Assembly: GCA_965220965.1 (NCBI GenBank)
Contig: OZ244852.1
Location: 1,248,001-1,312,000, forward strand
Direction of reading: 5' to 3'
DNA: 64,000 nucleotides
Origin: Candidatus Marinacidobacterium sp.
Lineage (GTDB): Bacteria > Acidobacteriota > Vicinamibacteria > Marinacidobacterales > Marinacidobacteraceae
The position numbers and the translations under genes are program-made. Positions within the stretch are counted from its first letter, which is position 1, and each line of letters begins with the position of its first letter. Below are positions 1 to 64,000 of the stretch, piece after piece. Below the pieces are notes generated by a model. It was not told the DNA's origin. It searched no databases and saw only the letters and a program-made list of their open reading frames with translations.

Positions 1-1724
1 GTGGTGCCGACGAAGCTCAGCCAGTTCGTCACCGGAGCCTTCGCCACCGCCGCGGTGAAGCGGTCGGTGTTCCCCACGATCCACGAGGTCAGGACGCCGC
101 CCCCGCTGCCGCCGTAGACGAACAGGTTCCGCTCGTCGATGTAGCCGCGCGAGAGGATCTCGTCGACGCCCGCCAGCAGGTCGTCGAGGTCCTTGCCGGG
201 GTAGGCGTTGTCGATCTCGTTCCCGAAGGAGCTGCCGTAGCCGCTGCTGCCCCTCGGGTTCGTGTAGAGCACGACGTAGCCGTTCGCGGCGTGGTCGTGG
301 TTCTTGAAGTCGAAGCCGCTGTTGTACATGGCGTGCGGTCCGCCGTGGATCCGGAGGATCAGCGGGTACTTGCGGGCGGGGTCGAAATCGGGCGGCTTGA
401 CGATCCAGCCCTGGATGTCGAGCCCGTCGGGGGACTCGTACCAGATCTCCTCGACCTCGCCGAGCTTCACCTGGTCGAGCCACGCGGCGTTCGTGACGTG
501 GAGCGTGGTCAGGGTCTCGGGCGCATCCACATCGAAGACGACGAGGTTGCCCGGAGTGTGGTAGCTGGTCACGACCCCCGCGGCGGTTCCGTCCTCGCTG
601 ATCGAGGACACCGAGAGCATGTGGTTGCCCGAACTCACCGGACGGACCTCGCCGTCCATCCGGGCGAAGTAGAGGTTGTTCGTCCCGCGCAACTGCGCGC
701 CGAAGTAGACGCCGCCGCCGTCGGGCGCCCAGCCCACGATCGAGGGCCGCCGGCCCATCTCGCTGGCGAGGACTCTCGGCCCCGAGCCGTCCGCCGCCGC
801 GACCACCAGGTCTTCCTCGCGGTAGGTGTCGTGGTTGAAGTCCATCCCGGTGTAGGCGATCCAGCGCCCGTCGGGTGACGGGACCGGGCCGCTGTCTGGT
901 CCGCTGCGGTCGGTCAGCGCGGTGATCTCCCCGGTCGCCACCTCCACGCGGTAGATGTCGCCCTCCCGCCAGGCGTGCTCGGCATCCGGGGTCCGGAGCG
1001 AGGTGAATACGAGGGAGCTCCCGTCGCCGAGGAACCGCGGCCCGTCGTGGTGGTAGTCGCCGCTCGTCAACTGGCGCGGCGTCCCGCCGTCGGCGCTCAC
1101 CAGGAACAGGTGCCGGAATCCCTTCGGGTGGTAGCCGACCCCGTCGCGCCGGTAGTTGAGGCGGGTGACGATCCGCGGCGGCGCGGTCCAGTCGGCGCCT
1201 TCGGGCGCGTTCGGCATGTCGATCGCCCAGTCAGGATCGGGACCCGGCGAAACGACGGCGCGGAAGGCCAGCGAGTCGCCGTCGGGTGACCACTGGATCT
1301 GCGAAGGGGAGTTCTCGAGCCGGGTCACCTGGCTCTCCGCCCCCTCGGCGTCCATCCAGCGGACGAAGATCTGCGACCCGCCCGGGTCGGCGCTGCGGGT
1401 GAAGGCGATCCGGTCACCGGCCGGGGACCACCGGGGCCCGCTCCCCTCGGTGAGGAACCGGTTCCGCGAACCGTCGACGCCGACGATCCAGAGCTCGGTC
1501 TTCCAGCGGTCCTCCATCGAGTCCACGAACCGGCGCTCGTAGACGACGGTCTGGCCGTCAGGAGAGATCCGGGGGTTCGAGACCGCCTCCCACGAGAGGT
1601 AGTCGGCGAGCTCGAGCGGGCGCTGGCCGGTCTGGGCGGCGGCGGGCAGCGCGAGCGCTCCCGCCAGCAGGAACAGCGTGGAGAGGGCGGCCACGCGCCG
1701 CATCAGGTTCTGCTGGGTACTCAT
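1..1724 (-). CDS. S9 family (prolyl oligopeptidase/dipeptidyl aminopeptidase-like) secreted peptidase, 3' end runs off the window
   Basis: Not in the ORF track (no stop in window). Manual translation: GGAGG RBS then MSTQQNLMRRVAALSTLFLLAGALALPAAAQ signal peptide, propeller repeats, IHGGPH, NPRGSSGYG and nucleophile motif VYGGSGGG near 105-120. Confidence 0.9.
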   Translation of the reverse strand, partial: MSTQQNLMRRVAALSTLFLLAGALALPAAAQTGQRPLELADYLSWEAVSNPRISPDGQTVVYERRFVDSMEDRWKTELWIVGVDGSRNRFLTEGSGPRWSPAGDRIAFTRSADPGGSQIFVRWMDAEGAESQVTRLENSPSQIQWSPDGDSLAFRAVVSPGPDPDWAIDMPNAPEGADWTAPPRIVTRLNYRRDGVGYHPKGFRHLFLVSADGGTPRQLTSGDYHHDGPRFLGDGSSLVFTSLRTPDAEHAWREGDIYRVEVATGEITALTDRSGPDSGPVPSPDGRWIAYTGMDFNHDTYREEDLVVAAADGSGPRVLASEMGRRPSIVGWAPDGGGVYFGAQLRGTNNLYFARMDGEVRPVSSGNHMLSVSSISEDGTAAGVVTSYHTPGNLVVFDVDAPETLTTLHVTNAAWLDQVKLGEVEEIWYESPDGLDIQGWIVKPPDFDPARKYPLILRIHGGPHAMYNSGFDFKNHDHAANGYVVLYTNPRGSSGYGSSFGNEIDNAYPGKDLDDLLAGVDEILSRGYIDERNLFVYGGSGGGVLTSWIVGNTDRFTAAVAKAPVTNWLSFVGT

Positions 1725-1805
1725 CCTGGACACCTCCGCGGACGCCTGCCGGCGCCGCCGAATCAGATTGCCGGCCACGGACCGCCGTCTGGCCGGTTCG
1801 GCGCG

Positions 1806-2690
1806 TCAGACGATCAGCGCCTCGTCGTGTTCGTCGGAGAGCGCGAGCAGCCCGATCCCTCCGAGAACCGCCAGATCGGCGAACAGGAGCGGCGCGAGCG
1901 GAGGCGCTCCGTACAGGAGGGATTCCGTCGTCAGGCCGCCGGACGCACCGACCGCCGCCTGCAGATGCAGTATAAGACCGAGGATCCCCACGGCCGCCTG
2001 GGCGATGAGAACCCACCCGGCGAGCCGGACGCTTCCCCGGTCCGGCCGGCGACGCGCCGCCACCAGCGCGAGCGCCGGAACCGCCACCGCCGCCGCCGCC
2101 ACCGGGATCCACTCGGTCCAGCGGAAGAAGCCGTTCTGCTCGTGGTCGAGGACCGAGAGCAGGAAGTTTCCGGCGAAGCCGGCGGCGGTGAACAGCAGGA
2201 CCCACTGCCCCCACCCCATCCCGTCGGCGCTCCGCCAGACGCCGCGGCTGCGGTTCGCCAGCAGCAGGAACCCGACCCCGGCGTAGGCGAGCGGCGCCAC
2301 CACCGGCGCGGCGTAGACCAGGCTGTCGGGCCGCCAGGTGATCAGGAACTCGGACTGCAGATGGAGGACGGTCCCCGCCCCGCCGCAGAGGATCGAGAGC
2401 GCGCCCACCGCGCCGCCGACGAACCGGGAGGTTCGGGAATCAGGCATTCGACCGCCGAGGAGCAGCGCGGCGAGCGCCGCGCTCCCCAGCAGCGAGAACG
2501 CCACCGGCGCCCATTCGAGCGGCTCCCGGAAGGCGTTCACCGAGTGGGCGAGGAGCACATCCACGCCCAGAAAGAACAGGTTCGCGGTCAGAAAGACCTC
2601 GAGGAGCGTCCGCCGCCGGGACCGCAGCGCGGCGAGGCCCCACCCCGAGGGGCGCGGGGTCACCGCGGTCGCGGAATCACTCGGAGCCAC
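1806..2690 (-). CDS. Multi-pass membrane protein with internal duplication, putative heme b/quinol-interacting partner of the octaheme cytochrome
   Basis: About 8 hydrophobic segments; two copies of H-x3-4-F..EW.P ... LHL ... Y.AP..APL; start overlaps the end of the upstream cytochrome gene. Confidence 0.75.
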   Translation of the reverse strand: MAPSDSATAVTPRPSGWGLAALRSRRRTLLEVFLTANLFFLGVDVLLAHSVNAFREPLEWAPVAFSLLGSAALAALLLGGRMPDSRTSRFVGGAVGALSILCGGAGTVLHLQSEFLITWRPDSLVYAAPVVAPLAYAGVGFLLLANRSRGVWRSADGMGWGQWVLLFTAAGFAGNFLLSVLDHEQNGFFRWTEWIPVAAAAVAVPALALVAARRRPDRGSVRLAGWVLIAQAAVGILGLILHLQAAVGASGGLTTESLLYGAPPLAPLLFADLAVLGGIGLLALSDEHDEALIV

Positions 2691-3942
2691 GCCGGGCCAC
2701 GTGGTCCTCGATCTCGGCGAGACGGCTCATGAGATCGTAGGTTCCGTGCCACTGGACGAAGTCGGCCCCGTCCATGAACGCCCCGTGCTTGACCGATCGC
2801 CCGGCGAAGTGCCACGCGTCGAAGAGCATGAAATCGAGCGCCTCGTCGAACGGCGCGGGGGTGAGCGCCCCTGATTGCTGGAGCTCGGCGACCCGCTCCA
2901 TGAGCGTTCCCACGCGGACGTTCGTGTCCTCGACCACGGCCTCCGCCTCGGCGTAGAACCGCTCGACGTGGCCCGCCGAGTGGCACTTCAGGCAGATGCC
3001 CTGCATCTCGGCCTGGGCGCCGACGTAGTTGGGGCGCTTCTCCGAGACCGGGGCGAACAGCGTCCACGACAGCCGCTCGGTCACGTCGTGCGTCACCTCC
3101 GCGCCGTCCAGCCCGCTGAGATGGCAGGTGGAGCAGGTCGGGATCGGCATGTCGAAGGACGTGAGCGCCTGCGGGTCGGCGTCGAGATTCATCGCGCTTC
3201 GCTGCGCCGCGAACAGGACTCCGTGCTTCGACTCCTCGTAGATCTCCTTCTGCGGATGGTCCGGACCCATGTGGCACTGCCCGCAGGTCTCGGGGGAGCG
3301 GGCGAGCGCGATCGAGGTGGAGTGCCGGCTGTGGCACGCCGTGCAGGACCCGACGGATCCATCGGCGTTCGGCTTGCCGATGTTGTGGCAGGCGAGGCAC
3401 CCGGCGGTCACCGTCGCCTCGCCCTCGACGCCCACCAGCGGATTGGGCGCCCGCCGGACCGCTCCCGGATGGATGCGTTCCGCCGCATCGATGAGACCCG
3501 CCGGAAAGGCTTCCGGATACCCCTCGGTCCCCATCACCGCGGCGTAGGACGGCAACGCGTGACGGCTCGCCGTGAACTGCCGGTACTCGTCGGCGTGACA
3601 CCCCTGGCACGCCAGCGCGGTCGCCTCGGTCGAGAGGTCGAACCCGTGGTGGAGCTCGACCTCCTGCCCCGGGAGCGCCCGGTGGCAGTCGAGGCACGTC
3701 ACCCCGGCCGCCGAGTGGGCGCTCTTCTCGAACTGGGCGACGATGGCCCCGGTCTCCTGCCGGTGACAGGACGCGCACTCGCCGCGAGCGCGCACCACCT
3801 GCGGCGTCAGGGCGCCCCCCGGCCCGCGGTCGGGACGCGCGAGATGAAGCCCGACGGCAAGGACGACCAGAAACCCCGCCGCCGAAGCGACGAGCACCAG
3901 ATCGCGAAAACGGATACGCCTCAAGACCTCTTTACCCACCAT
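2677..3942 (-). CDS. Octaheme cytochrome c, hydroxylamine oxidoreductase (HAO)-like
   Basis: 8 CxxCH motifs (CASCH, CLDCH, CQGCH, CLACH, CTACH, CGQCH, CSTCH, CLKCH), HAO-family motif CGQCHMGPDHPQKEIYEESKHG, N-terminal TM/signal anchor; start set at ATG 3942 (upstream extension is antisense to the M28 gene). Confidence 0.9.
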   Translation of the reverse strand: MVGKEVLRRIRFRDLVLVASAAGFLVVLAVGLHLARPDRGPGGALTPQVVRARGECASCHRQETGAIVAQFEKSAHSAAGVTCLDCHRALPGQEVELHHGFDLSTEATALACQGCHADEYRQFTASRHALPSYAAVMGTEGYPEAFPAGLIDAAERIHPGAVRRAPNPLVGVEGEATVTAGCLACHNIGKPNADGSVGSCTACHSRHSTSIALARSPETCGQCHMGPDHPQKEIYEESKHGVLFAAQRSAMNLDADPQALTSFDMPIPTCSTCHLSGLDGAEVTHDVTERLSWTLFAPVSEKRPNYVGAQAEMQGICLKCHSAGHVERFYAEAEAVVEDTNVRVGTLMERVAELQQSGALTPAPFDEALDFMLFDAWHFAGRSVKHGAFMDGADFVQWHGTYDLMSRLAEIEDHVARRGSE

Positions 3943-4038
3943 GTCACACAACCTAGCGCGCTCCGTCAGGAGGCGCAAACGCCGGCCCGAAGCGCGGAGG
4001 TTCCGCGAGGGGGGTCCTCCTCCTATGCTCTCCGCCCC

Positions 4039-5481
4039 ATGCGCCGTCTCTTCGTCCTCTCCCTGTTGCTGCTCGTTCCTGGTCTGGCCGGCGGCCAGCC
4101 CCCGGACCCGCCGAGCTTTCCGGGTGACCGACACGAGCTCGCGGAGGACTACCGCGAGGTCGCCGGCCGGATCCTCGGCGCGGCGCTCACCGACGTGGAC
4201 GGCTGGGAGAAGCTGGAGCACCTGTCGCTCCGGATCGGGCATCGCCTCAGCGGTTCGGAGGGCCTCGAGCGCGCCATCGAATGGGCCGCGACGCTCATGC
4301 GCGAGGAGGAGCTCGACCGGGTTCACCTCCAGCCGGTCATGGTCCCGCACTGGGTCCGGGGGCCCGCGCGGGCGACGCTGCTGACCCCGATGGAGGACGA
4401 CCTTCCCATCCTCGCGCTCGGCGGCAGCGTCGCCGCGCCGCCGGGCGGCGTCACCGCCGATGTGGTGGTGGCCCGCTCGTTCGAGGAGCTCGCCGCGATG
4501 CCCGACGAGGCGGTCGAGGGGAAGATCGTGGTCTGGGCGGTCCCCTGGATGGGCTACGGCGGCACTGGCGCCTACCGCCGCATGGGCGCCGCCCGCGCCG
4601 CCGCGAAGGGCGCGGTGGCGAGCCTCGTCCGCTCGGCCACCGGCCGCAGTCTGAATACCCCCCACACCGGGAACATGGCCTACGAGGAGGGCGTCCCCCG
4701 GATCCCGGCGGCGGCCCTCACGGTGGAGGATGCGGAGCGCCTGCGGCGGCTCGACGACCTCGGACAGCCGATCCGGATCCGGCTCGAACTGGAGGCCGAG
4801 ACGCTTCCCGACGCGCTCTCCCACAACCTGATGGCCGAAATCACCGGCAGCGAACTCCCCGACGAGGTCGTCGTCATGGGAGGGCACTACGACTCGTGGG
4901 ACGTGGGGCACGGCGTCCACGACGACGGCGCCGCGTGTCTCGCGGCGTGGCACGGGCTGACGCTGCTCCGGCGGCTGGGGCTGCGGCCGCGGCGCACCCT
5001 GCGGGTCGTCCTCTGGACGAACGAGGAGAACGGCCTCCGGGGCGGCGCGGCCTACCGCGAGTTCGTGGGAGACGCGATCGCCGACCACGTCGCCGCCATC
5101 GAAATGGACGGCGGCGCGGAGCGGCCGGTGGGGTTCGGGGTCGGACTGCGCTGGGTCGGAGAAGGGCCGGAAGCCGACGCCGCCTACGGGGAAGCGCTCT
5201 CCATCCTCCGTCCCATCGGGAGCCTCTTCTCGGCCATCGACGCGGACGCCATGACCCGGGGCGGCGGAGGCGCCGACATCGGGCCGCTGATGGCGGACGG
5301 CGTCCCCGGGCTCGGGTTCCGCACGGTGGGGGAGCACTACTTCGACTGGCATCACACCGCAGCCGACACGCTCGACAAACTGGATCCCGACCACTTCCGC
5401 CGCGCGACCGGCATGCTGGCGACCCTCGGATTCATCCTCGCCGACATGCCGGGGCGGCTGCCGCACGGAGCCCGTCCCTGA
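4039..5481 (+). CDS. M28 family metallopeptidase (carboxypeptidase Q-like, PA domain), secreted
   Basis: Signal peptide MRRLFVLSLLLLVPG; GGHYDSWD, HDDG, NEENGLRG, IEMD, WHHTAADT motifs. Confidence 0.9.
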   Translation: MRRLFVLSLLLLVPGLAGGQPPDPPSFPGDRHELAEDYREVAGRILGAALTDVDGWEKLEHLSLRIGHRLSGSEGLERAIEWAATLMREEELDRVHLQPVMVPHWVRGPARATLLTPMEDDLPILALGGSVAAPPGGVTADVVVARSFEELAAMPDEAVEGKIVVWAVPWMGYGGTGAYRRMGAARAAAKGAVASLVRSATGRSLNTPHTGNMAYEEGVPRIPAAALTVEDAERLRRLDDLGQPIRIRLELEAETLPDALSHNLMAEITGSELPDEVVVMGGHYDSWDVGHGVHDDGAACLAAWHGLTLLRRLGLRPRRTLRVVLWTNEENGLRGGAAYREFVGDAIADHVAAIEMDGGAERPVGFGVGLRWVGEGPEADAAYGEALSILRPIGSLFSAIDADAMTRGGGGADIGPLMADGVPGLGFRTVGEHYFDWHHTAADTLDKLDPDHFRRATGMLATLGFILADMPGRLPHGARP

Positions 5482-6365
5482 CACCGCCAGCCACGCCGCT
5501 CACCCCCTCGGGGTTCGGACTCGCGCTTCGGGGGGTCCGGCTGGAGGAGGCGGACGCGGAAGCGCTCGCCGGGCTGCGCCGGCTCTGGCTGCGTTCGGGC
5601 GGCCTTCTCGCGCTCCCGGGACAGCGGGAGCTCTCCCCCGAGGCCTTTCTGCGGTTCTGCCGGGCCTTCGGCTCCCTCGAACACAACGAGAAGTACGACC
5701 CGGACTTCCTGCTCCCCGGCCATCCGGAGATCCTCCGGCTGGGGAACCTGCGGGAGAACGGCCGGTACCGGTCGCTCTTCGTCCGCTCCGAGCCGGGGGA
5801 CATCCAGTGGCACACCGACGACAGCTTCCGCTGCCCGCAGCCCGCCGGATCCATCTTCCACTGCCTGCGCCACCCCGAGTCCGGCGGCGGCACCTGGTTC
5901 GCCGGGATGGCGCACGCCGCGAGGGCGCTCCCCGCGGGGCTGCGGGCCCGGGTGGAGGGCCGCTTCGCCGTCCATTCCTACGCCTTCCTGGACGACATCC
6001 TCCGCCGCACGAATCCGCACCGGCGCCCCCTCCCCCTCGAGGTGCGCCGCGCCCACCCGGCGGTCGTGCGTCCCCTCCTGTTGTCCCATCCGGAGACCGG
6101 CGAGGAGACGCTGTGCATCCCCGACTGCCACATCTCCTCGATCAGCGGCATGGGGGACGACGAGGCGCGGGCCCTGCTGGCCGAGCTCCTCGCTCATGCG
6201 ACCGGGCCCGACTTCACCGTCTGCTACCCGTGGCGCCCGGGCGATGTCGCCGTCTGGGACAACCGCTCCGCGATGCACGCCGGGTCGCCGTTCGAAGAGA
6301 CCCGCCCCCGCCTCCTCCACCGCGTCACGTTCGCCGGCCCCGACGCCTTGCTGACGCCGGGTTGA
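5478..6365 (+). CDS. TauD/TfdA family 2-oxoglutarate/Fe(II) dioxygenase
   Basis: WHTD (HxD), GGTWF, WDNRSAMH, RLLHRVT motifs; start uncertain, CTG overlapping the upstream stop assumed. Confidence 0.85.
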   Translation: MTPPATPLTPSGFGLALRGVRLEEADAEALAGLRRLWLRSGGLLALPGQRELSPEAFLRFCRAFGSLEHNEKYDPDFLLPGHPEILRLGNLRENGRYRSLFVRSEPGDIQWHTDDSFRCPQPAGSIFHCLRHPESGGGTWFAGMAHAARALPAGLRARVEGRFAVHSYAFLDDILRRTNPHRRPLPLEVRRAHPAVVRPLLLSHPETGEETLCIPDCHISSISGMGDDEARALLAELLAHATGPDFTVCYPWRPGDVAVWDNRSAMHAGSPFEETRPRLLHRVTFAGPDALLTPG

Positions 6366-6439
6366 GGACAAACCGAAACGTGGGAAACTATCCGGCTGCA
6401 GTCACACAGCCCACAGATCAACTCCCGGAGACCCGACCC

Positions 6440-7459
6440 ATGACCCGCACCCGGATCGCAGTCCTCGCCGTCACCGCGCTCGCCGTTGCGGCGCCGCTTT
6501 ACGCCCAGCACGACACGAGCAACCCCTTCCGCCCGGTCTACGGCTGGGGCGAGCTGCCCGAGGGGCGCGCGTGGGGCTCCACCAGCGCCGTCGAGATCGC
6601 GCTCGACGGGAACATCTGGGTCGCCGAGCGCTGCGGCCAGAACAGTTGCGTCGGCTCCGACGTGGATCCGATCCTGCTGTTCGACAAGGAGGGCAACCTG
6701 CTTCGCAGCTTCGGCGGCGGCCTGATCGCGTGGCCCCACGGGATCGATGTCGACCACGAGGGGAACGTGTGGGTGACCGACGCCTGGCGGACCGGCGCGA
6801 CCACCACCGGCCACACGGTGCTCAAGTTCTCGGCGGAGGGCGAACTGCTGATGACGATCGGCACTCCCGGCGTGGCCGGCGATCCGCCGAACCACCTCAC
6901 CCAGCCGTCCGATGTGGTCGTCGCGCCGAACGGCCAGTTCTACGTCGCCGACTCGCACGACCGCACCCGCGGCCGGATCGTCCGCTACAGCGCCGACGGG
7001 GAGTACATGGAGACCTGGGGCGAACTCGGTTACGGACCGAAGCAGTTCCGGGACCCCCACGCGCTCGCGATGGACTCGCAGGGGCGGATCTTCGTGGGAG
7101 ACCGCTACAACAACCGCATCCAGATCTTCGATCAGGAGGGCGAGTTCCTCGCCATCTGGACGCAGTTCGGCCGGCCGAGCGGGATCTACATCGACGCCGA
7201 GGACAACATCTACGTGGCCGACTCCGAGTCGAGCCCCGCGCCCAACGAGTACACCGGGCAGCGCAACGCCGGATGGGAGAAAGGGATCCGCATCGGCGAC
7301 GCCCGCATGGGCTGGGTCCACCACTTCCTGCCCGATGACCGGGCCAACGTAATGGGCTTCAGCGGACCCGAGGGCGTCGCGGTCGACGACGAGGGGAACG
7401 TCTACGGCGCCGAGGTCTCCCAGCAGCGCATCACCAAGTGGGTGCGGTTCCGTCCGTAA
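6440..7459 (+). CDS. NHL-repeat beta-propeller, peptidyl-alpha-hydroxyglycine alpha-amidating lyase (PAL)-like, secreted
   Basis: Signal peptide; repeats PHGIDVDHEGNVWVTD, PHALAMDSQGRIFVGDRYNNRIQIFD, PEGVAVDDEGNVY. Confidence 0.85.
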   Translation: MTRTRIAVLAVTALAVAAPLYAQHDTSNPFRPVYGWGELPEGRAWGSTSAVEIALDGNIWVAERCGQNSCVGSDVDPILLFDKEGNLLRSFGGGLIAWPHGIDVDHEGNVWVTDAWRTGATTTGHTVLKFSAEGELLMTIGTPGVAGDPPNHLTQPSDVVVAPNGQFYVADSHDRTRGRIVRYSADGEYMETWGELGYGPKQFRDPHALAMDSQGRIFVGDRYNNRIQIFDQEGEFLAIWTQFGRPSGIYIDAEDNIYVADSESSPAPNEYTGQRNAGWEKGIRIGDARMGWVHHFLPDDRANVMGFSGPEGVAVDDEGNVYGAEVSQQRITKWVRFRP

Positions 7460-7495
7460 CGGACACGCAGCGCGCCGGGCGGCGCCGTCCCGGGT

Positions 7496-8170
7496 TCAGG
7501 CGTGGAGCACGCCGTGGTCGAGCCGGAGACGCCGGTCGGCGCGGGCCGCCACCGACGGGGAGTGGGTGGCGAGGATCGACGTCAGGTGATGCCGGGCGTG
7601 GAGGGCGACGATCAGGTCCACGAGCTGGCGGCTCGAGTCGTCGTCCAGGTTCCCGGTCGGTTCGTCGGCGATCAGCAGCGCCGGGGCGCCGGTAAGGGCG
7701 CGGGCCACCGCCACCCGCTGCTGTTCGCCGCCGCTCAGCTCCTCGGGACGGTGGGCGAGCCGGTCGCCGAGCCCCAGTTCCTCGAGGAGCTGGATCGCCC
7801 GGGCCTCGGCGGCGCGGCGGGAGACCCGACGGATCCGGAGCGGCAGCGAGGCGTTTTCCACCGCGCTCAGCTCCGGGAGCAGCCGGTGGTGCTGGAACAC
7901 GAACCCGACCGTCCGGTTGCGGAACCGGGCCGCCTCCCGCTCCGGGAGCCCGCCGACCTCGGTTCCCGCCAGCCGGAGCGTCCCGGCGTCGGGCCGATCC
8001 AGCGCCCCGAGGACGTGGAGGAGCGTCGTCTTCCCGACGCCGCTGCGGCCCATGACCGCGACCATCTCGCCCTCGGCGACCTCGAGGTGCAGCTCGCGGA
8101 GCACGGTGATCCGGCCGGCGCCGTCGCCGAACCCGCGGGAGAGGCCGCGGGCCTCCACCAGGTGGTTCAC
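7496..8170 (-). CDS. lolD: Lipoprotein-releasing ABC transporter ATP-binding protein
   Basis: [33 protein letters not shown]; directly after the LolC/E permease. Confidence 0.88.
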
Positions 8171-9462
8171 TGGAACCGGAGGGCGTCGGTGACCACCAGC
8201 GAAGCCGCCCGCCGCGCCGGGTAGAGCGTGGCCGCGAAGCAGACGATCGGCGCGAAGAGGCAGACGAGCGCCAGATCCCCGGGCAGGAGGGTGAACGGCA
8301 CCGCGGTGATCTGGTAGACGTCCTCGGGGATCGTGATCCGACCGTCGAGGATCTCGCAGGCGAGGATCCCGAGGCCCGCGCCGAGGGCGGTGCCGGCGAG
8401 CCCGATGACCGCCCCCTGGGCCATGAAGAGCGCCATGACGCTCCGCCGGGTCGCGCCCATCGAGCGCAGCACCGCGATGTCCCGGGTCTTCTCGGTGACG
8501 GTCACGATCTGGCCCGCCACGATGTTGAGCGCCGCCACCCCCACGATGAAGCCCACGAACAGCGCGGTGGCCAGCTTCTCCAGCCAGAACGCCGAGAAGA
8601 GCGTCGTGTTCATGTCGATCCAGTTCAGGGCGGCGTAGCCGGGGCCGAGCGTCTCGCGGACCTCCGCCTCGAGTTCGCGCACGCCGAACATGTCCTCGAC
8701 GCGGGCCTCCACATGGCTCACCGCGCCCGCGTTCCCCGCGAGCCGCTGGGCCTCGCCCAGCGGGATGAGCGCCCAGCCGTTGTCGTAGTCGTAGAGCCCC
8801 AGCCGGAAGGACCCCGCGACCCGGAACCGGCGGCTCGCGGGGATGGCGCCGACCGGCGTCAGCCGCCCCTCCGGCACGACGAGCCGCACGGGATCGCCCA
8901 GCGTGACGCCGAGCGCCAGCGCCAGCTCCTCGCCGAGGACCACCGGCGGTGGTTCGCCCGAATGGTCGGCGCCGAGGTCCGCGAAGTCGCCCGAAGTCAT
9001 CCGGGAGGCGAACTCGCTGACCCGGGGCTCGCGTTCCGCGTCCACGCCCTTGAGGGTGACGAGCGCCGAGCGCCGCCCGAGCGCCAGCGCCTTGCCGTAG
9101 ACCACCGGAGCGGCGGCCTCGACGCCGGGGACCGCCTCGATCGTGGCGGTCACGTCGCGGTAATCGGTGAAGCCCTCCACCGAGAGGTCATAGACCGAAA
9201 GGTGCGCCAGCGCCCCCAGGATCCGGGCCCGGAGCTCTCCCTGGAAGCCGGTCATGATCGCGAGCGCGACGAGCAGGATCGCCACGCCGAGAACGACGCC
9301 CAGCGCCGAGATCGCGGAGATGACCGAGATGAACATCCCCTTCTGGCGCAGCATGAGGTAGCGCGCCGCGATCTGCAGCTCGAACGGAAGCGACCCGCCG
9401 AGGCCGGAGAGGAGGCGTCGGGGGCGCCGGTCTCCGCGTCGGGCGTCCGGGGCCTCGCTCAC
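8167..9462 (-). CDS. lolE: Lipoprotein-releasing ABC transporter permease LolC/E
   Basis: [10 protein letters not shown]...FISVIS...MTGFQ; [10 protein letters not shown]; TLYPARRAA; GTG start overlaps the lysS stop. Confidence 0.85.
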
Positions 9463-11009
9463 GACTCCTCCCGGGGCCGCAGGTGCGGGAACAGGATGAC
9501 GTCCCGGATCGCGGCCGAGTCGGTGAGGAGCATGGCGAGCCGGTCCACGCCGACGCCGACCCCGCCGGTGGGCGGCAGACCGTGGCGGAGCGCCTCGATG
9601 TAGTCGCGGTCCATGGCGTGTTCCTCGCCTCCCTGTCGCCGGGCGATCTGCTCGCCGAAGCGCGCCGCCTGCTCGTCCGGGTCGTTCAGCTCGGAGAACC
9701 CGTTCGCAATCTCGAGGCCACCGACGAACAGCTCGAACCGCTCGGTGAACCCGGGAACGTCGGGGTCCGCCTTGGAGAGCGGGGACACCTCGACCGGGTA
9801 GCCGGTCACGAATGTGGGCTGGATGAGGCTGCGCTCGCAGAGCGCCTCGAACAGGCTGAGCAGCAGCTTGCCCGGGCCCGCCGGCGGCGGGGGCGGAACG
9901 AGATCCAGCTCGCGGTGGAGCTCGGCGAGCCTCGCGGCGTCGCCCAGCTCTTCGGGCGCCAGGTCGAAACCGCGCTCCGCGAGCGCCCCGAGCGTCGCGC
10001 CCGAGAGCGTGGCCCGGGCGAAGGGCGGCTGGAAGGCGATCTCGTGCTCCCCGAACCGGACCGGACCCGCGCCCCGCACCTCCGCGGCGGCCGCCGCGAC
10101 CAGCCGCTCGGTGAGGTCCATCATGAAGGCGCAGTCGCTGAAGGCCCGGTAGAACTCGAGCATCGTGAACTCCGGGTTGTGCCGCGTCGACAGGCCCTCG
10201 TTCCGGAAGTTGCGGTTGATTTCGTAGACGCGGGGGAAGCCGCCCACCACGAGGCGCTTCAGGTAGAGCTCGGGGGCGACCCGCAGGAACAGGTCGATGC
10301 CGAGCGCCTGGTGGTGCGTCTGGAACGGGCGGGCCGCGGCGCCGGTCGCGAGCGGCTGGAGCATCGGCGTCTCGACCTCGAGGAAGCCCTCGCCGTCCAT
10401 GAACCGCCGCAGCGCGGCCACCAGGCGCGCCCGGCGGAGGAAGACCTCCCGGGTCGCCGGGTTGGAGAGCAGGTCGAGGTAGCGCTGGCGGTAGCGGGTG
10501 TCGCGGTCGGTCAGGCCGTGCCACTTCTCCGGAAGCGGAAGGAGCGCCTTGGAGAGGAACGTCACCCGGTCGGCGCGCACCGTGAGTTCGTCGGAGCGCG
10601 TCCGGAACACCGGCCCTTCCACCCCGATCCAGTCGCCGTGGTCCAGCAGGCGGGTGATCCGGAAGTCGCGTTCCGGGAGCACGTCCTTGCGAACGTGCGC
10701 CTGGAGCGTCCCCTGCCCCTCGGCGAGGCGCAGGAACGCGGCCTTGCCGAACGACCGGATGGCGGCGACGCGGCCCGCGACCCGGACCTCGCGGTCGGTC
10801 TCGGGCGACTCCTCGAGCGCCGCGCCGTCGAGCCCGCCGAACGCCGCATGGACCGCTTCGAGCGTGTGGCTCGCGTCGAAGCGGTTCGGCCACGCCGCAA
10901 CGCCGAGTTCGCGGATCTGCGCCAGCTTCTCCCGGCGGTTGGCCTCGTCGCGGCCGGGAGCGCTCGCGCCCGCCGGAGGTCGCCGACCGGCCGCGCCCTC
11001 GCCGGTCAC
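9459..11009 (-). CDS. lysS: Lysine--tRNA ligase (class II)
   Basis: LPEKWHGL, RYRQRYLDL, RVAPELYLKRL, FRNEG, GLPPTGGVGVGVDRL. Confidence 0.97.
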   Translation of the reverse strand: MTGEGAAGRRPPAGASAPGRDEANRREKLAQIRELGVAAWPNRFDASHTLEAVHAAFGGLDGAALEESPETDREVRVAGRVAAIRSFGKAAFLRLAEGQGTLQAHVRKDVLPERDFRITRLLDHGDWIGVEGPVFRTRSDELTVRADRVTFLSKALLPLPEKWHGLTDRDTRYRQRYLDLLSNPATREVFLRRARLVAALRRFMDGEGFLEVETPMLQPLATGAAARPFQTHHQALGIDLFLRVAPELYLKRLVVGGFPRVYEINRNFRNEGLSTRHNPEFTMLEFYRAFSDCAFMMDLTERLVAAAAAEVRGAGPVRFGEHEIAFQPPFARATLSGATLGALAERGFDLAPEELGDAARLAELHRELDLVPPPPPAGPGKLLLSLFEALCERSLIQPTFVTGYPVEVSPLSKADPDVPGFTERFELFVGGLEIANGFSELNDPDEQAARFGEQIARRQGGEEHAMDRDYIEALRHGLPPTGGVGVGVDRLAMLLTDSAAIRDVILFPHLRPREES

Positions 11010-11470
11010 CCTGTCACCTCACCGGGCTGCGGTTCCGGTTCCGGCTCACCCTCCGGACCGAAACCCTGGATCACCGCGTCCACGACCGCGTGGATGAAGC
11101 TGGTGGAAGCCTCGCCGGCGTAGCGCCGGGCGACTTCGACCGCCTCGGTCAGGACCACGCGGGGAGGCGCGCTGCCGACGAGCAGTTCCGCGACCGCAAC
11201 GCGCAGGACGCTCCGCTCCACGCGGCCCATGTTGTCCCGCCACCACGGCCGGGTGGCCTCGCCGACCCGGCGATCGATCTCGGGGAGGCGCTCCCAGGCC
11301 GCGCGCGCCAGCGTCCCGGCGAACTCGAGGTGGGCGGCGCTGGCGCGGGTCAGCGCCCCGACGTCGCGGATGATCTGCTCACCGGGCGCCGGGTTGGCCT
11401 CCCACGAGGAGAGCATCTGCGCCGCCAGTTCCCGGCCGCGCCGGCGCCGCCTCGCCGTCTTCGAGTCCAT
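11006..11470 (-). CDS. nusB: Transcription antitermination factor NusB
   Basis: RRRGRELAAQML, VERSVLR, EAVEVARRY, FIHAVVD; ribH-nusB synteny. Confidence 0.88.
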   Translation of the reverse strand: MDSKTARRRRRGRELAAQMLSSWEANPAPGEQIIRDVGALTRASAAHLEFAGTLARAAWERLPEIDRRVGEATRPWWRDNMGRVERSVLRVAVAELLVGSAPPRVVLTEAVEVARRYAGEASTSFIHAVVDAVIQGFGPEGEPEPEPQPGEVTG

Positions 11471-11482
11471 GGGGGAATCGTC

Positions 11483-12007
11483 TCACGCGGATCCCGGGGC
11501 CGATCCATCGACCGGACCGAGATCCACCGGCCGGCCGCGGGTCTGCGACGCGCGGGCTCGCAGCAGCCCGGCGACCGCGCGGGCGGCGTCCTCGCCCCGG
11601 TTCCCCTTCGCTCCCCCGGAGCGCGCCTCCGCCTGTTCCGGAGTGTCCACCGTGAGCACCGCGTTCCCGACCGGGACGCCGGTGCGGACCGCGACCTCGA
11701 GCAGCGAGGCGGTCACCGCCGCCGCCAGGTGGCGGTCGTGCGAGGTCTCGCCCCGGACGATCGAGGCGCACGCCACGACCCCGTCCACCTCGCCCTCCGC
11801 CGCCAGCCAGGCGGTGAACTGCGCCACCTCGAAGGCGGCGGGAACGCCGTGACGGTCCACGCGGGCGCCCCGCTTCTCGAGCCAGGCGCAGGCGGCGTCG
11901 GCGAGGCGCGCCGAGGCGGCGTCGCGCTCCGAGGCCACGACCCCGATCCGGCGCCCCTCGAGGGGCGAGGCTTCCGGAGCGGACCGGGGGGCGGCGTCAG
12001 CGGCCAC
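11483..12007 (-). CDS. ribH: 6,7-dimethyl-8-ribityllumazine synthase (divergent)
   Basis: VPAAFE, IVRGETSH, PVGNAVLT, QAEARSG..GNRGEDAA; GTG start at 12007 inferred. Confidence 0.82.
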   Translation of the reverse strand: MAADAAPRSAPEASPLEGRRIGVVASERDAASARLADAACAWLEKRGARVDRHGVPAAFEVAQFTAWLAAEGEVDGVVACASIVRGETSHDRHLAAAVTASLLEVAVRTGVPVGNAVLTVDTPEQAEARSGGAKGNRGEDAARAVAGLLRARASQTRGRPVDLGPVDGSAPGSA

Positions 12008-12785
12008 GGAATCGCGGCGGGCGCTTCTCGAGGAACGCGGCCAGGCCCTCCCGCATGTCTTCGGTGCCGGCGAGCGAGGCGAAGAGCGAGGCCTCGAGCG
12101 CCAGACCGCGCTCCATGTCGCCCCCCGACCCGCGGATCGCGGCGAGGGCGTGGCGGACCGCGACCGGCCCGTTCGCGTAGACCCGGTCGACGAGCGCGAA
12201 CGCCGCCTCGACCGGGTCATCATGGACCTTATCCACCAGCCGGAAGTGGTGCGCCAGCGCCGCGGTCACCGGCTCGCCGGTCAGGACCATGCGGATGGCC
12301 TCCGACCGGCCGACGAGTCGGGGGAGACGCTGCGTTCCGCCGTACCCGGGGATGACCCCGAGCCGGACCTCGGGAAGGCCCAGCCGCGCCCTGGGGCTCG
12401 CGATCCGGATGTGGCAGGCGAGGGCCAGCTCGAGGCCGCCGCCGAGCGCAAAGCCGTTCACCGCGGCGATGACCGGACGCGAGGAGGCCTCGATCCGGGA
12501 GAACAGCGCCTGGCCCCGGCGGGAGACCGCGAGCGCGCGCTCGGGAGTGAGCCCCTGGAGTTCGGTGATGTCGGCCCCCGCGACGAAGGCCCGGTCGCCC
12601 GCCCCGGTGATGACGACGGCTGCGAGTTCCTCGTCGCCCTCCAGCTCGCGGAAGGCGTCCTCGAGCTGGTCCAGCGTGGCCCGGTTCAGCGCGTTCAGGG
12701 CCTTCGGCCGATCCACCGTGACGAGCGCCGCCGGATGGCCGGCCGGGGTCTTCCGCCGGTCGACGCGGACCGTGGTCGCGCTCAC
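11997..12785 (-). CDS. Enoyl-CoA hydratase/crotonase family protein
   Basis: RPKALNAL, FVAGADI, NGFALGGGLELALAC, PGYGGTQRL. Confidence 0.92.
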   Translation of the reverse strand: MSATTVRVDRRKTPAGHPAALVTVDRPKALNALNRATLDQLEDAFRELEGDEELAAVVITGAGDRAFVAGADITELQGLTPERALAVSRRGQALFSRIEASSRPVIAAVNGFALGGGLELALACHIRIASPRARLGLPEVRLGVIPGYGGTQRLPRLVGRSEAIRMVLTGEPVTAALAHHFRLVDKVHDDPVEAAFALVDRVYANGPVAVRHALAAIRGSGGDMERGLALEASLFASLAGTEDMREGLAAFLEKRPPRFRGR

Positions 12786-12816
12786 GACTCTCTTGCGGGA
12801 AGCGGGGATCGCCGCC

Positions 12817-14019
12817 TCACGCCGACTCGACGACCATCGCGATCCCCTGCCCGCCTCCGATGCACGCGGTCGCCAGACCGAAGCGGCTTCCGCTCCGGCG
12901 CAGCTCGAGCAGGAGGGTCAGCAGCAGCCGGGTCCCGGTGGCGCCGAGCGGATGCCCGAGCGCGATGGCGCCGCCGTTCACGTTGACGCGGTCGCGGTCG
13001 AGCCCCAGCTCGCGCTCCACCGCCAGGTACTGCGGCGCGAAGGCCTCGTTGACCTCGATGCGGTCCATGTCTTCGAGGCGGAGCCCGGCGGCCTGAAGAG
13101 CGGCGCGGCTCGCCGGGACCGGGCCCAGGCCCATCGACTCGGGAGGGACGCCGGCGGTCGCCCAGGAGACGACCCGTCCGAGCGCCTCGGCCCCGCCGGC
13201 GGCCTCCTTCGTCGCGAGCACCAGCGCGGCGGCGCCGTCCACGATGCCGCTCGCGTTCCCGGCGGTGACCAGGCCGTCCTTCCGGAAGGAGGGGCGGAGG
13301 CTGCGGAGCCCCTCGAGCGTCGTCTCCGGCCGCCGGTGGCCGTCCTCGGCGACAACGGTTTCGCCCTTGCGCGTCTTCAGCGTGACCGGGACGATTTCCT
13401 CGGCGTGGACGCCGGCGCGGAAGGCCCGGTCGGCGGTCTGCTGACTGCGGAACGCGAACTCGTCGCACTCGTCCCGCGTCACGCCGGTCTGCGCCGCCAC
13501 GTTCTCGGCGGTGTCCGACATCGTCATCCCGCAGCGGTTGTCGGTGAGGGCCGCCACCAGGCTGTCCTCGAGCGCGCCGTGCCCGAGCCGGAGCCCGGTT
13601 CGGGCCCTGCGGATCACGAAGGGCGCCTGGCTCATCGACTCCATGCCGCCGGCGAGCACCAGCCCGGCCTCGCCGGCGAGCATCAGGTGGGCGCCCGAGA
13701 TCACCGACTGGATCCCCGAGCCGCAGAGGCGGTTCACCGTCAGCGCGGGAACCGGATCCGGCGCGCCGGCGCCGAGCCCGACGTGCCGCGCGCCGTAGAT
13801 CCCGTCCGCGCTCGTCTGCTGGGCGTTGCCGAAGACCACGTGGTCGACGCGGTCCGGCGCCACCTCCGCGCGCGCCAGCGCGCCACGGGCGGCTTCCACC
13901 CCGAGCTCGACCGCCGTCCGTTCCGCAAACGGCCCGAGGAACTTCCCCATCGGGGTCCGCGCTCCCGCCAGGACCAGGATGTCCGTCGCCGGCGCACAGG
14001 CGTTGTTTCCGGAGGCCAC
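12817..14019 (-). CDS. Acetyl-CoA C-acyltransferase (thiolase)
   Basis: [33 protein letters not shown]; start approximate. Confidence 0.92.
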
Positions 14020-14076
14020 GGCGGGCGGAAGGCTATCGCGGCAAGGCCGGGCCGCCCGGCCGCCGGTCGGGTGACT

Positions 14077-14520
14077 ATGCTCTTCGCCGTGAACGACCCG
14101 GGCGCGGCCGCCAGCAGCCCGGACGCGCGCCGGAAGACCGGCGAGCGGGATCCGGTGGCCCCCTGCGCGCTGGGGCTGCTCGTCCCCGGGCTCGGGCACG
14201 CGCTCCTCGGGAGGCGGGGGACCGGGGCGGTCTTCTTCGCCTCGATCAGCCTCCTGTTCGGCTTCGGGATCGCGATGGAGGGCGAGCTGTTCCCGCTGGA
14301 GCCCGCGGCGCCGCTGACCCTGCTCGCCGGTCTCGCCGAGATGGGCTCGGGAGGGCTCTACGTGGCGGCGCGCCTCCTCGGCCTCGGCGAGGGGGTCCCG
14401 GCCGCGCCCACCTACGAATACGGTTACGCCTACCTGATCGTCGCCGGACTGCTGAACGCGCTCGTCGTGCTCGACGCCTGGGACATCGCGACCGGACAGA
14501 AGGGCGCCGCTTCCTCGTGA
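14077..14520 (+). CDS. Membrane protein (DUF6677-like)
   Basis: LLVPGLGH, YEYG..YLIVAGLLNALVVLDAWDIA; family recalled, not searched. Confidence 0.7.
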   Translation: MLFAVNDPGAAASSPDARRKTGERDPVAPCALGLLVPGLGHALLGRRGTGAVFFASISLLFGFGIAMEGELFPLEPAAPLTLLAGLAEMGSGGLYVAARLLGLGEGVPAAPTYEYGYAYLIVAGLLNALVVLDAWDIATGQKGAASS

Positions 14521-14687
14521 GCCACTTCGAGGCGCTCACGCTGTTCGCGGCGCTGGTGTCCCCGGCGCTCGCCTGCCTGCTGCGCGAGGGGACGCGCCCC
14601 CGGGTCCGCTTCGCCCTGTGGTCCTTCGCGGCGTTCCTCGGTTTCGCGTTCGGGGTGGGCTGGCTCATGTACCTGCTGGGCGCCTGA
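14517..14687 (+). CDS. Small 56-aa two-TM membrane protein (not in ORF track)
   Basis: GTG overlapping the upstream TGA; MSHFEALTLFAALVSPALACLLREGTRPRVRFALWSFAAFLGFAFGVGWLMYLLGA; fills the gap before nupC. Confidence 0.7.
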   Translation: MSHFEALTLFAALVSPALACLLREGTRPRVRFALWSFAAFLGFAFGVGWLMYLLGA

Positions 14688-14715
14688 TCGCAGGCGGCGA
14701 GACTCCCCGACTCCC

Positions 14716-15921
14716 ATGGGCTCGGCGACGGCGATCCTCGGGATCCCTGTCCTGATCGGGATCGCCTGGGCCGCGTCCACCGACCGCCGGCGGTTCCCCT
14801 GGCGGGTCGTCGCGTGGTCGCTGGCGCTCCAGGTCGCGTTCGCGCTGCTGGTGCTGAAGACGACCGCGGGGGCGGCGGCGCTCGGCGCGGTCGCCGACGT
14901 GGTGGAGCTCGGGCTCCAGCAGGCGCGGGCGGGCATCGAGCTGCTGTTCGGCCCGCTGGCCGACGAGGAGCGCTTCGGCGTCATCCTCGCGATTTCGGCG
15001 CTCCCGGCGATCATCTACATCGCCTCGTTCTTCGGCGTCCTCTACTACCTGGGCATCCTGCAGCTCGCCGTCTTCGGGATGGCCAAGCTCATGGTCCGGA
15101 CCCTCGGGACGAGCGGCGCGGAAACGCTCGCGGCGGCGGCGAACGTGTTCATGGGTCAGACCGAGGCCCCGCTGGTGGTGGCGCCCTACCTCGAGCGCAT
15201 GACGAAGTCCGAGATCCACGCCGTCATGGTGTCGGGGATGGCGACGGTCTCGGGGGGCATGCTGGCGGCGTTCATCGCGCTGGGAGTCGACGGACGGCTG
15301 CTGCTCGCGGCGAGCGTGGTGAACGCCCCGGCGGCGCTCATGATGGCCAAGATCATCGCGCCCGAGACCGGCAAGCCGGTGACCGCGGGGCGGGTCCGCT
15401 ACGAGTTCGAACGGAAGGAAGTGAACCTGATCGAGGCGGCGGCCAACGGCGCCTCGGCGGGGATGCGGCTCGTGCTGAACGTGGCGGCGATGCTGATCGC
15501 GTTCCTCAGCCTGGTGGCGCTGGTGGACCTGCCGCTGGGCCTTCTCGGCCTGTCGCTCTCGCAGATCCTGGGATGGGTCTTCGCGCCGATCGCCTTCCTC
15601 ATCGGGGTTCCCGCCGGCGAGATCTCCACCGTCGCCTCGATGCTCGGCAAGAAGCTGATCCTGAACGAGTTCGTCGCGTTCCTCGATCTCGCCGCGCTGA
15701 AGGGGACCGGGGCGCTCTCCCCCCGGAGCGAGGTCATCGCGACCTTCGCCCTCTGCGGGTTCGCGAACCTGAGCTCGATCGGCATCCAGATCGGGGGCAT
15801 CGGGGCGCTGGCTCCCGGCCGCAAGAAGGATCTCGCGCGGCTCGGCATGCGGGCGCTTCTCGGCGGGACGCTCGCGACGCTCGTCACCGCGGCGATCGCC
15901 GGCATGCTGTCGGGCGCCTGA
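14716..15921 (+). CDS. nupC: Concentrative nucleoside transporter (CNT/NupC family)
   Basis: ANVFMGQTEAPL, GMATVSG, KLILNEFVAF, LCGFANLSSIGIQIGG. Confidence 0.93.
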   Translation: MGSATAILGIPVLIGIAWAASTDRRRFPWRVVAWSLALQVAFALLVLKTTAGAAALGAVADVVELGLQQARAGIELLFGPLADEERFGVILAISALPAIIYIASFFGVLYYLGILQLAVFGMAKLMVRTLGTSGAETLAAAANVFMGQTEAPLVVAPYLERMTKSEIHAVMVSGMATVSGGMLAAFIALGVDGRLLLAASVVNAPAALMMAKIIAPETGKPVTAGRVRYEFERKEVNLIEAAANGASAGMRLVLNVAAMLIAFLSLVALVDLPLGLLGLSLSQILGWVFAPIAFLIGVPAGEISTVASMLGKKLILNEFVAFLDLAALKGTGALSPRSEVIATFALCGFANLSSIGIQIGGIGALAPGRKKDLARLGMRALLGGTLATLVTAAIAGMLSGA

Positions 15922-15922
15922 G

Positions 15923-16804
15923 ATGGACCCCGAAGTCCGCCGCGAGCTCGACCGAGCCGCCTCGGCGGTGCGCCGGGAGGTCGGCGCGGCGTTTCCGCAG
16001 GTGGGGCTGGTGCTCGGGTCCGGCCTCGCCGGCGCGGCGGACGCCCTCGGCGCCGCCCGGAGCCTGCCCTACGACCGGATCCCGGGTCTCGCGGACTGCA
16101 CCGCGCCCGGACACCGGAGCCGCCTGGTCGTGGGGGAGCTCGCCGCAGCCTCCGGGCCGGGCCTGCCGGTCGCGACGCTCTCGGGGCGGCATCACCTCTA
16201 CGAGGGACACAGCGCCGCGAGCGCGGCCTTCGGGGTGCGCCTGCTCGCCACGCTCGGGGTGCGGCGGCTCGTCCTGACCGCGGCCGTCGGAGCGATCCGC
16301 CCCGGGCTCGACGCCGGGGACTTCCTGCGCATCGAGGACCACCTCAACCTCACCGGAACGAGCCCGCTCGAGGGGCCGGAGCCGGGCCCGGAAGCCCGCT
16401 TTCCCGACATGTCCCGGGTCTGGGATCCGGCGCTGGGAGCGGCCCTCGACCGGGCGGCGGAGCGGGTGGGGATGAAGCTGCCCGCCGGGGTCTACGCCGG
16501 GGTCCGCGGCCCGCAGTTCGAGACGCCGGCCGAGATCCGGATGCTCGCCCGGATGGGCGCCGATGTCGTCGGCATGTCGGTCGTGATGGAGGCGATCGCC
16601 GCCCGGCACTGCGGCGTTCGGCTCGCCGGACTCGCGTTCGCCTCGAACCTCGCCGCCGGGATCAGCCCGGTCCCGCTCGACGCCGACCACGTCACCGAGG
16701 CCGCCAGGCGAGCCGTCCCCCGGCTGACCGCGCTCCTCGGCGCGGCGGCGGACGAGGCGGAGTTTCGCGGGGAGGACGCTCCCCCGACTCAGGTTGAGGC
16801 CTGA
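15923..16804 (+). CDS. Purine-nucleoside phosphorylase (trimeric type)
   Basis: LVLGSGL, GRHHLYEG, GPQFETPAE, ADVVGMS, SNLAAG. Confidence 0.9.
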   Translation: MDPEVRRELDRAASAVRREVGAAFPQVGLVLGSGLAGAADALGAARSLPYDRIPGLADCTAPGHRSRLVVGELAAASGPGLPVATLSGRHHLYEGHSAASAAFGVRLLATLGVRRLVLTAAVGAIRPGLDAGDFLRIEDHLNLTGTSPLEGPEPGPEARFPDMSRVWDPALGAALDRAAERVGMKLPAGVYAGVRGPQFETPAEIRMLARMGADVVGMSVVMEAIAARHCGVRLAGLAFASNLAAGISPVPLDADHVTEAARRAVPRLTALLGAAADEAEFRGEDAPPTQVEA

Positions 16805-17361
16805 GGCGACTCCAGCCAGCCCACGAACGGCAGGTGCCGGTAGCGTCCGGCGAAGTCGAGGCCGTATCCGACGACGAAGCGGTCCGGGATCACGAACCCG
16901 GTGAAGTCCGCCTCGATGGGGAGCCGCCGCCGGGCCGGCTTCGAGAGAAGCGCGGCGGAGCGCAGCGTGCGCGGCCGGTGCGGCGCAACCGCGCGCACCA
17001 GCGCGTCGAGCGCGATTCCGGTGTCCACGATGTCCTCCACGATGAGGACGTCGCGGTCCCGGAGGCTCTCGGCGTCGTAGAGGTGGACTTCGGGGGTTCC
17101 CGGCTCGGTCCCGTCCCGGTAGCTGACGATCCGGCAGAAGTCGACCGTGACCTCCATCCCCTCCCCCGCGAGGGCGCGGGCCAGATCGGCCGCGAACAGG
17201 AAGGCGCCCCGCAGGACGACCAGCAGGTGGAGGTCGGCGCCGCCTCCCGCCGCGTCGCGGCGCCCGGCGGCGATATCGCGGGCCAGCTCCCGCACCCGCC
17301 CGGCGATGGCGGACGCCGAGAGCAGTTCGGGCGGCGCCTGCCCGGAACCGGTCTTCGTCAC
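16789..17361 (-). CDS. hpt: Hypoxanthine phosphoribosyltransferase
   Basis: VLRGAFLF, IVEDIVDTG, FVVGYGLD...YRHLP. Confidence 0.9.
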   Translation of the reverse strand: MTKTGSGQAPPELLSASAIAGRVRELARDIAAGRRDAAGGGADLHLLVVLRGAFLFAADLARALAGEGMEVTVDFCRIVSYRDGTEPGTPEVHLYDAESLRDRDVLIVEDIVDTGIALDALVRAVAPHRPRTLRSAALLSKPARRRLPIEADFTGFVIPDRFVVGYGLDFAGRYRHLPFVGWLESPQAST

Positions 17362-17389
17362 AGGGAGGCGGTCCGGAAAGAGGACCGCG

Positions 17390-18337
17390 TCAGGGCGTCG
17401 GGAACAGGCCGAAGGTGACGATGATCACGCCGACGGCCTCGACCGGCTTCCCGTCCTTGAGCGCCGGCTTCCAGCGGTAGAGCGCCGCGTGTTGCCGCGC
17501 GGTCTCGACGCACGCCCGGCAGCCCGACTTGATGACGCCCAGCACCTCGGTGCTGCCGTCGAGCTTGACCAGAACCTGGAGCATCACGTCCCCGGTGATC
17601 CGCCGCCGGCGCGCCGACTCGGGGTACGGCGGCTCGTCGGGCTCGTAGACGAGCTCTGGCTCCACGTCGTAGCCGCCGGGGCTGTAGGCGCCGCCCCCGG
17701 AGCCGCCGCCATAACCGGGGCCCACGCCCCAGCCGCTGCCCTCTCCGGTCCCGATGCCTTCCCCGCCGCCGATGCCGCCGCCCTCGCCGGCGCTGGGGGC
17801 GGTGTCGCGTCCGCCGCGGTCCTCGAAGTCCGAGAGCGAGAGCCCGGGGAACTCCATCGCCTGCGGGGAGAACACGCTGCCGAGCAGCATGTCCGAGACG
17901 TCGGGCGAGTCCATGAGGTTGTCGAGGTCGTCGAACTTGAGGGGACGCGGTTTCCGGGGCGCGATCGGCGCCTCGCGGGGCTGCTCGGGCTCCGGGGCGG
18001 GCTGCGGCGCCTCTACCCGGACCGGGATGTAGGCGCTGATCCGGTCGCCGCGGCTACCGCCGCCCCCACCGCCGCCGCCGGCGCCCTCGCCTCCGGCGAT
18101 GCGGAAGTCGAAGCGCGGCAGCCCCGTCATGCTGCTGTCCGAGGAGTCCCGGAATGCGTTGAGGCCCGGGAGAATCAGGACGGCGCCCAGCGCCAGATGG
18201 AACCCGACCGAGACGAGCGCGGAGCGCCACTCCCCGTCGTGACCGGTGCGGCCCGATGCGACTCCCCCGGACGCCAGGCCGCTCAGCCGGTGCGCGGACC
18301 GCGACGCGGAGGCGTCCCGGCCTTGAGCGGTGTCCAT
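17390..18337 (-). CDS. Energy transducer TonB (Gly-rich linker)
   Basis: TM with SxxxH (SVGFH), Gly-rich tracts, C-terminal PYPESARRRRITGDV...WKPALKDGKPV; GAGGAG RBS. Confidence 0.85.
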   Translation of the reverse strand: MDTAQGRDASASRSAHRLSGLASGGVASGRTGHDGEWRSALVSVGFHLALGAVLILPGLNAFRDSSDSSMTGLPRFDFRIAGGEGAGGGGGGGGSRGDRISAYIPVRVEAPQPAPEPEQPREAPIAPRKPRPLKFDDLDNLMDSPDVSDMLLGSVFSPQAMEFPGLSLSDFEDRGGRDTAPSAGEGGGIGGGEGIGTGEGSGWGVGPGYGGGSGGGAYSPGGYDVEPELVYEPDEPPYPESARRRRITGDVMLQVLVKLDGSTEVLGVIKSGCRACVETARQHAALYRWKPALKDGKPVEAVGVIIVTFGLFPTP

Positions 18338-18371
18338 CACGAACTCCTCACCGCCTACCCCTGTGAGAATC

Positions 18372-19559
18372 CTAGCAGTCACTCGCGGACCCGCCCGCAG
18401 ACCGCAGAGGGGCCAAAACCTCGTCGGTGTGCTGTCCCTGCGTCGGGGGCGGGAGGTCGGCGGTGTGCGGCGTTCCCTCGAACTGGATCGGGTTGCCCAC
18501 GAGGCGCAGCTCCCCGACGGTCGGGTGTTCCCGCGAGACGACCATCTTCCGGGCCGCGAGCTGCGGGCTCGAGAGGATGTCGCTGACGGATCGGACGCGC
18601 CCCACCGGGATCCCGGCGTCGCCGAGGAGTTCCTCCCACGCGGCGACGGTCCGGTCGCGGAACCGGGGCTCGAGAAGCGCGCGCAGCTCGGCGCGGCGGC
18701 GCACGCGATCCGGGTTGACCCGGTACTCGGGCCGGTCCAGGTCGGGGGCGCACGCCTCGCAGAACCGCCGCCAGGCGGCGTCGTTTCCGACGCCCACGAT
18801 GACGTGCCCGTCGCTCGCCTCGAAGCTCTCGTAGGGGGTCAGCGAAGGGTGGCAGTTCCCGCTGCGGGCCGGGTCTTCGCCGGTCAGGAGCGTCCCCTGC
18901 GCCTGGTAGGTGAGCGTCGCCACCACCGAATCGAACAGCGCGATGTCCACCCGGCGCCCGCGTCCGGTGCGCTCCCGGTCGAAGAGCGCGGCGAGGATCC
19001 CGGAGGAAGCCATCATCCCGGCGGTGATGTCGGCGAGCGAGGCCCCCACCTTGGTGGGGGGACCTTCGGGAGGACCGGTGAGTCCCATCCAGCCGGCTTC
19101 GCCCTGCATGATGGCGTCGTAGCCGGGGAGCGAGGCCAGCGGGCCGTACTGCCCGTAGGCCGACACCGAGCACCAGATCATGCGGGGGCGCCGCTCGAGG
19201 ACCTTCTCGGCGGGAAACCCGAGCCGCGCGAGGGTTCCCGGGCGGAAGTTCTCGACGAGGACATCGGCCCGGTCGATGAGGAGCTCCAGGTCCGCGCGGC
19301 CGCGTTCGGTCTTGAGATCGATCGTGACGCTCTTCTTGCCCCGGTTCACCGCGAGGAAGTAGGCGCTCTCTCCCCCGGCGAACGGGGGGCCCCAGCTCCG
19401 GGTGTCGTCTCCGCTCGGCGGCTCCACCTTGACGACCTCGGCGCCGAGGTCGGCCAGCATCATCGTGGCGTACGGCCCGGCGAGAACCCGCGAGAGATCC
19501 ACCACCCGCACTCCGGCGAGCGGCGCGCCGGCAGAGGTCAACCCCGCCGACGGACTCAA
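18372..19559 (-). CDS. CaiB/BaiF family III CoA transferase
   Basis: LAGVRVVDLSRVLAGP, NRGKKS, ENFRPG, PGYD; TTG start overlapping the upstream stop inferred. Confidence 0.92.
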   Translation of the reverse strand: MSPSAGLTSAGAPLAGVRVVDLSRVLAGPYATMMLADLGAEVVKVEPPSGDDTRSWGPPFAGGESAYFLAVNRGKKSVTIDLKTERGRADLELLIDRADVLVENFRPGTLARLGFPAEKVLERRPRMIWCSVSAYGQYGPLASLPGYDAIMQGEAGWMGLTGPPEGPPTKVGASLADITAGMMASSGILAALFDRERTGRGRRVDIALFDSVVATLTYQAQGTLLTGEDPARSGNCHPSLTPYESFEASDGHVIVGVGNDAAWRRFCEACAPDLDRPEYRVNPDRVRRRAELRALLEPRFRDRTVAAWEELLGDAGIPVGRVRSVSDILSSPQLAARKMVVSREHPTVGELRLVGNPIQFEGTPHTADLPPPTQGQHTDEVLAPLRSAGGSASDC

Positions 19560-20917
19560 CGGAACGAGGCCTCGGCGGCGGAGAGCGCGCGGTCGAGGAG
19601 CCGCAGCGCCTCTCGGGCGTCGCCCTTGCTGATGTTGAGCGGCGGCGAGATCCGGACGCAGTTCCCGTAGAGCCCGCCCTTCCCGATCAGCAGGCCCTCG
19701 TCGCGGGCGCACTGGAGGAGCCGGGCGGTGAAGGCGGCGTCGGGGGCCTTGGTCCCCCGGTCCTCCACGAACTCGAGCGCGAGCATGAGGCCCTTGCCGC
19801 GGACATCGCCGATCCTCGGGTGGGACTCGGCGAGCTCCTCCAGCCCGTCCCGCAGGACGGCGCCCACCACCTGGGCGTTCTCCGCCAGGTTGTCGCGCTC
19901 GACGACGTCGATCACCGCGCGGGCGGCGGCCATGCTGACCGGGTTGCCGCCGAAGGTGGAGAGGGTGTTCCCGACGAGCGACTCCGCGATCTCGCTGCGC
20001 GCCACCGTCGCCGCGACCGGGACTCCGTTGCCGAGCCCCTTCGCGTAGGTGACGATGTCGGGCTCCACGTCCCAGTGGGAGATGCCGTTCCAGGCGCCCC
20101 CGGTGCGGCCGGCGCCGGTCTGGATCTCGTCGCAGATGAACACCCCGCCGTAACGGCGGACGATCTCCACCGCGACCTCGAAGTAGCCGGGGGGAGGGGT
20201 GATGAAGCCGCCCACGCCCTGGATGGGCTCGGCGATGAACCCCGCGATCCGGCCCGAGGTCGTCGTCTGGATCACGTCCTCGATGTCGCGGGCGCAGCGA
20301 AGGTCGCACGACGGGTATTCGAGGCCGAAGGGACACCGGTAGCAGTAGGCGTTCGCCACGTGGCGGATCCCGGCGGCGGCGCCGCCCCCGAGCCGCCACG
20401 GCGCCTGCCCGGTCGCGCCCATGGTGAGCCGGCTGCGGCCGCTGTAGCCGTGCCGCAGCGCGACGATCTCGCTGCGGCCGGTGTGGACTTCGGCCACTAG
20501 CAGCGCGAACTCGTTCGCCTCGGTCCCCGAGTTGGTGAAGAAGCTCCGGTCGCAGTCCCCGGGAGCGACGCGGGCCAGCCGCTCGGCGACCTCGACCATC
20601 GGCTGGTTCGGAAACAGCGTGGAGACGTGCTGGAGGGTGTCCACCTGCTCGCGGATCGCGTGGTTGACCTCCGGGTGGCAGTGCCCGAGGCCGACGGTCA
20701 GGATGCCGCCGAAGAAGTCGACGTAGCGGTTCCCGTCCGCATCCCACACGTGCTGGCCCTGGCCGCGCACGATCGGCATGGGCTCGTCATAGAAGGTCTG
20801 GACCGCCGGAAACACATGGCGGCGGTGCGCCTCCCGGATCGACTCGGTCGTTCGGGAAGCCCGACAGGCGGGTGGGGTTTCGTCGGCCGCGGCCGGCTCG
20901 CTGAGCTTCGCTGACAT
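19556..20917 (-). CDS. Class III PLP aminotransferase (AGXT2/beta-alanine-type)
   Basis: FTNSGTEANE, AEPIQGVGG, DEIQTG.GRTG, AKGLGNG, STFGGNP. Confidence 0.9.
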   Translation of the reverse strand: MSAKLSEPAAADETPPACRASRTTESIREAHRRHVFPAVQTFYDEPMPIVRGQGQHVWDADGNRYVDFFGGILTVGLGHCHPEVNHAIREQVDTLQHVSTLFPNQPMVEVAERLARVAPGDCDRSFFTNSGTEANEFALLVAEVHTGRSEIVALRHGYSGRSRLTMGATGQAPWRLGGGAAAGIRHVANAYCYRCPFGLEYPSCDLRCARDIEDVIQTTTSGRIAGFIAEPIQGVGGFITPPPGYFEVAVEIVRRYGGVFICDEIQTGAGRTGGAWNGISHWDVEPDIVTYAKGLGNGVPVAATVARSEIAESLVGNTLSTFGGNPVSMAAARAVIDVVERDNLAENAQVVGAVLRDGLEELAESHPRIGDVRGKGLMLALEFVEDRGTKAPDAAFTARLLQCARDEGLLIGKGGLYGNCVRISPPLNISKGDAREALRLLDRALSAAEASFR

Positions 20918-20980
20918 GGCGGGATTGTCGCACGCGAACGGGCTCTTCGAACCGGGAGCGGGCGCCCGCGCGCCCACCGG

Positions 20981-22168
20981 TCAGGAAGCGGCGAAGAAGC
21001 GCTGGAGCCGGGCGAGCCCCTCGTCGATCTGGTCGTCGGAGGTGGCGAAGCTCATCCGGAGGTGGGTGTCGTGGCCGAAGGCGACGCCGGGCACGGTGGC
21101 GACCCGCTCCTGCTCGAGCAGCGCCGAGGCGAGCGCGCCGGACCCCTGCCCCGGCCGGAGCCGGTCGGCGAAGTTGGGGAACAGGTAGAAGCCCCCATCC
21201 GGGGTCGCGCAACGGACCCCCGGGATCTTCAGCAGGCCCTCGCGCATCCGCACCGAGCGCCGGGCGAACTCCCGGACCATCCAGGCGAAGTCGGCCGGAT
21301 CCGCCTCGAGCGCGGCGAGCGCCGCCTTCTGCGAGACCGAGCTGGCGTTGGAAGTCATCTGGCTCTGAAGCGCGGCCGCGCCCCGGATGAGCTCCTCGGG
21401 TCCGATGGCCCAGCCCACCCGCCAGCCGGTCATGGCCCAGGTCTTGGAGACGCTCCCGGCGATGAGGAAACGCGGCCCCAGAATCTCCTGCATCCGCCGG
21501 TAGGCGCCCTCCGGAGAGGGCTCGAACGTGAGCCGGGCGTAGGTGTCGTCCCAGAGCAGGAAGGCGCCGCAGCTCTCGGCGAGCGCCGCCATGTCCTCGA
21601 GTTCCCCGGGGTCGAGGACGACGCCCGACGGGTTCCCGGGGATGTTCAGGATGATGACCCGGGTCCGGTCGGTGACCCGGGGCGCCACCACCGCCCGCGT
21701 GGGACGGAACGCGGAGGCCTCGTCCGCGGGCGCCAGCACCGGCTCGGCGCCGGCGATGCGGACCTGTTCGGGGAACGTGGGCCAGAACGGCGTGGGGATG
21801 ACGACCTCGTCGCCCGGTTCGCAGGTGGCGAGCAGAATCCCGGTGAGCGCGTGCTTGCCTCCCGAGGTGACCAGGACGTTCGGCGCCGAGAAATCGAGCC
21901 CGAAGTCCCGCCGGTAGGCGGCCGCGACCGCCGCGCGCACGTCGGGGGCGCCCGGATTCGGGGTGTAGCGGGTGTAGCCGGACCGGATGGCCTCGATCCC
22001 GGCCTCGCGCGCCACGTCCGGGGTGTCGAAGTCCGGCTGTCCGGCGGAGAAGTCGACCACGTCCTCGCCGGTCGCCTTGAGGCGCATCGCTTCCGCCATG
22101 ACCGCCATCGTGGGCGACGGGGCGATGGCGCGCACCCGGGCCGCCAGCCGCAGGTTCGAACCGGACAT
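20981..22168 (-). CDS. Class I/II PLP aminotransferase (aspartate aminotransferase-like)
   Basis: AGQPDFDTP, NIPGNPSG, DDTY, SKTWAMTGWRVG. Confidence 0.92.
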   Translation of the reverse strand: MSGSNLRLAARVRAIAPSPTMAVMAEAMRLKATGEDVVDFSAGQPDFDTPDVAREAGIEAIRSGYTRYTPNPGAPDVRAAVAAAYRRDFGLDFSAPNVLVTSGGKHALTGILLATCEPGDEVVIPTPFWPTFPEQVRIAGAEPVLAPADEASAFRPTRAVVAPRVTDRTRVIILNIPGNPSGVVLDPGELEDMAALAESCGAFLLWDDTYARLTFEPSPEGAYRRMQEILGPRFLIAGSVSKTWAMTGWRVGWAIGPEELIRGAAALQSQMTSNASSVSQKAALAALEADPADFAWMVREFARRSVRMREGLLKIPGVRCATPDGGFYLFPNFADRLRPGQGSGALASALLEQERVATVPGVAFGHDTHLRMSFATSDDQIDEGLARLQRFFAAS

Positions 22169-22185
22169 TCGCGTGGCTCCCCGGA

Positions 22186-22689
22186 TCAGCCGCCCGAAGA
22201 CTCTCCGGTCCCGGGTCCGATGAGGCGCGCGGCGACCGGCGGGGGCACGAGGTCGGCCACATCGCCGGAGAGCGCCGCGATCTCCTTGACGAGCTTCGAA
22301 CTCACGTAGGAGAACTCCTCGGCGGGCGTCAGGAAGACGGTCTCGACTTCGGGAGCGAGGCGCCGGTTCATGAGCGCCATCTGGAACTCGTACTCGAAGT
22401 CGGAAACCGCCCGGATCCCGCGCACGATGGCGGCGGCGCCCCGGCGGCGGGCGTAGTGCACCAGGAGGCCCGAGAAGGCGTCGGCTTCCACCCGGGGATC
22501 CTCGGCGAAGGTGGCGCGGATGAACCCGAGGCGATCCGCGACGGTGAACCGGGCGGTTTTCTCCGAGTTCGTGAGCACCGCGACGACGACGCGGTCGAAC
22601 TGGCGGGCGGCCCGGCGAACGATGTCGACATGGCCCAGGGTGAGAGGGTCAAAGGACCCCGGGCAGATGGCCAGACGGGTCGATTCCAA
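22186..22689 (-). CDS. coaD: Pantetheine-phosphate adenylyltransferase
   Basis: PGSFDPLTLGH, RGIRAVSDFEYE, SSKLVKE. Confidence 0.96.
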   Translation of the reverse strand: MESTRLAICPGSFDPLTLGHVDIVRRAARQFDRVVVAVLTNSEKTARFTVADRLGFIRATFAEDPRVEADAFSGLLVHYARRRGAAAIVRGIRAVSDFEYEFQMALMNRRLAPEVETVFLTPAEEFSYVSSKLVKEIAALSGDVADLVPPPVAARLIGPGTGESSGG

Positions 22690-22892
22690 CGCTCAGGCGC
22701 CCGGCGGGGCGTGGCGGGAAACTAACACAGCATCCCGGGCGTCAGGACTCTCGCGGCGCTCTTCCGGTCCAGCGGGTCAGTTTTCGACAGAACCGCAACT
22801 TTCCGGCAATCGATGCTACGGGGGGACCGCGGCCCCCGTCGTGCACCGGGTGTGAACAACCTCCGGAGGCGGCGGGTCATTGGAGCGGCGCC

Positions 22893-23525
22893 TCACTCAC
22901 CGCGGGCTTTCTCCGGGTCCGGCCGGTACAGCGAGACGGCGCTGTCTCCCGCGGTGAGCGTCCGGACGCGGACGTATTCCGCTTCGCCCGGGCGTCCCGC
23001 TTCGGGATTCACCCGATCCGCCAGTTCGAGCGAACGTTCGTGCTCGACCGCCGCCACGGTCGGCCCGAGACCGAGGGCGGACGCCAACAGCCTCCACGCG
23101 GCGCCCTCCCGGAAGTCGGCCCAGGGCGGATCGAAGAAGACTGCGCCCGGCGAACCCTCGAAGTCCCAGCCGGAGGCGGCGAGGCGACGAAGCTGGGCTC
23201 CGGCGTCGCCGGGCAGAACCCGGAAGGACTCCACGCCGAGACGGGCGGCGTTCCGGCCGATCCGCCGCACGAGGACCGGATCCCGTTCGAGGAAGACGGC
23301 GCGCCGCGCGCCTCGGGAAAGCGCCTCGAAACCGAGAGTTCCCACGCCCGCGCACACATCGAGGGCGGTCACGCCGGAGAGTTCTCCTCCAAGGACCTCG
23401 AAGAGGCTCTTGCGCAGCCGGACCGCCGTGGGGCGGATCCCCGGGGAGACGGCGCCCCCGGGACGTCGGGGTGGACCGAGCAGCAACCTTCCGGCGAAGG
23501 CGCCGCCGGCGATGCGAACGCTCAT
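22893..23525 (-). CDS. rsmD: 16S rRNA m2G966 methyltransferase RsmD
   Basis: VRIAGG...IRPT, LDVCAGVGTLGFEALSRGA, FFDPPW; upstream of coaD. Confidence 0.88.
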   Translation of the reverse strand: MSVRIAGGAFAGRLLLGPPRRPGGAVSPGIRPTAVRLRKSLFEVLGGELSGVTALDVCAGVGTLGFEALSRGARRAVFLERDPVLVRRIGRNAARLGVESFRVLPGDAGAQLRRLAASGWDFEGSPGAVFFDPPWADFREGAAWRLLASALGLGPTVAAVEHERSLELADRVNPEAGRPGEAEYVRVRTLTAGDSAVSLYRPDPEKARGE

Positions 23526-23629
23526 GGAACCGCTTTCAAGCCGGCCGATTGTCAGCGCGGGCGCCAGGGGGCGCAAGCTCCGGCGCCGCGCCGGCCTGTT
23601 CCCGATACCGACCTGCGAGGAAGACGCCC

Positions 23630-24829
23630 ATGTCCCGCCCCCTCCCGAAACGAGCCGCTCATCCCGTCCTGGCGGTGGTCCCGATGCCCGCCCGGGCGCG
23701 CTGGCCCCGCAGCCAGCCCGACCCGCTCCCGGTTCCGATCACCGACCCGGAGCACGGGCGCCCGCTCCGGCCGGCGGCGGCGATCGCCTGCGAGGTCTCG
23801 GAAGACGGCATCGGAGGCGAGTTCGACACCGCCCGCGAGCGGATCCTCGAGTGGGTGGAGACCCGCACCGGTCCGCTCCCGGAGAGCTTCGCCGAACGCC
23901 GCCAGGAGAGCGCGACCTCACGGATGGCGCGTTTCGAGTGCGGCGGAGCCCGGGTGGAGGCCGTGGACCGGGCGCTGGGGCGCGGCCGGTACTTCGGACT
24001 CCTGCTCGAGAGCGGAAGCGCCCCCGAACAGCCCGTTTCGCGCGTCCGGGCGGCCATCTTCCGCTCGGGCGGCGGAACGCACCTGCGAATGACGCTCGAG
24101 GCGCCGCGGCGCTTCGCGGAGGGGCTCCGCCCGATGGCGTGGACGCCCCGCGTGGTCCACGACCTGATCGCCTCTCCCGGGCTCATCGACTACGGCTGGC
24201 GCATCGTGAACGAGCCCTGGGTGGTGGATGACGAGGAGAGCGTGGAGGGCCTGATCCACCTCATCGCCGATCCGGCGCGGACCCGGCCGGTCTTCGCGAC
24301 CGGGCTCAGCGGGGCGCAGACCGACCCGGAAGCGTGCAGCGTGGATCCCTGGGACCTCGCCCTGCGGACCGCCGGGCTCGCCCACGTGGTGGTGCTGACC
24401 GGACCGATGACCTACGTGCTCTCGGACCGGGTCGGCCGGCGCTTCAGCGTCTTCGGGGATGCGTTCCGCACCTACCGGCCGGGGCGCCGAATCCTCGAGG
24501 ACGCCCGCGCGCACCCGATCGCGCTTTCCGACACGGTGCGGGAGTGGCCCGACGGCGGACCACGGCGCTTCGCGCTCTATCTGGCGCGCGAGGCGGCGCG
24601 GATGAGCCTCGCCTGCCAGATGACGCGCTCGGGGTGGGGGATGGGCGACATGATCGGAGCGACCACCGGGATCCGCCTGGCCGATGTTTCCGTGACGCAG
24701 CGGGTCGAGCTCCCCGTCGAGGACGGCGGCCTGGACCATCCGGTCGGAACCGGGACCGACGCCGGCGAAGCGGCGGAACCGGCGCGCCTGCGAGCGGTCG
24801 CCGGAGCCAAGGCGCGGCCCGCCTCCTGA
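23630..24829 (+). CDS. Hypothetical protein (399 aa)
   Basis: Globular-looking composition, GAGGAAG RBS before ATG 23630, occupies the gap between rsmD and the AlbA_2 gene. Confidence 0.7.
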   Translation: MSRPLPKRAAHPVLAVVPMPARARWPRSQPDPLPVPITDPEHGRPLRPAAAIACEVSEDGIGGEFDTARERILEWVETRTGPLPESFAERRQESATSRMARFECGGARVEAVDRALGRGRYFGLLLESGSAPEQPVSRVRAAIFRSGGGTHLRMTLEAPRRFAEGLRPMAWTPRVVHDLIASPGLIDYGWRIVNEPWVVDDEESVEGLIHLIADPARTRPVFATGLSGAQTDPEACSVDPWDLALRTAGLAHVVVLTGPMTYVLSDRVGRRFSVFGDAFRTYRPGRRILEDARAHPIALSDTVREWPDGGPRRFALYLAREAARMSLACQMTRSGWGMGDMIGATTGIRLADVSVTQRVELPVEDGGLDHPVGTGTDAGEAAEPARLRAVAGAKARPAS

Positions 24830-24869
24830 CGCGCGCCGCAGGCGCCGGAGGGCGCCCGGTGCGGTCCGG

Positions 24870-26108
24870 CTACGGCGTCCCCGGACCCTTTTTCCACAGG
24901 CGGACGGTGAAGCGGCTCTCGTCCTCGACGAGCTCGGGCTCCGTCCCGTTGTGCGCCTTCATACCGGGGATCATCCGCTGGCGCACGCCCATCCCGCGAA
25001 ACTCCACGTAGCCGTAATCGCGCATGAAATTGACCAGGTTCTGGTTGCGCGCGTAACGGGTTCCCGAGCGCATCCCATCCGGCGTGACCGTGTTCGGCAG
25101 CCGCCCGGGGCTGACGACCTCGAGGCGGTCCGAGAAGATCGTCAGCATGATGTCGGCGCCGGTGATGCTGTAGTCGCGGTGAACCAGCGCGTTCCCCACC
25201 GCCTCTCGCACCACCGCTTCCGGGTAGTCCCAACGGTCGATGCGGCGACCCCCTTCCAGCCGGGCGGTCGGCGTGGTGTTCCGGCGCACGAAATCGATGG
25301 CCTGGTCCACGAGTCCCGGTTCGACCCGCGAGCCGTCGCGGGCGCCGAGCGGAACCATCGGGCCACGCAGGACTTCATCGGCCCGCGCCGCATAGTCCGG
25401 CGCCTTGCCCGGAAAGCAGATGGCGCGGATGCCCGATTGCGGAAGGAACCGCTTCGTGTTGCTCCCGAAAAGCAGCATCCCGTCGACGGTCGCCGCCGGG
25501 CGCTCCACGGCCGGGGTCGCGAGCTCCAGATTCACCAGCAGGTGGCGCCACGCGTCCGGATCGTCCTCTCCGGGCGCCTCGCCTCCGAGAACCCGGGTGA
25601 AATAGTCGCGGAGCCGTCGCTCGTCGAGCATCCCGATACCGGACCCGGGAACCGGTTTGCATCCGTACCGCAGCTGACCCGACGCCTGGTAGAGGCGTCC
25701 TTCCTCGTCGCGCGTCGCATCCCGCGTGGTCGTTCCGACCCGGACCCTGGTCAGCCAGGCGCCTCCGCGCTTCGCCTTGTAGGGCTTGTCAGGCGCGTCC
25801 GTCGGCAGCGAGACGACGCCGACGACCTTCCCGTCGTCCCAGAGGATCGTCTCCCACCAGGGATTCGTCGCCGGCTGGAGGTGAGTCCGGGCCGCCTCCA
25901 TGACCCATTCCTCGGCCTTGCGGCGATCGCGCGTGAGGCCACTGACCGTTCCGTCGTCCTCCACGCCGAGGAGGATGCGGCCACCCGCCAGGTTCAGGAA
26001 CCCGGCCATTTCCTCCGCGAGCTTCTGCGCCGAGATGTCGTCCCGCTTGAACTCCACACCCGAGCTCTCGCCATTGCGGAGCAGATCGATCAGTTCGGCC
26101 CTGGTCAT
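24870..26108 (-). CDS. Schlafen/AlbA_2 domain protein with HATPase_c_4 (RecG C-terminal-like) domain
   Basis: GESSGVEFK, FLNLAGG.ILLGVEDDG, REAVGNALVHRDYS, DRLEVVSPG, RNQNL, RGMGV. Confidence 0.85.
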   Translation of the reverse strand: MTRAELIDLLRNGESSGVEFKRDDISAQKLAEEMAGFLNLAGGRILLGVEDDGTVSGLTRDRRKAEEWVMEAARTHLQPATNPWWETILWDDGKVVGVVSLPTDAPDKPYKAKRGGAWLTRVRVGTTTRDATRDEEGRLYQASGQLRYGCKPVPGSGIGMLDERRLRDYFTRVLGGEAPGEDDPDAWRHLLVNLELATPAVERPAATVDGMLLFGSNTKRFLPQSGIRAICFPGKAPDYAARADEVLRGPMVPLGARDGSRVEPGLVDQAIDFVRRNTTPTARLEGGRRIDRWDYPEAVVREAVGNALVHRDYSITGADIMLTIFSDRLEVVSPGRLPNTVTPDGMRSGTRYARNQNLVNFMRDYGYVEFRGMGVRQRMIPGMKAHNGTEPELVEDESRFTVRLWKKGPGTP

Positions 26109-26260
26109 GAGGATCGGAGTTTCAGCGTCTGGTCAGGAAGTCCGCCGCCCGGCGCGAGCGCCTCAACCTGCGCTGGCGGCCTCGCCGGCAGCATAGTGTC
26201 GCAAAGCGCTCCAATCGGCCCCGGGAAATCCACTGGCGCGGCCTCGGCCCGACGTCAGGG

Positions 26261-26503
26261 TCGCAGTCAGCGGCGCCCCAAACTGACAATCTGCCGAAGC
26301 TCGAATTGACAATCGGCCGACGAGTACACTGGCATTCAGCCGGAACCACTACTACTAGTCATGTTTATCATCAACTTATATGATCTCATAATGCCAGATA
26401 TGTGATCGGAAACACGATTCCTGACCCTCATTCGACCCCTATTCTGACAATCAGCCGGGCCCTATATTGACAATTGGCCGAAGCCTCAACCTACAATCAG
26501 CCG
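26261..26503 (+). repeat. Phased 23-bp-period direct-repeat array (core TGACAATCAGCCG), two blocks flanking an AT-rich core
   Basis: Cores at 26261, 26284, 26307, 26330 and 26422, 26445, 26468, 26491, all in a single 23-bp register. Confidence 0.85.
26467..26497 (+). promoter_or_regulatory. Putative sigma70 promoter (leaderless) for the AAA+/DUF4143 gene, embedded in the repeats
   Basis: TTGACA 26467-26472 and TACAAT 26492-26497 (long 19-bp spacer); ATG at 26504 with no RBS. Confidence 0.5.
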
Positions 26504-27856
26504 ATGCCGCACCCGTTTCTCTTCCGACGCCGCATCGAGCCGCGGCTGATGGAGGCGCTGGACGACTCGCCGGTGGTGCTGATTCACGGCCCGCGCCAGT
26601 GCGGCAAGACGACGCTCGCCCGCTACGCCTGCACCAGGGACCACCCCTGGGCGTCGGGCGACGCGCATCCACATGTCAACGACGGTGGGCGGGCTGGTTC
26701 GGGAGGGTCCGACGGGCGGCGCGACTACGCGTACATCAGTCTGGACGATGCGGTGGCGCGCGAAACCGCCCGGGCCGATCCCGCCGGCATGGTCGCCGAG
26801 CTGCCGGAGCGGGTCATCCTGGACGAGGTTCAGCGGGTCCCGGAGCTGTTCGAGGCGATCAAGCTGGAAGTGGATCGCCGGCGGGCGGCGGGCCGGTTTC
26901 TGCTCACCGGGTCCACGAACGTGCTGCTGATTCCGCGCCTTTCGGACTCGCTGGCCGGCCGCATGCAGATCGTGCGGCTCCATCCGCTCGCGCAGCGGGA
27001 GCTCACGGCTGAGGCGCCACCGGCCAATGTCGCGCAACAGCCGGAGTTCCTCGACGTTCTGTTCGGCGCCGCCTTCCGGGTGCGCCGAACCGCCCGCCTC
27101 GGTGGCGAGCTCCTCGAACGGATCGTCGCCGGCGGCTTTCCGCCGGCGCTGGCGAATCCGACGGACCGTCGCCGGGCCAACTGGCAACGCGACTACATGA
27201 CCACCCTGCTGGAGCGCGACGTGCGCGAGATGGCGCGGATAACGGCGCTCGATGCGCTTCCGAGGCTGCTTCAGGCGGCGGCGACGCAGACCGCGCGCCT
27301 GTTCAACCTGGCGGACCTTGCGGCGCCGTTCCGGGTCAGCCGGGGGACGATCGGCGGCTACGTCGCGCTGCTGGAGCGGCTGTTCCTGCTGGAACGGGTA
27401 CCGGCGTGGCACAGCAATCGCCTGCGGCGGCTCGTGAAGAGCCCCAGGCTGCACTTCGGCGACACCGGTCTGGCGGCGGCGCTGCTGGGGGCCGACGCGC
27501 CCGCGTTACGGGACGACGGAACGCTGCTGGGGCAGCTCCTGGAGACTTTCGTCTACCAGGAACTGCGGCGGCAGGCGAGCTGGCATGCGAGCGCCACCAA
27601 CTTCTTCCACTTCCGCGACCGTGACGGCGCGGAAGTCGACATCGTCATCGAACGGGGACACCGCGCGGTCGCGGGCGTGGAGGTCAAGGCCGGGGCCACG
27701 GTCAGGGCATCCGACTTTCGCGGGCTGAAGAAACTGGCCGCGGCCGCGGGAGATCGCTTCGCCTGCGGCGTCGTGCTCCACAACGGCGAGATGTGCGCGC
27801 GCTTCGGGGATCGCCTCTACGCCGCGCCCATTCGCACCCTGTGGGAGACGCCCTGA
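26504..27856 (+). CDS. AAA_14 ATPase with DUF4143 (PD-(D/E)xK-like) C-terminal domain
   Basis: Walker A GPRQCGKT, Walker B ILDEVQ, LTGS, SLAGR, GGFP, DTGL, C-terminal EVDIVIE...GVEVK. Confidence 0.9.
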   Translation: MPHPFLFRRRIEPRLMEALDDSPVVLIHGPRQCGKTTLARYACTRDHPWASGDAHPHVNDGGRAGSGGSDGRRDYAYISLDDAVARETARADPAGMVAELPERVILDEVQRVPELFEAIKLEVDRRRAAGRFLLTGSTNVLLIPRLSDSLAGRMQIVRLHPLAQRELTAEAPPANVAQQPEFLDVLFGAAFRVRRTARLGGELLERIVAGGFPPALANPTDRRRANWQRDYMTTLLERDVREMARITALDALPRLLQAAATQTARLFNLADLAAPFRVSRGTIGGYVALLERLFLLERVPAWHSNRLRRLVKSPRLHFGDTGLAAALLGADAPALRDDGTLLGQLLETFVYQELRRQASWHASATNFFHFRDRDGAEVDIVIERGHRAVAGVEVKAGATVRASDFRGLKKLAAAAGDRFACGVVLHNGEMCARFGDRLYAAPIRTLWETP

Positions 27857-27908
27857 GGCTGGCCGTCAGCAGCCCGCCGTCGATTCCGCCGCGCCGGCGA
27901 ACGCGCGA

Positions 27909-28598
27909 TCAGGGTTTCGTCGCCACCGCCACCAGCAGCGGCGTGCGGCGCCAGGGCCAGGCGACCTCGAATCCGGCCGCCTGCAGGGCGTCGCGTTCCG
28001 CCTCCGCCGGAAAGTAAGTGTCCTCCTCGGCCCACTCGGCGAACAGCTCGTAGGCGCGGGCTTCGGGCGTCCCGCGGGCGGCCATCCACGCGGCCCACTC
28101 CTGGTAAGCGGCGGCCGAACCCTCAGGCTCGGCGGGGATGACCACATCCACGTTCACGAGGAGGCCGCCGGGACGCAGCGCTTCGTGGATCCGGCCGAAC
28201 AGGCGACGCTTGTCGTCGAGCGTGGGGACATGGTGCAGGGCGAGCGACGCCGTCACCGCATCGCACTCCGGCAACGGGTCATCGAACGACGCCTGGCGCA
28301 GCGCGGCGCGGTCGCCGAAGCGCGCCAGACGGCCGCGGGCCCGCCCGAGCATCTCCGGATCGGCGTCCACCAGCTCCACGACGGCGTCCCCGGCGCGGCG
28401 CAGGACCGCCTCGGAGAGCGCGCCGGTCCCCGCACCGAGGTCCACGACGCGCCGAGGCCGGACCGCGGCGATCGTCCGGGCGGCGGTCTCGAGAGCCTCC
28501 TCGTACCCGGGGATCCACTTCCGGATCGTGGCGTCGTACTCCTCGATCTCCACCCGCAGATGCCGGCGGACGGAGTGAGCGTCGGTCGAATGAGCCAC
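27909..28598 (-). CDS. Class I SAM-dependent methyltransferase
   Basis: VDLGAGTG, VDADPEML, ASLALHH, LRPGG; GTG start at 28598 inferred. Confidence 0.85.
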   Translation of the reverse strand: MAHSTDAHSVRRHLRVEIEEYDATIRKWIPGYEEALETAARTIAAVRPRRVVDLGAGTGALSEAVLRRAGDAVVELVDADPEMLGRARGRLARFGDRAALRQASFDDPLPECDAVTASLALHHVPTLDDKRRLFGRIHEALRPGGLLVNVDVVIPAEPEGSAAAYQEWAAWMAARGTPEARAYELFAEWAEEDTYFPAEAERDALQAAGFEVAWPWRRTPLLVAVATKP

Positions 28599-28615
28599 CG
28601 GCTGGAGGATAAGGG

Positions 28616-30775
28616 TTACCCGCCCTCCGTCAGGCCGAAGCGTTCCCCCCAGCGCTCGTGGACCTGCTCGAGGATGCGGCGGCCCTCGAGGCTGTCGGCT
28701 TCGGGCGACGCCAGAAAGTCCCGGGCCTCCCGGCGGGCGTCGCGGAGGATCTCCGCATCCTCGACCAGGTCGGCGACCCGGAAGGCGGGCAGGCCCCACT
28801 GCCGGGCGCCCCGGAAGTCCCCGGGCCCCCGGATCCGCAGGTCCTCCTCGGCGATCCGGAAGCCGTCAGTCGTCTTCTCGAGGATCGCGAGGCGCTGGCG
28901 GGCGGTGTCTCCGGGCTGGCTCCCGGTCACCAGGATCGCCGTCGCGGGATCCTCCCCCCGCCCGACCCGCCCGCGGAGCTGGTGGAGCTGGGCCAGCCCG
29001 AAGCGCTCGGCGTGCTCCACCACCATCACCGTGGCGTTCGGAACGTCGACGCCGACCTCGATGACCGTCGTGGCGACGAGAACGTCGAGGTTGCCAGCGA
29101 CGAAGTCGGCCATCACCCGCTCCCGCTCGCGCGACGGAAGGCGGCCGTGAACCAGACCCACCCGCAGGTCGCGGAAGACTCCTTCCGAGAGCTCGCGGTG
29201 TCGGGCCTCGACGCCGGGGCCCGGGAACCCCTCGGCCTCCTCGATCGACGGCCCGACGAGAAACGCCTGCCGGCCCCGCCGGACCTCACGCCGGATCAGC
29301 TCCGCCACCTCGGGGAAATCACGCTCGCTGTGGATCAGCGTCCGGACCGGCTGGCGGCCGGGGGGCAGCTCCCGCAGCTCCGACAGGTCGAGGTCCCCGT
29401 GGAGCGCCAGCGTGAGCGTGCGCGGGATGGGCGTCGCGGTCATCACGAGGAGATCCGCGCCCCCGCCCCGCTCGACGAGGGCGCGGCGCTGCGCCACGCC
29501 GAAACGGTGCTGCTCGTCGATGATGGCGAGGCCCAGGTCGTGGAACTTCGCCCCCTCCTGGATCAGCGCGTGAGTCCCCACGACGAACTGCGCCCGGCCG
29601 GTCTCGGCCGACCAGAGCGCGGCGCGGCGCTCGGCCGCCCCGAGCCCGGCGGTGAGGAGGACGACCCGGATCCGTTGCGGCGCAAGGAGCCGCTGGATCG
29701 TCCCGTAGTGCTGCTCCGCGAGCACCTCGGTGGGCGCCATGAGCGCCACCTGCGCGCCGTGGTGCATCACCATCATCCCGGCAATGACCGCGACGATCGT
29801 CTTCCCGGAGCCCACGTCGCCCTGGAGGAGCCGCCGCATCGTGAACTCCGAGCGGAACTCCTCGGCGATCGTGCGAAGCGCCTCCCCCTGCGAGCCGGTG
29901 AGCCGGAACGGGAGCATCGCGCGGACCCGGTCGCGCAACCGGTCGTCCACCGTGAAGGTGTGGGCGCCGGAGCGGCCCACCCGGTCCTGGCGGCGACGGA
30001 GCAGCAGCCCGAGGGCGAAGAGGAAGAACTCCTCGTAGATCAGCCGGCGATGGCCGGCGGAGCGGCGACGGCTCAGCTCGTCGAGCGGGACCTCTGGCGG
30101 CGGGAAATGGACCGCCCGGAGCGCCGCGAGACGGTCCGGAAGGCCGAGCCGGCGGACGAGCGACTCCGGGAGGAGCCCCGGTCCGGCGGCCTCCTCCGAC
30201 TGGAGCGCCCGGTGGAGGATCGTGCGGAACTGCCGGGGAGACAGCGGGCCGAGCCGTTCGTAGACCGGGACGACCCGGCCGGCGTGGGCGGTCGGCGGCC
30301 CTGGGGCCGCGGCCTCCGGCGCAGGGTCGGGCGCCTCGGCCTCCGCTCCGGACCCGGTCACGAGCTCGTAACGGGGGCTGCGGAACTCGGGCGCCGCAAA
30401 CGGGCCGGCGCGGCGGACCGTTCCGTAGAGCAGGACGCGCCGTCCGGGGAACAGCAGACGGGGCAGATGGAGCTGGTTGAACCAGGTCGCGCGGACCGGA
30501 CCGGAGGCGTCGCGGCCCCGCAGCTCCACGATCTTCAGCCGCGGACGGCGCGTGGGACGGACCTGGATCGACTCGATCACGACCTCGACCGCGCCCTCCT
30601 TCCCGTCCTCGAGCGCCGTCGCCTGCTGCTCCCCGCTGCGGTCCTCGTAGCGGAACGGGAGCCGCAGGAGGAGGTCACTGACCCGCCGGATCCCGACCTC
30701 GGCGAGCGCCTCGGCGCGCTGCGGCCCGATCCCCTTGAGAAAGCGGACCTCGGTGTCCGCCCGGAGATCCGTCAC
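28616..30775 (-). CDS. recG: ATP-dependent DNA helicase RecG
   Basis: LQGDVGSGKT, DEQHRFGV, MTATPIPRT, QLHQLRGRVGRG. Confidence 0.97.
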   Translation of the reverse strand: MTDLRADTEVRFLKGIGPQRAEALAEVGIRRVSDLLLRLPFRYEDRSGEQQATALEDGKEGAVEVVIESIQVRPTRRPRLKIVELRGRDASGPVRATWFNQLHLPRLLFPGRRVLLYGTVRRAGPFAAPEFRSPRYELVTGSGAEAEAPDPAPEAAAPGPPTAHAGRVVPVYERLGPLSPRQFRTILHRALQSEEAAGPGLLPESLVRRLGLPDRLAALRAVHFPPPEVPLDELSRRRSAGHRRLIYEEFFLFALGLLLRRRQDRVGRSGAHTFTVDDRLRDRVRAMLPFRLTGSQGEALRTIAEEFRSEFTMRRLLQGDVGSGKTIVAVIAGMMVMHHGAQVALMAPTEVLAEQHYGTIQRLLAPQRIRVVLLTAGLGAAERRAALWSAETGRAQFVVGTHALIQEGAKFHDLGLAIIDEQHRFGVAQRRALVERGGGADLLVMTATPIPRTLTLALHGDLDLSELRELPPGRQPVRTLIHSERDFPEVAELIRREVRRGRQAFLVGPSIEEAEGFPGPGVEARHRELSEGVFRDLRVGLVHGRLPSRERERVMADFVAGNLDVLVATTVIEVGVDVPNATVMVVEHAERFGLAQLHQLRGRVGRGEDPATAILVTGSQPGDTARQRLAILEKTTDGFRIAEEDLRIRGPGDFRGARQWGLPAFRVADLVEDAEILRDARREARDFLASPEADSLEGRRILEQVHERWGERFGLTEGG

Positions 30776-31812
30776 GGGGCCGTTCGGGCCATTCGGTCGG
30801 CCGGGGCCCCGGACCCGGGCGCCTCGGGGACCGCGCCGGCCTCGAGCGCCTCCCGGAAACGCTCCACCGCGGCTGTGAACGCGCCGGGGTCGTCACCGGG
30901 AAGCCGGATCCAGGTGAGACCCGGCTCGGCGCGGAACCAGGTGAGCTGCCGCCGGGCGTAGCGGCGGGTCGCGGCGACGATGCTCCTCTCGCGCTCCCGA
31001 ACGAGGTCCTCCGGAAACGCGCCGTCCTCGGACGCGGCGAGCGCCCCCAGGATCTCCCGGTAGCCGATCGCCAGCCGCCCCGGCCAGTCCTCCCGGTAGC
31101 GCTTCCGGAGGGCGCGCGCCTCCTCGATCCAGCCGGCCGCCAGCATCGCCCGGACACGGTCCGCGATCCGCGCGCCCAGCAGTTCACGGGGCGGATCGAG
31201 CGCGAGCACCGTCCAGGCGGCGGAGCCGAGAGGGGAGGCCCGACGCATCCGGAGACGGGAAATCGGCTCGCCGGCGGCGAGCGCGACTTCGAGCGCGCGG
31301 AGGCGCCGCACCCGGTCGTTGGGATGGACGCGCTGGTGGGACTCGGGATCCAGGCGGGCGAGCAGCCGGTCCAGCCGGACGCGTCCCCGGGGGCGGGCAT
31401 CGAGGCGCTGGAGCCGCGCGCGGAGATCGGGATCCACCTCCGGTCCGTCGAAGACGCCCTCGCGCAGCGCGCGGAAATAAAGGCCGCTCCCCCCGACCAC
31501 CAGCGGGACCCCGCCGCGCGCCCGGATGTCCCGGATCGCGCTTGCGGCGAGCCCGGCGAAACGGCCTGCCGTGCTCGGGTCGTCGGGCGCCAGAGCGCCG
31601 ATCAGATGGTGGGGAACCGCCGCCAGCTCGTCTGAGTCCGGCTTCCCGGTCCCGATGTCCAGATCCCGGTAGATCTGGAACGCGTCGCAAGAGACGACCT
31701 CCACCGGCGCCGGTATCGCCTCGGCCACCCGGACGGCGAGTCCGGTCTTTCCGGCGCCGGTCGGACCCAGGATGGCCAGAACCGGCGCGTCAGGGGATAC
31801 GGGGTCCGCCAC
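30772..31812 (-). CDS. miaA: tRNA dimethylallyltransferase
   Basis: GPTGAGKT, DAFQIYR.LDIGTGKP, VGGSGLY, TRRYARRQLTWF. Confidence 0.95.
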   Translation of the reverse strand: MADPVSPDAPVLAILGPTGAGKTGLAVRVAEAIPAPVEVVSCDAFQIYRDLDIGTGKPDSDELAAVPHHLIGALAPDDPSTAGRFAGLAASAIRDIRARGGVPLVVGGSGLYFRALREGVFDGPEVDPDLRARLQRLDARPRGRVRLDRLLARLDPESHQRVHPNDRVRRLRALEVALAAGEPISRLRMRRASPLGSAAWTVLALDPPRELLGARIADRVRAMLAAGWIEEARALRKRYREDWPGRLAIGYREILGALAASEDGAFPEDLVRERERSIVAATRRYARRQLTWFRAEPGLTWIRLPGDDPGAFTAAVERFREALEAGAVPEAPGSGAPADRMARTAP

Positions 31813-31823
31813 CGGGCGGGGGG

Positions 31824-31940
31824 TCAGAGGATGGCCCGGCCGACCGCCAGCAGGAGGAGCAGCAGGACGAGCAACGCGGCGGCGCGAATCTGCGTCGGGC
31901 GAAACGCGCGGGACGGGGTGCGGGGCGCGCCGGAGGTCAA
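31824..31940 (-). CDS. Possible 38-aa single-TM small protein
   Basis: TTG overlapping the SpoIID-gene stop (TTGA); ends ...QIRAAALLVLLLLLLAVGRAIL; fills the gap before miaA. Confidence 0.4.
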   Translation of the reverse strand: MTSGAPRTPSRAFRPTQIRAAALLVLLLLLLAVGRAIL

Positions 31941-34123
31941 CGGGTGGCGATCCCGGTCCCCGGGTAGTAGTGGGCGAGGATCTCCCGGTAGGTCGCGCCC
32001 GCCGTCGCCATACCGTAGGCGCCGGCCTGGCAGAGACCGAGACCGTGGCCCCATCCGCGGCCCCGGAACCACCACTCGGTGATCCGCCCGGAGGCGTCGC
32101 GGCGCGGCTCGGCGGAGAACAGGTTCTCGGAGAGACCCAGACGGGTGCGGATCGAAAACCGCTCGAGCTCGAGCTCGCCGGCGGTCCCCCGGACCAGGAG
32201 GCGGGTGACCCGGCCGGAGGGACCGTGTTCCAGCGGCTCGAGCGCGACGATCTCGCCGAGCGGCCGGCCTTCCAGCCGGGCGATCCGGGCGGAGAGATCG
32301 ACGTTGTTCTTCGGAACCAGCCAGGACTCCTGCGACGAGAAGCGGTCGAGCGACTCGCCGAGCTCCTCGAGGATCAGGAGGTCGGCGCGCACCGGAGTTC
32401 CGTCTCCCGAGACCGGAGCGCCGTCCGATCCCGGAAGCGGACGGTAGCGGACGAAGTCGCCCGGGCGGAGGCGGAGCGCGGCCGCCGGAATCGGCGCCGA
32501 CCGGGGCTCGTCGCGGCCGGGAATCCGCGTGGGGCGGACCTCCCGGTAGAGGAGCGCCCCCGGAACCGTCCGAAGCTCGTGGAGGACCGGATCCTCCCCG
32601 GGGTCCGTCTCCGGCTCGACGAGGACTCCGTCGCCGCTGAACCGCCGCACCAGCGCGCGGCGCAGAAGGTCGCCCTCGAGGCGGAGCACCGCCGCGGCGG
32701 CGTGGACGACGTCGCGGGGGGCCAGCGCCCGGTCCGGGTCGGCGGAGAGGCCGGCGGCGGGGAGCAGTCCCTCGGCGATGAGGCGCCCCAGGGACGGCGG
32801 TCCGTCGGTCGCGACGCTGGCGGGCGCCGCGGCGCCCCCGGCCCCGGGAGCGGGACGGCACCGCAGCGCCTCGACCAGGTCAGCGAAGCCCCCCAGGCTG
32901 AGAGGCCCGGTCGGAGCGTCGGCGGCGTCGCAGCGCGCAAAGCCCATCCAGTCGAGCGCGCCGCCGAAGACCCGGCGGGCGTCAGGCGCGAGGACCGGCG
33001 CCATCGAGAGGTCCCGTCGCCACGGCTCGGGAAGCTCGGCGCCGATGCGGGCGACCCCGGCTTCGAGCGGCAGCGGGTCGGCGCCGGCGACCCGCAACCC
33101 GCCCGGCTCGCGCCGGCCGGGCCGGGCGACCAGGTAGGGCGTGGGAGTCGAGAACACGTTCTCGGCGTTTTCGGTCGAGCCGCCGCACGCCGCGGTGTAG
33201 AGCGCGTCGATGAGCTCCCCGTCGTGGAGCAGGACTTCGCCTTCGGTTTCGCGCACCGCGCGGGTCGAGAGCGGGCGCTCGGCGGCGACCCCGCCGTAGA
33301 CCTGGCACGCCGGAGTGGCGCACAGGTCATAGCCGCGCTCCCGGTAAACCGGGCGCGGCGTCAGCGCGTAGGTGCGCGCCGCGAGCGCCTGCGCCTTGAG
33401 CGCCTCGATCTCGGGAAAGAGCTCCGGCGGGAGCTCGCGGGGGACCACGCCGGCCAGGTAGTCCTCGAGGTCCACCCGATTCACGACGCGCACCCCGGCT
33501 TCTCCGCGCGCGAATTCGAGCGTCCCCCGGTACGGGTCGCCGTCCCACTCGAGAAACTCTCCGGGCCGGGGTTCGGCGGTCAGGGCCGCGCCCCCCGGGA
33601 TCCGGATGGGCGAGCCCCCGAGGGGGCGGACGACGAGGGCGTCGCCGACCGGCGACGGAACCGGGAAGAGCGCCGCCGAGGCGAAGCCCAACGCTCGCAG
33701 CCGCTCCACGTCCACCGGGTCGGAACCCTCGTCCAGCGCGACGAGGAAACGCCCGCTGGCGGGAAGGCGGACCGTACGCACGGTTGCGGCGTCCGGGGAC
33801 GTCCCGGCGAAACGCTCGGCGGCCTCGCGGGCCGCCGCCCGGTCCGCGAACGAGCCCAGCGCGAGCACGCTCTCGCCGCTCTCCCCGGTCTCTGGCGAGA
33901 TCAGGGCGTCGGCGACTTCGATCCGGAGTTCCCCGGCGCGCAGGACGAAGGGCGATGGCGCCGAGACCCGGGCCGCCGAAGCGGCGTCGGCGAGTCCGAC
34001 GCGGATCGCGCGGCTGGAATCGACGGGCTGCGCCGGGGGCCGAACGCCCGCAAGCGAGACCGTCGCGAGCAGCAACGCGGTCGTTGGGCCACAGACCGGG
34101 CGGAGACCGCGAGCCCGGCTCAT
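31937..34123 (-). CDS. SpoIID/LytB domain protein (lytic transglycosylase-like) with large insertion
   Basis: YRGTL, LEDYLAGVVPRE, EALKAQALAARTYA, CQVYGG, GWGHGLGLCQAGA, ILAHYYPG. Confidence 0.88.
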   Translation of the reverse strand: MSRARGLRPVCGPTTALLLATVSLAGVRPPAQPVDSSRAIRVGLADAASAARVSAPSPFVLRAGELRIEVADALISPETGESGESVLALGSFADRAAAREAAERFAGTSPDAATVRTVRLPASGRFLVALDEGSDPVDVERLRALGFASAALFPVPSPVGDALVVRPLGGSPIRIPGGAALTAEPRPGEFLEWDGDPYRGTLEFARGEAGVRVVNRVDLEDYLAGVVPRELPPELFPEIEALKAQALAARTYALTPRPVYRERGYDLCATPACQVYGGVAAERPLSTRAVRETEGEVLLHDGELIDALYTAACGGSTENAENVFSTPTPYLVARPGRREPGGLRVAGADPLPLEAGVARIGAELPEPWRRDLSMAPVLAPDARRVFGGALDWMGFARCDAADAPTGPLSLGGFADLVEALRCRPAPGAGGAAAPASVATDGPPSLGRLIAEGLLPAAGLSADPDRALAPRDVVHAAAAVLRLEGDLLRRALVRRFSGDGVLVEPETDPGEDPVLHELRTVPGALLYREVRPTRIPGRDEPRSAPIPAAALRLRPGDFVRYRPLPGSDGAPVSGDGTPVRADLLILEELGESLDRFSSQESWLVPKNNVDLSARIARLEGRPLGEIVALEPLEHGPSGRVTRLLVRGTAGELELERFSIRTRLGLSENLFSAEPRRDASGRITEWWFRGRGWGHGLGLCQAGAYGMATAGATYREILAHYYPGTGIATR

Positions 34124-35467
34124 CTACTGGCCAAAGAGGTCGTAAGGGCGCTCGTTGTACCAGAACACCAGCATGATCTCGAAGTCGGCGCCGGGGTAGT
34201 CATCGGGGAGCGGGAGAAGGCGGGCGCCGCGCAGCGCCCCGACGGCGGCGTTGTCGAAACCGGGGACTCCGGAGGGAATCACGACCTGGAGCCACGACAA
34301 TTCCCCGCTCCGCAACACGCTGATCGCGATCGCCACGTGGCCCCGTTCATAGGACGCCGCATACGGGACATACCAGTTGCTGCGGACTTCGGCGATCAGG
34401 CGCGAGATCCACGGGACCAGATTCGCGCCCCGGTCGTCGTAGTAGAGCGTGTTGTTCCGGTTCGAGACGAGGCCGCCCTCCGGGTTCCGGAAGCGCTTTC
34501 CCTCCAGAAAACGCCAGATGTCGGTCGGGACGCCCTCGCGGCGGCGCTCGCGTTCGGCGAGGGCGCGGGCCCTGGAGGCGGCCATCTCCTCGGCCATGCG
34601 GCGCACATCCGCGCTGGGATCGTTGATCCGACGGCGGAAGGCGTCCTCGTCGAACAGCAGCCGGGAGTCGTCCGGATCGAAGGCCGGTTCCGCAACCCCG
34701 GCCGGCGGTAGCGCCTCCTCCTCCTCAACCGCAGCCTCGCGCGCGGCCTCGGCCTCCGCGGCGGCGACGGCCTCGGCGAGCGCGGCCAGCTCGGCGGGGG
34801 AGAGCGCGGCGCCCGGGTCGAAGTCGGTCGGGGCGCCGCTCTCCGGGTCGCTCGAGTCCGGGTCCTCCCCCATGCGCTCGTCCAGGTAGAACTCCTCGTC
34901 CTGGCCATCGGCAAACGGAAGGCTGTTCTGGAAACCGGTCGACGGGGTCTCGATCTGCGCCTCGGGAATCGCGAGGCCGGCCACCTGTTCCGGCGCCGGC
35001 GCCGCCTCTTCGGGGATGGCTTCCGGCTCGGGGACCTCCACCGGCGGAGGAACCGGAACGGCTTCGACCTCCTCGATCGGAGGCGCTTCGAAGGCGTAGA
35101 GGAGCGGCTCCCGCTCCTCGACCGCCTCGACCACGCGGGGCTCCGCTTCGGGAAAGGGCGCGAGGTCGCCGAACAGGATCACTCCCAGAAGAAGGTGGAA
35201 CGCGGCGGAGATCGCGGCCGGCGCGTAGCGGCTGCGCATCGTCGCGCCCGCGAGCACATCGGCGGTGCCGCCCCGGCTGAGCCCCTCGAGAACCGGCCCG
35301 GCGAGCGGGGCGCCGGAGCGCGCGCCCGCGGCAGTTGACGGCGGACGGCGGGAACGCCGGCGGAACGGCGGCGACGGCGCGCGGGGCGCCGGACGCGGGC
35401 GTGGCGCGTCGGAGCCCTCGGGCCCCGGCGGACGCTGGTCGAGGCCCAGCCGGATGAAGTCGCTCAT
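34124..35467 (-). CDS. TonB/TolA C-terminal domain protein
   Basis: TM with SAAFH, acidic Pro/Ala linker, VRSNWYVP...SGVPGFDNAA...LPLPDDYP...FWYN; the start may instead be ATG 35239. Confidence 0.75.
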   Translation of the reverse strand: MSDFIRLGLDQRPPGPEGSDAPRPRPAPRAPSPPFRRRSRRPPSTAAGARSGAPLAGPVLEGLSRGGTADVLAGATMRSRYAPAAISAAFHLLLGVILFGDLAPFPEAEPRVVEAVEEREPLLYAFEAPPIEEVEAVPVPPPVEVPEPEAIPEEAAPAPEQVAGLAIPEAQIETPSTGFQNSLPFADGQDEEFYLDERMGEDPDSSDPESGAPTDFDPGAALSPAELAALAEAVAAAEAEAAREAAVEEEEALPPAGVAEPAFDPDDSRLLFDEDAFRRRINDPSADVRRMAEEMAASRARALAERERRREGVPTDIWRFLEGKRFRNPEGGLVSNRNNTLYYDDRGANLVPWISRLIAEVRSNWYVPYAASYERGHVAIAISVLRSGELSWLQVVIPSGVPGFDNAAVGALRGARLLPLPDDYPGADFEIMLVFWYNERPYDLFGQ

Positions 35468-35548
35468 CGCGTCCGAGGGCCCCCCGTCACCGCGCGAGTC
35501 CCTTGCAGGATCCGCACCACGACGACGGCGCCGCGGGGAAGCGGGCCA

Positions 35549-35989
35549 TCACCCGAGCGTGAACGCGACCTCGACGACGCGCTGGGCGCCGACCTGGGCC
35601 TCGCCCTGGAATCGCGGCTGCTCATCGGGCCCGTCCTGGCGGACGACGCGAAGCTCGAGCCGGTCGCCGGGCGACACCCGGCGGCGAAACCGCACGCGGT
35701 CCACCTCCACGAGGCGCCACTCGCGGCCCGCGCCGTCGGGATGGGCGCCGAGCAGGCGCCGGGCGCACTCCGCCAGCGCCTCGACGAGGAACACTCCCGG
35801 GACGACCGGGAGTTCGGGGAAGTGCCCGGCGAAGAACGGCTCGTCCTCCGGGAACACCCGGACGGCCGAGGCGGCCGTGGCTCCGGGTTCGCCGGTCTCG
35901 CGGCGCCAGGAGTCGAGCAGCCGCCGCCCCGGCGCCGTCGCCGGGGGCGCAACCGGCCCCTCCCCGTGCGCCGGCGGAGAGCCCGGCAT
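35549..35989 (-). CDS. fabZ: 3-hydroxyacyl-ACP dehydratase FabZ-like
   Basis: FFAGHFPELPVVPGVFLVEALA, VRFRRRVSPGD; divergent N-terminus. Confidence 0.75.
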   Translation of the reverse strand: MPGSPPAHGEGPVAPPATAPGRRLLDSWRRETGEPGATAASAVRVFPEDEPFFAGHFPELPVVPGVFLVEALAECARRLLGAHPDGAGREWRLVEVDRVRFRRRVSPGDRLELRVVRQDGPDEQPRFQGEAQVGAQRVVEVAFTLG

Positions 35990-36000
35990 GGGGTTGGGGC

Positions 36001-36606
36001 CTACCCCTCGCCGCCGGTCTCCGACTGGGCGTTGAACCGGGTGATCACCTCGGCCGAGATGTCGAGCGCCGGGTCCATGATGAAGGTGAGCCCGGGGGTG
36101 ACCCGCAGGATCATCTGGATGTTGCGTTCGCGCGCGACTTCCTCGACGACCGGGCCGAGATCGGCCTCGAGGGCCTGGAAGCCGGTCGCCTGCTGCTCGT
36201 TGAACTCGCGCTGCTGATCCTCCAGCCAGCGCTGGAGGTCGGTCTGCCGCCGCTCGATGTCCCGCGTCAGGTCGGCGCGGGCCTCGGCGGAGAGAAGCTG
36301 GGATCCGGCGCGGTTCGTGAGGTCGCGGATCTCCTGCTCCCGGGTCTGGCGTCCCTGCAGGATCTGCTCCTGGAGCGCCTGCAGCTCGGCGAACATCGCC
36401 TGCCCCCGGGTGGACTCCTGGGCGACCCGGTCGATGTCGATGACGGCGACCCGGGTGGCCGCGAAGTCCTGGCCCCGGGCTTCTGGCGGAACGGCGACGA
36501 GCCCGGTCAACAGGGCTCCGGCCAGCACTCCCGCGAAGCGCGCTCCCGGCGCGCGGCCCGGCCCGTCGGGGCGAATCCTCCGGGGGCGGCGGTCGAAACA
36601 GCTCAT
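36001..36606 (-). CDS. skp: OmpH/Skp outer membrane chaperone
   Basis: Signal peptide, VAVIDIDRV, coiled-coil, LDISAEVI; follows bamA. Confidence 0.85.
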   Translation of the reverse strand: MSCFDRRPRRIRPDGPGRAPGARFAGVLAGALLTGLVAVPPEARGQDFAATRVAVIDIDRVAQESTRGQAMFAELQALQEQILQGRQTREQEIRDLTNRAGSQLLSAEARADLTRDIERRQTDLQRWLEDQQREFNEQQATGFQALEADLGPVVEEVARERNIQMILRVTPGLTFIMDPALDISAEVITRFNAQSETGGEG

Positions 36607-36672
36607 GGCTCTAGGTCAACTCCCTGAACGCTTTTGGGGGCTTCAACCCGCCGGCGGCGCCTCGCAAGGAGG

Positions 36673-39102
36673 CTAGAAGGTCGTCCCGATGCCGAAGACG
36701 AAGGCGGTGGCCCGGTGGTGGTGATCCCGGTGGGGATTGTAGGCGAAGATGAGGCGGAACGGGACGTTCAGCATCGGAATGAACACCCGCATCTCGATCC
36801 CGGTGGATGTGCGCAGGTTCTGGAGCATGTTGAAGCTCCACGCCTCATCCTCGGTGAAGGCGTTTCCGGCGTCGAAGAACAGGATCGCCCGCAGCGGACC
36901 GGCGAGCGGGATGGCGTATTCGGCGTTGAACAGCAGCATCTTGTTCCCGCCGAGGAGCTGTCCGTTCTGGTTCCGCGGACCCACCGAGCGGATGTAGAAG
37001 CCGCGGATCTGGTACTCGCCGCCGAGGAAGAAGCGGTTGTAGTAGGGGACCCCGGTCTGCTCCACGTCGAAGATGTCGATCGGCTGGCCGTCCGGCGGCT
37101 CGACGCCTCCGTAGCCGTAGAGGTAGCTCCCCATGACCCGGAATCCGAGCGAGGTCGCCCCGATGACCCGGGTGTGGGACACCGCCTCGAGCGTGGGCTT
37201 CAGGTAGTGGACGTTGCCGCCGAGCATGCCCCCCGCCACATCCATCGAGGCGGTCAGCTTCCGGCCGGTGCTCGGGAAGATCGGGTGATCCACCGTGTTG
37301 AACACGTAGGTGGGACTGATCTTGCTCTCGCGGAAGTTGCCTGACAGGCCGTAGAAGCGCGGGTCGAGATAGGTCGAGTTGTAGTAGAGGTCGTAGAGGT
37401 TCAGGACGATGTCCGGGTCGGGCTCGCGGACCGTGATGATCGAGTAGCCGTAGTTCAGGAACGTCCGCGACCAGCGTCCGATGGGGATCCCGAAGATGAG
37501 CCGGCCCCCGATGTCGTCGCGGGTGAACTCGCGCAGCTTCAGCGTCCGGCGGAACACATCGAACCCGAGCGTCACCGGCTTGTCCATGAAGTAGGGGTCG
37601 GTGATCGCGATCTGGTAGTTCTGGGTCCGCTGCCCGGTCTGGATCGTGAAGTTGGCGGTCTCGCCCCGGCCGAGGAAGTTCGTCGTGCCGAAGGACGCGT
37701 TCACGAAGAAACCCTCGAGGCCGGAGAACCCGGCGCCGAAGGTGAGCTGGTTGCGGTTCTCCTCGACGAGGTCGAGCGTGATGTCGAGACGGGTCTCGTC
37801 TTCCGGACTCGGCTGGATGTCGGGCTGCTCGATGGGGCGGAAGTAGCCGAGCTGGTTGATCCGCTGGATGGAGGCCTTGAGCAGCTCCATGTTCATGATG
37901 TCCTGCTCGTTCAGCCACATCTCGCGCCGGATCACGCGGTCCTTGGTCGTCGAGTTCCCCCGGAACTCGATCCGGTTCACGAGGAACTGGTCCTCTTCGG
38001 CGAGGTTGATCACGACATCCACGACCTTCTGCTCGGGATGCCGGCTCCAGGTGGGGAACCCGGTGAACTGGACGTAGCCCCGCGCGCCGTAGATCTCGCG
38101 CAGCGAGTCGAGTCCCTCGGTGACCTGCGACTCGTCGTAGACCTCGCCTTCGATGAGCGGGAAGTAGCTCCGCACGAACTCCGCCGGGAAGACCTCGGCG
38201 CCCTCCACGGTCACCTCGCCCACCCGGTACTGCTCGCCCTCCACCACCGGGATCACGATGTCCATCCAGCGCTTCGGGCGCTTCCAGAACAGGAACGAGC
38301 GGGAGTGGCCGTCCTCGTAGGAGAACTGCGGCGGACCGAACGAGACGTCCAGATAGCCGCGCTTCAGGTACTCCTGCCGGACGCCCTCGATGTCCTCCGC
38401 GTACTGCTCCTCGGTGTAGGTCGAACCCCCGAGCAGCGCGCCCATGGCGTGGCTCTCGCGGGTCTTCTTCATGGCCCACCGCAGCACCCAGTCGTCGAGC
38501 GCCTCGGCGCCCTCGAACCGGATGCGCCGGATGCGGATCTGCTGTTCGTCGCGGATGTTGAAGACGACGGCCACCTGACCGTCCTCCTCCGCGATCTCGC
38601 TGGTGACCGCGCCCTCGGTGCGGCCCTTGTCGACCAGCATCTCGTGGATGATCTCGCGCGCCCGGACGACCCGCTCCGGGTCGTAGGCGGCGCCCACGAC
38701 GATCTGGACGCCCTCCTCCTCGAGCTTCTCGAGGATCTCGTCGTTGTCGAGTTCCTCGGAGCCGAGGAACTGGAGGGTCTCGACCCGGGGACGTTCGTTC
38801 ACGACGAACGCCACGATCCGGCCGCCGCGCTCGCCGGGGCGCAGCTCGAGTCGCAGGTCGTCGGCGAAGCCGGTCTCCCACAGCGCGCGGAACTCCGCCC
38901 GCAGGACCTCGCGGTCCACCGGATCCCCGGGCTTGACGGTCAGATGCGCGAGCCACGCGTCGGTGGCGATGAGGTCGTTGCCCTCGATGACGACCGCCTC
39001 CACCGTCTCGACGTCCTCCTGGGAAATCAGGAGCGTGGAGGCGGCCGACGGGACCGCCAGCAGAAGCGCCATCGCGGCGTAGCGCAGGGAGTTACGGGTC
39101 AT
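36673..39102 (-). CDS. bamA: Outer membrane protein assembly factor BamA
   Basis: POTRA repeats (IEGN, FRGNSTTKDRVIRRE), NFLGRG, IRGF...GP, FFDAGN, C-terminal GTTF. Confidence 0.95.
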   Translation of the reverse strand: MTRNSLRYAAMALLLAVPSAASTLLISQEDVETVEAVVIEGNDLIATDAWLAHLTVKPGDPVDREVLRAEFRALWETGFADDLRLELRPGERGGRIVAFVVNERPRVETLQFLGSEELDNDEILEKLEEEGVQIVVGAAYDPERVVRAREIIHEMLVDKGRTEGAVTSEIAEEDGQVAVVFNIRDEQQIRIRRIRFEGAEALDDWVLRWAMKKTRESHAMGALLGGSTYTEEQYAEDIEGVRQEYLKRGYLDVSFGPPQFSYEDGHSRSFLFWKRPKRWMDIVIPVVEGEQYRVGEVTVEGAEVFPAEFVRSYFPLIEGEVYDESQVTEGLDSLREIYGARGYVQFTGFPTWSRHPEQKVVDVVINLAEEDQFLVNRIEFRGNSTTKDRVIRREMWLNEQDIMNMELLKASIQRINQLGYFRPIEQPDIQPSPEDETRLDITLDLVEENRNQLTFGAGFSGLEGFFVNASFGTTNFLGRGETANFTIQTGQRTQNYQIAITDPYFMDKPVTLGFDVFRRTLKLREFTRDDIGGRLIFGIPIGRWSRTFLNYGYSIITVREPDPDIVLNLYDLYYNSTYLDPRFYGLSGNFRESKISPTYVFNTVDHPIFPSTGRKLTASMDVAGGMLGGNVHYLKPTLEAVSHTRVIGATSLGFRVMGSYLYGYGGVEPPDGQPIDIFDVEQTGVPYYNRFFLGGEYQIRGFYIRSVGPRNQNGQLLGGNKMLLFNAEYAIPLAGPLRAILFFDAGNAFTEDEAWSFNMLQNLRTSTGIEMRVFIPMLNVPFRLIFAYNPHRDHHHRATAFVFGIGTTF

Positions 39103-41621
39103 GGAACGAGGGCCTCCTCGGCCAGCAGCTCGCCGGGAGCTTCTCCGGGAACTTCCTGGCCCTGGCGGATCTCGAGAATTTCCGCAGGATGAGTGGAGGG
39201 GTCGAGCGCCGATCGCCCGGGACCGGCCGACAATTCGGGAGCGTCCGGACGAAGCCCGATCTCGACCGGGCGGCCGGGCTGGACCCGCCCGGTGAGCACC
39301 GCCTCGGAGAGCGGGTCCTCGACCAGGCGCTGCAGCGCGCGGCGAAGCGGACGGGCGCCGTAGCTGCGCTCCGGCAGGACGCTGCGGACGAGGAACGCCT
39401 CGGCCTCGGGAGTCAGGCTGACGAAGAGGTCCCGCGAACGGATCTCGTCGTTCATCCGGCGCACCAGCCGCCGCAGGATCTCGGTCAGGTCCTCCTCGGT
39501 CAGGGGGTCGAACACGACGACCGAATCGAGCCGGTTCAGGAACTCGGGGCGGAACGTCTTGCGAACCTCGCCGAGGACGAGGTCGCGCATCGCGGCGCGC
39601 CGGGGGGCCTCCTCCGCGGACGCAAAGCCGAGGTGGGCCTGCCCGTGGAGGCGCCCAGCCCCGAGGTTCGAGGTCATGATCAGGATCGAGTTCCGGAAGT
39701 CCACGGTGTTGCCGAGTCCATCGGTGAGCCGCCCGTCCTCGAAGACCTGGAGGAGGAGGTTCCAGACATCGGGGTGGGCCTTCTCGATCTCGTCCAGCAG
39801 CAGCACGCAGTAGGGGTTCCGGCGCACCCGCTCGGTGAGGTGTCCGCCTTCCTCGTGGCCGACATACCCGGGGGGCGAGCCGATGAAGCGGGACACGGAG
39901 TGGCGCTCCATGTACTCGCTCATGTCGAAACGCTGGAGAGCACGTTCCGTTCCAAGCAGGAACTCGGCGAGCGAGCGCGCGACCTCGGTCTTGCCGACGC
40001 CGGAAGGGCCGAGAAACAGGAACACCCCGCCCGGGCGCTCGGGGTGCTTCAGCCCGGCGCGCGCCCGGCGGATGGCCCGGGCCACGCTCGCCACCGCCTC
40101 GTGCTGGGCCACCACCCGGTGGTGCAGCTCCTCCTCGATGCGCAGCAGCTTGCGGCTCTCGTCCTCCTCGATGGAGCCCAGCGGGATCCCGGTCCAGTCG
40201 GCGACCACTTCATCGATGTCGCGCCGGGTCACCACCGGCCGCTCGGCGTCGTCGGATTCCCAGCGGGAGCGGATCTCCCCGAGACTCCGCCGCTCGGCGT
40301 TTTCCTGTTCCTGGGCGAGCGAGGCCCGCTCCAGATCGTCGCCGGCGAGCGCGCGGTCCTTCTTCTCGCGAATCGCCTCGATCCGCATCCGGACCTCGGA
40401 GAACTCGCGGGAGAAGCGGTTCTCGCGGAGCTTGACGCGCGAACCGGCCTCATCCAGCAGGTCCACCGACTTGTCCGGCAGGAAGCGATCGGTGACGTAG
40501 CGCTCGGCGAGACGGACCGAGGCGTCGATCGCGTCGGGGGCGTAACGCACCCGGTGATACCGCTCGTAGCGCTCCTGGACCCCCCGGAGGATCTCGAGGG
40601 TCTCCGAACTGCTGGGCGGCTCGATGCGGACGCCCTGGAAGCGCCGCTCGAGGCTGCGGTCGCGCTCGATATGCCGGCGGAATTCGGCGGGGGTGGTGGC
40701 GCCGATGACCTGGATCCCGTCGCGGGCGAGCGCCGGCTTCAGGATGTTCGCGGCGTCGAGCGAGCCTTCCGCCGAGCCGGCGCCGACGAGAGTGTGCATC
40801 TCGTCCACGAAGACGATGGTGGTGGGCGACTCCTCGAGCTCCTTGATGATCGCCTTGAGGCGCTCCTCGAACTGGCCGCGGTACTTGGTGCCCGCGACCA
40901 CCAGCGAAATGTCGAGCGTGACGATCCGCTTGTCGCCGAGGAAGATCGGGCAGTCCCCGCTGGCGATGCGGCTGGCGAGACCCTCCACGATGGCGGTCTT
41001 CCCGGTCCCCGGCTCGCCGATCAGCACCGGGTTGTTCTTGGTCCGGCGGCAGAGGACCTGGATGACCCGGTCCAGTTCCACCCGCCGCCCGATGAGCGGG
41101 TCGAGCGCCCCCTCGCGCGCCGCCTGGGTGAGGTCGCGGGAGAACTGCGCGAGGAGCGGCGTCGAGGGCGCCCGCCCGGCGTCGGGAGAGCGGCGGTGCT
41201 CGTGGTCGCGCGCGATCGCCTCGCGCACCACCGCCGCCCGCACGTTCTGCCGGGCGAGCATCTGGGCCGCCGCGCTCCCCGGCTCCCGGAGGATCCCGAG
41301 AAGGAGGTGCTCGGTGCCGACGCTCTGGTGGTTCAGCCGGTCGGCCTCCTCCTGCGCGTGCTCGAGGACGCGTTTCGACTCGGCGGACAGCGGCATCCCG
41401 ACGGTCGTCGAGACGCTGTCGCGGAGGAGGGCGCGGCTCCGGACCTCGGTGCGGATGCGCTCGACCGAGAGGTGGAGGCGGTTCGCGAGCGGCGGCGGGA
41501 GCTCGCGCAGCAGCCCGAGCAGCAGGTGCTCGGGTTCGATGGAGTCCCCGCCCAATTGGGAGGCTTCGTGTCGGGCGAAGTAGATGGCCCGCTTGGCGCG
41601 TTCCGCGTAGCGCTCGAACAC
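39099..41621 (-). CDS. clpC: ATP-dependent Clp protease ATP-binding subunit (ClpC/ClpA type)
   Basis: MFERYAERA Clp-N repeats, [24 protein letters not shown]; GTG start 41621. Confidence 0.93.
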
Positions 41622-41732
41622 TGTGGATATCTTCGGCCCGGACGGGCCGCAACACGAATTTAGCAGGGGGGCGCCCGGATGGCGGGGGATGCCGGCCGCC
41701 CGGTTTCGGCGACTTGCGGGAGACTTCGCCGC

Positions 41733-44700
41733 ATGCGTCCCCCGGCCCCCCTCCCCTGTCTCCTTCTCCTCGCGCTCCTCGTCCCCGCCGGCGCCAGCGG
41801 CCAGAGCCCGTTCGACGCGCTCCGCTGGCGGCACATCGGCCCGGTCGGGAACCGGGTCTCCGCGGTCGCGGGGGTACCCGGCCAGCCGAACACCTACTAC
41901 TTCGGCGCCGCCTCGGGAGGCGTCTTCCGCTCGGACGACGCCGGGATCCAGTGGACCCCGATCTTCGACGACCAGCCGGTTCTCTCGATCGGCGCGCTCG
42001 CGGTCTCCGCCGCCGACCCGAACGTGGTGTGGGCGGGGACCGGAGAGGCCCACATCCGCAGCAACGTCTCGCTCGGCAACGGGGTCTACCGCTCGACCGA
42101 CCGGGGGGACACCTGGACCCACACCGGGCTCGAGGCCACGGGCCGGATCTCGCGCATCGCCACCCATCCGGACGACCCGGACATCGCCTGGGTCGCGGCG
42201 CTCGGCCACCTCTACGGGCCGCAGGAGGAGCGGGGGGTGTTTCGCACGACCGACGGCGGGGCCACCTGGGAGCGGGTCCTGTTCGTGGACGAGAACACCG
42301 GGGCCTCCGCGATCGTGGTCAGCCCCGCGAATCCCCGCCTCCTGTTCGCGGGCATGTGGCAGATGCGGATCTGGACGTGGGGCCGGGAGAGCGGGGGCCC
42401 GGGGAGCGGCGTCTTCCGCTCCGCCGACGGGGGGGACACCTGGGAGCGCCTCGAGGGGAACGGCCTGCCCGCCAGCCCGCTCGGCAAGATCGACCTCGCG
42501 ATGACCCCGGCGGACCCCCGCCGGATTTACGCGCTGATCGAGACGAGCTCGAACGAGGCGTTCTCCCCCATCCGGCCCGAGGACGACGGGAGCCTGTGGC
42601 GCTCCGACGACGGCGGCGACGCCTGGACCCTGGTGAACCGGGATCACACCCTGATGCAGCGGCCGCACTACTACACCCGGGTGGTGGCCGCCCCGGACGA
42701 CGCCGACGAGGCCCACTTCCTCGCCACCCGCCACACCACGACGACCGACGGCGGCGTCACGACCTGGCTGAACAACTCCGGCGGGGACCACCACGACATG
42801 TGGATCGCCCCCGACCAGCCCGACCGCATGATCGTGGGACACGACGGCGGGGTCAGCATCTCGACCAACCGGGGCGAGACGTGGCATCGCCCCCGGTTGC
42901 CGATCGCCCAGATGTACCACGTCTACACCGACCACGAGATCCCGTACCGGGTCATGGGGAACCGTCAGGACGGCCCCTCCTCGCGGGGACCGTCGAACAG
43001 CCTCACCCCGGGCCCCATCCCGATCGGGGCGTGGGCCCCGGTGGGCGGCTGCGAGTCGGGGTTCGCCGTCCCCGATCCGACCGACTCCGGCGTCATCTGG
43101 TCCGGCTGCTTCGAGGGGATCCTCGAGCGCTACGAGGACGCCACCGGCCAGGCGCGCAACGTGAGCGTGTGGCCCGACAATCCCGAGGGCTGGGCGGCGG
43201 CGGAGCTCCGGGACCGCTTCCAGTGGACCTTCCCGATCCACATCTCCCCGCATGACCCGGATCGCGTCTACGCCGGGAGCCAGCGGGTCCACCAGACGAC
43301 GAACGGCGGGCAGTCGTGGACCGCGATCAGCCCCGACCTCACGACCGACGACCCGGCGCTCCAGCAGAAGACCGGCGGGCTCACCTTCGACGACGTGAGC
43401 CCGACCTACGCCGCCGTGCTCTTCTCGATCGCCGAATCACCCCACACCGAAGGCGTCCTGTGGGCGGGGAGCAACGACGGGAAGGTCCACGTCTCCCGGA
43501 ACGGGGGCGAGACCTGGGAGGACGTGTCCTTGAACCTTCCCGACCTTCCCCCGCTCGGGACCTTCTCGAACATCGAGCCCTCCCGGTTCGCCGCCGGCAA
43601 GGCGTATGCGACGGTGGACCTCCACCAGCTCGGGGACAACAAGACCTACGCTTACGCCACCAACGACTTCGGCGCGAGCTGGCGGCGGCTCGGCGCCGAT
43701 CTGCCGCAGCACACCCACAGCTACGCGCACACGATCCGCGAGGATCCGGAGCGTCCGGGGCTGCTGTTTCTCGGGACCGAGAACGCGGTGTTCGTCTCGT
43801 TCGACGACGGCGAGACCTGGGAATCGCTCCAGACGAACCTCCCCCACGCCCCGGTCCACTGGCTCACGATCCAGGAGCGTTTCTCGGACCTGGTGGCCGC
43901 CACCTACGGCCGGGGGTTCTGGATCCTCGACGACATCTCCCCGCTGCGCGAGTGGCCGGAGGCGGCTTCCGGCGACCGCCCGCACCTGTTCGCGCCGCGC
44001 GAAGCCTGGCGATTCCGCATGCGCCCCTCGCCGATGAGCCAGCCGGAAGACCCGGGCGCTGGCGAGAACCCGCCCTACGGGGCGACGATCCACTACCGGC
44101 TCGCCGAGGCGGAGTCCGACGGCGTGTCCATCGAGATCGTGGATTCGTCGGACGAGGTGGTCCGGACGCTGCGCGGGGGCGCCTCCGCCGGACTCCACCG
44201 GGTGGTCTGGAACCTGCGCAACGAGCCGACCCGGCGGCCGCGCCTGAGGACGCCGCCGCTGGACAGCCCGCACCAGGTGCTTCCGGCGCGGGGCTTCCGG
44301 CTCCTCACCGAATCGCGGCCGGTGGCCACGCTGATGCCGCCCGGCGACTACTCGGTGCGGCTGCGCGCCGGGGCCTCGACCGTGGAGCGGCCACTCGTGG
44401 TCCACGCGGACCCCGAAGCCCCCGCGCAGGGGGCGGAGATCGCCGGACAGGTGGAAACGCTCCTGCGAATCCAGGCGATGGTCGCCGAGGTCGGCGACAT
44501 GATCGAGGAGATCGAATGGCTGCGGAAGCAGACGGCCGAACGGCGGGCGCTCGGAACCGCGCTCGCGACCGGCGTCGGGACGGCCGCCGGGGAATACGAC
44601 AGCGCGCTGCGCGAGCTGGAGGCGCGCCTCTTCGAGCTCCGTCTCACCGGCGGGAACGCCGGGCAGGACACCCTCCGCTGGCCGAGGCGCCTCCACGCCA

Positions 44701-44909
44701 AGCTCTCGAGCCTCCACGGCTACATCGGCGGGAGCGACCACCGCCCCACGGACCAGCACCTCGAAGTGCTCGCGCTCTACGAAGCGGAGCTCGAGGACAC
44801 CCTGCAGGTGCTGGAACAGCTCGCCGGCGACGAACTCCAGGCGTTCAACAGCCACCTCTCGGACGCCGACCTGCCGCCGGTCGTCCGGGCGGTTCCGGGG
44901 AGCCCGTAG
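41733..44909 (+). CDS. VPS10/BNR (Asp-box) repeat glycosyl hydrolase-like secreted protein
   Basis: LRWRHIGP..GNRV, many S/T-x-D-G-G-x-T-W boxes, DHHDMWI, ATYGRGFWILDD. Confidence 0.88.
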   Translation: MRPPAPLPCLLLLALLVPAGASGQSPFDALRWRHIGPVGNRVSAVAGVPGQPNTYYFGAASGGVFRSDDAGIQWTPIFDDQPVLSIGALAVSAADPNVVWAGTGEAHIRSNVSLGNGVYRSTDRGDTWTHTGLEATGRISRIATHPDDPDIAWVAALGHLYGPQEERGVFRTTDGGATWERVLFVDENTGASAIVVSPANPRLLFAGMWQMRIWTWGRESGGPGSGVFRSADGGDTWERLEGNGLPASPLGKIDLAMTPADPRRIYALIETSSNEAFSPIRPEDDGSLWRSDDGGDAWTLVNRDHTLMQRPHYYTRVVAAPDDADEAHFLATRHTTTTDGGVTTWLNNSGGDHHDMWIAPDQPDRMIVGHDGGVSISTNRGETWHRPRLPIAQMYHVYTDHEIPYRVMGNRQDGPSSRGPSNSLTPGPIPIGAWAPVGGCESGFAVPDPTDSGVIWSGCFEGILERYEDATGQARNVSVWPDNPEGWAAAELRDRFQWTFPIHISPHDPDRVYAGSQRVHQTTNGGQSWTAISPDLTTDDPALQQKTGGLTFDDVSPTYAAVLFSIAESPHTEGVLWAGSNDGKVHVSRNGGETWEDVSLNLPDLPPLGTFSNIEPSRFAAGKAYATVDLHQLGDNKTYAYATNDFGASWRRLGADLPQHTHSYAHTIREDPERPGLLFLGTENAVFVSFDDGETWESLQTNLPHAPVHWLTIQERFSDLVAATYGRGFWILDDISPLREWPEAASGDRPHLFAPREAWRFRMRPSPMSQPEDPGAGENPPYGATIHYRLAEAESDGVSIEIVDSSDEVVRTLRGGASAGLHRVVWNLRNEPTRRPRLRTPPLDSPHQVLPARGFRLLTESRPVATLMPPGDYSVRLRAGASTVERPLVVHADPEAPAQGAEIAGQVETLLRIQAMVAEVGDMIEEIEWLRKQTAERRALGTALATGVGTAAGEYDSALRELEARLFELRLTGGNAGQDTLRWPRRLHAKLSSLHGYIGGSDHRPTDQHLEVLALYEAELEDTLQVLEQLAGDELQAFNSHLSDADLPPVVRAVPGSP

Positions 44910-44929
44910 GCGGGCCCCCCCGCGACGGC

Positions 44930-46819
44930 TCAGCCCGCGAGCTTCTCTTCGAGGAGCCCGCGGGCGATCATCGTGAAGTCGTGCTCGGTGACGATCCCCA
45001 CCAGGTGGCCGTCGTGGACCACCGGCAGGCAGCCGATGCCGCGCCGGTTCATCAGCCGGATCGCGTCCGCGGAGAGCGTCGAGGGGCCGATCGTGACGAG
45101 GTCGGTCTTCATGACGTCGCGGACCGGGAGGGTGGCGTCCGCGTCGAGCTCCCGTTCGGCGACCAGCTTGATGATCGTGCGGTAGGAGACGAGCCCCACG
45201 AGCTCGCCGTCCTCCTCGACCGGGATGTGGCGGATCCGGCCCCAGTCCATCAGGACCGCGGCCCGCTGGACCGATTCGTCGGGATGGACGGTGCGAAGGT
45301 CGTGGGTCATGAACTGCTCGACGCGCAGGTAGTGGTGCCGCCAGCCTCCGGAGTCCCGCAGGCGGGGCGGATCCCACTGGTGGACCGGAATCCCCTCGCC
45401 CTGGAGACGGCGGGCGGCGCCGGTGATCGCGCTCAACCGCTCCGATTCGGAGGCCTGGAGCCGCAGGGTCTCGAACCCCTCGAGCATCCAGCTTGCTCCC
45501 GAGCGTCCGCTCCGGACCCGCTCCTCGATGATCCCGAGATAGTGGTCGGTCTCTGACGATCCGACGCCCTTGCGCGCCAGCCCTTCGCGCGCCCGGGGGA
45601 TCAGGTCCTCGAGGAGCAGGTCGCGGGCGCGCCACTGGGCGCCGTCGAGCCAGGTCAGCTCGGCCTTCAGGCCGAAGCGGCTGGCCGCCCGGAAGTTCTC
45701 GGCCGCATCCTGAAACGGCATCGCCTCGCTGGGCTCGACCTCGTCCGCGGCGAGGGCGCTCATCAACCCGAGCCACAGCGCCATGTTCGCGACCTGGTCG
45801 GGGATCGAGGGGCCGCTTGGCAGGTAGCGGCTCTCGATCCGCAGGTGCGGCTTGCCGTCGGTGATGCCGTAGCAGGGCCGGTTCCAGCGCCAGACGGTGC
45901 CGTTGTGGAGGGTCAGCGCGGAGAGCGCCGGCGGGTCGGCCTCCTCATCGGGTTCCCCGGCGTCGAGGAGCACCGGGTGGTGCGCGATGTTGTCCTGGAG
46001 GATCTCGATGACGCCGCCGGTGACCCAGTCCCGGCCGAAGGCCCCCCGGGGACGGCGCTGGCGGACGTTGGGCCCGGCCTCGCGGGTGTCCAGACTCTGT
46101 TCGAAGAGGCCGATCCGCGTCTCCCGCCACAGCCGTCGCCCGAACAGCAGCGGTGAGTTCACCGCGCAGGCGAGGACCGGCGCGGTCACGACCTGGGCGA
46201 GGTTGTAGAGGCGGCTGAACTCGTCCGCCCCCACCTGCAGGTGGATCTGGAAGCTCGCGTTGCAGGCCTCCAGCATGACGTTGTCGTGCGTCGCCCGGAT
46301 GTCGTCGGCGCCCGTCAGGTGGACGGTGTAGGGCCGGTTCTTCCGCAGACGGGCGAGCGCTTCGTCCAGCACCCGGTAGCGCGGCAACGGGGTCATGTTC
46401 TCGAGCGTCATGTCCGAGAGCCGGAGCGTGGGCAGGATCCCGGTGAGGCAGACGTCCACCCCGACCCGTTGCGCCGCCTCCGCCGCGAGGGTCAGCGCCT
46501 CCTCGAGCCGCGCCTCGGTGGCGGTGAGGAGTCCCTCGCCGAGGTGCATCGGCGGGAGGTTGGCCTCCAGATTGAACCGCGCGATTTCCGTCGTGAACGC
46601 CGGGTTGTCGAGCTCCTCGAGGACCTCCATCGCCTTCGGCGCCGGACGGTGGCCGTCGTCGATCAGGAACATCTCCTGCTCGACGCCGACGCGGTAGACG
46701 TTCTCTTCGATCTTCCCCTCGCGGATCATCTCCGCGAGCCGGCGCAAGTCCTTGAAGAGCCGGACCTCGAATCGACGAAGCTCCTCGCCCGAGACCGCTC
46801 GCGCGTCGAGCCTTCCCAT
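44930..46819 (-). CDS. Glutamate--cysteine ligase (GCS2) family protein with C-terminal CBS pair
   Basis: VGVEQEMFL, EIARFNLE, FQIHLQV, NSPLLFG..LW.ETRI, RIESRYLP; CBS motifs IRHIPV, IGCLPVV. Confidence 0.88.
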   Translation of the reverse strand: MGRLDARAVSGEELRRFEVRLFKDLRRLAEMIREGKIEENVYRVGVEQEMFLIDDGHRPAPKAMEVLEELDNPAFTTEIARFNLEANLPPMHLGEGLLTATEARLEEALTLAAEAAQRVGVDVCLTGILPTLRLSDMTLENMTPLPRYRVLDEALARLRKNRPYTVHLTGADDIRATHDNVMLEACNASFQIHLQVGADEFSRLYNLAQVVTAPVLACAVNSPLLFGRRLWRETRIGLFEQSLDTREAGPNVRQRRPRGAFGRDWVTGGVIEILQDNIAHHPVLLDAGEPDEEADPPALSALTLHNGTVWRWNRPCYGITDGKPHLRIESRYLPSGPSIPDQVANMALWLGLMSALAADEVEPSEAMPFQDAAENFRAASRFGLKAELTWLDGAQWRARDLLLEDLIPRAREGLARKGVGSSETDHYLGIIEERVRSGRSGASWMLEGFETLRLQASESERLSAITGAARRLQGEGIPVHQWDPPRLRDSGGWRHHYLRVEQFMTHDLRTVHPDESVQRAAVLMDWGRIRHIPVEEDGELVGLVSYRTIIKLVAERELDADATLPVRDVMKTDLVTIGPSTLSADAIRLMNRRGIGCLPVVHDGHLVGIVTEHDFTMIARGLLEEKLAG

Positions 46820-46888
46820 GGGGCGGCGATTCTACGGGGGCGCGCGCCGCGGCGTCAGGACGCGGCGGAAGTACGGATGCCGGCGGTG

Positions 46889-47659
46889 TCAGCCGCCGGC
46901 CGGATCCGGGGACGCTCCGTTGACGATGCGGCCGTCGAGCAGATGGACCGTCCGGTCGGCGCGATCGGCGTAGCGGGGGTCGTGGGTGACCATGCAGATC
47001 GTCGCGCCGGTCTCGTGGAGCGCGTCCAGCATGTCCATGACCTCGGACCCGTTCTGCGAGTCGAGGTTCCCGGTGGGCTCGTCGGCGAGCAGGATGGACG
47101 GCTCCCCGACGACCGCCCGCGCGACCGCGGCGCGCTGCTGCTGGCCGCCGGACAACTGCGAGGGGTAGTGCTTCGCCCGGTGGGACATCCCCACCCGCTC
47201 GAGCGCCGCCTCGGTGCGCCGCTTCCGTTCGGGACCGGGCGTACCCCGGTAGACAAGGGGCAGCTCCACGTTGTCGAAGACGCTCAGGTCCCCGATCAGG
47301 TTGAACGCCTGGAAGATGAAGCCGACTTCCCGGTTCCGGATCCGGGCGCGCTCGGTGAGCCCCAGGTTGGCCACCGAGCGGCCATTCAGCAGGTACTCGC
47401 CGGCGTTCGGCGTGTCGAGGAGCCCCAGGATCGAGAGCAGCGTGGACTTGCCGCAGCCCGAGGGTCCCGCGATCGCGACGTACTCGCCGCGGTCGAAGCG
47501 CAGGCTCACGCCGGAGAGGGCGTGGGTCTCCACCTCGTCGGTGGTGAAGATCCGGCTGATGCCGTTCAACTGGATGACCGGTTCGGCCACGACTCCTCCT
47601 TCGCCGTCCTTCGGGGACGGGCTGCTGGCGCGGTCTCGGTCGTCATCCGGAGTCATCAT
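46889..47659 (-). CDS. ABC transporter ATP-binding protein (MacB/YknY type)
   Basis: [34 protein letters not shown]. Confidence 0.9.
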   Translation of the reverse strand: MMTPDDDRDRASSPSPKDGEGGVVAEPVIQLNGISRIFTTDEVETHALSGVSLRFDRGEYVAIAGPSGCGKSTLLSILGLLDTPNAGEYLLNGRSVANLGLTERARIRNREVGFIFQAFNLIGDLSVFDNVELPLVYRGTPGPERKRRTEAALERVGMSHRAKHYPSQLSGGQQQRAAVARAVVGEPSILLADEPTGNLDSQNGSEVMDMLDALHETGATICMVTHDPRYADRADRTVHLLDGRIVNGASPDPAGG

Positions 47660-48909
47660 CGGAGCCGGATGCGGTCGAACCCCTCCCAGGGAGAGGCGTC
47701 GGAAAGTACCACCGAATCCCCCTCGGAGAGCCCTTCCACGACCTCCACCAGGTTCACCGAAGCCCTCCCGAGCCGGACCGGGGTGCGCACCGCGTGTTCC
47801 CCGTCCGGCGCGAGCCGGAAGAGCTCCACCGTGTCTCCCTCCTGGCCGAAGGCCGGGCGCCCCACGTGGACCACATCGGCGAGCCGGGCGATCTCGACGA
47901 GCCCGTCCACCGAGAGATCGCTGCGCGCGCCTCGCGGGAGTTCCCCCCGAAGCGCGACATCCACGGTAACCGCCCCGTCAGTCACTGCGGGGTCCACCCG
48001 GGTCACGTCGCCGGGGACGATGCCGTCGCGGGTGTCCACCCGGACCGCCTGGCCGACCTCGATGTCCTTGGCCTGCACCTCGGCGATCCGGAGCTCGGCC
48101 TTCAGGCGGGTGGGCTCCGCCACCCGGGCCAGGTCGTCCCCGACCCGCACCTGCTGGCCGGCTTCGACCCGGATCTCCTGGATGACGCCCCGGATCCCGG
48201 CGCGGACCGCGAGCCGCGCCACGTCCTCCCTCCGCTGTTCGGCCACGGCGCGGAGCCGCTCCACCCCGGCCTCCTCCGCTTCCATCCCGGCCGCCGCCGT
48301 CGCCTCGGCGAGCCGCAACCGTTCGGCTTCGCGGGCGGCCCGGGTCGCAAGCTCCTCGGCGGCGCTCACGCTGTCCTCGAGCGCGATCCGCCCGATGATG
48401 CCCTCGGCGTGGATCTCGCGGTCCGCCTCGGCGTCGAGGGCGGCCTGGCGCGCCTCGGCCTCGACGGAAGCGAGCACCGACCGCTGGGTCAGCACCTGGC
48501 GCCGGAGCTGGACGCGGCGGTCGTCGAGGTTCGCCTCGGCGGCGGCGAGTTCGAGCTCGGCGCTCTCGAGCTGCTGTGTCGCCTCGGGGTTCTCGAGCGT
48601 GAGGATGACGCTGTCCGCCTCGACGGCGGTCCCCGGCGGGGCGTGGACCCGGGTGACCCGGCCACCCACCGAGGCGGCGATCCGGCGCTCGTCCACCGGG
48701 ACGAGGGTTCCCGGTCCGCGAACGCTCAGCACCATCTCCCCCCGCCGGACGCTGTCGATGAAGACGGTGTCCCGCTCCACCAGCGGGACCGCGGGGTCGA
48801 GGCCGAGCGTGAAGGCGACGAGCGCGGCGAGCGCAAGCGCGCCGGCGCCGCCCAGCAGGAACTGCCGGCGGCGACGAAGTTCGCGGACGCCCTCGCGCTT
48901 TACGTCCAT
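47656..48909 (-). CDS. HlyD/MacA-type periplasmic adaptor subunit
   Basis: MDVKRE + TM, VRGPGTLVP, coiled-coil, VRAGIRGV lipoyl motif, VVLSD. Confidence 0.88.
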   Translation of the reverse strand: MDVKREGVRELRRRRQFLLGGAGALALAALVAFTLGLDPAVPLVERDTVFIDSVRRGEMVLSVRGPGTLVPVDERRIAASVGGRVTRVHAPPGTAVEADSVILTLENPEATQQLESAELELAAAEANLDDRRVQLRRQVLTQRSVLASVEAEARQAALDAEADREIHAEGIIGRIALEDSVSAAEELATRAAREAERLRLAEATAAAGMEAEEAGVERLRAVAEQRREDVARLAVRAGIRGVIQEIRVEAGQQVRVGDDLARVAEPTRLKAELRIAEVQAKDIEVGQAVRVDTRDGIVPGDVTRVDPAVTDGAVTVDVALRGELPRGARSDLSVDGLVEIARLADVVHVGRPAFGQEGDTVELFRLAPDGEHAVRTPVRLGRASVNLVEVVEGLSEGDSVVLSDASPWEGFDRIRLR

Positions 48910-48923
48910 GGCCTGACCGCTGT

Positions 48924-50942
48924 TCAACGCCGCGCGCCGGGAGACGTTCCCGGACCGCGGGCGCGCGCCCCACCCGGGTCGCCCTCGGCGTCGGTGGCGG
49001 GGACGGTCGGCGGGACGATGGGCTGGCTCCCGAGCAGCGAGCGTCCCGGCAGGTCGGGGTCGGTCGGCATCCCCAACAGATCGAGCGCGGTGGGGACGAC
49101 GTCGAGCGCACTGGCCCGGGGCCAGCGCGAACCCGGCGCGATGCGGGGGCCCCACGCCCCGAGCACGCCGAGCATGTCGCGCCGCGTCGGCAGGTAGCCG
49201 TGGTTCCCGGCGGGGAGCGCCGGCTCGACGACCGCGGCCCCGGGAAGCGCCGACGCCACCCAGCCCGGCGCGAGGATGGGGAACAGGTCTCCGGTGGAGT
49301 CCCCTCCGGGCTGCACCGGTCCGTCCGCCGACTCGGTGACGAAACCGGTCACGATGCGCGCCCCATCCGGCCCCCGGATCGCGAGCAGCGCCTCGCGCGC
49401 CTGGTCCAGGACTTCGGCCTCCTCAGCGGGCGGGACGATGCCGCCGGGCCGCGCCGAGCGGTTCACCGCGACGCTGCCGTCGGCGGTCGTCAGCAGCATG
49501 GCGCGCGTGCGGCTCAGGTCGGGAAGCCCGTCCTCGCCGAACGCGAGCAGTCCGGCGCGCTCGAGCGCCTCGTTCAGGTGAACGCGGCGGTCGGTCCCCG
49601 CCATGCCGTGGTCGCTGACCACCAGCACGTGGCCTCCGGAGTCCCAGGCCATGTTGAGCATCCGTCCCAGAACCCGGTCCACGTCTTCGAATACCCGGGC
49701 GAGGACCGGCCACAGGTGGGAAGCGAGCTCCGGGTCGTGGGAGCGGAGGGCCTCGTCGAGGTAGCCGACGAGCAGGTGCCCGGCTTCGTCGGCGATCCCC
49801 ATGTAGAGCGCGATCAGGTCCTGGTCGGGAATCTGCGCCGCCGCCGCCAGTTGGTCGAGGGTTATGTCCCGGACGAGGGCGGAGATCTCGAGGAGCCGCT
49901 CTTCGGCGGTCCCGTCGCCCCCATCAAGGCGCGTCGGACCCAGCCGGCCCGAGACGTAGTCGGGGAGGCCCAGGGTGCGCGGCCAGGAGGGCGAGCCGAG
50001 GCGCGCGGTCCAGTCGCCGGCGGACCAACCGTCCGCCGGATGAAGGCCCACCTCGCTGGCGCCGCTCCGATACACGAGGAAGCGCGCGGGGGAGGAGGCG
50101 TCCCCCGGATCCGCGGCGAACGCCCGGACCTGGAACTCCACCCGCCCGCCGGCGACATCCGCCTGCGCGCCGACCGGGACCGAGAAGCCGCCCCCGGGCC
50201 CCACCGCGGCCCGGGCGAGGAACACCGGCGGTTCGGGGGCCGGGTCGGGCAGGACGCCGAAGGTGTCCCATCCCTCCCCGGCAAGCATCGGATCCTCGAG
50301 GAACACGCCGAGGTAGCTGCTTCCCGCCACCTGGAAGCGGAACGCGGCTTCGAGCCCGCCCGGGACCTCCTCTGGCGGCAGCAGGGGATTCCGCTCCTCG
50401 CTGAGCACCGCCGGGTTCAGCCGGAGGTCCCCGAACCCGGTCAGGATCGCGACCCGCTCCCGGTCGGGAGGGTCGAGCCGCGCGAGAGCGGCGTCGAGCG
50501 GCCAGGTGTGCGTCGTGTGGAGCGCCACCGCCCGTCCCCCGGCGCGCGCCACCCGGATCCACAGCGGATCCTCGCGCAGGATCTCCGACGAGAACCCGCT
50601 CACCGTGTCCAGCAGCGAATGCGACTCCGGAGGCAGCGCGAGCACCGAGTTGCCTGTGATGCCGTTCTTCCGTCCCGGATACCCGGTCCAGAGCATGGCG
50701 AACGAGGGCGCCGTCTTGGACGGGAAGGCGGTGACCATCCCGTCGGCGAGCGCCCCCTCGTCGCGGACCCGGGCGAAGTTGGGCAGCCGCCCCTCGCGCA
50801 GGAAACGGAGCACGATTTCGTGAGCGCCGCCATCGACCGCGAGGACGAAGAGCTGCTCCGCGGATCCGGCCGGCGCCGCGAGCGTGGCGCACAGGAACAC
50901 GCCGGCGAGCGCGGTTCCGGCCCCCGCGCCGCGCCTCGTCAT
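48924..50942 (-). CDS. Alkaline phosphatase superfamily / type I phosphodiesterase, secreted
   Basis: LAVDG, FPSKTAPS..TG..P..GI, DEAGH, VVSDHGM, GNHG, DVVPT. Confidence 0.85.
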   Translation of the reverse strand: MTRRGAGAGTALAGVFLCATLAAPAGSAEQLFVLAVDGGAHEIVLRFLREGRLPNFARVRDEGALADGMVTAFPSKTAPSFAMLWTGYPGRKNGITGNSVLALPPESHSLLDTVSGFSSEILREDPLWIRVARAGGRAVALHTTHTWPLDAALARLDPPDRERVAILTGFGDLRLNPAVLSEERNPLLPPEEVPGGLEAAFRFQVAGSSYLGVFLEDPMLAGEGWDTFGVLPDPAPEPPVFLARAAVGPGGGFSVPVGAQADVAGGRVEFQVRAFAADPGDASSPARFLVYRSGASEVGLHPADGWSAGDWTARLGSPSWPRTLGLPDYVSGRLGPTRLDGGDGTAEERLLEISALVRDITLDQLAAAAQIPDQDLIALYMGIADEAGHLLVGYLDEALRSHDPELASHLWPVLARVFEDVDRVLGRMLNMAWDSGGHVLVVSDHGMAGTDRRVHLNEALERAGLLAFGEDGLPDLSRTRAMLLTTADGSVAVNRSARPGGIVPPAEEAEVLDQAREALLAIRGPDGARIVTGFVTESADGPVQPGGDSTGDLFPILAPGWVASALPGAAVVEPALPAGNHGYLPTRRDMLGVLGAWGPRIAPGSRWPRASALDVVPTALDLLGMPTDPDLPGRSLLGSQPIVPPTVPATDAEGDPGGARARGPGTSPGARR

Positions 50943-51079
50943 GGCCGGAAACCCTACCCGAGCAACGCGGCGCGGGAGGGCCCTTCCGGGGCTTTCCGCC
51001 GCCCCCGGATCCGCCTTCGCGGCGCCCGATTCCTGTCCGGCATCCGCCCAATTCGGCCGGGATCCACCGGATCAGGCTG

Positions 51080-51303
51080 CTAGCAGCCCGTTGACAAAGT
51101 TCCGCGGCCCGGTTCTCCCGGTAGGGGCTCGAGCGGCGATGGCCCCCACCGGGAGGACTGGCCCCGCCCGAATCACGCCCCTTCGGGGCGCTCGTCGTTG
51201 CGTTTCGCTCGGAATATTCCCGATATTCCTCGCTCACGCGCCTTGTCGGCCGGGCGCCTCACCGCTCTCGGCGCTGCACGCGACTTCATCAACGGGCTGC
51301 TAG
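51080..51303. mobile_element. MITE-like non-autonomous element with terminal inverted repeats and CTAG flanks
   Basis: CTAG-CAGCCCGTTGACAAAGT ... ACTTCATCAACGGGCTG-CTAG; several internal hairpins; no transposase. Confidence 0.75.
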
Positions 51304-51311
51304 GATGAATC

Positions 51312-51713
51312 GTGGTGCGCCAGGACACGTTCACTTCGAGCGCGGTCACGAACGGGATCCGCGTGGATGTCGAGGCGCGTTTCGCCGACGAGCGGCATGA
51401 GCCGGAGCCATCCTGGCTCTTCCAGTACGACATCGCGATCACCAACGAGTCGCAGGAGATGGTCCGCCTGCTCGCCCGCCACTGGGTCATCGAGCACGGC
51501 GAGGAGCATGTCGAGGAGGTCCGCGGACCCGGCGTTGTAGGCGCCCGCCCCTACCTCGTGCCCGGCGAGTCCTTCCGCTACACCTCGTGGTGCCCGCTGC
51601 GCACGCCCTTCGGCATGATGCGCGGGACCTACACGATGGAGGTTCCCGGCGGCAAGAAGTTCAAGGTCGAGATCGCGCCGTTCACCCTGAGCCGGCCGGT
51701 CACTCTCCACTGA
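51312..51713 (+). CDS. apaG: ApaG protein
   Basis: FQYDIAITN, LLARHWVI, EVRGPGVVG, YTSWCPL.TP.G.M.G.Y. Confidence 0.93.
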   Translation: MVRQDTFTSSAVTNGIRVDVEARFADERHEPEPSWLFQYDIAITNESQEMVRLLARHWVIEHGEEHVEEVRGPGVVGARPYLVPGESFRYTSWCPLRTPFGMMRGTYTMEVPGGKKFKVEIAPFTLSRPVTLH

Positions 51714-51741
51714 GGGCCGCCGGGCCCCCGCGCCGATCGCC

Positions 51742-52578
51742 GTGGCGACCCGGAGCCTGCCGCGCCCCCGCGTGCGTCGCCGGAAACCGGCGATGGCGGA
51801 GCGCGCCGACCGCTACGAGCTCTACCAGAACTCGGTCCAGGACGCTCCCACCGACGCCGCCTTCCTCGACGACGAGTTCCACCGCCGTCGGGGTCGCCGG
51901 GCTGACTCGTTCCGCGAGGACTTCTGCGGCACGGCCGCCCTCTCGTGCGAGTTCGCGGCGCGGCGTCCGGAGAGCGAGGCGTTCGGCGTGGACATCGACG
52001 AGGATCCGCTCGACTGGGGGCGCCGCCACAACCTGGCGGGGCTGAGCCGGTCGGAGCGCGCCCGCGTCCACCTGCTCCACAGCGACGTCCTCGACGTCGC
52101 CGGGCCGAAGGTGGACCTCGTGGCGGCGATGAACTTCAGTTACTGGATCTTCGAGACCCGCGACCGGATGCGCGCCTACTTCGAGCAGGTGCGGGCGGCG
52201 CTGTCCCCGGATGGCCTCTTCTTCGCGGACGCCTACGGCGGCTCGGACTGCCATGAAGAGAAGGAGTACGCCCGGGAGGAGGACGGCTTCACCTTCATCT
52301 GGGACCAGGTGGCCTTCGACCCCCTCAGCGGGCGGATGCGCTGCGCCATCCACTACGAGTTCCCGGACGGCAGCCGGCTCCGGAACGCGTTCCGCTACCA
52401 GTGGCGCTTCTGGTCGCTGCCCGAGCTGCGGGAGCTGCTCGAGGAGGCCGGCTTCCGGCGCACCGCGATCCTCTGGGAGGGCGCCGACGAGAATGGCGAC
52501 GGAAACGGCGTCTTCGAGGAAGTCGACGAAGGCTCCGCCGACGAGACCTGGATCGCCTACCTGGTGAGCGAGCCGTAA
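51742..52578 (+). CDS. Class I SAM-dependent methyltransferase
   Basis: LYQNSVQ, REDFCGTA, GVDID, AMNFSYW, FRYQWRFWSLPE; alternative start ATG 51793. Confidence 0.82.
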   Translation: MATRSLPRPRVRRRKPAMAERADRYELYQNSVQDAPTDAAFLDDEFHRRRGRRADSFREDFCGTAALSCEFAARRPESEAFGVDIDEDPLDWGRRHNLAGLSRSERARVHLLHSDVLDVAGPKVDLVAAMNFSYWIFETRDRMRAYFEQVRAALSPDGLFFADAYGGSDCHEEKEYAREEDGFTFIWDQVAFDPLSGRMRCAIHYEFPDGSRLRNAFRYQWRFWSLPELRELLEEAGFRRTAILWEGADENGDGNGVFEEVDEGSADETWIAYLVSEP

Positions 52579-52594
52579 ACGAGGGTTAACCACC

Positions 52595-53077
52595 ATGCCA
52601 ACAGCATCACTCGACGACTTTCTCCCGGCGGAGACAGAAGCGCCCGCCCTGGGCCCGATCGCGAGCGACCTCGTCGGCGGCGCCGGCGCGGACTACCTCT
52701 CGCCCGAATATCGGGCCATGGGCAGGCGCAACCGGCGCCTGGCGCTGGAATGCCTCGAAAGGGGCGACCATCGCCAGGCCCCCGAGAAGGCCTGGGCGGC
52801 CTTCGCGCAGGCCGTCAAGATCGCCAGCGCCGGGCGGGGAATCCCCGCGAGGCTCCACACTCCGATCGTGAGCGTCGCGCAGGCATTCACCGAGTTGGCG
52901 AGCGATGTGGACCCGTGCGCATCGGAGCGCCTCCAGCATGGGCTGACCACGGCCCGGAGCCTCCATATGCATCTCCGCGAGAACGATCTGTCGCCGGGGC
53001 TGGTGGCGTCCCATGTCGCCGAGGTGCTCGAGGCGCTGGACGTGCTGGATGCGATGACGGGGTCGAACCCCGCCTGA
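52595..53077 (+). CDS. PaREP1/HEPN-like protein (degenerate)
   Basis: QAPEKAWAA...AVK and ARSLHMHLREN resemble the PaREP1 pattern QASEK.W / LH.NFYE. Confidence 0.6.
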   Translation: MPTASLDDFLPAETEAPALGPIASDLVGGAGADYLSPEYRAMGRRNRRLALECLERGDHRQAPEKAWAAFAQAVKIASAGRGIPARLHTPIVSVAQAFTELASDVDPCASERLQHGLTTARSLHMHLRENDLSPGLVASHVAEVLEALDVLDAMTGSNPA

Positions 53078-53841
53078 TGACGAGCGAACCGGCGGCTTCC
53101 GGGTCCCCGCCGGAGGACGATCGGCCCCGCCGGCGGACGGCCGCGTTCCTGGTCATCGGAAACGAGATCCTGTCCGGCAAGGTCGCCGACACGAACACCG
53201 GGCGGCTGGCCCGGCTGCTCCGCGGCAAGGGGATCGAGCTGCGACGGGTCGTGACCATTCCCGACGACCCCGGAGCAATCGCGGCGGAGACGGCCTCGCT
53301 CTCCGGATCGCATGACCTGGTCTTCACCTCGGGCGGGGTGGGCGGCACCCACGACGATCTCACGATGGAGGGCGTCGCGCGAGCCTTCGGCGCGAGGGTG
53401 ATCCACCACGCCGTCTTCCTGGAGGCGCTGCGGAGGCGCGGGCTCGAGACCTCGCACCGCGGTCTCGCCCGGGTTCCCGAGGGAGCAGAACTGCGCGGCG
53501 GGGAGGCGGGCCCGAACGGCCGCTGGCCCGTCGTCGTCATGCGGAACGTCTGGGTCCTGCCGGGCCTTCCGCGCGCGTTCGAGCACAAGATGGAGATCCT
53601 CGAGGACTGCCTCCCCGCCGGGCCGGCGTTCTTCACCGACTCCGAGCTGGTGGCGGGCGCCGAGGAGGCGCTGATCCCGCTGCTGGACCGGGTGGTCGCC
53701 GCGCACCCCGCTGTCCAGATCGGGTCCTACCCGGGACCGGAGGGCACGCGGATTACCTTCGACGGGGACTCCGGGGCGGCCGTCCGGGAGGCGGCGGCGG
53801 CCTTCCGCAAGGCGCTGTCCGGCCACTTCGGGGCACAATGA
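53077..53841 (+). CDS. CinA N-terminal / molybdopterin-binding domain protein
   Basis: IGNEILSGKVADTN, TSGGVGGTHDDLT, VLPGLP, IGSYP. Confidence 0.85.
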   Translation: MTSEPAASGSPPEDDRPRRRTAAFLVIGNEILSGKVADTNTGRLARLLRGKGIELRRVVTIPDDPGAIAAETASLSGSHDLVFTSGGVGGTHDDLTMEGVARAFGARVIHHAVFLEALRRRGLETSHRGLARVPEGAELRGGEAGPNGRWPVVVMRNVWVLPGLPRAFEHKMEILEDCLPAGPAFFTDSELVAGAEEALIPLLDRVVAAHPAVQIGSYPGPEGTRITFDGDSGAAVREAAAAFRKALSGHFGAQ

Positions 53842-55955
53842 ACGGGCATCGCATGTTCCGTCTTTCGTCCCGTCGGGCCCTCCGCGTCCCTCGCGCGGTG
53901 TTTTGGTCGCTTGCGGCTTCCTTCGTCGTGGCCGCCCCCGCCGCCGCCCAGGACGGCCTCCCGCTTTCCGACGCCCACCGCCGGTGGATCGAGGAGGAGG
54001 TCGTCTACATCATCAGCGACCGGGAGAAGGACGCCTTCGAGCGGCTTCAGTCCGAGGCCGAACGGGAGGCGTTCATCGCCTCGTTCTGGCGGCGCCGCGA
54101 CCCGGAGCCGCTCACGCCGCAGAACGAGTTCCGGACCGAGCACTACGAGCGCATCGAGTACGCCAACACCTTCCTCGGCCGCGAGAGCGCGACGCCGGGG
54201 TGGATGACGGATCGCGGTCGGTTCCACATCAAGCTCGGCCCACCCGAAGAGAAGGAGACCTTCCTGTCGATTCCCGGGCTCTATCAGGCGGAACTGTGGT
54301 TCTACCTGGCCCGCGACGAGGCGCTTCTCCCTCCCCTTTACGTGCTCTTCTTCCGGGAGTACAACGCGGGCCCCTACATCCAGTACAACCATCTCATCCA
54401 TCTCCCGGAGGAACTGCTACCGGCCCAGTCCTTCACCGAGGGCGACTCCCGGTTCGAGGCCTACGTGATGCTCCAGGAGATGTCGCCGCAGCTCGCGCAC
54501 GCGTCGATCACGATGCGGGCCGACCGCGGCGTCCAGGCGAGCCTGGTGCAGCCCGAGATGGAGGCGCTCCAGACCCAGACGCTGCTTTCCGACATCGAGC
54601 GAGCCCCCTACCGGCTGCTCGACACGAACTGGGTCAGCGGCGCGGAGGCCGGCCGCGGACTCGTCGAGAGCGAGTACCTCTTCAACTTCATCCCGAGTAG
54701 CGGGCTTGCGCGCGTCCTGCCCGGCGCGGCGCCCGGCTCGTGGTTCGTGCACTACGCCATCGAAATCGAACCACAGCACTTCACGGTCGCCCGCGAGGAG
54801 GACGGCAACGAGTACTTCACCCGGTTCAGCCTCCAGGGCGAGGTGACAACCCCCGACGACGGCGAACTCGTCCACGACTTCGCCGCCACTCCATTCCTGC
54901 GGCTCAGCGAGAGCGAGCTGCAGGCGGTCGGCGCCCGTCCCTTCGCCTACCGGGGAATGTTCCCCCTGATCAGCGGTTCTTTCCGGTTCCGGCTGATCCT
55001 GAAGAACGACGCCCGAACCGAATATACCGTGTTCGAAGACGATCTCGTCGTACCGGACGGCGAGGAGGCCTTCCTTTCGCGGCCCCTGCTGCTCCACGGG
55101 CTCCCGGATCCCGAGGCCGCTCCGGGGCGGGCGTGGGGCGTGGCGAGCGGCCGCCTGGTGGCCAACGCGCGGGGGGTCGCGCCGCGGGGCGCACGCCTGC
55201 GGATCGCCGCCGCGGCGCCCGGTCAGGAGAGCGTGAGTTTCCGGATCGAGCCCTGGAGCGTCACCGGCGAGCCGGGAGCCCTCGCCACACCGGTGCTCGC
55301 GGAGGAGGCGCCGGTCGAGGACGGGCTCGCGCTGTGGCTCCCGGATACCGGCGCGCTCGACTCGGGCCGCTACCTGGTGACCGCAGCCGTCGCCGGGGGC
55401 GAGCGCTCCACGACGCTCGACCTGAACGCGCGGGCGGCGGTCTCCCTGCCCTGGGGCCTCAGCGACTCGCTCGATCCGGACGCGCCGGGCGCCCTCCCCG
55501 CCGCTCTCGGCGAACAGTGGCTGCGGCTGGGCGAGCACGACCGGGCCCGGAGCTCCTTCGAGGCGGCTCTGGCGGCCAACCCCAACCTGGGGCGCGCCCG
55601 GGTCGTCCTGGCGCGATTCGCGCTCGACGAACAGGATCCGCGAACCGCCGTGCGCCTGCTGGAGCCCGCCCTCGCGCAGACGCCGCAGGACATCGGGATC
55701 TTGCGGATTCTCGGTGACGCCCACCGCGAGTCCGGCAACCCGGCCCGCGCCGCGGAGCTCTACGAGCGGTCGCTCCCGCTCCAGGCGCCGGACGCCGACC
55801 TGCTGAACGCGCTCGGCTGGTCGCTGGCGGCCGCCGGGGCGCCGGACCGGGCCGTCTCCTACCTCGAACGGTCGCTGGACCTTCGGCCCGAGCAACCGGA
55901 CATCCGCGAACTGCTGGCGAACCTCCGCGCCAACCTTCGCCCCGAAGAGTTCTGA
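53838..55955 (+). CDS. GWxTD domain protein with C-terminal TPRs
   Basis: WIEEEVVYII, FWRRRDP, GWMTDRG...GPP; C-terminal TPR-like helices. Confidence 0.9.
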   Translation: MNGHRMFRLSSRRALRVPRAVFWSLAASFVVAAPAAAQDGLPLSDAHRRWIEEEVVYIISDREKDAFERLQSEAEREAFIASFWRRRDPEPLTPQNEFRTEHYERIEYANTFLGRESATPGWMTDRGRFHIKLGPPEEKETFLSIPGLYQAELWFYLARDEALLPPLYVLFFREYNAGPYIQYNHLIHLPEELLPAQSFTEGDSRFEAYVMLQEMSPQLAHASITMRADRGVQASLVQPEMEALQTQTLLSDIERAPYRLLDTNWVSGAEAGRGLVESEYLFNFIPSSGLARVLPGAAPGSWFVHYAIEIEPQHFTVAREEDGNEYFTRFSLQGEVTTPDDGELVHDFAATPFLRLSESELQAVGARPFAYRGMFPLISGSFRFRLILKNDARTEYTVFEDDLVVPDGEEAFLSRPLLLHGLPDPEAAPGRAWGVASGRLVANARGVAPRGARLRIAAAAPGQESVSFRIEPWSVTGEPGALATPVLAEEAPVEDGLALWLPDTGALDSGRYLVTAAVAGGERSTTLDLNARAAVSLPWGLSDSLDPDAPGALPAALGEQWLRLGEHDRARSSFEAALAANPNLGRARVVLARFALDEQDPRTAVRLLEPALAQTPQDIGILRILGDAHRESGNPARAAELYERSLPLQAPDADLLNALGWSLAAAGAPDRAVSYLERSLDLRPEQPDIRELLANLRANLRPEEF

Positions 55956-56095
55956 CGGCGACGGGGCCGAGCCACGTCGTCACGCCCCGACCCTGCGGAA
56001 TCCGGCGGAACGGCGTCCGGGGTCCGGCATTTTGGACAGCGACGAAGCCCCGGCGGACTCGCAGGGGTCATCACGGAATCACAGTCGACGACCCG

Positions 56096-56150
56096 TCAAC
56101 GAGTTACGTTGCTCGGCACGGCCAGAGCGTTTTTCTGGCATAATCGTTGC
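56096..56150 (+). promoter_or_regulatory. Putative sigma54 (-24/-12) promoter with upstream IHF-like site
   Basis: TGGCATAATCGTTGC 56136-56150 (GG-N10-GC); TCAACGAGTTA 56096-56106 is a partial IHF match. Confidence 0.6.
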
Positions 56151-56236
56151 CCGCCTTTGGCGCAAACCCGGGTCTGGAGCCCGGATCCTTGATCTCCAGT
56201 TCTCTCATTTCCAGGCATTTCCATCCAGGAGGAACC

Positions 56237-59200
56237 ATGCGGAAGTCCACTTTCGTGCTGCTTCTCGTGGCGTTGCTCGCCCTGCCGGCCCTTGCGCTCG
56301 GTCAGGGTGGCGACTCCAGTATCCGCGGCACTGTCACTGACGACACGGGCGCCGTTCTGCCCGGCGTGACGGTCACCGTCACGAGTCCGGCCCTCATCGC
56401 AGCCGAGATCGCCGTAACCGACGCTCAGGGCGGCTACCGGCTGCTCAACCTTCCGGTGGGAGAGTACGTGCTCGAGGCGGCGCTCTCCGGCTTCGCCACC
56501 TACCGGCAGGAAGGCATCCTGGTCCGCGCCAGCACGAACATCGGCGTCGACCCGGTGATGTCGATCAGCGCGGTGCAGGAGACCGTCACGGTCACCGCCG
56601 AAACGCCCATGCTGGAAATCTCCCGGCCGGGCAACATCCTCACCATTGAGGGCGACCTCCAGCGCGACCTGCCCATCCAGGCTCGCGGCAACTGGAGCGA
56701 CTTCCTCGAGATGACACCGGGCGTCAACGCCCGTCCGTTCGACGACGGCTCGGGCCGGATGGTCTACTTCGGCCACGCGACCGAGCATTTCTCGCACGTC
56801 ATCCAGCTCGAGGGCATGGCCGCCGCCGGCTACACCGACTCGCAGGTCACCTACGTCGGCATGAACGCCGACATGATGGAGGACATGTCCGTGAAGACGG
56901 GCGGCGCCGAGGCCAAGGACCCGATGGGCACCGGTCTGATCATCAACGTGATCACCCGCAGCGGCGGAAACGAACTCGGTGGATCCGCGGCCTACGACCT
57001 CCAGTCGTTCGACTGGGGCACCGGAGACGAAAGCGGCCTGGGAGGCCTTCTTGGCGACAACGAACTCCCGAGCAATTTCGATCCGTTCGCCACGGAGAAG
57101 GCGAACTTCGCCTCGCTGGGCGTCTATGACCCGCCGGAGGGTCGCGCCGCCGCCGCGGGAACGCCGACCGCCCACCAGGTGCGTCAGGCCGACTTTTCGC
57201 TTGGCGGACCCGTCATTCGCGACAAGGCGTGGTTCTTCGCCTCATACCGCTACGCGGACCTCGCCGCCCGGATCAGCCGGGGCGCCACGGACCTTGAGCG
57301 GTTGAGCGCCCTTTCGGGCATCCCTGTCGGCGACCGCGGCACGACACCGGTCTACGAAGAGTTCCTGAACACGACGCGGAGCCATCAGCCCTACGTCAAG
57401 TTCAGCTCCCAGCTCACCGGGAACCACGAACTGAACATCTACTACCAGCGCGACACGACGGACAACACCTCGAACCGCGAGTACGACCTCGCGCCGCGTC
57501 TCACCGTCCAGACGGGCGGCAACCTCTTCGGCGGAAAGCTGACGTCGGTCTTCGGCGACGCCATGACGGGACAGTTCACGTTCTCGTACAACAACAAGGC
57601 TTCGCTGACTCCTCAGACCAAGCAGCCGCAGTTCGACGCGCTCCCGATCTCGATCACGATCCAGAACGGGTTCTCGGTGGACGACAGCGGCGAGACGAGC
57701 GGCGGCGGCCGAATCGCCGCGCTCGGAGCCGGCAACGGGACGGACCGTCCCGCGCGCCTCGTGCTCTTCCGCGCTGACATGACCCGTTACGTTGACAACG
57801 TGGCCGGATCGCACGAGATCGGCTTCGGCGTCTACGCCGCGCCCTTCAGCACCTACCCGAGCACCACGCTCTACACGACCTCCGGCGGCTGGGGCAGCGA
57901 GAACCACACCCCGATCGACGCGAACGGCAACCCGACGACCGACCTCAGCCAGGCGGTCGCCACTCGCTGGTACTCGCGCAGCCGGACCGGCGACCCCAAC
58001 GGCCCCATCGACTCGCTCAAGACGCGCGACGCGCAGGACAGCGACATCGGCATCTACCTCCAGGACTCCTGGAAGCCGATCGACCGCCTGACCCTGAACC
58101 TCGGCGTCCGGACCGACTTCGTGCGGCGGTACGACGGCATCCTTGATCTGGAACGGATGAACACCGTCGCCATCGGCCCGCGGGCCGGCTTCGCGTACCA
58201 GCTCACCGAGGACGGCCGGAACATCCTTCGCGGCAACATCGGCCGGGTCCACGAGCAGGTGAATGGCCGCGACGCGGTCACCAGCGTCCATGGAGGCGTT
58301 TCCGTAGGCAGCTACACCGAGTACGACCACGACGTGGACGGCGTTCCTGATTACACGGTCTATGAGCCGCCGGCCGCCGGGATTCCGAACGAGTACCTCT
58401 TCGACAGCAGTATCGGACAGCCGTTCGTCGACGAGGCGATCGTCGGACTGCGCCGCCAGTTCCAGGGTCAGTTCGCGATGGATGTGGCGCTGGTCCACCG
58501 TCGCTACACCGACAACTACGCGCTGCTCGAGCAGAACGGCTTCTATCCGAGCTGCTGCCCCGCCTCCCCGCCGCTGGGCGAGTTCCAGTACGGCGCCGTG
58601 GATGTCGCCTACGGGGACGTCCTGCAGCAGACGAACAACGCCTGGAGCAAGCTCGTCTACACCGCGCTCGAGATCACCTCGACGCGGCGGACCGAGCGGA
58701 TGTCGGCGACGCTGAACATCAGCAGGCAGTGGCAGAGCTTCGCCGGGGACTGGAACCCGACCGATCCGGCCGCGTTCATTCAGCCCGAGAAGTTCGCCTC
58801 GAACAAGGCGCTCTACATGCCGCGCGGCAACAACGAGCACGACACGCTGCGGGCCAGCACGGTCACGTCTTACGCGCCGACCTGGCGGCAGTTCTCGATC
58901 CGCGGCGGGATGAGCTACCTGATGCCGTACGACATCACGTTGGCGGTCAGCTACACAGCAAACGCGGGACCGTGGTCGGGCCCCATCCTGGAGCGGCTCG
59001 CGTCAAGCGACCCCCAGGTCACCCAGTACGGGCCGGGAAATGCCAACAACGGCCGTTCGAACCCTCTGGCGACCCGCTACCGCATCGTGGGCGCGGACCG
59101 GGGCGAACTCCAGGTCCAGGCCCCGACGGTCCATACGGTCGGCCTCTCGCTTGGCAAGATCCTGGATCTGGGCTTCACGCAGTTCGAGGCCTCGCTGCAG

Positions 59201-59341
59201 TTCTTCAACCTGCTCGATGCGGCGAACCACAACCAGTTCACCTACTCCGGCGCCAACCGGACGTGGGTTCCGGCCTTCCTCGAGCTGAGGAGCCGGCAGA
59301 ATGCCCGGACGATGCTCTTCCGCGGAACCTTCCGGTTCTAG
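56237..59341 (+). CDS. TonB-dependent receptor (Oar-like, CarboxypepD_reg N-terminus)
   Basis: AGGAGG RBS, signal peptide, GTVTD.TGAVLPGVTV, NVITRSGGN, LGGPV.RDK.WFF, YLQDSW, C-terminal FRF. Confidence 0.93.
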   Translation: MRKSTFVLLLVALLALPALALGQGGDSSIRGTVTDDTGAVLPGVTVTVTSPALIAAEIAVTDAQGGYRLLNLPVGEYVLEAALSGFATYRQEGILVRASTNIGVDPVMSISAVQETVTVTAETPMLEISRPGNILTIEGDLQRDLPIQARGNWSDFLEMTPGVNARPFDDGSGRMVYFGHATEHFSHVIQLEGMAAAGYTDSQVTYVGMNADMMEDMSVKTGGAEAKDPMGTGLIINVITRSGGNELGGSAAYDLQSFDWGTGDESGLGGLLGDNELPSNFDPFATEKANFASLGVYDPPEGRAAAAGTPTAHQVRQADFSLGGPVIRDKAWFFASYRYADLAARISRGATDLERLSALSGIPVGDRGTTPVYEEFLNTTRSHQPYVKFSSQLTGNHELNIYYQRDTTDNTSNREYDLAPRLTVQTGGNLFGGKLTSVFGDAMTGQFTFSYNNKASLTPQTKQPQFDALPISITIQNGFSVDDSGETSGGGRIAALGAGNGTDRPARLVLFRADMTRYVDNVAGSHEIGFGVYAAPFSTYPSTTLYTTSGGWGSENHTPIDANGNPTTDLSQAVATRWYSRSRTGDPNGPIDSLKTRDAQDSDIGIYLQDSWKPIDRLTLNLGVRTDFVRRYDGILDLERMNTVAIGPRAGFAYQLTEDGRNILRGNIGRVHEQVNGRDAVTSVHGGVSVGSYTEYDHDVDGVPDYTVYEPPAAGIPNEYLFDSSIGQPFVDEAIVGLRRQFQGQFAMDVALVHRRYTDNYALLEQNGFYPSCCPASPPLGEFQYGAVDVAYGDVLQQTNNAWSKLVYTALEITSTRRTERMSATLNISRQWQSFAGDWNPTDPAAFIQPEKFASNKALYMPRGNNEHDTLRASTVTSYAPTWRQFSIRGGMSYLMPYDITLAVSYTANAGPWSGPILERLASSDPQVTQYGPGNANNGRSNPLATRYRIVGADRGELQVQAPTVHTVGLSLGKILDLGFTQFEASLQFFNLLDAANHNQFTYSGANRTWVPAFLELRSRQNARTMLFRGTFRF

Positions 59342-59366
59342 ACGAGAGCCTCTGACGGATTAACGG

Positions 59367-59396
59367 GCGCCCGGGCCGCTTCGGCGGCCCGGGCGT
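59367..59396 (+). terminator. GC-rich hairpin between convergent genes, probable terminator
   Basis: GCGCCCGGGCCGC-TTCG-GCGGCCCGGGCGT; weak U-tract. Confidence 0.6.
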
Positions 59397-59454
59397 TCCG
59401 CTGTACGGCGCGGATGAAGAGTGGAAGATCAGCCGCCTGGAGGCGGCCGCTGAT

Positions 59455-60333
59455 TCATCGTCGGGACGACCACCCCAGGTCGACACTGAGCAGGAAGAAG
59501 CGAGGACGGATTTCGGTGTCGATCCCGACTTCCGGGAAGACCAGATCCACGCCGGGAAACTCGGACCCGTCTGTCGCGACGAACGCGCGCGCCCAGCGCC
59601 CCTCGGCATGGCGCGTCCACCCGAAAAACCCGTCAAGCCGGAGTCGCGCGAGGAAGTGTCCACGCCGGACGGAAACGCCGAACGAAGCGCCGATAAGGGG
59701 GACGCGGCGATCCGATCGTGATCGGTGATCCACGGCGCGCAACGAACCCTCGAAGACATCATCCCCGATCTGCACAGTCTCGACTGGCGAATGGAAGAGA
59801 TCATCGAGTGCGCTCAGGTCATCCTCGGCCAGACCGGCGAAGCCGCCGCCGATGGCGACGAAGGGACGCAGGGAACGGGTGTCCGGTCCCAACTCCCGCA
59901 GCAACATCGCACCGACGAGGGACGCGCTTTCGTCAGACGGATCTGCGACGTATGGCCATTCTTCGCGCAAGACGCTCACCGCAGTCAGCCCATCCCCAGT
60001 AACGCGGTGGTGGAACAGCTCAAGTCCCCACGGTCCCCGCATTGCCCGAACGCCCAAACCCAGACTCAGACTTCTGAGGTAGCTGACCGTGTCGTCTTCG
60101 AAGTACCCGTGCTCCGCTGCCAGGAACCGGAACCTCCCCCTCGCCGCCAGCCCGGCCCCCCCCGCGCGGCCGAAGAGCTGCACGGCCCAACGCGATGGAT
60201 CGGATTCAGCGGCCTGGAGCGACTCTTCGGGCTGCGCTGGTTGTTTCGATTTCCGGCGGTCGTCGTCTGCGTCAGCGACGAGCGGCACACCCATCGCCAG
60301 GGTCAGGGAAAGCAGCGTGATGAAGCGAAGCAT
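59455..60333 (-). CDS. Hypothetical exported protein, probable outer-membrane beta-barrel
   Basis: GGGAGG RBS, signal peptide MLRFITLLSLTLAMGVPLVA, amphipathic strands (LRPFVAIGGG), ends FFLLSVDLGWSSRR. Confidence 0.6.
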   Translation of the reverse strand: MLRFITLLSLTLAMGVPLVADADDDRRKSKQPAQPEESLQAAESDPSRWAVQLFGRAGGAGLAARGRFRFLAAEHGYFEDDTVSYLRSLSLGLGVRAMRGPWGLELFHHRVTGDGLTAVSVLREEWPYVADPSDESASLVGAMLLRELGPDTRSLRPFVAIGGGFAGLAEDDLSALDDLFHSPVETVQIGDDVFEGSLRAVDHRSRSDRRVPLIGASFGVSVRRGHFLARLRLDGFFGWTRHAEGRWARAFVATDGSEFPGVDLVFPEVGIDTEIRPRFFLLSVDLGWSSRR

Positions 60334-60621
60334 GGATGTCCTCCCGTCAAGCGGGGACCCAACCGGCGGAGACGGCCGGCGCCTTCCGTGTCGCGAGTCC
60401 CCTCTGGCGCCTGCAAGCAATCCGGTGGCCACGAATCGAGGCCCGGCGGGAAGGCCCCGTCCACGGCGCTCCGGTCCGCCGCTTCTTCCCGATCGCGCGT
60501 CCAGCCCCCGGATCCTTGCCGGCAAGTTCCCGTCGGTCATCGCGTCGCGAGCGGGCCCGAGCCGCTCCGCCGTACACTCGGAGCCCGATTCCCCTGCCCT
60601 GACTTCCGGAGGCGACCCGTG

Positions 60622-62070
60622 ATGCGCAAGATCTCCCTTCTCCCGCTCCTTGCTGGAGCCCTCGTCCTCCTCGCCCTGCCCGCGGTCGCGGCCGCGCAGG
60701 GGGGAAACGACCCCGCTGACACGCTGACCCGTTTCCTGGACGGCCAGAAGACCGACTTCGAAGAGGTCGCGCTCTCGATCTGGGAGTGGGCGGAGGTCGG
60801 CTACCAGGAAGAGTGGAGCTCCGCCCTGCTCCAGGAACAGCTCGTCGCCGCCGGGTTCTCGGTGGAGAGCGGGGTCGCCGGGATGCCGACGGCCTTCATC
60901 GGCGAGTGGGGAACCGGCGGCCCGGTGATCGGCATCCTCGCCGAGTACGACGCGCTGCCCGGCATCACGCAGACCGCGGCGCCGGAGCCGATGGAGCGGC
61001 ATGATGTGGCCGCCGGACACGCCTGCGGCCACCACCTCTTCGGGACCGCGTCGGTCGCCGCCGGCCTGGCGGTCAAGGACTGGCTGGAGCGCTCGGGAAC
61101 CCCGGGGCGGATCCGGGTCTACGGCACGCCCGCCGAGGAAGGGGGCGCCGGGAAGGTCTACATGGTGCGGGAAGGGCTCTTCGCGGATGTGGACGCGGTG
61201 CTCGCGTGGCACCCCGGAGACCGCAACGACGCGAGCCCGGGTGACTCGCTCGCCAACCTGTCGGCCAAGTTCCGCTTCCGCGGCGTCTCGGCGCACGCCG
61301 CCAGCGCCCCCGATCAGGGACGGTCCGCGCTGGATGCAGTCGAGGCGATGAACTTCATGGTGAACCAGATGCGCGAGCACGTCCACGAGCGCAGCCGGAT
61401 CCACTACGTGATCACGAACGGGGGCGCCGCGCCCAACGTGGTTCCGAACTTCGCCGAGGTCTACTACTACAACCGCCACCCCTCGGTGGAGGTGGCGCGG
61501 TCGAACTGGGAGCGGATCCTGCAGATCGCGGATGCAGCGGCGCTCGGGACCGGGACCGAGGTGGAGCACGAGGTCATCCACGGGCTCTACAACCTGCTTC
61601 CCAACGAACACATCGGACGCCTGCTGTTCGACAACATGCAGGCGGTCGGCGGATTCCGCTACAACGACGAGGAACGGGCGTTCGCCGAGGAGATCCAGCA
61701 ACACCTCGCGAACCCCCGCCCCATCGGCTCCCAGGAGGAAGTGGAGGAATGGTCGCGGACTCCGGCCGGCGGCTCGACCGATGTCGCCGACGTGAGCTGG
61801 GTCGTGCCCACCGCGCAGTTCCGGACCGCGACCTGGGTCCCCGGCACGCCGGCCCACAGTTGGCAGGCGATCGCCGCCGGCGGAACCACGATCGGCCTCA
61901 AGGGGATGCACATGGCAGCCCAGATCCTGGCGCGCACCGCGGCGGACCTCTTCTCCGACCCCTCGACCCTGTCCGCCGCGCTCGAGGAGCTGAACGCGGC
62001 CCGCGGGCCGGACTTCGTCTACGAACCCCTGGTCGGAGACCGTCCTCCGCCACTCGACTACCGACGCTGA
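60622..62070 (+). CDS. M20 amidohydrolase, AbgB (p-aminobenzoyl-glutamate hydrolase B)-like, with signal peptide
   Basis: LAEYDALPG, GHACGHH, GTPAEEGG, WHPG, GGSTDV.DVSW, PAHSWQ. Confidence 0.9.
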   Translation: MRKISLLPLLAGALVLLALPAVAAAQGGNDPADTLTRFLDGQKTDFEEVALSIWEWAEVGYQEEWSSALLQEQLVAAGFSVESGVAGMPTAFIGEWGTGGPVIGILAEYDALPGITQTAAPEPMERHDVAAGHACGHHLFGTASVAAGLAVKDWLERSGTPGRIRVYGTPAEEGGAGKVYMVREGLFADVDAVLAWHPGDRNDASPGDSLANLSAKFRFRGVSAHAASAPDQGRSALDAVEAMNFMVNQMREHVHERSRIHYVITNGGAAPNVVPNFAEVYYYNRHPSVEVARSNWERILQIADAAALGTGTEVEHEVIHGLYNLLPNEHIGRLLFDNMQAVGGFRYNDEERAFAEEIQQHLANPRPIGSQEEVEEWSRTPAGGSTDVADVSWVVPTAQFRTATWVPGTPAHSWQAIAAGGTTIGLKGMHMAAQILARTAADLFSDPSTLSAALEELNAARGPDFVYEPLVGDRPPPLDYRR

Positions 62071-62113
62071 GCCGCGGAGCCGCCAGTCCGCCTGCCGTCG
62101 ACGGCAATCCCTG

Positions 62114-62380
62114 ATGCGCACGAACGTGACCATCGACGACGACATCGCCGAAGCCATCTCGCAGCGGCGCAGGCGTTCGGGCCAGACCCTGTCGCAGGTC
62201 GTGAATGCGCTCCTCCGCGCCGGGCTTCGAGCGGACGCCGCTCGCCGCGAGCAGCCATACCGGTCTGCGACGTTCCCCCTTCGTCTGCGGCCGGGCGTCA
62301 GCCCGGACAGGCTCAACGAGCTCGTGGATGAACTCGAGGCGGCGCGGTACCGCGAGGGCCCGGCCAGCCCGGACGGGTGA
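62114..62380 (+). CDS. Ribbon-helix-helix antitoxin (VapB-like), orphan
   Basis: MRTNVTIDDD...LSQVVNALLRAGL...LVDELE. Confidence 0.75.
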   Translation: MRTNVTIDDDIAEAISQRRRRSGQTLSQVVNALLRAGLRADAARREQPYRSATFPLRLRPGVSPDRLNELVDELEAARYREGPASPDG

Positions 62381-62409
62381 TCTGGCGGGGCCGTGAAGCG
62401 AGGCGCTCC

Positions 62410-62529
62410 ATGAGCGCCGCCGCCAACCCCTTCCGGCCGGGCGCCGGGACGAGACCACCCCTGCTCGCGGGACGGGACGTCGAGCTGCGCGTGATCGGTC
62501 GGGCTCTGGACGAGCTGGCCGAGGGGCGG
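62410..62529 (+). pseudogene. N-terminal remnant of an AAA_16-type ATPase
   Basis: MSAAANPFRPGAGTRPPLLAGRD..L typical N-terminus; similarity is lost before any Walker A; end approximate. Confidence 0.6.
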
Positions 62530-62581
62530 CGCCGGCGGCCATGCCATACACTCGGTTTCCGCTCCGGAGGCGCTCCCGCCG

Positions 62582-63973
62582 ATGATGAACCGCAACGCAT
62601 CCACGAAACTCCGCTCCCGTTACGCCGTCCCGCTCGCGGCGCTGGGCCTGATCGCCGGCCTCGGCGTCGAGGCCGCCGCCCAGGGCCGGATCCGGATGGC
62701 CTTCACCGGCGACTCGATCATCACCCGTAAGCTGAGCGTCTACGACGAGCCGCAGTACATGGCGATGATCGACATGCTGCGGGAGGTGGACCTCGCCTTC
62801 ACCAACATCGAAGTCCTCTTCCACGACTGGGAGTCCTACCCGATGAGCTCGAGCGGGGGCACCTACATGCGCGCCCAGCCGGAGCTGGTGCACGAGCTCA
62901 CCTGGGCCGGATTCGACCTCGGCTCGCTGGCCAACAACCACTCGGGCGACTTCGGCCCCCCGGCGATGCTGCTCACCGAGAAGTACGTGCGGGAAGCCGG
63001 GATGGTGGCCGCCGGCGTCGGCCGGAGCCTCGCCGAGGCCCGGGAAGCCAAGTTCGTCGAGACCCGCGCGGGCCGGGTGGCGCTCATCTCGATGTCCTCG
63101 ACCTTCCCCGACCATTCGCGCGCCGGCAAGTCGCGGGATGACATTCCGCCGCGGCCGGGACTGAACCCGCTGCGCCACACGAGGATCTACGAGGTCACCC
63201 GCGAGCAGCTCGAGGGCGTCCGCGCCACGATGCGGGACCTGGGGATGAACCCGCCCGAGGCCTCCGACCGGCTCAACTTCCTCCGGCAGCGCTTCGAGGT
63301 CGCCGACGCTCCCGGGATCCGCACGGAGCCCCACGCCGAGGACATGGCGGAAATCGCCTCGATCGTCTCGAACGCCGCCCGGCAGGCCGACTACGTGATC
63401 GTCACGATCCACGCCCACGAAAGCGCCGGGAACCGCTTCGTCCCGGCGCAGTTCGTGGAGACCTTCGCCCGCGCCATGGTGGACGCCGGAGCCTCCGTCT
63501 TCGTGGGCCACGGTCCGCACGTCCTGCGCGCCATCGAGATGTACCGCGGCGCGCCGATCATGTACAGCCTCGGCGACTTCGTCTTCCAGAACGAAACCCT
63601 GCAGCGCCTGCCCTACGAGAACTACGACAACCTCGGGCTCGACGAGGGCGCCGGGCTCGCCGACTTCAACGAGGCCCGCTACAACAACGACACGACCGGC
63701 TTCCCCGCCACCCCCGAGATCTGGGAGGCGGTGATCGCGGTTCCCGAGTGGGAGTCGGGCCAGCTCGCCGAGCTGACGCTCCACCCGATCACCCTGATGC
63801 ACGGGCAGCCGCGACAGGTCCGGGGTCGGCCGATGTACGCCGAGGGCGCCCTCGCCGACAAGATCCTGGACGACCTGATCCGGCTCTCCGAGCCCTACGG
63901 GACCGAGTTCGAGGTCCGGGACGGCGTCGCCCGCGTCGTCCTTCCCGAAGCCTCGACGGACGCCCAGCAGTGA
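62582..63973 (+). CDS. CapA (PGA_cap) family metallophosphoesterase, secreted
   Basis: FTGD, FTNIE, LANNHSGD, TIHAHE, GHGPHV, YSLGDF. Confidence 0.9.
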   Translation: MMNRNASTKLRSRYAVPLAALGLIAGLGVEAAAQGRIRMAFTGDSIITRKLSVYDEPQYMAMIDMLREVDLAFTNIEVLFHDWESYPMSSSGGTYMRAQPELVHELTWAGFDLGSLANNHSGDFGPPAMLLTEKYVREAGMVAAGVGRSLAEAREAKFVETRAGRVALISMSSTFPDHSRAGKSRDDIPPRPGLNPLRHTRIYEVTREQLEGVRATMRDLGMNPPEASDRLNFLRQRFEVADAPGIRTEPHAEDMAEIASIVSNAARQADYVIVTIHAHESAGNRFVPAQFVETFARAMVDAGASVFVGHGPHVLRAIEMYRGAPIMYSLGDFVFQNETLQRLPYENYDNLGLDEGAGLADFNEARYNNDTTGFPATPEIWEAVIAVPEWESGQLAELTLHPITLMHGQPRQVRGRPMYAEGALADKILDDLIRLSEPYGTEFEVRDGVARVVLPEASTDAQQ

Positions 63974-64000
63974 TCCCGGCGCCGGGCCTGCGGGCCCCGG

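Follow-up and report, generated by a model that had tools for sequence, protein, structure and literature searches.

The window analysed here, a stretch of 64,000 nucleotides from a Candidatus Marinacidobacterium sp. contig, carries an array of direct repeats with a 23-bp period immediately upstream of a gene for a predicted AAA_14 + DUF4143 ATPase-nuclease (Table 1). Copies of the 13-bp core TGACAATCNGCCG lie in a single 23-bp register across the array, six of them strong (none to two mismatches) and two weak and degenerate (four mismatches each), as four units on either side of an AT-rich gap. All eight unit starts given in the preliminary description were recovered, each in phase 0 modulo 23, together with its claim that the register is kept across the gap: the gap measures exactly 69 bp, has a G+C content of 24/69 (against 71.6% for the window) and is flanked by phase 0 units on both sides. 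The array abuts the gene as described, the last unit ending at 26503 and the ATG standing at 26504.

Table 1 Features of the repeat array and the adjoining gene (window coordinates)
Feature	Position	Strand	Details and basis
Distal half-array, four 23-bp units	26261..26352	+	Cores 26261 (degenerate), 26284, 26307, 26330; mismatches 4, 0, 0, 2; phase 0 mod 23; repeat family D1
AT-rich gap, exactly 3 x 23 bp	26353..26421	+	34.8% G+C; 2 sigma-70-like promoter matches
Proximal half-array, four units	26422..26503	+	Cores 26422 (degenerate), 26445, 26468, 26491; mismatches 4, 0, 1, 2; phase 0
Putative proximal promoter: TTGACA 26467-26472, 19-nt spacer, TACAAT 26492-26497, then CAGCCG and ATG	26467..26497	+	Read from sequence; family pattern
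AAA_14 + DUF4143 gene, 450 aa: P-loop ATPase, helical region, predicted winged helix, C-terminal PD-(D/E)xK-type nuclease	26504..27856	+	Pfam, PADLOC, AlphaFold2, Foldseek
Predicted winged helix-turn-helix, residues 251-318	27254..27457	+	Model secondary structure; covariation
Nuclease motif residues D379, E393, K395 (EVD ... EVK)	27638..27688	+	Conservation in homologues

Between 26000 and 26600, 11 sites match TGACAATCNGCCG with at most four mismatches. Nine of these are in phase 0 (the eight units and an intragenic site at 26560), while those at 26135 and 26209 are out of phase. Outside the array, sites with at most two mismatches on either strand of the window were found at 23542 (minus strand, no mismatch), 63139 (one mismatch) and 1166, 8436 and 45554 (two mismatches each). 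With six in-phase sites in 243 bp and few elsewhere in the 64 kb, the array is therefore far beyond chance. A repeat search returned it as four 57-nt copies spaced by 23, 138 and 23 nt, and Tandem Repeats Finder at a score of 30 reported no array, because the units diverge outside the core and just 13 of 23 positions are kept. The window contains no tRNA genes. The rsmD / HEC-07-like intergenic region contains a solo exact copy of the core, TGACAATCGGCCG, on the minus strand at 23542..23554; the rsmD start codon (ATG 23525-23523, minus strand) follows 16 nt downstream. By a composition-based estimate, the chance of an exact core match in the window is ~0.005, and this copy may be a relic or an extra operator.

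The protein encoded downstream matches AAA_14 at residues 22-167 (2.1e-23, 83.1 bits versus a cut-off of 27) and, C-terminal to the ATPase, DUF4143 at residues 237-397 (3.7e-45, 154 bits versus a cut-off of 28.1). These were its only Pfam matches, and NCBIfam gave none. The PADLOC PDC-S01 model PDLC04790 matched with E = 5.7e-154, and six further PDC-S01 models matched more weakly. A Walker A motif, GPRQCGKTT, occupies residues 29-37, and the three nuclease motif residues show no variation across 49 close homologues and are conserved to at least 90% across 123 diverse ones. A search of representatives at 50% identity returned 20,653 related clusters.

An AlphaFold2 model of this protein reached a pLDDT of 91.7 and a pTM of 0.92; a first model built from 49 close sequences (pLDDT 65) was set aside, as was the fold search based on it. 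In the final model, helices 251-261, 269-276 and 280-292 are followed by strands 296-299 and 315-318, and the nearest solved folds in Foldseek are AAA+ plus winged-helix proteins, with Orc1/Cdc6 on origin DNA also matched. The predicted winged-helix assignment draws on this order of elements and on the whole-protein fold matches. For residues 235-330, neither Pfam (E up to 10) nor the protein Atlas gave a significant helix-turn-helix family, the Atlas leads being HTH_5, HTH_IclR and DUF234 clusters, all below 0.9. No solved structure matched the protein at the sequence level. The putative recognition helix, residues 280-292, reads RGTIGGYVALLER, with Gly at residue 281 (codon at 27344). Complex prediction for two copies of the protein scored 0.20, against a mark of 0.42.

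Homologue contigs were gathered with an alignment as the query; a scan with the single protein as query found no relative. The closest relatives of the encoded protein share 73-76% identity with it (P0002-P0010). Homologue loci with 300 nt or more of sequence upstream numbered 73, from many phyla; just upstream of the gene, the strongest lag was 22 or 23 at 57 of them (54 with an identity of at least 0.55). The same loci supplied 242 control segments, of which 6 had this lag, all below 0.55. Four of the 16 misses peaked at 44 or 46. A 17-nt position weight matrix gave 351 matches in 1.368 Mb, of which 266 lay at most 400 nt upstream of, and on the same strand as, 81 genes, leaving 85 matches versus 71 in shuffles. 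The upstream regions of homologues thus hold the same type of array in the same place, which lends strong support to the central proposal of the preliminary description, that the AAA_14/DUF4143 gene and a fixed-period array belong together functionally.

At least two units were found in 71 of the 81 sources, most arrays having two to four units and the longest eight. The spacing of neighbouring units (n = 189) was 23 bp in 150 cases and 22 bp in 15, never 24 bp, and 46 bp in six and 69 bp in five. Homologous arrays end at -1, -24, -47, -70, -93 or -116 relative to the start codon. Cores differ at 1.68 of 13 positions within an array versus 3.42 between arrays, and the variable parts at 4.76 of 10 versus 6.4. 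The variable parts therefore differ within an array as had been claimed, but they are not free spacers, since they follow a weak family-wide consensus that is A-rich at unit positions 7-8 and has C at position 10.

When unrelated genomes were compared by blastn, similarity was confined to the array and the gene, running from about -60 or -90 through the stop codon (for example, -82..1340 between L007 and L008, and -61..1264 between L013 and L019). The same core is kept in hosts of 33% to 71% G+C, from Bacteroidota to Chloroflexota, and the cassette is located on chromosomes and on large plasmids typed with their own replicons. These comparisons of sequence indicate that array and gene travel together between distant bacterial phyla. 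A search of the window's intergenic region against plasmids by blastn gave short chance matches only, and the array of one homologue locus (L011) had no match in a phage collection and a single 21-nt match in a plasmid collection (E = 1). The parts of the literature on AAA_14 + DUF4143 proteins and PDC-S01 available to us contain no description of such arrays.

The association extends to distant plasmid subfamilies (~34-46% identity), in which the 22/23-bp period is kept and the cores differ; the top lag was 22 or 23 at seven of nine loci, and by eye L081 has two units and L087 none. Paralogues at 24-37% identity are without an array. In five array-less paralogues (L033, L021, L015, L004 and L079), a short palindrome was seen by eye at most ~45 nt upstream of the start codon. 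Orphan arrays with no gene following occur at four loci (L002, L042, L043 and L067). The divergently transcribed AlbA_2/HATPase_c_4 gene was considered as a further part of the system and rejected, a homologue being present within 10 kb at just 3 of 80 loci.

The position of the arrays relative to the start codon coincides with predicted promoter elements, such that the units overlap the predicted -35/-10/start region of their own gene. TACAAT and ATG are separated by 6 nt in the window. Core position 3 is A in 35 of 40 start-abutting units from the family, and 33 of the 40 follow TAnnnT (TACAAT in 21, TACGAT in 10), as do just 17 of 226 inner units; a TTGCAA or TTGACA hexamer comes from the penultimate unit. 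Since the start-abutting unit usually forms a TACAAT-type -10 box that leaves 6 nt to the ATG, transcription probably starts at the ATG itself and yields a leaderless mRNA. The window departs from this pattern in having a -35/-10 spacer longer than optimal, and a consensus scan listed sites in the gap and not the proximal site, so that here the leaderless promoter may not be the main one.

The sites picked out by that scan, both on the plus strand, are TAGTCA-17-TATGAT (26356-26384) and TTATCA-16-CATAAT (26365-26392), where 0.2 sites were expected in shuffles. The AT-rich stretch may therefore carry a second, upstream promoter in the window. AT-rich gaps were noted in five arrays (the window, L025, L053, L064 and L073) and are absent from the other arrays inspected in full. 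We rejected the gap as a conserved element, since that of the window contains no ORF and has no similarity to any homologue locus gathered, and those of L053, L064 and L073 are out of the 23-bp register, with recorded spacings that include 87 and 65.

The preliminary description had also asked whether the core co-varies with the protein. All 56 loci with Pro281 have a TTT-, TTG- or TTA-type core. Among 20 loci with another residue at this position, 13 have a second core base other than T, Gly, Asn or Gln occurring with TGA or CGA and Leu or Gln with TA-, while seven retain a T-type core. The window itself (Gly281, TGA) is nested within a clade of Pro/TT loci that has 99% support. Residue 281 thus tracks core bases 2-3, but shared ancestry alone yields some correlation because array and gene are physically linked, and just three independent pairs differ in core on well-supported branches, all in the expected direction (sign test, p = 0.25). 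We therefore regard the covariation as a suggestive, not proven, signal of specificity.

Taken together, we think it probable, with considerable room for doubt, that the array is an operator with its own promoter, bound head-to-tail by the encoded protein, which would thereby repress its own transcription. On this reading the array would be the cis-acting partner of the gene that follows and would contain that gene's promoter. The AAA+/winged-helix/nuclease protein would bind it sequence-specifically, with one protomer per 23-bp unit; the winged helix would read the 13-bp core, residue 281 would contact core bases 2-3, and the fixed spacing would reflect the pitch of an AAA+ oligomer. Occupancy would shut the promoter, and so a potentially toxic nuclease would be kept low until the protein is drawn elsewhere. 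Of the three mechanisms first put forward for this locus, the best fit is that the protein oligomerises on the boxes and represses itself, since the final unit also serves as the -10 box of a promoter that is probably leaderless; the function itself is one that we infer. Three to eight operators exceed what simple repression needs. The four orphan arrays and the solo core before rsmD are not explained by autoregulation alone.

An unlikely but serious alternative is that the array is a nucleoprotein assembly platform, on which the ATPase-nuclease would be stored or activated as a filament for sensing, melting or loading, any effect on transcription being secondary. This would be in keeping with arrays of up to eight units, with a pitch more strictly conserved than the sequence, with the intact nuclease motif, with the AT-rich gaps inside the five arrays named above, and with a fold like that of Orc1/Cdc6 and STAND NTPases, which are DNA-bound or ligand-triggered oligomers. 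Most arrays, however, have two to four units and no AT-rich gap, and without exception the array overlaps the predicted promoter of its gene, so that regulation explains it without further assumptions. We are more doubtful still that array and gene form a self-contained cross-phylum mobile module in which the Orc1/Cdc6-like ATPase, with its own nuclease, works not as a free protein but as a head-to-tail filament on an iteron-like track of DNA, acting in origin-like melting or loading or in surveillance that fires when foreign DNA or another trigger disturbs it, with self-repression as a by-product. If this were true, an uncharacterised defence candidate, among the most abundant in prokaryotes, would gain a sequence-specific, DNA-based mechanism of a kind undescribed for any defence system. 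A further alternative, which appears improbable, is a portable promoter in which the boxes act as stacked -35/-10-like elements for a host factor or for RNA polymerase on its own, with no binding by the encoded protein. The TTGCAA- or TTGACA-like hexamers of the inner units, the -10-like last unit and a period that equals a hexamer plus a 17-nt spacer are all compatible with this, but the conserved core runs 6-7 bp past the hexamer (..TCAGCCG), inner units mostly lack A at hexamer position 2, and core variants track residue 281 of the encoded protein. Nor would a single host factor be expected to maintain one core across hosts of such different G+C content and phylum.

Direct repeats of 22-23 bp together with an AT-rich stretch and an AAA+ winged-helix gene are typical of iteron plasmids and archaeal origins, and the array and gene could accordingly be a minimal selfish replicon, now integrated, consisting of an iteron-type origin and a Rep/Orc-like initiator. 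The dominant 23-bp and minor 22-bp spacings, about two helical turns, the movement of array and gene as a unit between phyla, and the Orc1/Cdc6-DNA complexes among the fold matches would suit such an origin. We nevertheless consider it improbable, and if anything more so than a portable promoter. The AT-rich gap is confined to five of the arrays inspected in full; the cassette resides in chromosomes and in large plasmids with their own replicons; no Rep, partition or recombinase gene lies nearby in the window; the protein falls outside the replication-initiator families of Pfam and NCBIfam; the array was not found in phage or plasmid collections; and we know of no initiator with a C-terminal nuclease as one of its parts. 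Multiple 22-bp sites are known at the ends of Tn7 and Mu, and the units could in principle be transposase or recombinase sites at the end of a transposon or integrative element. The wide horizontal spread of the gene and the orphan arrays that flank it at four loci accord with this, but it is very improbable given that none of the 81 genes has an array in inverted orientation nearby (five weak single minus-strand matches were found in -1500..+3500) and that the window ORFs scanned contain no transposase or integrase domains. Flanking direct repeats were examined as insertion marks and rejected: they proved to be array relics (L002, L042, L043), repeated coding sequence (L005, L015) or host repeat elements (L079), with no target duplication. 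The least probable reading of all is the preliminary suggestion that the array is transcribed and processed to short repeat-spacer RNAs that guide the nuclease. The layout of a repeat plus a variable part recalls such RNAs, and the possible gap promoters of the window would transcribe the proximal half-array. Yet in most loci the promoter is predicted to lie within the last two units, which places the array upstream of the transcript; there was no Rfam match (E up to 1), folding was no better than in shuffles (z = 0.17), and the variable parts are 10 nt long, partly conserved and absent from phage and plasmid collections. This suggestion is thus unsupported. A CRISPR array was rejected, the array being built of a 13-bp core and a 10-bp partly conserved linker, with no cas-type Pfam domain in the window ORFs scanned and no structured-RNA signal.

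The operator reading can be set beside several known systems. Theta-plasmid iterons are direct repeats with a period of ~22 bp at an autoregulated rep promoter, and the neighbouring gene encodes the protein that binds them. The direct repeats, promoter overlap and neighbouring AT-rich stretch of the window resemble these, but an AAA+ ATPase-nuclease is not a known Rep, most arrays are without an AT-rich element, and the locus is chromosomal. At parC of plasmid R1, two blocks of direct repeats with an 11-bp period flank a promoter core, and cooperative coating by ParR, a ribbon-helix-helix protein that functions in partition, represses it. The four units, 69 bp and four units of the window, with promoter-like sites in the gap, are similarly arranged, but with a 23-bp period and a protein of the AAA+/winged-helix/nuclease type. 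Archaeal Orc1/Cdc6 proteins likewise have an AAA+ domain followed by a winged helix (fold matches 2qby, 2v1u and 1w5t) and a gene that adjoins its binding sites, here predicted ones, and in the window an AT-rich stretch lies between repeat blocks as at their origins. Whole-chain TM-scores are, however, only 0.25-0.35, and Orc1/Cdc6 has no extra C-terminal nuclease. Archaeal origin boxes moreover flank the unwinding element in inverted orientation, whereas the units of the window are all direct. The best whole-chain structural matches were the archaeal AAA+ ATPases PAB2304 (2qen) and SSO1545 (2fna), with TM-scores of 0.50-0.51 relative to the target; both have P-loop ATPase, helical and winged-helix domains but are without the DUF4143 nuclease domain, and we know of no established function for either.

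As had been stated for this family, no function is established for it; in the parts of the literature available, it now figures as an unvalidated candidate defence gene, PDC-S01. According to the sections available of one study, PDC-S01 is an ATPase with a fused PD-(D/E)xK domain, is frequently transferred between domains and ranks fourth in frequency among the defence candidates of prokaryotes (PMC12988326). In the available part of a second study, four candidates gave protection when E. coli B was challenged with T7, T5 and T4, and the single PDC-S01 representative assayed was not one of them (10.1101/2024.09.26.614923). The window gene corresponds to PDC-S01 in its match to PDLC04790 and in both Pfam domains; it differs in that the portions of the PDC-S01 literature available mention no upstream array, sequence-specific winged helix or autoregulation.

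AAA_14/DUF4143 genes (COG1373, PDC-S01) are among the most frequent unexplained genes of bacteria and archaea, and an array that travels with the gene offers the first tangible lead to what the protein contacts. On the operator reading, one would expect a recognition sequence of 13 bp, a specific contact residue, binding of one protomer to each 23 bp and self-control through a leaderless promoter. A promoter-operator-gene cassette kept across such distant phyla also bears on how single-gene defence or selfish modules spread, and the array matters wherever genes of this kind are expressed from a 'native promoter'.

Read directly from the sequence, the array bears out the layout of the preliminary description, with eight cores in a single 23-bp register at the starts proposed there. 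The degenerate units are the distal unit of each half-array (26261 and 26422), and the final core stops at 26503, directly before the ATG. The AT-rich gap between the halves has a length of exactly 3 × 23 bp in the window; unlike the window, split arrays at other loci do not keep the 23-bp register. Outside the array, the 64-kb window holds few sites within two mismatches of the core TGACAATCNGCCG (one exact, one with a single mismatch at 63139 and three with two), so the clustering of cores is far beyond chance. Tandem Repeats Finder did not detect the array, and a repeat search recovered it as four 57-nt copies with spacings of 23, 138 and 23.

Features of the window and of homologous loci (L-numbers, loci fetched from other genomes; positions with a plus sign are counted from the gene start)
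Feature	Position	Strand	Remarks
Cores, distal half	26261, 26284, 26307, 26330	+	4, 0, 0 and 2 mismatches to TGACAATCNGCCG
Cores, proximal half	26422, 26445, 26468, 26491	+	4, 0, 1 and 2 mismatches to TGACAATCNGCCG
AT-rich gap	26353-26421		exactly 69 bp; 34.8% G+C versus 71.6% for the window
Putative promoter	TTGACA 26467-26472; TACAAT 26492-26497	+	19-nt spacer, longer than optimal
coaD and rsmD		-	housekeeping neighbours
HEC-07-like gene	23630-24829	+	no Pfam domain; PADLOC defence candidate HEC-07, 1.7e-40
Schlafen/AlbA_2 + HATPase_c_4 gene	24870-26108	-	divergent from array
ATPase gene	26504-27856		AAA_14 + DUF4143 (Pfam)
Methyltransferase gene	27909-28799		beyond ATPase gene, before recG and miaA
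Orphan array, L002	+1372..1414	gene's strand
Orphan array, L042	+1460..1546	gene's strand
Orphan array, L043	+1330..1410	gene's strand
Orphan array, L067	+3655..3711	gene's strand

The ATPase gene, which matches the PADLOC candidate PDC-S01 (model PDLC04790, 5.7e-154), lies within a small insert flanked by housekeeping genes that otherwise have the character of a Gram-negative chromosome. This small island between rsmD and recG comprises the HEC-07-like, AlbA_2/HATPase_c_4, ATPase and methyltransferase genes, the first two being further defence-type genes adjoining the array. No integrase, transposase, Rep or cas gene, no tRNA and no Rfam match was found in the window. An isolated exact core, TGACAATCGGCCG, occupies minus-strand positions 23542-23554, at a distance of 2.7 kb from the array and oriented oppositely to it; it precedes the start codon of rsmD by 16 nt. 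This copy may have been left behind by an earlier cassette, or may be an additional binding site through which rsmD/coaD, or else the divergent HEC-07-like gene, would be linked to the array's protein. Farther away, a 160-aa ORF (52595-53077, plus strand) in an otherwise bacterial neighbourhood matches the PaREP1/PaREP8 family (2.4e-09), described as archaeal by Pfam.

A scan of species-representative genomes with the single protein returned no near-identical relative. A second scan, with an alignment of 49 close homologues as query, yielded 80 loci that share 43-70% identity and belong to Acidobacteriota, Chloroflexota, Gemmatimonadota, Nitrospirota, Pseudomonadota, Planctomycetota, Bacteroidota, Spirochaetota and candidate phyla. 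Self-similarity was computed at lags of 8-60 in the 450 nt that precede each gene, and the fixed period that the preliminary description had proposed looking for there was evident: of the 73 loci for which 300 nt or more of upstream sequence was available, the strongest lag was 22 or 23 in 57 (in 54 the identity over 69 nt was 0.55 or higher) and 44 or 46 in four more. Lag 23 was still present in five of the seven loci excluded for too short an upstream stretch. By contrast, among 242 control segments from the same loci, at distances of 3 and 6 kb, the peak fell at 22 or 23 in only 6, and none reached 0.55.

Read in register, the arrays comprise 3-8 units with a consensus of about nnnnnnAAaCTTgCAATCAGCCG. 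A 17-nt weight matrix built from 123 units was scanned over both strands of 1.368 Mb (the 80 loci and the window) and gave 351 matches, 266 of them on the gene's strand and no more than 400 nt ahead of one of the 81 genes; the other 85 compare with 71 in shuffled sequence. Unit ends concentrate at -1, -24, -47, -70, -93 and -116 relative to the start codon, and the 189 spacings between neighbouring units include 150 of 23, 15 of 22, none of 24, six of 46 and five of 69, the remainder being larger. Sources carried no matrix unit in 4 cases, one in 6, two in 15, three in 20, four in 23, five in 6, six in 4 and eight in 3; the matrix favours the commonest core, so that loci with divergent cores (L059 and L075, for example) score zero despite clear arrays.

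In all-against-all blastn, loci from unrelated genomes aligned only from about -60 to -90 to the stop codon (L007/L008, -82..1340; L013/L019, -61..1264; L029/L040, -83..1243). Since similarity is confined to array and gene, the two form the unit that is conserved and, evidently, also transferred. There is no such conservation of neighbouring genes: the AlbA_2 gene of the window has a homologue within 10 kb in just 3 of the 80 loci. Cores show 1.68 differences in 13 positions within an array versus 3.42 between arrays, and the 10-nt linkers 4.76 in 10 versus 6.4, a pattern consistent with selection that keeps the units matched to a reader specific to the locus.

Several arrays depart from the simple layout. 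AT-rich gaps are present in five (the window, L025, L053, L064 and L073). In two of them, L064 and L073, which come from different genomes, the AT-rich gap is conserved; it sits ~70-120 nt before the gene and contains a 7-bp inverted repeat, TTATAAC ... GTTATAA, which may be a site for a second factor; at the equivalent place L025 carries GTTATATAAC. At L056 (~9460-9900, gene at 10001), a higher-order 69-bp repeat, equal in length to the window's AT-rich gap, runs for at least four rounds of three 23-bp unit types with cores CTGACGGACTGCCG, CTGACAGGCAGCCG and CTGACAATCAGCCG. Orphan arrays of 2-4 units also occur downstream of the gene with no paralogue behind them. That of L002 shares 37 identical nt with the array upstream of the gene, and in that of L067 an ATG persists, with a short truncated reading frame behind it; the orphan arrays resemble leftovers of tandem cassettes that have since been lost.

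The unit at the start codon differs from the others. Among 40 start-abutting matrix units, core position 3 is A in 35 and TAnnnT is read in 33 (TACAAT in 21, TACGAT in 10) versus only 17 of 226 inner units, which marks this unit as a putative -10-type variant. Because only 6 nt separate it from the ATG, leaving no space for a ribosome-binding site, the mRNA is predicted to be leaderless. The penultimate unit supplies a TTGCAA or TTGACA hexamer ~18 nt upstream. A consensus promoter scan of the window returned two promoter-like sites within the AT-rich gap (0.2 expected) instead of the putative array promoter.

A confident structure model built from 123 diverse homologues (pLDDT 91.7, pTM 0.92) predicts a P-loop ATPase core, a helical region, a winged helix-turn-helix (helices 251-261, 269-276 and 280-292; strands 296-299 and 315-318) and a C-terminal alpha/beta domain in which D379, E393 and K395 are conserved in at least 90% of homologues. 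This nuclease part is similar in fold to Can2/Cdn1. No solved structure was matched by sequence; the nearest folds are the archaeal AAA+ ATPases PAB2304 and SSO1545 (TM 0.50-0.51), together with Apaf-1/CED-4 and Orc1/Cdc6 on origin DNA. An insert after Walker A (~residues 45-72), rich in glycine and charged residues, is disordered in the model (pLDDT <50 at residues 53-69). Most matched relatives align from ~residue 72 on, in two stretches, which suggests that they lack it.

Residue 281, at position 2 of the recognition helix, was compared with core bases 2-3. In every one of the 56 loci that combine Pro at this residue with a scorable array, core position 2 is T (TTT, TTG or TTA); 13 of the 20 non-Pro loci have another base there. 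GA-type cores accompany Gly (window), Asn (L053, L056, L059, L061, L064, L073) or Gln (L076), and A at position 2 accompanies Leu (L010, L066, L069) or Gln (L054). On a maximum-likelihood tree GA-type cores occur in at least four places; the window falls within a clade with 99% support, in which the eight remaining members carry T-type cores (with Pro in seven and Thr in L011). A conservative independent-pairs test on well-supported branches gave only three pairs, all in the expected direction (p = 0.25). The covariation is thus suggestive, not proven.

In the simplest account, to which we give slightly better than an even chance, the protein docks head-to-tail on the array before its own gene and represses its own leaderless promoter. 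The winged helix would bind with one protomer per unit, in the head-to-tail order that direct repeats and AAA+ assemblies suggest, and the bound protein would cover the -35 and -10 boxes. The Orc1/Cdc6-like fold of the modelled protein and the AT-rich gaps in five arrays would also suit a wider role, in which the DNA-bound oligomer could serve as an assembly, sensing or origin-like platform. The absence of inverted arrays and of target duplications counts against the array being a transposon end. The proposal in the preliminary description that short repeat-spacer RNAs from the array are used by the nuclease fares poorly: the array lies upstream of the inferred transcription start, matches no Rfam family and has a predicted fold no better than that of shuffles.

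Outside this set, plasmid-borne relatives (~34-46% identity) retain the period with different cores, namely TTTAAAATaGACGG (Rhizobiales), CTTTCAATTGGTCA, TTCCAATTACCG and GCAAATGGTGG; the top lag was 22 or 23 in seven of nine fetched loci. In L081 two units could be recognised, by eye only; L087, from Thermus, had no array units. Within the fetched loci, an array precedes a paralogue in L058 (52% identity), and no 23-bp array precedes eight others at 24-37% identity. In five of these eight (those in L004, L015, L021, L033 and L079, 24-33% identity), inspection by eye shows a short palindrome within ~45 nt upstream of the start codon (such as TGAATGATAATCATTCA in L033 and TTATCATGATAA in L015), suggestive of dimer-type operators elsewhere in the AAA_14/DUF4143 family.

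In its searchable text, the literature on this family covers domain architecture, abundance and transfer (PMC3424549; PMC12988326; PMC13356809; 10.1101/2024.09.26.614923; 10.1101/2024.01.29.577857; 10.64898/2026.10.19.760177). Upstream repeats, DNA-sequence specificity and autoregulation are unmentioned in the searchable DUF4143/COG1373/PDC-S01/PF13635/PF13173 literature, supplements and subscription journals aside. What appears to be new here is the prediction, from sequence, of an autoregulatory, iteron-like operator array on a very abundant gene of unknown function. The family seems generally to carry operator-like sequence at its promoter, which in the array clade seems to have become a direct-repeat array whose pitch is better conserved than its sequence.
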